From Actinomycetota bacterium (lineage in GTDB: Bacteria; Actinomycetota; Thermoleophilia; Gaiellales; Gaiellaceae), in NCBI GenBank assembly GCA_013816245.1, contig JACDEU010000001.1, positions 106,744 to 170,743 of the forward strand: a DNA stretch of 64,000 nt, read 5' to 3'. Below are positions 1-64,000 of this stretch, piece by piece. Below the pieces are notes generated by a model. It saw nothing but the letters and a program-made list of their open reading frames with translations. It was not told the DNA's origin and made no database searches. The first letter of the stretch is position 1. The number at the start of each line of letters is the position of its first letter. The translations under genes and the position numbers were made by a program.

Positions 1-2938
1 CGAGCGGAACCGGGGCGGGCCGACCTTCAGCTTCATGGACGGTCCGATCACAGCCAACAACCCGATGGCGGCTCATCACTGCTGGGGCCGGACGCTCAAA
101 GACGCGTTCCAGCGGTACAAGGCCCTCCGCGGCTTCGACCAGCGCTACCAGAACGGCTTCGACTGTCAGGGCTTGTGGGTCGAGGTCGGCGTGGAGCGTT
201 CCCTGGGGCTCAACTCGAAGCGTGAGATCGAGGAGTACGGCCTCGCGGAGTTCAACGAGCGCTGCAAGGAGCGTGTTGCCGAATACGCCGAGGTCATCAC
301 CGAGCAGTCGCGCCGGCTCGGGATGTGGATGGACTGGGACAACGACTACTACACCTTCTCCGACACGAACATCGAGTACATCTGGCGCTTTCTCAAGGAG
401 TGCGATGCGCGCGGCTGGCTCTACAAGGGACATCGCTCCGTGGAATGGTGTCCCCGTTGCGGGACCTCGCTCTCGCAGCACGAGCTGATCAACTCCTACG
501 AAGAGCTCACGCATCCCTCGCTCTACGTCCGGTTCCCGCTCAAGGAACGCCCGGGCGAGTCGCTCGTCGTGTGGACGACGACTCCGTGGACGCTGCCCGC
601 GAACGTCGCAGCCGCCGTCAAGCCGGACGCCGAGTATGGGCTCACGGAGGCTGGGGACTGGTGGGCTGTCGAGCGGAACGCCGACGCCGAGTTCGTGCGC
701 CGTGTGCGCGGCGACGAGCTTGTCGGGCTCGAGTACGAGGGCCCGTTCGACTCGCTGCCGGCCCAGCACGGTGTCGTGCACCGCGTGATCCCGTGGGACG
801 ACGTCACCCTGTCGGAAGGCACGGGGATCGTGCACATCGCCCCTGGTTGCGGCGCGGAGGACTTCGAGCTCTCGCGCGTGCATGACCTGCCTGTGCTCAC
901 ACCCATTGACGAGGCGGGGAGGTTCTACGAGGTCTACGGCGAGTTCGAAGGCCGCTCGACGGAGGACGTCGAGAAGCCGGTGGTCGTAGAGCTCGAGCGG
1001 CGCGGGCGCCTCGTCGAGGCCGGCTCGATCATCCATCGCTACCCCGTCTGCTGGCGCTGCGCGACACCGCTCGTGTTCCGGATCGCAGACGACTGGCTCA
1101 TTCGTGCGGACGAGATCCGCCAGCTGATGCTCGACGCCAACGCAACGGTCAAGTGGACGCCCGACTTCTACTCCAAGCGCATGGACGACTGGCTGCGCAA
1201 CATGGACGACTGGAACATCTCTCGGCGTCGTTACTTCGGGCTGCCGCTGCCCTTCTATCCGTGTGGCTCGTGCGGCCAGCTCACGGTGATCGGTTCCGTC
1301 GCCGAACTACACGAGCGAGCGACTGGCGGCCTCGACCAGTTGAAGGAGCTTCACCGGCCCTGGATCGACGAGGTGCCAATCGCCTGTGATTGCGGCGCAG
1401 AAGTGCGGCGCATCCAGGAGGTGGGCGACGCCTGGCTGGACGCCGGCATCGTCCCGTTTTCGACGCTCGGGTGGCAGAACCCGGAGTGGAAGGAGCACGG
1501 GTACGCGACGGGCGCTGCCGCAGGGCTCACGGGTGCCGACCTTCCCGATCACGCCTACTGGGAGAAGTGGTTCCCGGCCGACTGGGTCTCCGAGATGCGC
1601 GAGCAGATCCGTCTCTGGTTCTACTCGCAATCGTTCATGTCGGTGACCCTCACCGGGCGTTCGCCGTACAGATCGGTGCTCACCTACGAGAAGCTGCTCG
1701 ACGAGCACGGCCGAGAGATGCACCGGTCGTGGGGCAACTCGATCGACGCGGCCGAGGCCCTTGAGAACATCGGTGCGGACGTCATGCGGTTCATGTTCTG
1801 CGACCAGGTCCCCAGTCAGAACCTGAAGTTCGGTTACGGGCCGGCCGGCGAGATCAAGCGGCGGCTGCTCACGCTCTGGAACTCGGTCAAGTTCTTCGTC
1901 GACTACGCGAACATCCAAGGCTTCCGGCCCGGGGGTGAGGCCCCGTCTGAGCTCCAGCCGTTGGATCATTGGTTGCTCGAGCGAACAGATCAGCTAGTCG
2001 CCGAGATGACGGAGGCATACGAGCGTTACTGGACGCCCGCGTTGATCCGGTCGTTCGAGTCCTTCGTCGACGATCTCTCGAACTGGTACATCCGGCGCTC
2101 GCGCCGGCGCTTCTGGGACGGGGACGAGGTTGCGCTCTGGACGCTGTGGCATGCGCTCGTCCGGTCGGTGCAGACGATCGCGCCCGTCATGCCGTTCCTG
2201 GCCGAGTCACTTTGGCGCAAGCTGCGCGCCGACGACGTGGCCGAGTCGGTCTTTCTGGAGCCCTGGCCTGAGGCTCGGCAAGCGGATGATCGTCTGCTCG
2301 CGGAAGTCGCGGAGGTGCGGCGCGTCGTCGAGCTCGGCCGTCAGGCTCGCGGCGACGCAGGACTGAAGTTGCGGCAGCCACTCCGTCGGCTGGTCGTGCA
2401 AGGTGCGGGCCTGGCACAGGGCCACGCCGGCGAGATCGCGGAGGAGCTCCGCGTCAAGGAAGTCGAGTTCGGCCCGGTCGAGGCGACCGAGCTCCGCGTG
2501 AAGCCGAATCTCCCTGTGCTCGGGCCGAAGCTCGGCAAGGAGCTGGGCGCCGTTCGCGCCTCGCTGCAGGCGGGTGACTTCGAGCAGCTCGAAGGCGGCG
2601 GAGTGCGCGTGAACGGTCGCGACTTCACTCCCGACGAGGTGCTGGTCGAGCGCGGCGCGCGCGAAGGCTGGGCACTCGCCGAAGACGACTCGCTCACCGT
2701 CGCGGTGACGACGGGGCTCGACGACGAGCTGCGCCTCGAAGGGCGGGTCCTCGATCTCATCCACCAGCTGAACACGATGCGGAAGGAGGCGGGCCTTGCG
2801 CTGACGGACCGCATTCGCGTGACGCTTCCCAAGGGCGACGCCGACCTCCTGCAGCACGAGGCGTGGATCAAGGAAGAGGTGCTGGCCACCGAGATCGGCG
2901 CGAACGGCGACGCGGAACCGCAGATCACGAAGGCCTAG
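1..2938 (+). CDS. ileS: Isoleucine--tRNA ligase (5' end upstream of window)
   Basis: 967-aa ORF in the track. The frame stays open back to nt 2, so the N-terminus is cut by the window edge. Class I aaRS HIGH-region variant (ANNPMAAHHCWGR), KMSKS-region variant (EMHRSWGNS) and Zn-knuckle CWRC/CDCG motifs. Confidence 0.93.
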   Translation, partial: ERNRGGPTFSFMDGPITANNPMAAHHCWGRTLKDAFQRYKALRGFDQRYQNGFDCQGLWVEVGVERSLGLNSKREIEEYGLAEFNERCKERVAEYAEVITEQSRRLGMWMDWDNDYYTFSDTNIEYIWRFLKECDARGWLYKGHRSVEWCPRCGTSLSQHELINSYEELTHPSLYVRFPLKERPGESLVVWTTTPWTLPANVAAAVKPDAEYGLTEAGDWWAVERNADAEFVRRVRGDELVGLEYEGPFDSLPAQHGVVHRVIPWDDVTLSEGTGIVHIAPGCGAEDFELSRVHDLPVLTPIDEAGRFYEVYGEFEGRSTEDVEKPVVVELERRGRLVEAGSIIHRYPVCWRCATPLVFRIADDWLIRADEIRQLMLDANATVKWTPDFYSKRMDDWLRNMDDWNISRRRYFGLPLPFYPCGSCGQLTVIGSVAELHERATGGLDQLKELHRPWIDEVPIACDCGAEVRRIQEVGDAWLDAGIVPFSTLGWQNPEWKEHGYATGAAAGLTGADLPDHAYWEKWFPADWVSEMREQIRLWFYSQSFMSVTLTGRSPYRSVLTYEKLLDEHGREMHRSWGNSIDAAEALENIGADVMRFMFCDQVPSQNLKFGYGPAGEIKRRLLTLWNSVKFFVDYANIQGFRPGGEAPSELQPLDHWLLERTDQLVAEMTEAYERYWTPALIRSFESFVDDLSNWYIRRSRRRFWDGDEVALWTLWHALVRSVQTIAPVMPFLAESLWRKLRADDVAESVFLEPWPEARQADDRLLAEVAEVRRVVELGRQARGDAGLKLRQPLRRLVVQGAGLAQGHAGEIAEELRVKEVEFGPVEATELRVKPNLPVLGPKLGKELGAVRASLQAGDFEQLEGGGVRVNGRDFTPDEVLVERGAREGWALAEDDSLTVAVTTGLDDELRLEGRVLDLIHQLNTMRKEAGLALTDRIRVTLPKGDADLLQHEAWIKEEVLATEIGANGDAEPQITKA

Positions 2939-4032
2939 GCAAAGGCGGCGCACAGCCGCTCGAGCCCACGATCCAGGATGTCGTCGCGCACCGCGAGTGA
3001 GAGCCGCGCCCAACCGGCGCCGCGCGCACCGAACCCCTCTCCCGGCGCGACGGCGACGCGGTGCCGCACCAGCAGGTCCTCGACGGTGATGCCGTCCGGC
3101 AGTCGCAACCAGACGAAGAACGTTCCCTCCGACTGCGCCTCGATTCCTTCGAGCGCGACCAGCGCGCGGTCACGTCGGCGCTCGTAGGTTGCGCGCCTTT
3201 CCTCAACGGAGTTCTGCGGCCCCGTGAGCGCTGCGATTCCGGCTTCCTGCACGGGCCGGAAGATTCCGGCAAAGGCATGGTCCTGTAGCAGCTCGATACG
3301 ACGCACGAGCTCGGCGTTGCCGAGGGCGAACCCCAGTCGCCAACCCGCCATCCCGTAGGTCTTCGACATGCTGAACAGCTCGATGCCGACGCGTCGTGCG
3401 TGCTCGACAGCGAGAAAGCTCTGCGGGCGCCGCCCGTCGAAGACGAGGTCCCCGTACGCGAAGTCGTGCAGGATCCACGCACCCGTCTGGTCCGCCCATT
3501 CGATTGCCTCCTCGAACAACCCGTCCGTCACGGCGGCTGCAGTGGGGTTCGACGGGAAGTTGAGGTACATCGCGTCGGCCGTGACGTCGAAGCCGGAGAA
3601 CGCCACCTGCTTCGCGCCGGCGAGCGCGACCGCCGAGAAGTAGTCCGGATAGCCGGGGTCCGGCAGGACGATCGTGCCGCCGCCCTCGACGGCGCAGAGC
3701 GCGAACTCCATCAGCCCGGTCTTCGTGCCGGGTACCACGGCGACTTCGCGCGCCGAGTCGATGTGCACGCCGTAGAGCTCGCCGTAGCGCGTCGCGATCG
3801 CCTCTTTCAGCGCAGGGAGTCCCGAGAACGGTGCATAGCCGTGCACGTCGTGGCGCCCGGCGCACTCGGTCAGGGTCTGAACGACGTGTTCAGGCGGGCC
3901 GAGCTCGGGATTCCCACGGCCGAGATCGACCAGTGGCTCGCCTCCCCGCGCGGCCGCAGCGGCCACCCGGGCCAGCAAGGCGGTGAAATATTGCTCCGGT
4001 AACCGTCGGATCCGCTCCGGGACCTCGCGCAT
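2935..4032 (-). CDS. PLP-dependent aminotransferase, class I/II
   Basis: 365-aa ORF with ATG at 4032. Has the PLP-lysine motif SMSKTYGMAGWRLGF and an N-terminal LGRGNP. Its stop overlaps the ileS stop by 4 nt. Confidence 0.85.
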   Translation of the reverse strand: MREVPERIRRLPEQYFTALLARVAAAAARGGEPLVDLGRGNPELGPPEHVVQTLTECAGRHDVHGYAPFSGLPALKEAIATRYGELYGVHIDSAREVAVVPGTKTGLMEFALCAVEGGGTIVLPDPGYPDYFSAVALAGAKQVAFSGFDVTADAMYLNFPSNPTAAAVTDGLFEEAIEWADQTGAWILHDFAYGDLVFDGRRPQSFLAVEHARRVGIELFSMSKTYGMAGWRLGFALGNAELVRRIELLQDHAFAGIFRPVQEAGIAALTGPQNSVEERRATYERRRDRALVALEGIEAQSEGTFFVWLRLPDGITVEDLLVRHRVAVAPGEGFGARGAGWARLSLAVRDDILDRGLERLCAAFA

Positions 4033-4165
4033 CGGCCGATGCTAGGCCGCTTGGGAAGGAAATGCGTTAGGTAGCGGGACCCAGAGCCGGTGTTTAGACG
4101 GCCGAGTGGGCGAAGCCCACACGGCTTCTCTGCGGCGCCGGCCGAGTCGGCACCTATGTAACTGT

Positions 4166-4517
4166 ATGAAGGTGGCGCGCTGCGTGCGCTGTGCAGGTGA
4201 GATCGAGGAGCGTTTTCGCTTCTGCCCCTGGTGTGCGTCACGACAGCGCAGCAAGGATCGTCGAGTTCTTCGCGCCGCATCCGCGTGACGCCGGCAAAGC
4301 GCTTCGTGTGTCGCGTTATCTCACGCGAGACCCGCACGTCCGTTTCAGCGTCTGGGACGAGACCGGGGTTGCCGAGGGCGCAGTGTCGCTCGATCAGGCC
4401 GAGGTCGCGCGACTCGCGCGCTTCCTGCAACCGGTCAAGCGGCAGATATCTCTGCGCGACGCAGCTCGACGGGTAGCCGAAAGACGACGTCCTCGTAGGC
4501 CGACGAGAACGGGGTGA
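4166..4517 (+). pseudogene. Zinc-ribbon protein gene interrupted by a frameshift near 4255
   Basis: ATG 4166 opens MKVARCVRCAGEIEERFRFCPWCASRQRSK (CxxC..CxxC) and hits TGA at 4286-4288. The +1 frame from about 4257 continues with protein-like IVEFFAPHPRDAGKALRVSRYL...DQAEVARLARFLQP to 4517. Confidence 0.45.
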
Positions 4518-5430
4518 TGTCGCTCACGCCGCGTGCGCGGAACCAGTCGCACACGCGCACCACAAGGCGTTCCGGTGCCGAGGCGCCCGAGGTTAGTCCG
4601 ACCGTCTGAACGTCCTCGAGCCAGCGCTCGTCCATTCCAGTCTCGTCCTCGATCAGGTACGCATCGACGCCCGCGGCTCGCGCGACTTCGACGAGTCGAT
4701 TCGAGTTGGACGAGTTTGTCGAGCCGATCACGAGCAACAGGTCGATCTGCTCCAGCATCTCCTTGACGGCCCACTGGCGGTTCGAGGTGGCGTAACAGAT
4801 GTCCTCGCGTTGCGGAGCGTGGATCTGCGGGAAGCGGCGCTTCAGCACCTGGATGATCTCCGCCGTCTCGTCGACCGACAGGGTGGTCTGGGTGATGTAG
4901 GCGAGAGGCGTGTCGACGGGAAGCTCGAGCGCTTCCGCGTCCTCGACGCTCTCGACCAGCAGGATCGCTTCCGGCGCTTCGCCCATCGTTCCGACCACTT
5001 CTTCATGGCCGGCATGTCCGATCAGCACGATCCGGCGGCCCTCCGCCGCGTACCGACGCGCCTGCACGTGCACCTTGGTCACGAGTGGGCACGTTGCATC
5101 GATGGTCGTCTGGCGCCTCGCAGCTGCCCGATCGAACACGACCGGCGCCACGCCGTGCGCGGAGAGAACGAGGATCGCTCCGACCGGCGCATCGGTCTCG
5201 TCCTCGACGAAGACGGCACCTCTCCGCTCGAGGTCGTCGACGACGTGCGCATTGTGGACGATCTGCTTGCGCACGTACACGGGCGCTCCGTAGAGAGCAA
5301 GCGCGTGTTCCACCGTCTCGACGGCACGCTCTACTCCCGCACAGTAACCCCGCGGTGACGCAACGAAAACGCGCTGAACCAAACCGGCGGTCACGGTAGC
5401 ACCCGTGCCGCTCCGCCCGGTTGACGACAC
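4435..5430 (-). CDS. ispH: 4-hydroxy-3-methylbut-2-enyl diphosphate reductase
   Basis: 331-aa ORF with SPRGYCAGVERAV, ATCPLVTKVH and DICYATSNRQ motifs (IspH/LytB Fe-S cysteines). The start is GTG 5430 or the internal GTG 5394. Confidence 0.92.
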   Translation of the reverse strand: MSSTGRSGTGATVTAGLVQRVFVASPRGYCAGVERAVETVEHALALYGAPVYVRKQIVHNAHVVDDLERRGAVFVEDETDAPVGAILVLSAHGVAPVVFDRAAARRQTTIDATCPLVTKVHVQARRYAAEGRRIVLIGHAGHEEVVGTMGEAPEAILLVESVEDAEALELPVDTPLAYITQTTLSVDETAEIIQVLKRRFPQIHAPQREDICYATSNRQWAVKEMLEQIDLLLVIGSTNSSNSNRLVEVARAAGVDAYLIEDETGMDERWLEDVQTVGLTSGASAPERLVVRVCDWFRARGVSDITPFSSAYEDVVFRLPVELRRAEISAA

Positions 5431-5449
5431 CCGTTACGAACAGGAAGAA

Positions 5450-5481
5450 GCCCGTCGCTCGGGGGGTCGGTGGCGACGGGC
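5450..5481 (-). promoter_or_regulatory. GC-rich hairpin in the ispH 5' leader (possible attenuator)
   Basis: 9-bp stem GCCCGTCGC/GCGACGGGC. In minus-strand sense it has a 14-nt C-rich loop and is followed by CTTCTTCCTGTT, 19 nt before the ispH start. Function is unproven. Confidence 0.2.
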
Positions 5482-5662
5482 CTCCTCCTAGTGCTCACCG
5501 CGACTGCAAGCCAGGAACGCACCGCGGTTCGCATCGCCCAGTGGGATCGAGGCTATCGGGTCGAAACCCGCTTTCCAATAGGCCGAACGGCCCATCTTTG
5601 GAATCCGGAGGAAAGCGGCTCGCGCGGGGGAAATTGCCGCTCAACGGAGTTTCTCGCGCGCC

Positions 5663-5691
5663 TCGACTGGCCTCCGGCCGCTCCCTACAAT
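5663..5691 (+). promoter_or_regulatory. Candidate sigma-70 type promoter for the histidine kinase (near-leaderless)
   Basis: TCGACT, 17-nt spacer, TACAAT (5686-5691). The GTG at 5703 lies 11 nt after the -10 element. Confidence 0.35.
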
Positions 5692-5702
5692 CTGGACGCC
5701 CA

Positions 5703-8700
5703 GTGTCACAAGCCATCCAAGCTCTGTGGTTCGATGCGGTGCCCTCGGGCTACGTGGCCCTGGCCGGGGTCTGGCTCGGCCTCGGGGCCCTCCTCGGGAT
5801 GGCTGCGGCCTTCCTCGTCGCGAAAGCGCGGAGGGGTCGGGCGGTGACGTTCGTGCCAGGCCTCCAGCTCCACCCGAGCCGCTCCGACGACTCGAGCTCG
5901 GTTGCGAGGGACGTCCTGGAACGGGCCGAGGATCTCGACGGAGTCGAACTCGCCTGCCTGGTGGTGATCGACGACGAGCGACGGTCCGGGGAAGGGTTGC
6001 TCGGACGCGTCGGCCGCCGCGAGCTGGATTGGTTTCCCGAGGTTCGGATCGATCTCGAGCGCGAGCCGTCTGGGGTGGCGACCGCCGTGTTCGATGCGGC
6101 ACCCTTCGCCGTCTACGACGCTGCCGCGTCGAAGATCGTCAGCGCCCGCCTGGTGGAAGCAACCGGCGCGAAGAGCATTGCCTTCGTTCCGCTCGTTCTC
6201 GATCAGCGCGTCATCGCCGTGCTCGTCGTGGGAGCGGTGTCGCAGCACCGGACGTTCACGACCGAGGATCTGAGCCGGCTGCAGCAAGTCGCGAACGAAG
6301 GTGCGTTCGCACTCGACCGTGCGCGCTCCACGCTCGGCCTCGCGGAAGCACTGGAGCGAGAGCGTTTCATTGCGCGCATCTCTGCACGCGTTCGCTCAGA
6401 GTTCGCGATCGACGATCTGTTGCGCGTAGCGATCGAGGAAACCGCGCGCGAGCTCGAAGTCGAGCGTTGCTTCATCCGTCTTGGTGCAAGCGGCGAGATT
6501 CCGACGGCGCAGTGGCAGGCCCAGGGCCTGGAGCCGATCCACACCGGCACCCAGCTTGCGGTCTCGAACCTGGCGGTGCGGAACCGTCGTACCGTCGCCG
6601 TTGGAGACGTCGAGACCGCACCGGAGTTGGAAGACCAGTCGTTCGGCGGGCGGGAGACGCTGCTCGCGATCGGAACGCGCGCTGCGCTTGCGGTTCCGAT
6701 CATCGTCTTCGACGAGCTGATCGGCGTTCTGGCTCTCCACCGCACGACGCCCGGTCGGTGGACGGACGAAGAGATCGCGCTCACCGAAGCAGTGGCGCAC
6801 GAAATCGGCCTGGCGGTCCGTGTCGCCCAGCTGCTTCGGGAGAACGAGCTTCGTCTGCTGCAGCAGGCCTCGTTCTTCCGGATCGCGGCCGTTCTCGGCG
6901 AGTCGCTCTCCCTGTCGGACACACTCCACACACTGGCCCAGGCGGCCGACGAGGCGCTCAGAGGAGCGTTCACAGCCGTGCTGATGCCCCGCGGCGCGAC
7001 CATCGAGCTAGCTGCCGGAGCGAATCTGCCGCCGAAGCTCGCCGCAGCACTCGAAGACGGCTTGCCAGAATCCGCGGACTGCCTCCGGGCGGCCGCCGAA
7101 AACGGCCACGTCCTCGCTTCCCCGGACCTGACTCGCGACGACCGCTTCGAACAGCCGTGGCAGGCGCTGGCACACGAGGTGGGGTACCGCGCGCTCCTTG
7201 CAGTCCCGGCTGCGAGCCCACGCGCCGAGCGTTCCGCTCTCGTCGTCGTCTTCTTCGCGGGAGAGCGCGAGTTCACGGACGAAGATCTCGAGCTCGCGCA
7301 TCATCTCGGCGATGCCGCAACCGCGGCGCTCGAACGCAGCGAGCTCTTCGAAGCTGAACGAACGGCGCGGGCGCTCTCGCAGCAGCTCGCGCGCACCGGT
7401 GGAGCACTTGCGACCGAGCTCGATCCGGCTGCCGTCCTCGAGGAGGTCGTGCAGCAGGCGCCGGCGCTGCTCGGTGCAGACGCGTGCGCCGTGAGGACAC
7501 TCGAGGAAGACGAGCTGGTGGTCAGCGCCGCATCGGGAAGAGGCGCGGAGGAGGCGATCGGCACCCGTGCTTCTGCGACGGCAGGGCTCTCGGGCGACGT
7601 CTTCCAGTCCCGATCACCAGTCGCGCTCGACGACTTGGCCGCCGACGCCCGCGTAGCGGGAGCGGACACGATTCTCGTGGCCGGGTATGCGGCGTACCTG
7701 GGTGTGCCGCTCTCAGGCCCTGAGGGAACGCTTGCCGGAGTCCTGTCCGTGTACGCACGGCGCCCACGCGACTGGCGGCCGGAGGAAATCGAAGCCCTGC
7801 TCGCCCTGGCCGGGAACACATCGGCAGCGCTCGCGAACGCGGAGCTCTATTCACGCGTCTCGGTCGAGAAGGAGCGGAGCGTCGCCATCCTGGCGAACAT
7901 CGCCGACGGGATTGTCGCGGTCGACCGCGACGGCCGTGTCGTGCTGTGGAACGCGGCCGCGGAGGAGATCACCGGGGTGCCGCAGGACGAGGCGATCGGG
8001 CACACCACGATGCAGGTGCTGCAGCGCGAGCTCCAATCAGCGGACGACGAAGTGCTCACTTCCGGGCAGCGGCTGGTCTCGGTGCCGCGCGGTGGTGAGG
8101 AGGTGTGGCTCTCGCTGAGTGAGGCGGTCATGCGCGATCCTCTCGGCGCGGTCGCCGGTCGGATCTTCGCGTTCCGCGACATCTCCGCCGACCGGATGGT
8201 CGAGCAGGTGAAGTCGGACTTCGTGGCGGCAGTCTCGCACGAGTTGCGCACGCCGCTCACGTCGATCTACGGGTTCGCCGAGACGCTCCTACGACAGGAC
8301 ATTCCCTTCGGCGATGAAGAGCGGCGGATCTTCCTCGGTTACATCGCTTCGGAGTCGGAGCGGCTCACTGAGATCGTCGACCAGTTGCTCAACGTCGCAC
8401 GACTGGATGCCGGTGACCTGCAGGTCGAGCTCGGCCGCATCGATCTCGGCTCGGTCGTCTCCGAGCTGGTCGAGAGCGTCGAGGAGAGCGGTGTCATGAA
8501 CGGACACCGCTTCGAGGTCGACCTTCCGGAGGAGCCGCTGTCCGCCGAAGCCGATCCCGACAAGGTGCGTCAGGTGTTCAACATCCTCGTCGAGAATGCG
8601 CTGCGGTACTCGCCCGACGGCGGAACCGTCACCGTTGGGGCTCGTCGAAACGCCGACCGGGTCGAGGTGCGCGTCATGGACGAGGGGATCGGAATTCCCG

Positions 8701-8894
8701 CCGCCGAGCGCGACCGGATCTTCCGGAAGTTCTACCGCGCCGAGTCAGCCGCGCGAGACGGCGCGGCGGGCACCGGGCTTGGTCTCTTCATCGCGAAGGA
8801 ATTGGTAATGGCGATGGGCGGGCGTATCTGGGTGGACTCGACCGAAGGGGAAGGGTCGAGCTTCTCCTTCGAGTTGCCGGTGGCACGGGAGTAG
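5703..8894 (+). CDS. Multi-GAF / PAS sensor histidine kinase
   Basis: The track ORF 5421..8894 has a low-complexity, non-protein-like N-terminal 94 codons. GTG 5703 precedes a TM helix (WLGLGALLGMAAAFLVA). Then come 3-4 GAF-like segments, a PAS segment (ILANIADGIVAVDRDGRVVLWN), H-box SHELRTPL, and HATPase boxes ENALRYS, DEGIGI, GTGLGL. Confidence 0.85.
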   Translation: MSQAIQALWFDAVPSGYVALAGVWLGLGALLGMAAAFLVAKARRGRAVTFVPGLQLHPSRSDDSSSVARDVLERAEDLDGVELACLVVIDDERRSGEGLLGRVGRRELDWFPEVRIDLEREPSGVATAVFDAAPFAVYDAAASKIVSARLVEATGAKSIAFVPLVLDQRVIAVLVVGAVSQHRTFTTEDLSRLQQVANEGAFALDRARSTLGLAEALERERFIARISARVRSEFAIDDLLRVAIEETARELEVERCFIRLGASGEIPTAQWQAQGLEPIHTGTQLAVSNLAVRNRRTVAVGDVETAPELEDQSFGGRETLLAIGTRAALAVPIIVFDELIGVLALHRTTPGRWTDEEIALTEAVAHEIGLAVRVAQLLRENELRLLQQASFFRIAAVLGESLSLSDTLHTLAQAADEALRGAFTAVLMPRGATIELAAGANLPPKLAAALEDGLPESADCLRAAAENGHVLASPDLTRDDRFEQPWQALAHEVGYRALLAVPAASPRAERSALVVVFFAGEREFTDEDLELAHHLGDAATAALERSELFEAERTARALSQQLARTGGALATELDPAAVLEEVVQQAPALLGADACAVRTLEEDELVVSAASGRGAEEAIGTRASATAGLSGDVFQSRSPVALDDLAADARVAGADTILVAGYAAYLGVPLSGPEGTLAGVLSVYARRPRDWRPEEIEALLALAGNTSAALANAELYSRVSVEKERSVAILANIADGIVAVDRDGRVVLWNAAAEEITGVPQDEAIGHTTMQVLQRELQSADDEVLTSGQRLVSVPRGGEEVWLSLSEAVMRDPLGAVAGRIFAFRDISADRMVEQVKSDFVAAVSHELRTPLTSIYGFAETLLRQDIPFGDEERRIFLGYIASESERLTEIVDQLLNVARLDAGDLQVELGRIDLGSVVSELVESVEESGVMNGHRFEVDLPEEPLSAEADPDKVRQVFNILVENALRYSPDGGTVTVGARRNADRVEVRVMDEGIGIPAAERDRIFRKFYRAESAARDGAAGTGLGLFIAKELVMAMGGRIWVDSTEGEGSSFSFELPVARE

Positions 8895-8943
8895 AGACAC
8901 GAATGTCTGGGTATAGCGGCGACGACCTCCGAGAGGCTCCCCG

Positions 8944-9381
8944 ATGACCAAAGTGCTCGTAATCGACGACGAGGCTCCGATCCGCCTGCTCTGCCGCGTG
9001 AACCTCGAGGCAGAAGGGATGGATGTGATCGAGGCCGCCGACGGCCCGTCCGGGGTCGCGAAGGCGCGCGACGGGGGACCCGACGTGATCCTGCTCGACG
9101 TGATGATGCCGGGCCTGGACGGGTGGCGGGTCGCCGAGCAGTTGCTGGAGGACGAGCGCACGGTCGGGATCCCGATCATCTTCCTGACGGCGCGCGCCGA
9201 GTTTCGCGATCGCGCACGCGGACTGGACATCGGCGGCGTCGACTATGTCACGAAGCCTTTCAACCCGCTCGAGCTCGCCCCGCTCGTGCAGGCGCTGCTC
9301 GACCGGCTGCACCATGGTGAGCGCGACGAGCTCCGCGCGGAGAAGTTGTCCGAGCTCCGCACGTTGATGGAATCTGAATAG
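8944..9381 (+). CDS. Single-domain response regulator (receiver only)
   Basis: 145-aa ORF with CheY-like VLVIDDE, ILLDVMMPGLDG and KPF motifs and no output domain. It lies 49 nt after the kinase. Confidence 0.9.
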   Translation: MTKVLVIDDEAPIRLLCRVNLEAEGMDVIEAADGPSGVAKARDGGPDVILLDVMMPGLDGWRVAEQLLEDERTVGIPIIFLTARAEFRDRARGLDIGGVDYVTKPFNPLELAPLVQALLDRLHHGERDELRAEKLSELRTLMESE

Positions 9382-9432
9382 CGCTAGGAGGCCTTCTCCC
9401 CAGACCCTGCGCTTCTTGTTCTCCCGACGCTT

Positions 9433-17516: not shown

Positions 17517-17531
17517 TCAGTGCCCGGCTGA

Positions 17532-17909
17532 CTACTGCCGTTTGCGTGACCCGTCGCACACCGTCGTCCGCAAGACCTTCCGGGCTGAGCCCCGCGCGAA
17601 GATTCTCCAACGCTCACCGCGCATGGCAGTGATGCTGACCGAGGTGATGCTGCCGGTTCCGTCTGCGCGGTGGATGTTGCCGGTGTTGACCCGAACGATC
17701 CGTGGCCCATGCCCTTTCAGGAAGCGCGTCACGCGGAAGCGTTGGATCCCGGTGGCGGTTAGGCCCTCGAGGGCGACGCCGTCGAAGATGACGTCGGCCC
17801 GGGCACGTTGTTCGGCAGCCGTCATCGGAATACACGAGGCGGTAGCCGTTGAAGCCAGGATGGCCAGGGCTGCGACCCCGACAACTGAGATTGAGATGAG
17901 TTTCGACAT
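17532..17909 (-). CDS. Small secreted protein, unknown function
   Basis: ATG 17909 within track ORF 17532..18080. Signal peptide MSKLISISVVGVAALAILASTATASC. The mature Cys followed by ADVIFDGVALEG is faintly reminiscent of NTR/TIMP-like folds; this is a weak resemblance. Confidence 0.5.
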   Translation of the reverse strand: MSKLISISVVGVAALAILASTATASCIPMTAAEQRARADVIFDGVALEGLTATGIQRFRVTRFLKGHGPRIVRVNTGNIHRADGTGSITSVSITAMRGERWRIFARGSARKVLRTTVCDGSRKRQ

Positions 17910-18105
17910 GCCCTCTATACGGCGCCGACCGCGCTCTTCGTCACGCGAGGTCACACGGAACGGGGACGACCGCCGCGGCGCAGAAATCAATGCTCCGCGA
18001 CGGACGAGCCCCACACCAATCGCGACTCGTCCCAGTGAGGGAACGGCGACGTTGCAATGCGGATCCCAGCGCGAGGTCAAGGCGGGAGGACATCATCTCA
18101 CATAG

Positions 18106-18133
18106 TTGCGAAGATCACAAAGTGGGCTATGCT
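18106..18133 (+). promoter_or_regulatory. Candidate promoter for the ANTAR gene
   Basis: TTGCGA, 16-nt spacer, TATGCT. Lies about 95 nt upstream of GTG 18229. Confidence 0.3.
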
Positions 18134-18228
18134 GTGCCCATTCGCGCCCGGTCGTGACCCCGTTCCCCTTCGGGCCCCAGAGCGGTTGCCTCTCGGCGCA
18201 CATCTCGCAAACGGCGAAGGGTTGGGCC

Positions 18229-18540
18229 GTGAAGGACCTGCTCGACAGGCTCGACGGTCATCCGTTGTCTGCGGAGATCTCCGCAGAGATCAGCCGGCTG
18301 ACCGTCTACGCAGATGCTCAGGAGTCAAAGGTGCGGCAGCTCCAAACCGCTCTCGACTCGCGCGTCGCGATCGAGCGTGCCAACGGAATCCTCGCCGAAC
18401 GCTTCCAGGTGGCCGTCGAGGAGGCCTTCGACTTGCTCCGTAAGGCCGCGCGCTCGAGTCGGCGGGAGCTGACACCGCTTGCGGAGGAGGTCATAAGCTC
18501 GAGCCAGACGCCCACAGAGATTGCCGCGGCGCTGCCGTGA
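18229..18540 (+). CDS. ANTAR domain protein without a sensor domain
   Basis: RVAIERANGILAERFQVAVEEAFDLLRKAARSSRRELTPLAEEV is a clear ANTAR signature. Only a short coiled-coil-like segment precedes it. GTG 18229 is the preferred start within track ORF 18106..18540. Confidence 0.75.
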   Translation: MKDLLDRLDGHPLSAEISAEISRLTVYADAQESKVRQLQTALDSRVAIERANGILAERFQVAVEEAFDLLRKAARSSRRELTPLAEEVISSSQTPTEIAAALP

Positions 18541-18557
18541 CCAGCACGTAGCGAGAC

Positions 18558-18740
18558 TCAGTCGACGGGAGCGGTGCGTCGGCACCGCGGGCAGACCCAT
18601 TCCGTCACAGGCTCTCCGCGCGATCCGCTCCGGCCAGGGTGGGCCTGCTGCCCCGCCCAACGTGTGCGAATTCGCATCGGCCCGTGACCACGGGGGCACT
18701 CCTTGGCTTGCGCTTCTTTTTCTTCCGGTTTTTCAGGCAT
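18558..18740 (-). CDS. Possible 60-aa zinc-ribbon protein
   Basis: CPRGH...WVCPRC arrangement. The ORF start is only 22 nt from tRNA-Leu, and coding status is unproven. Confidence 0.3.
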   Translation of the reverse strand: MPEKPEEKEAQAKECPRGHGPMRIRTRWAGQQAHPGRSGSRGEPVTEWVCPRCRRTAPVD

Positions 18741-18762
18741 CGAGAGTTAGTCTGGAGCTCGC

Positions 18763-18847
18763 GCGGGCGTGGCGGAATTGGTAGACGCGCCGGGTTTAGG
18801 TCCCGGTGGAGCTTTGCTCCTTAGAGGTTCAAGTCCTCTCGCCCGCA
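18763..18847 (+). tRNA. tRNA-Leu (anticodon TAG)
   Basis: Class II tRNA: acceptor GCGGGCG/CGCCCGC, anticodon arm CCGGG-TTTAGGT-CCCGG, long variable arm, T loop TTCAAGT. Confidence 0.9.
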
Positions 18848-18852
18848 TCGTC

Positions 18853-18954
18853 GTTCGAAGTCCGGCTTGCTTCGCGAGCCATGATGACTTCGAACGCCAT
18901 TGTCCTAACGGAGAGCCGCAGCGGCGAACGCCGGCTGAGCCGGCATTCGCGGCG
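18853..18954 (+). repeat. tRNA-trailing bipartite hairpin repeat, copy A5
   Basis: Outer stem GTTCGAAGTC/GACTTCGAAC (10 bp). Inner hairpin GGCTTGC-TTC-GCGAGCC. Junction GCCATGATGA. Second hairpin GCGAACGCCGGC-TGA-GCCGGCATTCGC. It abuts the stop of the convergent gene at 18956. Confidence 0.7.
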
Positions 18955-18955
18955 A

Positions 18956-19552
18956 TCATGTTCGGGACTCAACGCCGTCCAAGAGACGCCAGTTGCCCTG
19001 GAGCGCTGCTTCAGCCGCGGCCACCAGTCGGTCTGCGTTTTCCGGTGCGGCTTTGCGAATGACTTCGGCGGATGCGGCGGCGTGTTCGTGGTCGCGCTCG
19101 GCGTGTAGCTCGAAATACTGGGTGCTCTCCGATCCCGTGCTGAAGGCGTAGTGCTCGACCAGGCCGGTGAGCTTCGTGCTGGAGACGCCGGGCTGACCCG
19201 ACTCGACGGCATAGAGAACGGCTCGTGCCTCGAGGGAATCCTCGGCTCGCCAGGCGTCGGCGCACTCCTGCGTCTGCGTCGTGGGCTCGCGATCGAGCGG
19301 GGCGTCGAGCGCGGCGGCGAAATCGTCCCAGAGCGCGATGTGGGATTTCTCCTCGGCCGCGTGCTCGGCGTCGCCTCCAATTGCGGCGGCGTCTGCGAGC
19401 GCTACGACCGCGTGCCGGTACTCGCCGGCATAGAACGCCAGCTCGTCCCGGGTCAGCTCCCCTCGCTCCCAACGAAGGTAGAACGGATGGTCGAGGACGT
19501 TCCAGCGGCGCCGGGCCTCGTCGATGCGCTCGATCAGGTTCATGCGACTCAA
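18956..19552 (-). CDS. Heme-oxygenase-like fold protein (TenA/PqqC/CADD family)
   Basis: 198-aa ORF. RWNVLDHPFYLRWERGELTRDELAFYAGEYRHAV is typical of PqqC-like iron-containing redox enzymes. Confidence 0.7.
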   Translation of the reverse strand: MSRMNLIERIDEARRRWNVLDHPFYLRWERGELTRDELAFYAGEYRHAVVALADAAAIGGDAEHAAEEKSHIALWDDFAAALDAPLDREPTTQTQECADAWRAEDSLEARAVLYAVESGQPGVSSTKLTGLVEHYAFSTGSESTQYFELHAERDHEHAAASAEVIRKAAPENADRLVAAAEAALQGNWRLLDGVESRT

Positions 19553-19598
19553 TCCTTTCGCGACGTGACGCGACCCCCGCGGCGATCGTATCGCTCGT

Positions 19599-20204
19599 TC
19601 AGGTCAGACGCTCGATGCCCGCGACGGTCCGCGCCAGGGCGTCCTCGTCGAAGGGATACGGGATCGCGTTCGGGAGCTGATGGGCCGGCCCGTCGAGCTG
19701 GTCGGAGCCGTTGGCGGCGTTCAGGGCGTACCGAACCGGGATCTCGTGGGTGACGACCAGAATCGACGACTCGGGCCGCTCGAGCAGCTTCCGAAAAGCA
19801 AGGGCATAGCGCCGTGCAGCGTCGTCCAGCGACTCGCCACCCGGAAAATCGTCGCTCCGTACGTGCGCTCGCTTCCACGCGCGGTACTCATCGATCGTCT
19901 TGCCTTCGAGCTCGCCGACGTCGATGTCGTCCAGCAGCGGGTCGACCTCGAAGGGCACGTCGCGGCCGGCAAGGGCGATCTCCGCCGTCTCGCGCGTGCG
20001 GCCGAAGCGGGTGTGGATGCAGAGGTCGATCCTGATGTGCGCCACTTGCTGCCCGAGCAGTAGAGCCTCCTCCCGACCCTTCTCCGTCAGCGCCACGGGG
20101 ACCGAGAAGTCCCCGTTGATCCGGTTTTCGAAGTTCAGGGTCGACTCGCCGTGGCGGGTCAGCACGTAGAGCTCCACGACTCCCAGGCTATCCCCGTACC
20201 CCAT
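19599..20204 (-). CDS. Histidine phosphatase family protein (phosphoglycerate-mutase-like)
   Basis: ATG 20204 within track ORF 19599..20468. RHGES catalytic motif (LYVLTRHGESTLN) and downstream VVTHEIP. Confidence 0.8.
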   Translation of the reverse strand: MGYGDSLGVVELYVLTRHGESTLNFENRINGDFSVPVALTEKGREEALLLGQQVAHIRIDLCIHTRFGRTRETAEIALAGRDVPFEVDPLLDDIDVGELEGKTIDEYRAWKRAHVRSDDFPGGESLDDAARRYALAFRKLLERPESSILVVTHEIPVRYALNAANGSDQLDGPAHQLPNAIPYPFDEDALARTVAGIERLT

Positions 20205-20255
20205 CGGAGTGAAGACGCGCGCCGCAGCTTTGGAAGCGTTTGGTCTAATGGCTCG

Positions 20256-21596
20256 GTGCCGACCCAAATAGAGAACCTGCCGGACAACAAGGTCAGGCTC
20301 ACCGTGGACGTTCCGAAGGCGGACGTCCACCACGCGGTCGAGCACGCGGCGTCGGACCTCGCCTCGAGCGTCAAGATCCCCGGCTTCCGTCAGGGGAAGG
20401 TGCCGATGCCAGTCCTCGTCAACCGGATCGGCAAGGAGCGCCTCTACTCGGAGGCGATCGAGAGTCACATCTCCGGCTGGTACTCGAACGCCGTCGCGAG
20501 CTCACGCATCAGGCCGGCCGACCAGCCCGAGCTCGACTACGAGCTGCCCGACTCCGAGGACAAGGACTGGCAGTTCACGGCGACCGTCGCCGTCCTTCCG
20601 AAGCCGGACGTTGCCGACTGGAAGACGCTCGAAGTGCCGTATGCGGAGCCTGAGGTTCCGGAGGACCTCGTCGACCACGAGTTGAACGTTCTGCGCTCGA
20701 CGGTCGCGGAGCTGGCACCGGTCGAGAGCCGCCCGGCCGAGCTCGGGGACACGATCGTCCTCGACTTCGTAACCGACGACGGCGGCCAGCGCGACTACGT
20801 GGTCGAGCTCGGTTCGGGCCGATTGATTCCCGAGCTCGAGGAGCAGCTCGTCGGCATGAGCGCCGGCGAGACGAAGGAGATCGAGCTCGACAGAGTCGCT
20901 GAAGAAGACCCGATTAAGGTTGAGGCGGTCGTGAAGGAGATCAAGGAGAAGGTGCTGCCCGAGCTCGACGACGAGCTTGCGCGCTCCGCCTCCGAGTTCA
21001 ACACGATCGAGGAGCTACGGGCCGACATCGAGCAGCGAATCCGCGACCAGATCGAGGCGGAGGTCGACGAGGCCTTCAGGCGCGCGGCACTCGACCGGCT
21101 CGTCCAGGCATCGAACGTTCAGGTCACCGGTCCGCTCGTCGATGCTCGCACCCGGACGCTCTTGCGGGAGCTCGACGCCGTCCTCCAGCGCAGCGGCGGC
21201 TCGCTCGACGCCTACCTCCAGATGTCCGGCGACTCACCCGAGAACCTCATTGCGCGTCTCCAGGAGCAGGCAGCTGCGTCGGTGGCCGGCGAGCTCGTGC
21301 TCGAGGCTGCTGCGGATCAGCTCGGGATCGAAGTCTCGGAGGAGGAGGTCGACGAGGCTTTCCGCGACCGCTTCGAGGAGGCCGACAGGATCATCGAGCA
21401 GGCCCGCGCCGCCGGCGCCTACGACACCGAGCGCGAGAACATGCGACTTGCCCGCGCTCTCGACCGCATCGTCGAAGAAGTCGAGCGCATCCCGCCCGAG
21501 CAGGCGGCCGCGCGCGAAGCGATCTGGACCCCGGACAAGGAAAACCCGACCGAGAAGCCGAAACTGTGGATTCCCGGCAGCAAGGAGCCAGCCTGA
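20256..21596 (+). CDS. tig: Trigger factor
   Basis: GTG 20256 gives [29 protein letters not shown] (ribosome-binding signature), followed by PPIase-like and C-terminal domains. Lies upstream of clpP-clpX. Confidence 0.9.
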
Positions 21597-21597
21597 C

Positions 21598-22182
21598 ATG
21601 AGCCCGTTGATCCCAATGGTGATCGAGCAGACCTCGCGCGGTGAGCGCTCGTTCGACATCTACTCACGTCTGCTCAACGAGCGGATCATCTTCCTCGGCA
21701 CCCCGATCGACGACCAGATCGCGAATCTGATCATCGCCCAGCTGATCCATCTCGAGTCCGAGGACCCCGAGAAGGACATCCAGATCTACATCAACTCACC
21801 CGGCGGACAGGTGTACTCAGGGCTCGCCATCTACGACACGATGCAGTACATCAAGCCGGACATCCAGACGACCTGCATCGGGATCGCAATGTCGATGGGC
21901 GCGGTGATCCTTGCCGGTGGCGCTAAAGGAAAGCGCGTCGCCCTGCCGAACGCCAAGATCCTCATCCATCAGGTTTCGGGTGGGTTCCAGGGGCAGGCGA
22001 CCGACATCGAGATCCAGGCCCGCGAGACGATCAACCTCAAGCGGCGCCTGGAGGAGATTTTGGCCGAGCACACCGGGAAACCCACCGAACAGGTGGCCAA
22101 GGACATGGAAAGGGACTATTTCCTCACTTCGCAAGAAGCGCAGGAGTACGGCATCATCGATAACGTCATCGCCCATCGCTAG
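21598..22182 (+). CDS. clpP: ATP-dependent Clp protease proteolytic subunit
   Basis: ATG 21598 within track ORF 20977..22182. [19 protein letters not shown] and the catalytic Ser context GIAMSMGA. Confidence 0.95.
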
Positions 22183-22215
22183 ACGCCGGGGCGCTGACCG
22201 TCTAAAAGGAGAGAC

Positions 22216-23493
22216 GTGGCCCGAGCATCCGACGGAAACGAGCAGCTCCTCTGCAGCTTCTGCGGGAAGAGCCAGCGTCAGGTAAAGAAGCTGATCGCCG
22301 GGCCCGGCGTCTACATCTGCGACGAATGCATCGATCTCTGTAACGAGATCATCGACGAGGAGCTCACGGCCCCGGCCGCGCTCGACCTGGACAACCTGCC
22401 TCGGCCGAAGGACATCTACTCGGTCCTGAACGACTACGTCGTCTCCCAGGAAGAGGCCAAGCGCACGCTCGCTGTTGCCGTCTACAACCACTACAAGCGC
22501 GTGCAGATGGGCACCGAGGAGGGCGATGTCGAGCTCCAGAAGTCGAACATCCTCCTGCTCGGCCCGACCGGCTGCGGCAAGACGCTGCTTGCTCAGACGC
22601 TTGCGCGTATTCTCAACGTGCCGTTCGCGATCGCCGACGCGACGGCGCTCACCGAAGCCGGCTACGTCGGTGAGGACGTCGAGAACATTCTCTTGAAGTT
22701 GATCCAGGCCGCGGACTTCGACATCAAGAAGGCCGAGACCGGGATCATCTACATCGACGAGGTCGACAAGATCGCGCGCAAGGCGGACAACCCTTCGATC
22801 ACGCGCGACGTGTCGGGTGAGGGCGTGCAGCAGGCGCTGCTGAAGATCCTGGAGGGAACCGTGGCGTCGGTGCCGCCGCAGGGCGGAAGGAAGCATCCGC
22901 ACCAGGAGTTCCTTTCGATCGACACGACGAACATCCTGTTCATCTGCGGTGGTGCGTTCGCGGGCCTCGACAAGATCATCGGCAAGCGCATCGGCAAGAG
23001 CGCCGTGGGCTTTGGCGCGCAGGTGCGCTCGAAGAGCGCGATCGAGGCGTCTGAGCTGCTCGCGAAGGTGATGCCCGAGGACCTGCTCAACTTCGGGTTG
23101 ATCCCGGAGTTCATCGGCCGGCTGCCGGTCATCTCCGCTGTGCACCAGCTCCAGCGGGAAGACCTCGTGCAGATCCTGATGGAACCGAAGAACGCGCTCG
23201 TGAAGCAGTACCAGCGCTTCTTCGGTTACGACAACATCGAGCTCGTGTTCACGGACGATGCCCTGTGGGAGATCTCCGACAAGGCGCTCGAGCGCGAGAC
23301 CGGCGCGCGCGGTCTACGCTCGATCATCGAGACGGCGTTGCTCGACGTTATGTTCGAGCTGCCGTCGCGCCGTGACGTCTCCAAGTGCGTGATCACGAAG
23401 GAGACGATCGCGAATCACCTGAAGCCGACGCTCGTCACGAGCGCCGAAGGGGTGGTCGACGACGACGCCGCCCCGATCGAAGAGTCGGCGTAA
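22216..23493 (+). CDS. clpX: ATP-dependent Clp protease ATP-binding subunit ClpX
   Basis: N-terminal zinc finger [27 protein letters not shown], Walker A GPTGCGKT, and the IGF-type loop LIPEFIGR. Confidence 0.97.
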
Positions 23494-23674
23494 CGCCGAC
23501 CGCCTTCCCGAGACCGTAGAGGCGAGCCGGAGGATTTCGGCTCCGGGGCAACTCTCGGCCGGGCAGCCGGCGGGAAGCTGGTGCCGCGGCGGACATTCGC
23601 GATCGGACCGGGACTGGCAGCGGGCTCGCTCGCGCGACGTCGTACGTGGGATCCGAAAAGGGAGACAAACCGCC

Positions 23675-23704
23675 TTGACGGCCGCTGATACGGCCGTTTA
23701 GGAT
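23675..23704 (+). promoter_or_regulatory. Candidate promoter giving a leaderless transcript for sORF-aceA-aceB
   Basis: TTGACG, 18-nt spacer, TAGGAT. The ATG at 23711 lies 7 nt after the -10 element. Confidence 0.4.
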
Positions 23705-23710
23705 CCGAGA

Positions 23711-23854
23711 ATGACCTATCTTGGATCCGAAGCGACGGTGGAGCCGCTCGAGGAGCCGGAACAGCGCCAGGCCACCATCGTCGTCCTCACAACCGCCGAG
23801 CTCGCGGAGTGCACGTGCCCCGAGTTCTGCGAGCGTGACCACGACGTCGACTAG
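23711..23854 (+). CDS. 47-codon acidic Cys-rich small ORF upstream of aceA
   Basis: [47 protein letters not shown]. It is below the track size cutoff. The ATG sits at the predicted transcription start, and the stop is 10 nt before the aceA ATG. Confidence 0.4.
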
Positions 23855-23864
23855 AGGAGAGGCA

Positions 23865-25121
<1,257 letters not shown>

Positions 25122-25147
25122 GCGGCGGTGTCGTCGCGCCGGCCGGG

Positions 25148-26617
25148 GTGGAGGTGCTCGCTCCCGCCGATCATCACGTGCTTTCCGTCGAGGCGCTCAG
25201 CCTCGTCGCCATGCTGCAGAGAGAGCTCGGGCCGCAGCGGGCGGAGCTCCTGTCGCGGCGGCAAGAGCATCGCGGTCTACCGGACTTTCTCCCGGAGACT
25301 CGATCCGTCCGTGAAGGCGACTGGCAGGTGGCACCGCCGCCGCAGGACCTGCTCGACCGCCGCGTCGAGATCACCGGTCCCGTCGACCGCAAGATGATGA
25401 TCAACGCGCTGAACTCGGGCGCGCGCGTCTTCATGGCCGACTTCGAAGATTCGTGCTCGCCCACGTGGCAGAACATCGTCGAGGGTCAACAAAACCTCAT
25501 CGACGCTGTCAGGGGAACGATCTCGTTCGACACGGCCGAGAAGAGCTACCGGCTGGCCGAAAAGACGGCGACGCTCGTGGTGCGGCCGCGCGGGTGGCAC
25601 CTGCAAGAGCGCCACGTGCTGATCGATGGCGAGCCGATCTCCGCGAGCCTCTTCGACTTCGGTTTGGCGTGCTTCCACAACGCAGCGGAGCTGCTCGAGC
25701 GTGGCTCGGGCCCTTACTACTACCTGCCGAAGCTCGAGAGTCACCTCGAAGCTCGCCTGTGGAACAGCGCGTTCGAGCTGGCGGAGGGACAGCTCGGGCT
25801 CCCGCGTGCGTCGATTCGCGCGACCGTTCTGATCGAGACGATCCTCGCAGCGTTCGAGATGAACGAGATCCTCTGGGAGCTGCGCGAGCGCTCGGCGGGC
25901 CTGAACGCCGGTCGTTGGGACTACATCTTCAGCGCGATCAAGAAGGTCGGCGCCGTACTCCCGGACCGCGCGCAGGTAACCATGACGGTGCCGTTCATGC
26001 GCGCGTACACGGAGTTGCTCGTCGCGACCTGCCACAAGCGTGGGGCGCACGCGATCGGAGGGATGGCCGCTTTCATTCCGTCGCGCCGCGATCCCGAGGT
26101 GAACGAAGCTGCGCTCGAGAAGGTCCGGGACGACAAGGTTCGCGAGTCGGCTGACGGGTTCGACGGCACGTGGGTCGCCCATCCCGATCTCGTGCCTGTC
26201 GCGACCGAGGTCTTCGACGGCGTGGTCGGGGCAAAAGCCAATCAGGTCGACCGCACGCGCGACGACGTCAGCGTCACACCCGAGCAACTGCTCGACTTCG
26301 AGATCGACGGTGGGGCGGTGACCGGCGACGGGCTGCGCACCAACGTCTCGGTCGGGGTCCGCTACCTCGACGCCTGGTTGAACGGCGTCGGCGCGGCGGC
26401 GATCGACAATCTGATGGAGGACGTGGCGACGGCGGAGATCTCTCGCGCGCAGGTGTGGAGCTGGGTGGATGCGGGGCACTTCGACGCGGCTCGCGTTCGC
26501 GACGAGGTCAGCCGGATCGAAGCCAGCCCGACGGCGAAGGAGGTGTTCGAGGAGGTTGCCCTCGCGCGGCATTTCGTGGAGTTTCTGACGCTCCCCGCGT
26601 ACGATCGCCTCGTATGA
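25148..26617 (+). CDS. aceB: Malate synthase A
   Basis: [33 protein letters not shown], and a length of 489 aa typical of the A form. Confidence 0.93.
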
Positions 26618-27342
26618 GCCTCGAGAGCACGAAGGCCGACGAGATCGCGCTGATTGTCGAGGAAGCCATCGTCTCCGGCGAGCTTCCTCCCGGGACCGTC
26701 CTCAGGCAGGAGCAGCTCTCGGAGCGCTTCGCCGTCAGTCGGACGCCCGTGCGCGAGGCCCTGCGCCGACTCGCCGCGCTCGGGCTCGTCTCCTTCGAGC
26801 CCAACCGTGGCGTTCGCGTTCGAACGCTTTCTCGCGAAGAGCTGCGCGAGGCGTTCCTCGTCCGCGCCGAGCTCGAATCGCTGGCCACCGAGCTCGCAGC
26901 GCCAAGGATGACGGATGCGGACCTGGAGTCGCTCGAGCGGGCCGAAGCGGACTTCAGCCGTGCGACGCAGGCTCTGCGATCACGTCCCCCTGACGAAGCG
27001 GAACGCTGGCAGCGCACGTCGGACTGGGTGCGTGCGAACCACGGCTTCCACGACGTGATCTATCGCGTCGCCGACTCTCCGCTCGTCGAACGGCTCGCGA
27101 AGAGCGCGCGGCGCTCGTTCTCCGGTCACGCCGTCTGGGCGCCGGGCGGTTCGGAGACGGACGCACTCTACGAGCGGAACGATCGCGAGCACCGCGCCAT
27201 CATTGCCGCCCTGCGTGCGGGAAATCCGGGGGGAGCCCGGACGCTTGCACGCGATCACGTCCTGCACTCGTACGAGCTGCTCGTGCACGTGCTCGAGCAG
27301 CGGCCTCTCAACAGCGTCACGGGCGTCGTCGGCCGGAACTGA
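26614..27342 (+). CDS. GntR/FadR-family transcriptional regulator
   Basis: ATG 26614 overlaps the aceB stop (ATGA). wHTH segment [25 protein letters not shown] plus an FCD-like C-terminal domain. Confidence 0.88.
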
Positions 27343-28144
27343 GCGGTCTCTCGCCCGGTGGGCCTTGCTCGACGAGTCGGAGCACTTTCTCGGGGGTGCC
27401 GCGGCGGTCGTGCAGGTTCTCGAGCCACCACGTCGCACCGGCCTCCGCGTAGGCGACCGGATCGCCGCGATCGCGCTCGCCGAGCACCGCGACGTCGTAG
27501 TCGCCTGAGCGACCAATCGTCGCAATGCTGCGTGCGACCTCCTCGGGGGAGAGCGTCATCCCGGTCGGATCGGCGCTGTCGGCGAGCCAGCCGTCCCAGC
27601 GCGCCGCGCGTCGCAGCGATGCAGGACGGTTACCGCCGATCCAGATCGGCACCCGGGCCTGCGTCGGCGTGGGCGCAAGCGTCACTCCGTCGACCGTGTA
27701 GTGCTCGCCGTGGTGGGTGACCTCTTTCCCTGACCAGAGGCCCCGCAGCAGTTCGAGCCCTTCGTCGAGCATCGCAGCCCGCACCTTTGCGTCGGTCGGC
27801 TCGCCGAACTTGCCGAACTCGGACGCCGAGCCACCGAGGCCCGCGCCGAACGTCACACGGCCGCCGCTCAGGTTGTCGAGCGTCGCGATCTGGTGTGCGA
27901 CGACCTGGGGCCGGCGTCGCGCCACGGGTGTGACCGCGGTGCCGAGTCGCACGCGTTTCGTCGTTGCGGCGAGCGCGGCGAGCACGGTCCAGGGGTCGGC
28001 TGCCGGCGCTTTCCAGACGAAAGCGAGGTGATCCCAGATAAAGACGGCGTCCCATCCGTGCTCCTCGGCGGCGAGCCCGAGCTCAACCGGCACGCGTGGA
28101 TCGGAGAAGGTGCCGAGGTTTGCGAGGCAGATCCCATAGCGCAT
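27317..28144 (-). CDS. LLM-class (luciferase-like) flavin/F420-dependent oxidoreductase
   Basis: 275-aa ORF. DHLAF..LGTAVTPVARRRP..ATLDNLSGGRVTFGAGLG matches the LLM family pattern. Confidence 0.82.
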   Translation of the reverse strand: MRYGICLANLGTFSDPRVPVELGLAAEEHGWDAVFIWDHLAFVWKAPAADPWTVLAALAATTKRVRLGTAVTPVARRRPQVVAHQIATLDNLSGGRVTFGAGLGGSASEFGKFGEPTDAKVRAAMLDEGLELLRGLWSGKEVTHHGEHYTVDGVTLAPTPTQARVPIWIGGNRPASLRRAARWDGWLADSADPTGMTLSPEEVARSIATIGRSGDYDVAVLGERDRGDPVAYAEAGATWWLENLHDRRGTPEKVLRLVEQGPPGERPLSSGRRRP

Positions 28145-28173
28145 CTCGATGCAGACACTAGAGTCCCCGGACG

Positions 28174-29847
28174 GTGGGGGAGTTCACGACGCGACCGGAG
28201 CTGCGTGGGACGTTCGGGATGGTCGCGTCCACGCACTGGCTTGCATCGGCCGTAGGAATGGCAGTGCTCGAACGTGGCGGCAACGCTTTCGACGCGGCCG
28301 TGGCCGCGGGGTTCACGCTGCAGGTCGTCGAGCCGCATCTGAACGGTCCGGGCGGCGAGGTTCCCGCGCTCTTCTACGCGGTCGACCGCGGAGAGCCGCT
28401 GACGTTGTGTGGGCAGGGGGTTGCGCCGGCTGCCGCCACGATCGAGCGCTACCGGGAACTGGGGCACGAGCTCATCCCGGGCACGGGCGTCCTTGCAGCC
28501 TGTGTTCCCGGCGCGTTCGGAGGCTGGCTCCTGTTGCTTCAAGACTTCGGCACCTGGCGCCTCGGGGACGTGCTGCAGTTCGCGATCGACTACGCGGAGA
28601 ACGGCTTTCCGGTCGTGGGTGGGATGCGGCTCTCGATCGAGCGCCAGGCCGATCTGCTCGCAGGCTGGCCAGCCTCGAGCGAGCTCTACCTCCCGGTGCC
28701 AGAGCTCGGAGCGCAGTTCCGCAACCCGACGCTCGCCGCGACGTATCGGCGCATCATGGAGGAGTCGGCAGGCGGTTCGCGAGAGTCGGAGCTCGAGCGC
28801 GCGCGTGAGCTCTTCTACGAAGGCTTCGTCGCCGACGAGATCCACCGCTTCTCCGAAGCGGAAGGCGGACTGCTCGCCCGCGACGACCTCGCTGCGTGGC
28901 GCGCGACCTTCGAGCCGGTCGTCTCCTTCGACTACCACGGGACGACGGTGTGCAAGACGGGGCCGTGGGGCGCCGGCCCCGTCGCGTTGCAACAGCTCGC
29001 GCTGCTCGAGGGCTTCGACGTCGAGAAGCTCGACGAGGCGGAGTTCGTCCACGTGGTCACCGAATGCGCCAAGCTCGCGTTTGCCGATCGCGACGCCCTC
29101 TACGGCGATGCGGACGTTCTGCTCGACACGCTGCTCTCGCGCGAGTACAACGACACGCGTCGCGCTCTCGTCGACGGTGAAGCGTCGTCGGCGTACGAAC
29201 CGGGGCTCGGGCGCCTGCCGACCCTCGTCGAAGCCGAGGAGCTCGCCGGCGGCGGTGAGCCCACGCGCGGCGACACCGTCCACCTCGACGTCGTCGACTC
29301 TTTGGGGAACATGATCTCCGCGACGCCGAGCGGCGGCTGGCTGTACGGCTCGCCGGTGATCCCCGCGCTCGGCTGGCCGCTCGGGACCCGCGCGCAGATG
29401 TTCTGGCTCGAGGAAGGGCTGCCGTCGTCACTACGTCCAGGCACGCGGCCGCGCACGACGCTTTCGCCCGGCCTCGCGCTCCGCGACGGGAAGCCCTGGC
29501 TGGCGTGGGGGACTCCCGGCGGGGACCAGCAGGAGCAGTGGGGGCTCCACGTCTACCTGCGCCACGTCGATCGCGGGCTCAATCTGCAGGAGGCGATCGA
29601 CGCTCCGGAGTTCCACACGGACCACCTGATCTCTTCGTTCTACCCCCGCGGCTTCGTCCCCCGTTCGCTCGACGTCGAGGCGAGGTTCTCGCAGGAGGTG
29701 ATCGACGAGCTCCGTGCCCGAGGCCACGACGTCGCGGTCGAGCCGGACTGGTCGCTCGGGCGCGTCACAGCCGTTCAGAAGGAGGACGGCCAGCTGCGAG
29801 CGGGTGCCAACCCGCGCGGCATGCAGGGCTACGCCACCGGCCGTTAG
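28174..29847 (+). CDS. ggt: Gamma-glutamyltransferase family protein
   Basis: 557-aa ORF. N-terminal GMVASTHWLAS..GGNAFDAAVA and the autoprocessing/nucleophile context GDTVHLDVVD. Confidence 0.88.
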   Translation: MGEFTTRPELRGTFGMVASTHWLASAVGMAVLERGGNAFDAAVAAGFTLQVVEPHLNGPGGEVPALFYAVDRGEPLTLCGQGVAPAAATIERYRELGHELIPGTGVLAACVPGAFGGWLLLLQDFGTWRLGDVLQFAIDYAENGFPVVGGMRLSIERQADLLAGWPASSELYLPVPELGAQFRNPTLAATYRRIMEESAGGSRESELERARELFYEGFVADEIHRFSEAEGGLLARDDLAAWRATFEPVVSFDYHGTTVCKTGPWGAGPVALQQLALLEGFDVEKLDEAEFVHVVTECAKLAFADRDALYGDADVLLDTLLSREYNDTRRALVDGEASSAYEPGLGRLPTLVEAEELAGGGEPTRGDTVHLDVVDSLGNMISATPSGGWLYGSPVIPALGWPLGTRAQMFWLEEGLPSSLRPGTRPRTTLSPGLALRDGKPWLAWGTPGGDQQEQWGLHVYLRHVDRGLNLQEAIDAPEFHTDHLISSFYPRGFVPRSLDVEARFSQEVIDELRARGHDVAVEPDWSLGRVTAVQKEDGQLRAGANPRGMQGYATGR

Positions 29848-29978
29848 TGCCCCTGCCGGTGACGCTGTCGAAGTCGGCATGTGTTGCCGGTAGGGGCGCT
29901 AGACTCACGTCATAGTCGCGGCGTAATCTCACCGGCCCCCTGAACGGTCTCGAAGCCGAGGCTAGGATCGCGCGCGGG

Positions 29979-32387
29979 ATGGAATCTCTGTACTCACCCG
30001 CAGGCGTCGAGGAGCGCTGGCAGCGCACGTGGGAGGAGGAAGGCGACTACAACGCCGACCCGGACCCGGCGCGCAAGAGCTTCGTGGTCGCGCACCCGCC
30101 GCCGAACGTGACAGGCGACCTGCACATGGGACATGCCTTGCAGCTGTCGCTCGCCGACACGATCGTTCGCACGCGTCGCATGCAGGGCTTCAACACGCTC
30201 TTCCAGCCCGGCTTCGACCATGCCGGGATCTCCACGCAAAACGCCGTCGAGAAGCACCTCGCGCAGGAGGGCAAGACCCGCCAGGATCTCGGCCGCGAGG
30301 CGTTCGTAGACCGCGTCTGGGAATGGCTGCACGAGTACGGGGGGAAAATCATGCTCCAGTTCCGGCGGATCGGCGCCTCGATGGACTACCGCCGCGAGCG
30401 CTTCACGATGGACGACGCCTACGTGCGCGCGGTGATGCATTTCTTCGTTCATCTATACGGGAAGGGCTGGATCTATCGCGCGAACAGGATCATCAACTGG
30501 TGCCCGTTCCACCAGACGGCGCTCTCGGATCTCGAGGTCACGCACGTCGAGGTGGACGACGCGCTGACGTACGTGCGTTACCCGCTCGCCGACGGCGACG
30601 GCTACATCACGGTCGCGACGGTGCGACCGGCGACGATCCTGGGCGACGTGGCGGTGGCGGTGCATCCGGACGACGATCGCTATCGGCAGCTCGTAGGCAA
30701 GGAGGTGATCGTCCCGGTGGTCGAACGGCGGGTTCCGGTGATCGCAGACAAGCGCGTCGAACGGGACTTCGGCACCGCCGCGCTCAAGGTGACGCCCGGT
30801 CATGACCCGCTCGATTACGAGATCGGCCGTGACCACGGCCTGCCGGAGCTCACGGTGATCGGTCCGGACGGGCGATTGAACGAGGAAGCCGGCGAGCTCG
30901 CCGGCTTGACGCAGGAGGAAGCGGACAAGTGGGTGCTCGCCTGGCTGAAGGAGCACGGCCAGCTCGAGAAACGCGAGTCGTACCGGCACACCGTGGCGGT
31001 GTGTGACCGCTGCCAGACCCGCATCGAGCCGCGCATCTCACTGCAGTGGTGGTGCTCGATGGACGAGTTGCGCAAGCCCGCACTCGAGGCGCTCCGCTCC
31101 GGCCGCGTCCGCTTCCACCCCGAATCGCAGCAACGCTTCGCGGTTCAGTCGCTGGAAGAGGCGCCGGACTGGAACATCTCCCGCCAGATCTGGTGGGGCC
31201 ACCAGTTGCCGGTCTGGGAATGTCCCGACGGGCACATCACCGTCGGGGAGACGGAGCCCGAAGCGTGCGCAGAGTGCGGTTCGCACGAACTGACGCGTTC
31301 GACCGACGTGCTCGACACGTGGTTCTCGTCCGCACTCTGGCCCTTTGCGACGCTCGGCTGGCCGGAGGACACGGAGGATCTGCGCGCCTTCTACCCAGGG
31401 GACCTGAACACGACTGCGCGCGACATCATCCGCCTCTGGGAGAACAGGATGATCTTCAGCGGACTCGAGCTGATGGGCGAGGTCCCGTTCCGCGACGTCG
31501 TCATCCACTCGACCGTCCACGCGCCGACCGGCGGCCGGATGTCGAAGAGCCTTGGCACGGGGATGAATCCGCTCGCCGCGATCGAGGCCTACGGCGCGGA
31601 CGCGACCCGCTACGGGCTGATGAAGATGGCTTCGTCGCAGGACGTCCGCTTCTCGGAAGGCGCGATCGAGGAGGGAGGGAAGCTCGCGAACAAGCTCTGG
31701 AATGTCGCACGGCTGATTCTCCAGGCCTCGGAAGGCGCTGCGCCGGAGGAACGCCCGCGCATGCTCGAGGAACGCTGGATCCTCGCCCGCCTGTCGCAAA
31801 CCCAGCGCCAGGTCGAGCGGCTTCTCGACGAGTTCGACTTCTCGCACGTGGTCAGCGAGCTTTATCACCTCACTTTCGACGACTTCTGCGACTGGTACGC
31901 GGAGGCGGTAAAGGGACGGCTCTACGACGGAGACGCGGACGCGCGCGCCACGGCGGTTGCTGCGCTCGAGCGGCTGCTCAAGCTCTTGCATCCTGCGATG
32001 CCGCACGTGACCGAAGAGATCTGGTCGAACCTGCCTGCGCGAGAAACCAGATTGATCGTGTCGTCCTGGCCCGAAGCGGGCGACGAGACGGAGGCGGGCG
32101 CGCTCACCGCGGTGCAGCAAGCAGCCGTCGTCTATCGCCGCAGCGGCGTCCTCCCAAAACTCGAAGGCGAAGAGCGGCGTATCTTCAACGCGGTCGTGAA
32201 GCCAACCGAAGGGTCGGGCGACGGCAACGCAGCCGCAGAGATCGCCCGCCTACAGAAAGAGATCGCGCGCGCCGAAGGCATGCTCGCGAACGATCGCTTC
32301 GTCGGCAACGCTCCCGCGGACGTCGTCGAGGGTGAGCGTGAGAAGCTTGCGCGCTATCGGCGGGAGCTCGATGCCCTCACACACTGA
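29979..32387 (+). CDS. valS: Valine--tRNA ligase
   Basis: PPPNVTGDLHMGHAL (HIGH), RMSKSLGTG (KMSKS) and a C-terminal coiled coil. Confidence 0.95.
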   Translation: MESLYSPAGVEERWQRTWEEEGDYNADPDPARKSFVVAHPPPNVTGDLHMGHALQLSLADTIVRTRRMQGFNTLFQPGFDHAGISTQNAVEKHLAQEGKTRQDLGREAFVDRVWEWLHEYGGKIMLQFRRIGASMDYRRERFTMDDAYVRAVMHFFVHLYGKGWIYRANRIINWCPFHQTALSDLEVTHVEVDDALTYVRYPLADGDGYITVATVRPATILGDVAVAVHPDDDRYRQLVGKEVIVPVVERRVPVIADKRVERDFGTAALKVTPGHDPLDYEIGRDHGLPELTVIGPDGRLNEEAGELAGLTQEEADKWVLAWLKEHGQLEKRESYRHTVAVCDRCQTRIEPRISLQWWCSMDELRKPALEALRSGRVRFHPESQQRFAVQSLEEAPDWNISRQIWWGHQLPVWECPDGHITVGETEPEACAECGSHELTRSTDVLDTWFSSALWPFATLGWPEDTEDLRAFYPGDLNTTARDIIRLWENRMIFSGLELMGEVPFRDVVIHSTVHAPTGGRMSKSLGTGMNPLAAIEAYGADATRYGLMKMASSQDVRFSEGAIEEGGKLANKLWNVARLILQASEGAAPEERPRMLEERWILARLSQTQRQVERLLDEFDFSHVVSELYHLTFDDFCDWYAEAVKGRLYDGDADARATAVAALERLLKLLHPAMPHVTEEIWSNLPARETRLIVSSWPEAGDETEAGALTAVQQAAVVYRRSGVLPKLEGEERRIFNAVVKPTEGSGDGNAAAEIARLQKEIARAEGMLANDRFVGNAPADVVEGEREKLARYRRELDALTH

Positions 32388-33480
32388 GTACGTCGAGTCG
32401 TTGAGCCCGTGGCCGAAGGACGGCTTCGGTCTCAACCGCATCAAGGCATTGCTCGCCGCGCTCGGCGACCCGCAGCTCGACTACCCGTCCATCCACGTCG
32501 TCGGCACGAACGGGAAGTCGACCGTCACCCGAACGATCGAGGCGCTTCTCGCCGACGCCGGCCTCAAGGTCGGCGCATATCTGTCGCCCCACGTGCGTGG
32601 GTGGAGCGAGCGCATCCGTGTGACGGGCGAGGAGGCCGACTTCGAAGCCGCTGTCGAGCGAGTGCGAGCCGAGGCCGAGCGGATCGAAGCGACGCAATTC
32701 GAACTAGTCACCGCGGCCGCTCTGGCGGAGTTCGCCTCGGCTGGGGTCGACGTGGCCGTCGTGGAGGCCGGGCTCGGCGGGCGTTTCGACGCCACGAACA
32801 TCCTCCGCTCGCCAGTTCAGGTGCTGACGAACGTCGCCCTCGAGCACACCGAGGTCCTGGGGACGACCCGCGAGGCGATCGCGGTGGAGAAGCTCGCCGT
32901 CGTCCAGCCCGGTGCGACGGTCGTGCTCGGCGAGCCCGAGTGGGAAGCCCTCGCGAGGGAAAATGGCGCCGAGCAGGTCGTCGTCGCCGGGCACAGCAAC
33001 CTGGCGATCGCGATCGCCGCGGCCGAAACGTTCCTCGGCCGGCGGGTCGACGGGCACGTGACGGTCGAGTTGCCGGGGCGCCTCGAGCGCCTGAGCGAGG
33101 ATCCCCTGGAGATCTGGGACGGCGCCCACAACCTCGCCGGTCTCGGATACGCGCTCCCGCGGGTGCCGAGCGCGAACTACGTCGTCGTCGCTTCGATCCT
33201 TGCCGACAAGGACGTGGAGGGGATGCTGGCCGCTCTGTCGGTCATCGGAAGCCGCCTGGTGGCCACCACTTCGAGCAACTCGCGCTCTCTCTCGGCCGAG
33301 GACCTGGCCGAGCGCGCCCGGCCGTTCTTCCCGGAGGTCCGGCCGATCGAGGGCCCGGTTGAGGCCCTGACCTACGCCCGGACCCTCGGCGAGCCGATCC
33401 TCGTGACCGGCTCCCTTTACCTCCTGGCCGATCTCGCCAAGGATGAGAGCCTACGATGGCGAACGTTGGCGACAGGGTGA
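32371..33480 (+). CDS. folC: Folylpolyglutamate synthase / dihydrofolate synthase
   Basis: P-loop VVGTNGKSTV and Mur-ligase-like domains. ATG 32371 overlaps the valS end by 17 nt; the alternative start is GTG 32332. Confidence 0.88.
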   Translation: MPSHTEYVESLSPWPKDGFGLNRIKALLAALGDPQLDYPSIHVVGTNGKSTVTRTIEALLADAGLKVGAYLSPHVRGWSERIRVTGEEADFEAAVERVRAEAERIEATQFELVTAAALAEFASAGVDVAVVEAGLGGRFDATNILRSPVQVLTNVALEHTEVLGTTREAIAVEKLAVVQPGATVVLGEPEWEALARENGAEQVVVAGHSNLAIAIAAAETFLGRRVDGHVTVELPGRLERLSEDPLEIWDGAHNLAGLGYALPRVPSANYVVVASILADKDVEGMLAALSVIGSRLVATTSSNSRSLSAEDLAERARPFFPEVRPIEGPVEALTYARTLGEPILVTGSLYLLADLAKDESLRWRTLATG

Positions 33481-33569
33481 CAGTCTTCGCGTTCGCGGCG
33501 CTCGTCCTGGCCGCGATCGTCGGGATCGCGTTTCTCGCGGGGTACGTAATAGGAAGAATCCTTTTGTGA
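33477..33569 (+). CDS. Candidate 30-codon hydrophobic micro-ORF
   Basis: Translation (GTG as Met) is MTVFAFAALVLAAIVGIAFLAGYVIGRILL. Its start overlaps the folC stop (GTGA), and its stop overlaps the next GTG start (TTGTGA). Confidence 0.3.
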   Translation: MTVFAFAALVLAAIVGIAFLAGYVIGRILL

Positions 33570-34087
33570 TCGCCAGCACCTTCAGCGGAATCCACGACTT
33601 CTTCGCCTCGGGCACCTGGCAGGTGATCAGGAACCTGATGCTCTTCTTCCTGATCGCCTTCTGGCTCGCGGTCGGGTACTGGGTCTACAAGGATGCGAAG
33701 CGGCGGATCGAGGATCCCGTGCTGATCGCCACGGCGGTCGCGATCGGGCTGGTGATCCCCTTCCTCGGCGCACTCGTCTACATGCTGTTTCGCCCACCGG
33801 AGTACCTCGAGGACGTGCGCGAGCGTGAGCTCGAGATCAAGGCGATGGAGGAGCGGCTTGATCGCCGGGATCTCTACTGCCCGGTCTGCCGGGCCGAGGT
33901 CTCGAATGAGTTCCTCGTCTGCCCGGTCTGCACGACGAAGCTGAAGCAGGCGTGCGTGAACTGCAAGGCGCCGCTCGAGGCGCTCTGGCAGGTGTGCCCT
34001 TACTGCGAGACCTCTGTCGAGCCGGTCGCCGTCGACTTCCCGACCTTCGAAGTCCGACCGCCCAGACGACGGCGACGCTCCGAGTAA
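33566..34087 (+). CDS. Membrane protein with C-terminal double zinc ribbon
   Basis: GTG 33566 follows AGGAAG. Two TM helices, then CPVCRAEV..CPVCTTKL..CVNCKAPL..CPYCETSV. Confidence 0.7.
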   Translation: MIASTFSGIHDFFASGTWQVIRNLMLFFLIAFWLAVGYWVYKDAKRRIEDPVLIATAVAIGLVIPFLGALVYMLFRPPEYLEDVRERELEIKAMEERLDRRDLYCPVCRAEVSNEFLVCPVCTTKLKQACVNCKAPLEALWQVCPYCETSVEPVAVDFPTFEVRPPRRRRRSE

Positions 34088-34099
34088 ACTGCGCCGCCG

Positions 34100-34519
34100 A
34101 TGGCGGTCGAACGCTCACTCATCCTGATCAAGCCCGACGCGGTGCAGCGCAAGCTCGCCGGCGAGATCCTCGCGCGCATCGAGCGCCGTGGCTTCGCACT
34201 GCGAGCAGGCAAGCTGATCCATGTTGACCGCGAGCTCGGCGAGACGCACTACGCCGAGCACAAGGAGAAGCCGTTCTTCGGCGAGCTCGTCGAGTTCATC
34301 ACCTCGGGCCCGACGCTTGCGCTCGTCGTCGAAGGGGAGGGTGCGATCGCCACGATGCGGAAGACGATCGGCGCGACGAATCCCGCCGATGCCGAGCCTG
34401 GATCGATCCGCGGCGATCTTGCGAGCGCGATGCCGGACAACCTGGTGCACGGCTCCGACTCGCCGGAGTCTGCGAAGCGCGAGGTCGCCCTCTGGTTCTC
34501 GGACGATGAGCTCGTCTGA
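34100..34519 (+). CDS. ndk: Nucleoside diphosphate kinase
   Basis: [20 protein letters not shown] (catalytic His context). Confidence 0.95.
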
Positions 34520-35268
34520 CCGACCCGACTACGTTCAGCAGAACGTCGCGAACTGGACCCGCGCGAACACGGAATACACCGACGCCTCCGCGACGCGCGC
34601 CTGGGCGCAGGAAGAGATCACCTGGGGCGTCTTCGGGAAACCTGAAGTTGAGCTGAACGCCCTCGGTGACGTCAGCGGTCTGGACGTGGTGGAGCTCGGG
34701 TGTGGGACCGCGTACTTCTCTGCGTGGCTCGCCCGGCGCGGCGCACGCGTAGTCGGTGTCGACCCGACGCCGGCGCAGCTCGAGACCGCCCGGCGCCTGC
34801 AGCGCGAAACTGGGATCGAGTTCCCCCTCGTCGAGGCGATCGGCGAGGACGTCCCGCTTCCGGACGCGTCCTCCGACCTTGTGCTCTCGGAGTACGGGGC
34901 GTCGCTCTGGGCCGACCCGTACCGCTGGGTCCCGGAGGCGGCACGTCTGCTGCGGCAGGGCGGCCGCCTGGTCTTCTTGACCAATTCGACCCTCTCCGTG
35001 GTCTGTATGGCGATGGACGGCGTCGGCGAGCTACTCGTGCGACCGCAGTTCCAGTTGCACCACAAGGAGTGGCCCGACACTCACGAGGTCGAGTTTCACC
35101 TTGGCCACGGTGACTGGATCGATCTCCTGCGGACGACCGGCTTCGACATCGAGCGCCTCGTCGAAGTGTTCGCGTCGCCGGAGGCGGAGACTCACACGTT
35201 CTACAAGTACGTGACTGCCGACTGGGCGCGCAAGTGGCCGGTCGAAGAGATCTGGGTCGCCCGCAAAC

Positions 35269-35276
<8 letters not shown>
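34506..35276 (+). CDS. Class I SAM-dependent methyltransferase
   Basis: ATG 34506 within track ORF 34221..35276. SAM motif [11 protein letters not shown]. Overlaps the ndk end by 14 nt. Confidence 0.85.
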
Positions 35277-36940
<1,664 letters not shown>

Positions 36941-36976
36941 CCTCGCCCGGAGATCTAGCTAACCTAGGCCTCTCTC

Positions 36977-37915
36977 GTGCCTCGCAACCGCAGTGTCAGC
37001 GCGGTCCTGGGCTCGTCCGCATCGAGACCGAGACCCCTTCCCTTCCCTTCCCGCAGCCGCTCCACCATTCGGCGCCGGGCCGCGGTGGGAGTCCTGGTGC
37101 TGCTCTCGCTGATCCTGATCACGATCTCCTTCCGCGAGCCGACCGGCGGAGCCCTCCACAGTGTCAACAGCGCAGGCGCAACGGTCTTGAGGCCCTTCGA
37201 GGTCGCCGCGGAGCGGGTGGCGCGCCCGTTCCGCGACGTCTACGGCTACTTCCGCGGTCTCGTGCACGCAAAGCGCGAGAACTCCCGCCTGCGGGCAGAG
37301 GTCAACCAGCTCCGCGAGCAGAAGCTGCAGGGGCAATCCGCGCTCGAGCAGAACCGTGAGCTTCGGGCGCAGCTGAAGTTCATCGACAGCCCACTTTTCC
37401 CGGGCGACTACGCGCCGGTCAACACGCGCATCATCTCCTGGGCCAGCGAGTTCGAGCAGCAGGTCGTCATCGCTGCCGGCTCCGACGCCGGCATCAGGCA
37501 GGACACGCCCATCGTCACGCGCGACGGTCTCGTCGGCCGTGTGACGGATGTAACCGGCAACGCCGCGCAGGTCACGCTGCTGACCGACGAGAACAGCGCC
37601 GTGCCCGCGCGGGATCCGAAGACCGGAGCGATCGGGCTGATCCGGCACGGTCAGGGAGAAGGGTCGCTCCTGCTCGACTTCGTTCGTAAGGAGGCGAACG
37701 TGCAGGCGGGCGACGTGATCGTCACGGCGGGTACGCGCTCCAAGCAGTATCCGTCCCTGTTCCCCGGCGGCATCCCGATCGGCGTCGTGACGAGTGTCGG
37801 CCAGAGCGACACGGCGCTGTACAAGCAGATCCAGATCGCCCCGTTCGTAGACTTCTCGGCGCTCGACGCGGTCACGGCCCTGATCACGCATAAGCGAACT
37901 CCGAAGGCGCCCTGA
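36977..37915 (+). CDS. mreC: Rod shape-determining protein MreC
   Basis: N-terminal TM, a coiled coil (ENSRLRAEVNQLREQ), then a beta-domain (VVTAGT..FPGGIPIGVV). Position is after mreB. Confidence 0.88.
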   Translation: MPRNRSVSAVLGSSASRPRPLPFPSRSRSTIRRRAAVGVLVLLSLILITISFREPTGGALHSVNSAGATVLRPFEVAAERVARPFRDVYGYFRGLVHAKRENSRLRAEVNQLREQKLQGQSALEQNRELRAQLKFIDSPLFPGDYAPVNTRIISWASEFEQQVVIAAGSDAGIRQDTPIVTRDGLVGRVTDVTGNAAQVTLLTDENSAVPARDPKTGAIGLIRHGQGEGSLLLDFVRKEANVQAGDVIVTAGTRSKQYPSLFPGGIPIGVVTSVGQSDTALYKQIQIAPFVDFSALDAVTALITHKRTPKAP

Positions 37916-38430
37916 TGCCAGCCGACGCTGCTAAAGCCTCGGGCCTGCTCTTCTTCGTTGTCGTCGTGCAGTTGTCGGTGACGGCGAACGTCGACATCCT
38001 CGGCGGGCATCCGAATCTCCTGCTCGTGACGGTCGTGTGCGTGTCGCTTCTCCGGGGTGCCGTCTTCGGCGCCGTCGCCGGCTTTTCCGCCGGGTTGCTC
38101 GCGGACACGGGCGTGTTCGGGACGCTCGGCTTCACCGCGCTGCTCCTGACCCTTGCGGGCTACTGGACAGGCCGGTATGGAGAGACGACCGGCCGCGATC
38201 GCGCGCACGCGCCGTTGCTGTCGATCGCGGTCATAACCGTCCTCTACCAGATCGCCGCGCTCGTCCTGCGCTACATGCTCAGTGAGCCGGCGCCCGCACA
38301 GCACATCTTTGCCGCGCTACTGCCGACGGTGATCCTCAATGTGATCCTGACGGTTCCGGTGTACGCACTCACGCGCCGGCTGCTGCGGCCGCGCGAGTGG
38401 TTGACACGCGAGGTGCGTCTCCTTGGGTAA
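37915..38430 (+). CDS. mreD: Rod shape-determining protein MreD
   Basis: 171-aa polytopic ORF. Its ATG overlaps the mreC stop (TGATG). Syntenic position. Confidence 0.8.
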   Translation: MPADAAKASGLLFFVVVVQLSVTANVDILGGHPNLLLVTVVCVSLLRGAVFGAVAGFSAGLLADTGVFGTLGFTALLLTLAGYWTGRYGETTGRDRAHAPLLSIAVITVLYQIAALVLRYMLSEPAPAQHIFAALLPTVILNVILTVPVYALTRRLLRPREWLTREVRLLG

Positions 38431-48541: not shown

Positions 48542-50104
48542 CTAGCAGGCCGAGTCGAGACGGACGAGCGCCGCACAGGCCGCTGCGCTGAGCTGTTCGA
48601 TGTACGCATGCGCGTCAGGCTCGGTGACGAGGGGAGCGCTTGCACGAAGAAGCTTGGCCGCTGACTCGAGCGCGGCCGTTCCGTCGACGAACGGGCCTCG
48701 TGCTTCGAGGATCAGCCACGACGTGAATGCACGGAATCGCACATCTGCGCGCCGTAACGCGTCGGTGGCGACCGCTCCGTGCAAGGGAATCGAGATGAAG
48801 ATCGCCGGAGTCGTGTGCGTTCGCGCCGCGATGCGTGCGAGCGCGACCGGCTCGCGCGAGTAACCCCGGGCTTCCTTCGCCGCCGGCAGTGCCGCAAGGA
48901 ACACCGGTGAGTAGGGGTAGAGCACAGCTCCGGGCGTGATTTGGGTGCGGAGCCACTCCGCGGGAGCCCTCACCGCGCGTTTCGCTCCGGTTGGAATCAC
49001 GCGTGGCTCGGACACGGAGGCCGGAGCAAGTGCCGCGGCCCCGACGACCGCAGCGAGCGCCGCGGCGCCGGCTGCTCGTGGTAGCAGAGCCCCCAGGCGA
49101 CTCGCGCCGGCAGCAACGAGCGCGATCCAGAGTGGCAGCATGAAGATGAGGTGCCGCGGCCCGAGCCGGTCTGTCGTCAGGCCCGACGCGCTCGCGACTG
49201 CGAGGGCGACCGGCGGAGCGGCGATGGTGAGGGAAGCCAGTGCTGCGATCGCGGGATTGCGGCGCGCGAGCGTGAACACTCCAACGGCGGCGAGCAGCAC
49301 GAAGGCGGCGAGTGCGACGCCGCGCCCCCCGGCGGCGCCACCGAGCGCATGCAGTGTCGCAGCGCCCGCAGAGGTGCCGCCGTCGAGGCTCTGACCGGCT
49401 TCCGGCACGTAGCGGTCGGACAGACGCAGGTCGCCGAGGAGGAGCGGCACTACGAGCAGTGCGATCCCGAGAACGGGGGCCGCCGTCCGGGGTGAGCGGC
49501 CGCGCCATAGCCAGAGCGCGACGGCTGCCTCTGCGGCGAAGAGGAACGCTCCGAACGGATGGACCGTAAGAGGCAGGAGCGCCGAGGCCGCTGCTGAGAC
49601 GGCGGTGCGTCGCGTAGGGCGAGCCAGCGCGCGCACGAAGAGGTCGACTCCAAGTGCGCTTGCGAACGCGAAGAGCGAGTACATCCGCCCGAAGGTTCCG
49701 TAGATCAGGAGGAACTGCGACGTTGCAGCGAGGCCTGCCGCGAGGAGGCCGGCACTGCGACCGGCGATGCGCCACGTGAGGTCGTAGCAGAGCGGCACCG
49801 TCGCGAGCGCGAACAGGACCGAGACCCAGCGCACCGCCTCGGCCGTCGGATCCACGGCAAGCGCAGTGTGGGCGAGCAGAAAATGGAGTGGGGCACCGCC
49901 GCGATCGAGCACGACCGTGTGCAGAAGATCACCGAGGGGGCGTGCCGAGATCAGCCCCGCGACAGCCTCGTCCTCATGAAAGGGCTTGCCGCTCACGTCG
50001 GGCCAGAGGCGTGCGAGCAGGAACGCCGTCGCTCCGGCGAGTGCGAGTGCAGGCGCCAGGGAGAGCGTGCGCAGCGCGTGACGTTCGATCGCAGCCGTGC
50101 TCAT
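48542..50104 (-). CDS. GT-C type membrane glycosyltransferase (ArnT/PMT, family-39-like)
   Basis: 520-aa ORF with more than 10 TM. N-terminal loop KPFHEDEAV resembles the GT-C acidic motif. Confidence 0.6.
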   Translation of the reverse strand: MSTAAIERHALRTLSLAPALALAGATAFLLARLWPDVSGKPFHEDEAVAGLISARPLGDLLHTVVLDRGGAPLHFLLAHTALAVDPTAEAVRWVSVLFALATVPLCYDLTWRIAGRSAGLLAAGLAATSQFLLIYGTFGRMYSLFAFASALGVDLFVRALARPTRRTAVSAAASALLPLTVHPFGAFLFAAEAAVALWLWRGRSPRTAAPVLGIALLVVPLLLGDLRLSDRYVPEAGQSLDGGTSAGAATLHALGGAAGGRGVALAAFVLLAAVGVFTLARRNPAIAALASLTIAAPPVALAVASASGLTTDRLGPRHLIFMLPLWIALVAAGASRLGALLPRAAGAAALAAVVGAAALAPASVSEPRVIPTGAKRAVRAPAEWLRTQITPGAVLYPYSPVFLAALPAAKEARGYSREPVALARIAARTHTTPAIFISIPLHGAVATDALRRADVRFRAFTSWLILEARGPFVDGTAALESAAKLLRASAPLVTEPDAHAYIEQLSAAACAALVRLDSAC

Positions 50105-50153
50105 GTCAAGAGGGACCGTGCCCGGGGCGGACGGTATCTAGACCGGCTGGTCC

Positions 50154-50621
50154 TCAGCCGTCCGAATGCTTGAGCGTGGATTCTTTCAACTGGGCGCTTT
50201 CGAGCGTCAGGCTTCCCGAGCAGACCTTGCTGTTGAGGTCGTTCTCGATCGTATCCACCGCCGACGCTCGGGGATACGGCTCGGGCCAGAGATTGCGCGG
50301 ATCCGTCGGGTGGCCGCCGAGCTCGAGGCTGATCAGGTGGTCCTCTTGGTAGTCGGAAAGCGAGCCGCCGACACGGTATTCACGCATCTGTTTCTGTTTC
50401 AGCCCATTCGTGTACGACGTCGGCGGCCGGATCGTTTTTGTCCAGCCGTGAACGCAGATCGTCGTGTCGATGGTCGCCTGGGTCACGTCGGGGTTGAGAA
50501 CGCCCGGTGTTCGTATCGGATCCGCGTTGTACGGGCCCTTGGACGAAGAACCGTGCGGCGAAACGATTGCGAACGTGAGTAGCAGCAATGCAACGACGAC
50601 GAGTGCGGTGCGCGGCGACAT
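50154..50621 (-). CDS. Secreted HNH-motif protein
   Basis: Signal anchor ALVVVALLLLTFAIV. TICVHGWTKTIRPP..YQEDHLISLELGGHPTDPRNLWPE (His-Asn-His type motif). Confidence 0.6.
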   Translation of the reverse strand: MSPRTALVVVALLLLTFAIVSPHGSSSKGPYNADPIRTPGVLNPDVTQATIDTTICVHGWTKTIRPPTSYTNGLKQKQMREYRVGGSLSDYQEDHLISLELGGHPTDPRNLWPEPYPRASAVDTIENDLNSKVCSGSLTLESAQLKESTLKHSDG

Positions 50622-50706
50622 CGTTCGAGGGTGCGTACACCGCCGCCGCAGCGCAAGGTGTCCGAACGGGACACGGCCCAGCCGAGCTCGCGGCTACGTT
50701 CGTGTT

Positions 50707-50982
50707 GTGCTCACGACGAATCAGAAGGGCGCGATAGCCGAGAATGCAATCAGCTCTGCCGGGATACGACAAGGAGTAGGTGTATTCCGAGCGGTCGCCG
50801 ACGAGCGGTACGACCTCGTCTTGGACATCGGACGAGCTTGGCAGCTGCTTCCGCATTTCCGTCGACAGGGTCGATGGTCTGATGGCAATTCAACTCCGAC
50901 TTTTGCGCCGGCCAAGAACAATCAGGCTAGGCGTATCAACTGGGCCAATGACTTCGAGTTCGCGGCTACACTGGGCCGCTAC
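50707..50982 (+). pseudogene. Remnant of a PD-(D/E)XK endonuclease-like gene abutting tRNA-Ala
   Basis: VLTTNQKGAIAENAISSAGIRQGVGVFRAVADERYDLVLDI, then a shifted frame with ELGSCFRISVDRVDGLMAIQLRL, then APAKNNQARRINWANDFEFAATL. The central part seems deleted. The track ORF 50464..51063 reads on into the tRNA. Confidence 0.5.
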
Positions 50983-51055
50983 GGGGCCATAGCTCAGCTG
51001 GGAGAGCGCTTGCGTGGCACGCAAGAGGTCGCCGGTTCGATCCCGGCTGGCTCCA
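50983..51055 (+). tRNA. tRNA-Ala (anticodon GGC)
   Basis: Acceptor GGGGCCA/TGGCTCC with G3:U70. Anticodon arm CTTGC-GTGGCAC-GCAAG. T arm GCCGG-TTCGATC-CCGGC. Confidence 0.92.
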
Positions 51056-51059
51056 CTTC

Positions 51060-52106
51060 CTAGGCGGTTTCACCGAGAGCTGCCACCTCGCGCCGCTCGG
51101 CGAGCCGCTGCAGCGCTCTCGTCTCGATCTGGCGCACGCGTTCACGCGTCAATCCGAGCGTGCGGCCGATCTCCTCGAGTGATTTGGGATCCGGGTCCCC
51201 GTTCATCCCGTAGCGAAGCTTGACGACTTCCCGCTCCCGCTCGGGCAGCGTCTCCACCGCGTCGCGGACCGCGCTCTCGGCAAGGCTCACGTGCACCTCT
51301 TCCGAGGGCTCGGCGTCGTTGCCGGCAATGAGATCCCCGAAGCTCGCACCGCCCTCGGCGCCAACCGGTTTGTCGAGGCTCGTCACCGCGCGTGCTGCCG
51401 CGCGTACTTCCTGCACGTGCTTCAGCGAGAGCTTCGCCCGGTCGGCGACCTCCTCGTCGGTCGGATCTCGTTCGAGTTTCGCTATCAACGCGCGTTCGGC
51501 CCGCGAGATCTTCTGCTCGCGCTCGACGATGTGAACCGGAATGCGGATCGTGCGCGACTTATTCGCAACGCCGCGCTGCACGGCCTGGCGGATCCACCAG
51601 GTCGCGTAGGTGGAGAACTTGTAGCCGCGACGCCAGTCGAACTTCTCGACCGCGCGGATGAGGCCGATAATTCCCTCCTGGATCAGATCGAGGAGCGAGA
51701 TGCCGTGACCCTGGTATCTCTTCGCGATCGACACGACGAGGCGGAGGTTCGAGTTGATCATCAGATCCTTCGCTGCCTTGTCGCCGGCCTCGATGCGCTT
51801 GGCGAGCTCGACCTCCTCCGGCGCGGTGAGCAGCTTGTAGCGGCCGGCTTCGTTGAGGAAGAGCTGGAGGGCGTCGGTGGTGGCGACTGCCAGATCGCCG
51901 TTCACATACGTGCTCCCCTTTGCGTCGAGACGTGCGCAATCGTCGGTCAGGTCGATGCCTCGCTCCTGGAGCTGCTCGAAGAACCCCGTTGTCTGGTCGT
52001 CGTCGAGGTCTGCCTCTTGCAGGAACTCGCTGACCGCGGAGAGATTGAGGCAGCCGGCTTCCTCTCCCTGTTCCAGCAGCGCTTGTAGGCGTTCGTCGAC
52101 GACCAT
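51060..52106 (-). CDS. RNA polymerase sigma-70 factor, RpoD/HrdB-like (group 1/2)
   Basis: ATG 52106 follows GGGGAGAGG. Regions 2-4: NLRLVVSIAKRY, LIQEGIIGLIRAVEKFDWRRGYKFSTYATWWIRQAV, IRIPVH, LGLTRERVRQIE. Confidence 0.92.
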   Translation of the reverse strand: MVVDERLQALLEQGEEAGCLNLSAVSEFLQEADLDDDQTTGFFEQLQERGIDLTDDCARLDAKGSTYVNGDLAVATTDALQLFLNEAGRYKLLTAPEEVELAKRIEAGDKAAKDLMINSNLRLVVSIAKRYQGHGISLLDLIQEGIIGLIRAVEKFDWRRGYKFSTYATWWIRQAVQRGVANKSRTIRIPVHIVEREQKISRAERALIAKLERDPTDEEVADRAKLSLKHVQEVRAAARAVTSLDKPVGAEGGASFGDLIAGNDAEPSEEVHVSLAESAVRDAVETLPEREREVVKLRYGMNGDPDPKSLEEIGRTLGLTRERVRQIETRALQRLAERREVAALGETA

Positions 52107-52231
52107 CTTGCGGCCTCTCCCCGTTTCGAAGGGTGCTCTAACTCTGATTGTGCACTTCTGATGCAAAGACGTCACCCAGGCGTCCGAGTTGGCCGCGTAC
52201 GGTCGGAGCGATCCCGACCAGGAGGTGTTTC

Positions 52232-53605
52232 ATGCGCCGGCCAGCAATCCGGTCGCTCGTGGGGGGAGCGGCCGGGATCGCAGCAGGAGTCATCGGGGGA
52301 ATCACGTTGACCTCGCTGTCCGCAGCGGGGCTCGCCGCACCCGGCAGCCCCGCCCCAGGGCTGGAGGCCAGCCACGTGCCGTCGGCGCTTTCGCTTCCCG
52401 GGGAGCCCGTCACGCTGCGGTACGCGATCCTCTGCGGGCCGCGTGAGGACGGCGAGCCGTGCGCTGGATCGGGAGAGGTGTACATCCGTCCGGGGCAGCG
52501 CGGGCAGTACCAGCGGATCCCGCTCGTACGCGGAGACGACTCGAGCGAAGGACGGTATTTCGCCGAGGTCCCGCAGGCGCTTGTGTCAGCGCGCGCCGGC
52601 TATTCGTACTACTCGGTCTTGCACGACGACTCGAGCGGGGCGAGCGTCACGGTGCCGGCGGGGGGCGCCGCGGCTCCCGACCGGAGCTTTCCGCTCGAAG
52701 ATGCCACGCAGGTCGATCTCGGCGCGCATGTGTTCGGCGCGCCTCGTCGCGCGGACGCGCATGTCTTACGCGCTTCCTGGGGAAGCGATCCGGGGCAGGC
52801 GGGGCTGGCCGGCTCACGCGCACTCGGATTCGCCGGACCCTCCTCGTTCGACGTCGGCGCAGACGGAACCGTCACGCTCCTCGATCAGGTGAACAGGCGC
52901 GCCGAGCGGTGGGCTCACGGGCGGGTCGAGACGGTGGCGCTTCCCGTGAGCGGCGGTCTAGCGGACTTTGCTGTCGAGTCCGACGGGACGATGGACGTCC
53001 TCGAGCCGCCGAACCGTGTTACTCCCGTGCCGCTTCTGCGGAGCTTCCGTGACGACGGAACTGGCAAGTGGGCTCAGCGGCTGGCCGACCGAACCTGGGC
53101 GAAGCTCGCGCTCGGGCCCGGAGGGCCGACGGTTCAGCAGCAACCGTCGGAGCAATGGCTACCTGGCGCCGAGCACGGCAACGCGCTCGATCGCGGCGAG
53201 CAGGCGGCACGCGGGCGGCCGGGCCGACCGGGCGCACACGGCCGGGAGGTAGTCGTCGACCGTGTCGGTTCCGCCGAGCTACGCGTTGCCGAGGTTGTGG
53301 GCAACGCCGTCCTGCGCAGCTGGCGCATCAAGAGCGCCACGCCGCTCGGCGAGGTGCAACTCGTCGAACCGCGCGGCGACGGGCTGGTGGCCGTTCTGAA
53401 GACGTACACCGACGAGCGCGCCGAGTATGTCGTGCTCGTGCTTCGCCAGGGCGGTGCTGCGGAACGTTTCTCCGTGGAGCCATTCGAATGGGCGGAGTCG
53501 GCGCCGCTCGCTCGGTTCCGTCTCGCAGGTTCGTCCCTCTATCAACTTGGTTCGACCGCGACCGGTGTATTCGTCGACCGCTTCGACCTGAAGGAGTCCC
53601 GATGA
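52232..53605 (+). CDS. Secreted protein, unknown function
   Basis: ATG 52232 lies 6 nt after AGGAGG. Signal MRRPAIRSLVGGAAGIAAGVIGGITL. No recognised domain. Confidence 0.6.
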   Translation: MRRPAIRSLVGGAAGIAAGVIGGITLTSLSAAGLAAPGSPAPGLEASHVPSALSLPGEPVTLRYAILCGPREDGEPCAGSGEVYIRPGQRGQYQRIPLVRGDDSSEGRYFAEVPQALVSARAGYSYYSVLHDDSSGASVTVPAGGAAAPDRSFPLEDATQVDLGAHVFGAPRRADAHVLRASWGSDPGQAGLAGSRALGFAGPSSFDVGADGTVTLLDQVNRRAERWAHGRVETVALPVSGGLADFAVESDGTMDVLEPPNRVTPVPLLRSFRDDGTGKWAQRLADRTWAKLALGPGGPTVQQQPSEQWLPGAEHGNALDRGEQAARGRPGRPGAHGREVVVDRVGSAELRVAEVVGNAVLRSWRIKSATPLGEVQLVEPRGDGLVAVLKTYTDERAEYVVLVLRQGGAAERFSVEPFEWAESAPLARFRLAGSSLYQLGSTATGVFVDRFDLKESR

Positions 53606-54210
53606 AGATCTTTCTCATCACGTTTGGTGCCGGGCTGCTCCTCGCAGGCGCGACCGGGGCCCAGGCGTACCACCGGTTCTGGGCGAGATGCAACTTCGAC
53701 GACCCGACGTTCATGACGACGATGACGCGCGATGCCGCGCAGGACTACGCAAACGCTGCGCGTTACGAGGGTTACCAGTGGAGCGGCGGCTGCTGGAACT
53801 ACGACGACGTCGACTCGTATCCCTTCGACGCTCCAGGTGACCCGTCTACGCATGGAGAAGGAGGAGACTGCTCCGGCCTGACGTTCAAGACGTGGCGCGA
53901 GTCGACTGATCAGTGGCGCGACGGCCGCTACTACTGGCGTGCATTACGCAACGTGCACGGGCCGTACACGGCCGGCGACTTCAAGAACGGCGTAGGGGCT
54001 CCGAATCACGTCGTCGCGAAGTCGACTGCCGGCGTCATGGATGCCTTCGCGAGTGGCTCCCACATCGGCATGGTGTTCGCTCGTTCACTCTACGGAGGCG
54101 ATCAGATCGTCGAGGCGAAATGCGAAGCTTGCGGGACGAACATCTTCTACCGCACGTATCGCAGCGATCCGAGCTACGGCGGAGTGGCCAGGTGGGGCTG
54201 GACCGGCTGA
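53602..54210 (+). CDS. Secreted NlpC/P60-like cysteine peptidase (tentative)
   Basis: ATG 53602 overlaps the previous stop (ATGA). Signal peptide KIFLITFGAGLLLAGATGAQA. GGDCSGLTF (Cys nucleophile context) and GSHIGMVF..IVEAK (His context). Confidence 0.55.
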   Translation: MKIFLITFGAGLLLAGATGAQAYHRFWARCNFDDPTFMTTMTRDAAQDYANAARYEGYQWSGGCWNYDDVDSYPFDAPGDPSTHGEGGDCSGLTFKTWRESTDQWRDGRYYWRALRNVHGPYTAGDFKNGVGAPNHVVAKSTAGVMDAFASGSHIGMVFARSLYGGDQIVEAKCEACGTNIFYRTYRSDPSYGGVARWGWTG

Positions 54211-54845
54211 TCGTCGTCGCACTGGCGCTCGTCGTCGTACTTTCAGCCTGCGACAGCGACAAGGGCACGCCGCCGCAGTTGCTCTACGGCGAAACCGCTC
54301 AGGAGCTCACAGCCGTGCCAGGCAGTGCCATCGCAATCGGCCGCGTGCTCGACGCTCCGACGCTCGGTCGGCGCTTCACGAGCTGCAGTCCGGGCGGAGC
54401 CGTCGACGGAGGGGTGATCGTCGAGAGGATCGGCGTGTTCGGCGAAAGCCTGACCTTTGGGGACAAGGCGGGGAAGACGCTCTACTCGTGCGACGGTGGC
54501 ACCGATCCCACCCGGGAGCGCCGTCCACCGTGGTGCGGAGGCTCATCTGGACGGCTTGTGCACGGCCGGCTCGTGGACCCGCGGCTCGACATCCTTTGTC
54601 GCGACCACGAAGGACGGCCGCTCGCCTACGCCTGGGTCGAGCCGGTTGCAGGCGCGCGCTGGATCGGCGTCGACCAGGGGAGCTACACGGAGGTCTACGA
54701 AGTGCTCGCCGGGCTCGCGGTGAGAGTCGCGACGAGCCGTGGAATCCAACTCGGGCGCTCGCGCGCAACGTTCGCTGTGACGCAGTACGACGCCGCCGGA
54801 AAGGCGCTGGTCGAGGGGCCACTCGAGGCGGCAGTCGCCGGCTGA
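54192..54845 (+). CDS. Putative lipoprotein, unknown function
   Basis: GTG 54192 overlaps the previous gene by 19 nt. Lipobox LALVVVLSAC. Confidence 0.55.
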   Translation: MGLDRLIVVALALVVVLSACDSDKGTPPQLLYGETAQELTAVPGSAIAIGRVLDAPTLGRRFTSCSPGGAVDGGVIVERIGVFGESLTFGDKAGKTLYSCDGGTDPTRERRPPWCGGSSGRLVHGRLVDPRLDILCRDHEGRPLAYAWVEPVAGARWIGVDQGSYTEVYEVLAGLAVRVATSRGIQLGRSRATFAVTQYDAAGKALVEGPLEAAVAG

Positions 54846-54869
54846 ATTCGGCGCTAGACTCGGCCCATA

Positions 54870-55109
54870 GTGTGGGAGCTGATCTGGCTGATGGTGATCA
54901 TGAAGATCCCCATCCTCTACCTCTGCTGGGTGGTCTACTGGGCGATCAAGTCGGAGCCTCGCCCCGACCAGCCCGCAGCCCTCGTGGCAGATCCGGATGA
55001 CTCCGATCCGACGCGCTGGCGCCCGGGCCGGCAGCCGCGGCGAACCGGCCCGCACGGCCGACCGACCCGGGGTTATGCCCGCACCGCTCGCGCTACGGTT
55101 CGCGCATGA
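54870..55109 (+). CDS. Small single-TM protein with basic tail
   Basis: 79-aa ORF: WELIWLMVIMKIPILYLCWVVYWAI, then a Pro/Arg-rich tail. Confidence 0.45.
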   Translation: MWELIWLMVIMKIPILYLCWVVYWAIKSEPRPDQPAALVADPDDSDPTRWRPGRQPRRTGPHGRPTRGYARTARATVRA

Positions 55110-55366
55110 GCTCGGCCTCGTACCAGCGCAGCCGGCCCGCCGAGACGGTAGGCGGTTTTCTGGCAGCCGCTTCGATCTTCGTCAGCCTCACCGGAATCGC
55201 GTACCGGCCGTTGCGGCTGATTCCGGTTGCGATCGTCCTCGCGCTGATCGCGGTCGGCATCGGGGGCAGAAACGAGCGCCTCGCGACCTGGGCGGCGTCG
55301 ATCGGAGCGGCGAGTTTCGCCCTCGGCTTGGCCGTGGCAGTGATCACGAGCCATCCACTCTGGTAA
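55106..55366 (+). CDS. Small membrane protein (3 TM)
   Basis: 86-aa ORF whose ATG overlaps the previous stop (ATGA). Confidence 0.5.
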   Translation: MSSASYQRSRPAETVGGFLAAASIFVSLTGIAYRPLRLIPVAIVLALIAVGIGGRNERLATWAASIGAASFALGLAVAVITSHPLW

Positions 55367-55394
55367 CCAGAGCTCCGCTGCTACAAAGGTAGAA

Positions 55395-58202
55395 GTGACT
55401 GACGTCGACGGCCTGAACTCGGGCTTCGCGCGAGACCTGCTCGAGGAGTACCTCGAGAATCCGGACGCGGTCCCGAGCGAATGGCGGAGGCTGTTCGAGA
55501 GCGGCCACAGCGACGTCGTCGCCGCCCATCCCGGGCTCTCGCGTCTCCTGGAGGCTGCCGGCAACGGTCACCCCGTCTCCGTGGCCGCTCCCGCCGACCC
55601 GGCCGCCGCCGAGCCGGCCTCGGACGAGGTCCTCGGCGCCGTGGCGGCCGCGATGGCTCTCGTGAAGGCGCACCGGATGCACGGCCATCTCGCTGCTCAC
55701 CTGGACCCGCTCGGCTCGGAGCCTCCGGGCGACCCGGCGCTCGAGCCGGAGCGGCTCATCCCCAAGCTAACGCCGGAGTTGCAGGAACAGGTTCCTGCGT
55801 CGGTGCTCCGCCTTTACGTGCCGGGTGCGACGCTCGCCGACGCCCTGCCGCGGCTCAGCGACACCTACACGGGCACGATCGCGTACGAGATCGAGCACAT
55901 CTCGGACCACGAGAAGCGCGTGTGGTTGCGTCAGGCGATCGAGTCGGGTAAGTACCGCAGGCCCCTGGCGGCGGACGAGCGGAAGGCGTTGCTCGCGGGT
56001 CTTTCGCGTGTGGAAGCTTTCGAGCAGTACCTGCGGCGCGCGTTTCTCGGGCAGAAGCAGTTCTCGATCGAAGGGCTCGACGTGATGGTGCCGATGCTCA
56101 ACGAAGCGGTCGAGCTCGCGGCGGAGAACGGCGCGCATGAAGTCGTGATCGGAATGGCGCACCGGGGCCGTCTGAACGTGCTCGCGCATACGCTCGGGCT
56201 CGGCTACGACTCGATCCTCCGCGAGTTCGAGGGCGAGCGGACGATTGAAGCCGTCGTGGCCACCGACGAGGGCGGCACGGGAGACGTGAAGTACCACCTC
56301 GGCGCCGAGGGAACGCGTTCGACGCCGACGGGCGAGATCACGGTCACGCTCGCCGCGAACCCGAGTCACCTCGAAGCGGTCGACCCGGTCGTCGAAGGAC
56401 GCGCCCGGGCCGAGCAGACCGACCGCTCGACGCGCTACGGCATGCACGACCCGAGCGTCGCGCTCCCGGTGCTCATCCACGGCGATGCGTCGTTCGCAGG
56501 CCAGGGCGGCGTCGCGGAGACTCTCAATCTTTCGGCGCTCGAGGGCTACTCGACCGGGGGAACGCTCCACCTCATCGCGAACAACCAGGTCGGCTTCACG
56601 ACCGATCCGAGCGAGGGTCGCTCGACGCGCTACTCCAGCGACCTCGCCAAGGGGTACGACGTCCCGATCATCCACGTCAACGCGGACGATCCCGAAGCTG
56701 CGATCTCGGCCGTGCGACTCGCGCTCGCATTCAGGCGCAGGTTCGAGAGCGATGTCGTCGTCGATCTGGTCGGATATCGGCGCCACGGTCACAACGAGCA
56801 GGACGAGGCGGCGTACACGCAGCCCCTGATGACCACGCAGATCGCAGACCACGCAACGGTGCGCGAGCAGTTCGCCGCGCGACTGATCGAGGAAGGCGTC
56901 GTCACCCAGGAGGAAGCCGACCAGCTTCTGGCCGAGGTCACTTTGGAGCTCAAGCAGGCGCACGAGGCGCTCAAGGCGACGTTCGGCACGGCGCATCCGC
57001 CGGAGGGAAAGATTCCGTACTCGAGCGGCGACGGAGTCGTCACGGCCGTGGCGGTCAACCTGCTGCGCGAGTTGAACGAAGAGCTGTTGCGCGTGCCCGA
57101 ACACTTCACGGTGCATCCGAAGCTCAAGGGTCAGCTGGAGCGTCGGCTCAAGACGATCGAAGAAGGCGGGATCGACTGGGGCCAGGCAGAGGCGCTGGCC
57201 TTCGGCTCCTTGCTTGTCGAGGGAATCCCCATCCGGCTGACTGGCCAGGACACCGAGCGCGGAACGTTCTCGCACCGTCATGCCGTCTTGCACGACGTGC
57301 AGACCGGAGAGGTCTTCACACCGCTTCAGAATCTCGACGATGCAACCGCGTCCTTCGAGATCTACAACTCGCCGCTCTCGGAATACGCGTGCCTCGGGTT
57401 CGAGTACGGGTACTCGGTCGCGGCGCCGGAAGCCCTCGTTCTCTGGGAAGCGCAGTTCGGTGACTTCGTCAACGGCGCGCAGATCGTGATCGACCAGTTC
57501 ATCGTCGCGGGCCTGTCGAAGTGGCGGGAGACGACACGCTTGACGCTCCTGCTGCCGCACGGCTACGAGGGCAACGGGCCGGAGCACTCGAGCGCTCGTC
57601 TGGAGCGCTTTCTTCAGCTCGCGGCGCAGGAGAACATTCGGGTTGCCAACCCTTCGACCTCGAGCCAGCACTTCCACCTGCTCCGGCGCCAGGCTCTCGA
57701 CGCCGCAGGCCGGCCGCTCGTCGTGATGACGCCAAAAGGACTGCTGCGGTTGAAGCAGGCTTCCTCGACGCTCGCTGACCTCGCGGAAGGTTCGTTCCAG
57801 CAGGTGATCGACGATCCGACTGCGGATCGCGAGCAGGTGAAACGGCTGGTCGTCTGCTCGGGCAAGGTCTATTACGACATCGCCGGGCACGAGCTGCGCG
57901 CCGGGGCGAGCCAGGTCGCAGTCGCGCGCCTCGAGCAGCTCTACCCGTTTCCGGTCGACGCCTACGCGGAGCTCATCGGCGCATATCCAAAGCTCGAAGA
58001 GGTCGTCTGGGCGCAGGAGGAGCCCCAGAACATGGGTGCGTGGCGCACGATCCGCCACCGCCTCGAGGCACCGCTCCGAGAGGCCGGGATCCCGCTCAGC
58101 TATGCAGGCAGGCCGTGGCGTGCGAGCCCGAGCGAGGGATACCCGACCGCGCACCTGCGTGAGCAGGACCGGATCGTGCGCGCTGCGCTCGGGGTTACTT
58201 AG
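55395..58202 (+). CDS. sucA: 2-oxoglutarate dehydrogenase E1 component
   Basis: 935-aa ORF with the N-terminal NSGFARDLLEEYL, GMAHRGRLNVL, ThDP-binding GDASFAGQG..NNQVGFTT, and the C-terminal transketolase-like part. Confidence 0.93.
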   Translation: MTDVDGLNSGFARDLLEEYLENPDAVPSEWRRLFESGHSDVVAAHPGLSRLLEAAGNGHPVSVAAPADPAAAEPASDEVLGAVAAAMALVKAHRMHGHLAAHLDPLGSEPPGDPALEPERLIPKLTPELQEQVPASVLRLYVPGATLADALPRLSDTYTGTIAYEIEHISDHEKRVWLRQAIESGKYRRPLAADERKALLAGLSRVEAFEQYLRRAFLGQKQFSIEGLDVMVPMLNEAVELAAENGAHEVVIGMAHRGRLNVLAHTLGLGYDSILREFEGERTIEAVVATDEGGTGDVKYHLGAEGTRSTPTGEITVTLAANPSHLEAVDPVVEGRARAEQTDRSTRYGMHDPSVALPVLIHGDASFAGQGGVAETLNLSALEGYSTGGTLHLIANNQVGFTTDPSEGRSTRYSSDLAKGYDVPIIHVNADDPEAAISAVRLALAFRRRFESDVVVDLVGYRRHGHNEQDEAAYTQPLMTTQIADHATVREQFAARLIEEGVVTQEEADQLLAEVTLELKQAHEALKATFGTAHPPEGKIPYSSGDGVVTAVAVNLLRELNEELLRVPEHFTVHPKLKGQLERRLKTIEEGGIDWGQAEALAFGSLLVEGIPIRLTGQDTERGTFSHRHAVLHDVQTGEVFTPLQNLDDATASFEIYNSPLSEYACLGFEYGYSVAAPEALVLWEAQFGDFVNGAQIVIDQFIVAGLSKWRETTRLTLLLPHGYEGNGPEHSSARLERFLQLAAQENIRVANPSTSSQHFHLLRRQALDAAGRPLVVMTPKGLLRLKQASSTLADLAEGSFQQVIDDPTADREQVKRLVVCSGKVYYDIAGHELRAGASQVAVARLEQLYPFPVDAYAELIGAYPKLEEVVWAQEEPQNMGAWRTIRHRLEAPLREAGIPLSYAGRPWRASPSEGYPTAHLREQDRIVRAALGVT

Positions 58203-64000: not shown

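Follow-up and report, generated by a model that had tools for sequence, protein, structure and literature searches.

Several described families of bacterial and phage hairpins combine a conserved fold with a fixed position at the ends of genes. REP, BIME and REPIN repeats are reportedly associated with RAYT transposases, in work attributed to Bertels and Rainey, Nunvar, Ton-Hoang and Messing. Integron attC sites lie directly behind or over the stop codon of the preceding open reading frame (ORF) in a fixed orientation; their structure is conserved, their stem sequence is free, and a few extrahelical bases give the strand its identity. The RNase III signals of phage T7, such as R1.1, stand at transcription-unit ends and consist of a helix of about two turns with an asymmetric internal loop, in which a single cut leaves a protective 3′ hairpin. 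REPIN populations are vertically inherited and decay on loss of the RAYT (bioRxiv 10.1101/2021.07.10.451892). In Mycobacterium, the Tuberculosis Rho-independent terminator motif (TRIT) is present in 147 copies with its centre at about -8 from the stop codon (Gardner et al. 2011, PMC3152330), and its authors proposed that a factor binds the conserved motif (PMC3152330).

The hairpin described here, at 18853-18895 of a window of 64,000 nucleotides (the whole stretch of DNA analysed), is the first module of a bipartite repeat of about 110 nt. A covariance model was built from a 22-copy alignment and then searched against the 3.16-Mb, 66.5% G+C assembly, giving 44 matches in this genome. The element runs from hairpin 1 through a linker of 15-25 nt and a conserved AGCCGYAGCGGC to hairpin 2 and a terminal GGCGGCG. 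Hairpin 1 comprises a 12-bp outer helix, an internal loop with 5′-C facing 3′-AUGAY, a G+C-rich inner helix and a UUC-type loop. The linker is enriched in T and comes in two types, GTTTCGATTCG or CTCTCCGAGAGC, while hairpin 2, with its G+C-rich stem and NRA triloop, carries a conserved C.A mismatch, present in 28 of 49 copies. Comparison with Rfam returned only tRNAs at gathering score and nothing meaningful overlapping the repeat up to an E of 10, and this family-wide gene-end repeat was apparently undescribed before.

By position, TRIT is the closest analogue of the element. Each is a family of hairpins restricted to one clade, with conserved sequence and structure and a tight association with gene termini; the TRIT hairpin starts within the coding sequence, and here the stop codon often falls in the 5′ arm. 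TRIT has 147 copies against about 40 for this repeat, and it is a near-palindrome that reads mostly the same on both strands, whereas the element is asymmetric through its 1 x 5 loop, oriented and bipartite. Unlike TRIT, the element follows about one in three tRNA genes and has an outer helix that differs from locus to locus; no sequence similarity between the two was found. The closest evolutionary analogue is instead the REP/REPIN-RAYT system, although two of its defining features, the inverted doublet and the flanked RAYT, are absent here. The element shares with REP and REPIN repeats the form of a short extragenic imperfect palindrome, present in tens to hundreds of copies (44 here, 0-52 in congeners) mostly at gene 3′ ends, as well as long vertical inheritance with populations that shrink or vanish in some lineages, RAYT-like genes in the genomes, conserved irregularities, and a short conserved single-stranded motif adjoining the hairpin. 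It differs from them in having no GTAG-type 5′ tetranucleotide, no RAYT that it flanks, no clean co-occurrence with RAYT genes at the family level and a strict sense orientation, and in that its outer stem can come from local coding sequence. By analogy, the closest logic may be that of attC sites and IS200/IS605 ends, in which free stems with irregularities are read on a folded single strand. Free stems, conserved unpaired bases and a fixed orientation at stop codons are common to attC and the element. The copies are, however, dispersed and tRNA-linked rather than gathered in cassette arrays, and the R''/R' GTTRRRY boxes of attC do not occur in alignment A1.

Within the window, the 43-nt hairpin folds with an energy of -23 kcal/mol (z = -5.4). 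Its outer helix has 10 bp, against 12 bp in the family consensus, and its inner helix has 7 bp and is capped by a loop of 3 nt. The earlier note, made from the letters of the DNA alone, had proposed a 1 x 5 asymmetric loop between the two helices, and this geometry was recovered, with 5′-C opposite 3′-AUGAU, both in the fold of 18853-18895 and by RNAalifold on 22 copies taken from the whole genome, where 18 of 28 pairs carried double changes. The four occurrences of the junction motif GCCATGATGA that it listed were likewise found on the + strand, at 15727, 15839, 16949 and 18878; in these four repeat copies the junction supplies the 3′ strand of the internal loop, set between a 12-bp outer helix and an inner helix of 5-8 bp. 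A further site at 63415 brings the + strand occurrences in the window to five, against a chance expectation of 0.03 in shuffled sequence. The site at 63415 is unrelated to the repeat. The ATG ATG of the junction was also considered as a coding signal, a candidate ruled out by a frame that is not the same from copy to copy.

Table 1. Repeat copies, their fragments and neighbouring tRNA genes in the window, with the parts of the junction and the unrelated fifth motif occurrence.
Feature	Coordinates	Strand	Basis and remarks
tRNA-Arg(tct), CCA not encoded	15622..15695	+	ARAGORN, Rfam; repeat copy begins right behind
Full copy, 0 nt after tRNA-Arg(tct)	15696..15808	+	Covariance model 91 bits (C42:122439-122551); junction ATGAT 15730-15734
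Tandem second copy, truncated hairpin 2	15808..15902	+	Covariance model 45 bits (C42:122551-122645); junction ATGAT 15842-15846
Degenerate inverted copy, intact hairpin 2	16031..16144	-	Covariance model 37.5 bits (C42:122774-122887); repeat D7
Weak remnant, hairpin 2 only	16723..16808	+	Covariance model 28 bits (C42:123466-123551); ends 16 nt before tRNA-Arg(tcg)
tRNA-Arg(tcg), followed by repeat copy	16824..16895	+	ARAGORN, Rfam
Duplicated 5′ half-site TTGAAGTCCGGCCC, immediately before the full copy at 16920	16903..16919	+	Sequence reading
Full copy, 24 nt after tRNA-Arg(tcg)	16920..17030	+	Covariance model 102 bits (C42:123663-123773); junction ATGAT 16952-16956
Fragment: hairpin 1 3′ arm GAGGACTTCGAACG, linker, decayed hairpin 2	17136..17194	+	Repeats D8, D11; below covariance-model threshold
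tRNA-Leu(tag), followed by repeat copy	18763..18847	+	ARAGORN, Rfam
Full copy, 1 nt after tRNA-Leu(tag)	18849..18958	+	Covariance model 101.6 bits (C42:125592-125701); contains hairpin 18853-18895
Lone unpaired C, 5′ side of internal loop	18863..18863	+	Fold; invariant column in alignment A1
Unpaired AUGAU, 3′ side of internal loop	18881..18885	+	Fold and alignments; A-U-G-A near-invariant family-wide, fifth base U or C by lineage
Fifth GCCATGATGA, outside the repeat	63415..63424	+	Codes for A-M-M-T in a GGDEF-type gene (GGEEF diguanylate-cyclase motif)

The copies in the window range from intact to strongly decayed (Table 1). The first full copy folds with an energy of -67 kcal/mol and contains the 1 x 5 loop, and the end of its tandem partner lies about 50 nt upstream of tRNA-His. 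In the inverted copy, which is flanked by tRNA-His and a 31-nt duplicate of the tRNA-His 3′ end, the junction has shrunk to TAT. Half-site duplications of the kind seen before the copy at 16920 also occur at C111, C45 and C67 and in the related genome G014, and a tandem array of copies includes 5′ halves of tRNA-Leu. The copy behind tRNA-Leu(tag) occupies the entire spacer up to a convergent TenA-like gene, identified in a Pfam scan of the neighbours, whose stop codon overlaps the last bases of the repeat. An ANTAR-only gene by tRNA-Leu was considered as a partner of the element and rejected, since comparison with 14 relatives showed no conservation of the gene at this locus.

How far the junction is invariant could be judged on genomic copies that had been retrieved by the covariance model and not by the junction motif itself. 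ATGAT is present in about 31 of the roughly 38 matches that bear hairpin 1, so that the invariance put forward in the earlier note holds for most copies of this genome, with exceptions (ATCAT twice, ATGAG, ACGCT) in low-scoring, decaying copies. Copy C88:52885 retains ATGAT and has an adjoining pair of AC/GT in place of TC/GA, which shows the loop to be AUGAU and places the GA of ATGATGA within the helix. The GCC at the end of the inner hairpin, also described as constant, is not so across relatives, where the middle pair covaries (GGC/GCC, GCC/GGC, GUC/GAC). Family-wide, A-U-G-A and the opposite C are conserved, and the fifth loop base is a pyrimidine, with little variation among the copies of any one genome. 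The ratio of ATGAT to ATGAC is 27:0 in this genome and 25:0, 28:0, 26:2 and 38:~3 in close relatives; in deeper lineages it is 1:16 (G014), 0:15 (G020), 0:4 (G015) and 0:2 (G023), and ATGAC is usual in other genera (12 of 14 sampled). The fifth loop base thus switched from C to U in the clade of this genome, orthologous copies included. The switch may possibly record co-evolution with a reader protein, or else parallel C-to-T changes at an exposed loop base that tolerates either pyrimidine.

The copies of the element are not scattered evenly with respect to genes. Sixteen of the 44 begin 0-2 nt behind the 3′ end of a tRNA without an encoded CCA, which amounts to about one third of the 51 tRNA genes, and about eight end 16-50 nt upstream of a tRNA. 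Approximately 17 of the 44 start at or across the stop codon of a same-strand ORF, the ORFs around the copies having been judged by a codon-position G+C test. All copies in this genome and its congeners are intergenic or overlap a stop codon, and the ORFs with a copy at their stop include rpoC, greA, a pccB-like carboxyltransferase, cytochrome c and a prepilin peptidase. In several ORFs the stop codon lies inside the 5′ arm of hairpin 1, and in one, translation would continue through the hairpin to the TGA within ATGATGA. Nearly all copies are in sense with the upstream gene; the degenerate copy at 16031-16144 is the only one that is clearly antisense, and the orientation of two weak matches (C31 and C2:25556) could not be placed. 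Boxes resembling a -10 element (TACACT or TATCCT) are found directly behind the element, 12-14 nt before tRNA 5′ ends.

The two helices that flank the junction were said to change in sequence while remaining paired, and the genomic alignment bears this out: 97.6% of stem cells are paired, with 240 cells changed on both sides and double changes in 21 of the 28 pairs. The stems are 96-98% Watson-Crick, single-side changes are confined to 6 cells against the 240 with double changes, and among 1911 stem cells G.U occurs 17 times and A.C 26 times, G.U thus being no commoner than A.C. This lack of tolerance for G.U, together with the rarity of single-side changes, argues against pure RNA selection acting through wobble intermediates. 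Orthologous loci with an identical hairpin 2 can carry a wholly different outer helix in hairpin 1, as at greA (G000 versus G005), tRNA-Phe and C49. The C-terminus GNIPL* of pccB is conserved in 22 of 22 species; in those that bear the element the 5′ arm is ATC CCT TTG TGA TC, comprising the last codons, and the 3′ arm GATCACAAAGGG is its complement, while in other species the core is deleted, or everything except a stub. Similarly, the 3′ arm at greA complements GCC GCG TAA AGTC in G005 and GCG GCA TAA GTC in a genome of another genus, tracking the synonymous differences between the coding 5′ arms of the two. Because of the G.U and A.C counts, the double changes and the 3′ arms that match upstream codons, the complementarity seems to come from templating or correction acting on the DNA. 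The simplest mechanism by which a 3′ arm would follow the local sequence is a templated process of this kind, for instance template switching in a quasi-palindrome. Duplication of whole units has occurred as well, since five copies at different loci form a subfamily with one outer stem, CCGTTCGAAGTC.

Taken further, these observations could describe a self-templating hairpin of a new kind, whose conserved core (C-GNC...GNC-AUGAY) recruits a factor or exploits template switching so that the 3′ arm becomes an inverted copy of the upstream sequence, including the last codons of the host gene. Such hairpins would be portable between gene ends with only the recognition loop fixed, and the genome-wide uniformity of the fifth base as U or C would record co-evolution with the recruited factor. 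We regard this version as rather improbable.

The element is found in 20 of 24 species of the genus, with 0 to 52 copies per genome. On a ValRS tree it is present in each deep clade of the genus and the four zero-copy species are scattered; it was therefore ancestral in the genus and has been lost repeatedly. A class-wide search of 401 genomes detected it in 26, all from one Gaiellaceae-like family (15 of about 22 sampled genera), and in none of 355 sampled genomes from other families of the class. A pattern scan of public genome contigs listed 80 loci among its matches, most of which were chance; five were kept after a covariance-model check, all in Actinomycetota MAGs, one of them labelled Gaiellaceae. 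Copies in other genera have the same architecture and the same kinds of site: they follow tRNA-Phe in five genera, as well as tRNA-Tyr, tRNA-Glu, tRNA-Lys and stop codons, or stand 22-30 nt before tRNA-Val or tRNA-Leu. The elements of G005 and G014 have their counterparts at orthologous loci of this genome, where occupancy is high. At the locus of tRNA-Leu(tag) and the TenA-like gene, nine species carry the element and three element-free species do not; in two of the element-free genomes (G011 and G017) this locus holds short stretches that resemble deletion remnants. The earlier note had allowed that the motif might be conserved only through very recent duplication. Orthologous copies occur between species at 65-74% ValRS identity and in other genera, and because orthologous loci are occupied at such distances the copies are not recent duplicates. 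On the best reading, the repeat is ancient, vertically inherited and confined to one Gaiellaceae-like family of Actinomycetota.

The junction has thus been kept well beyond what recent duplication would lead one to expect, in several hundred copies from more than 20 species and 15 genera. Of the proposal that it is a recognition site, the conserved junction amid varying but paired helices stands, while the 'compensatory' changes on which it also drew prove to be poor evidence for RNA selection. The strongest sign of selection on the two irregularities, the asymmetric loop of hairpin 1 and the C.A mismatch of hairpin 2, is that they persist despite a homogenising background. Since the loop persists amid near-perfect helices and is uniformly U or C at its fifth base throughout a genome, a site read by a trans-acting factor fits these patterns, and we consider the loop a candidate that is probably a protein recognition site.

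Our best reading is that the repeat is an ancient element of gene ends, REP/TRIT-like in kind, with an irregular loop that a putative protein reads. We give a probability of about 0.5 to the proposal, derived from sequence comparison, that it acts in cis at the 3′ ends of transcripts and that its loop is read by a protein. Lying in sense behind tRNAs and stop codons, the repeat would most likely serve in cis as a terminator or insulator hairpin for the 3′ end of the transcription unit, often with the -10 box of the next tRNA directly behind it. The asymmetric loop would be the part read by a trans-acting protein on the folded single strand, whether RNA or DNA. The helices, for their part, are probably kept complementary by a templated process at the DNA level, for example quasi-palindrome correction by template switching, which could copy the 3′ arm from any sequence on the 5′ side of the core, even where that is the coding end of the upstream gene. 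Such templating, we propose, is why the stems are free to vary while the loop is fixed. A stable, G+C-rich sense hairpin at the gene 3′ end is a feature that the element shares with intrinsic terminators and TRIT. In the 12 nt that follow hairpin 1, the share of T is 29-34%, compared with 16.8% genome-wide, and some copies read CUUUCUUGUUUCG there; most are without five T in eight positions or a canonical U-tract, and a generic terminator scan did not call the element copies. Termination after hairpin 1 would leave the conservation of hairpin 2 unexplained.

The range of 0 to 52 copies within one genus and the loss of the whole family in at least four lineages indicate that the element is dispensable, which also fits a selfish repeat. 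We weighed, as a less likely but live rival, a REP/REPIN-like DNA repeat in which an HUH Y1 transposase of RAYT-like type would recognise folded single-stranded hairpins through the C/ATGAY loop and the C.A mismatch and would copy or maintain the elements; gene ends would then be tolerated insertion sites and RNA effects incidental. This genome has five RAYT-like genes (NF047646, 84 and 68 bits), and genomes of the genus with more Y1 genes tend to have more copies of the element (Spearman 0.61, p = 0.001). The pair of RAYT clades B2 and B3 is represented in every one of the 10 genomes that have 26 or more copies and is missing from all four zero-copy genomes (p = 4e-4), a grouping that is post hoc and joins two paralogous clades. 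Stems with perfect Watson-Crick pairing and no excess of G.U, half-site duplications, the tandem array and truncated copies, booms and collapses of copy number between species, and the five copies at different loci with one outer stem would all be at home in such a repeat. The genomic setting of the RAYT-like genes points the other way. A covariance-model search of 73 RAYT loci (gene +/- 700 nt) found no flanking copies and no REPtron arrangement, the nearest approaches being one copy 1.8 kb off in G001 and, in G000, one 2.7 kb from a RAYT-like gene. From one to three RAYT-like genes persist in element-free genomes, and at the family level such genes occur in 24 of 25 genomes with the element and in 14 of 20 without it, leaving one element-bearing genome that has none. 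A dependence of the element on RAYT is accordingly suggestive in the genus and not upheld family-wide. Near-complete sense orientation and recurrence at the same sites across genera would be unexpected of a merely tolerated repeat, and the element does not consist of one REP doubled in inverted orientation, for its two hairpins differ in sequence and stand in direct order, and hairpin 1 is asymmetric.

An RNA processing signal would account for some of the same positions. By analogy with the asymmetric loops of T7, an interrupted helix of about 20 bp might be cut once in its AUGAY strand by an endoribonuclease, either RNase III or RNase E acting at the sole A/U-rich single strand, freeing the tRNA or leaving the mRNA with a protective 3′ hairpin. 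The element lies directly 3′ of tRNA genes without encoded CCA and of mRNAs, in sense; its 12 + 7 bp helix with an asymmetric loop has the size of a substrate, and the AUGAY loop is its only conserved unpaired stretch. The two-turn helix with an asymmetric loop at transcription-unit ends resembles R1.1, whose upper helix is however longer than the 5-8 bp seen here. The stems also show conservation of a DNA type, with no tolerance of G.U, the element is dispensable in several species with otherwise the same tRNA genes, and hairpin 2 would have no part to play, so we think this account unlikely. The earlier note had further remarked that ATGATGA equals a box C, for which it could build no box D. 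A box C/D-like K-turn RNP, with AUGAUGA bound by an L7Ae-type protein, would share with the element only this heptamer, which fits RUGAUGA in this genome and its clade; the archaeal C/D sRNA model sR17 gave a weak match at chance level (14 bits, E = 6.6). The opposite strand reads AAGUC-C-GGC, with no box D/CUGA, no G.A partner and no GA before the inner helix, and the GA of AUGAUGA forms Watson-Crick pairs with UC that have changed together to GU/AC in C88:52885. Tandem sheared G.A pairs and the 3-nt bulge geometry are thus absent, and AUGACGA, which misfits RUGAUGA, is the form in 12 of 14 other genera and in the deeper lineages of the genus, and the commonest one. The L7Ae family (PF01248) was found in none of 13 genomes of the genus, while controls were detected in seven genomes that have it. 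The box C/D reading was therefore not upheld, and we consider a K-turn here highly improbable.

The junction described in the earlier note is real, and it is more general than that note stated. To our knowledge, nothing is known of how transcription units end in Gaiellaceae-like actinobacteria, which are abundant in soil and nearly uncultured. The repeat marks the 3′ ends of about one third of the tRNAs, together with those of rpoC and greA, in many genera, and could serve as a landmark for the annotation of gene ends. 'Compensatory' stem changes are by themselves no proof of a functional RNA. The family instead offers a natural experiment in which the stems have apparently been rewritten by DNA-level templating while a five-base loop has stayed fixed across the divergence of the family, and a fixed loop amid rewritten stems points to a putative structure-specific nucleic-acid-binding protein.

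At the end of a pccB-like gene of this genome and in its orthologues (loci L246-L267), the rare codons CCT TTG ahead of the stop codon are kept in the species that bear the element, whereas most element-free species have CCG CTC or CCG CTG instead. This difference between the two groups suggests a constraint on synonymous sites in the last codons of the pccB-like gene, imposed by their pairing with the 3′ arm, the downstream strand of the hairpin 1 outer stem.

Elsewhere in the genome, an HMG-CoA-reductase-like ORF lacks a stop codon ahead of the element, and its translation would continue across hairpin 1 to the TGA within ATGATGA. Another gene-end locus, greA with its element, was found twice with identical sequence in G005, a related genome of the same genus (contigs C10 and C11; loci L235 and L236). 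The G005 assembly comprises 4.3 Mb with 5% contamination, and a mixture of strains or a duplication during assembly probably accounts for the doubled locus.

The two strands of hairpin 2 differ in their predicted folds. A conserved C·A mismatch on the plus strand becomes a G·U wobble on the minus strand, where hairpin 2 folds as a 12-bp helix without interruption.

Under a REP-like reading of the repeat, candidate partners would be the RAYT-like (REP-associated tyrosine transposase) genes, of which this genome carries five paralogues (contigs C66, C28, C25, C19, and C33). Across the genus these genes form about nine clades, most of which are retained in species without the repeat, and they may serve other repeat families. 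A small protein consisting of hardly more than an ANTAR domain (PF03861, 1.3e-16) is encoded just upstream of tRNA-Leu(tag) in the window; this ANTAR-only gene is missing at the tRNA-Leu(tag) locus in 14 related species.

Immediately behind repeat copies, −10-like boxes (GCTACACT or GCTATCCT) lie 12–14 nt upstream of tRNA 5′ ends, so that any −35 box would have to fall inside the element. At tRNA-Leu(gag) on contig C7 we observed a tandem array whose units recur every ~175 nt; in each, a repeat copy is accompanied by a TACACT box and the tRNA 5′ half. The array terminates in an intact tRNA-Leu(gag) followed by a repeat copy that lacks the core and consists of a plain outer-stem hairpin and hairpin 2.

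Coordinates of the features described
Feature	Window position	Position elsewhere in the genome	Strand
pccB-like gene end		C35:22500-22540	
HMG-CoA-reductase-like ORF and element		C98:23099-23208	
Hairpin 2 (example)	18924-18950		
ANTAR-only protein	18106-18540		
−10-like boxes behind repeat	~15930-15952	C16; C7; C120; C42:196145	
tRNA-Leu(gag) tandem array		C7:1569-2228	
tRNA-His 3′ end, first copy	15998-16028		
Degenerate inverted repeat copy	16031-16144		minus
tRNA-His 3′ end, second copy	16146-16176		

At tRNA-His, the 3′-terminal 31 nt are present twice, the second copy lying 148 nt downstream of the first, and between them sits a degenerate inverted repeat copy, the sole clearly antisense copy found. 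Rather than a classical integrase scar, this duplication looks like a rearrangement at a tRNA in which the repeat was involved.
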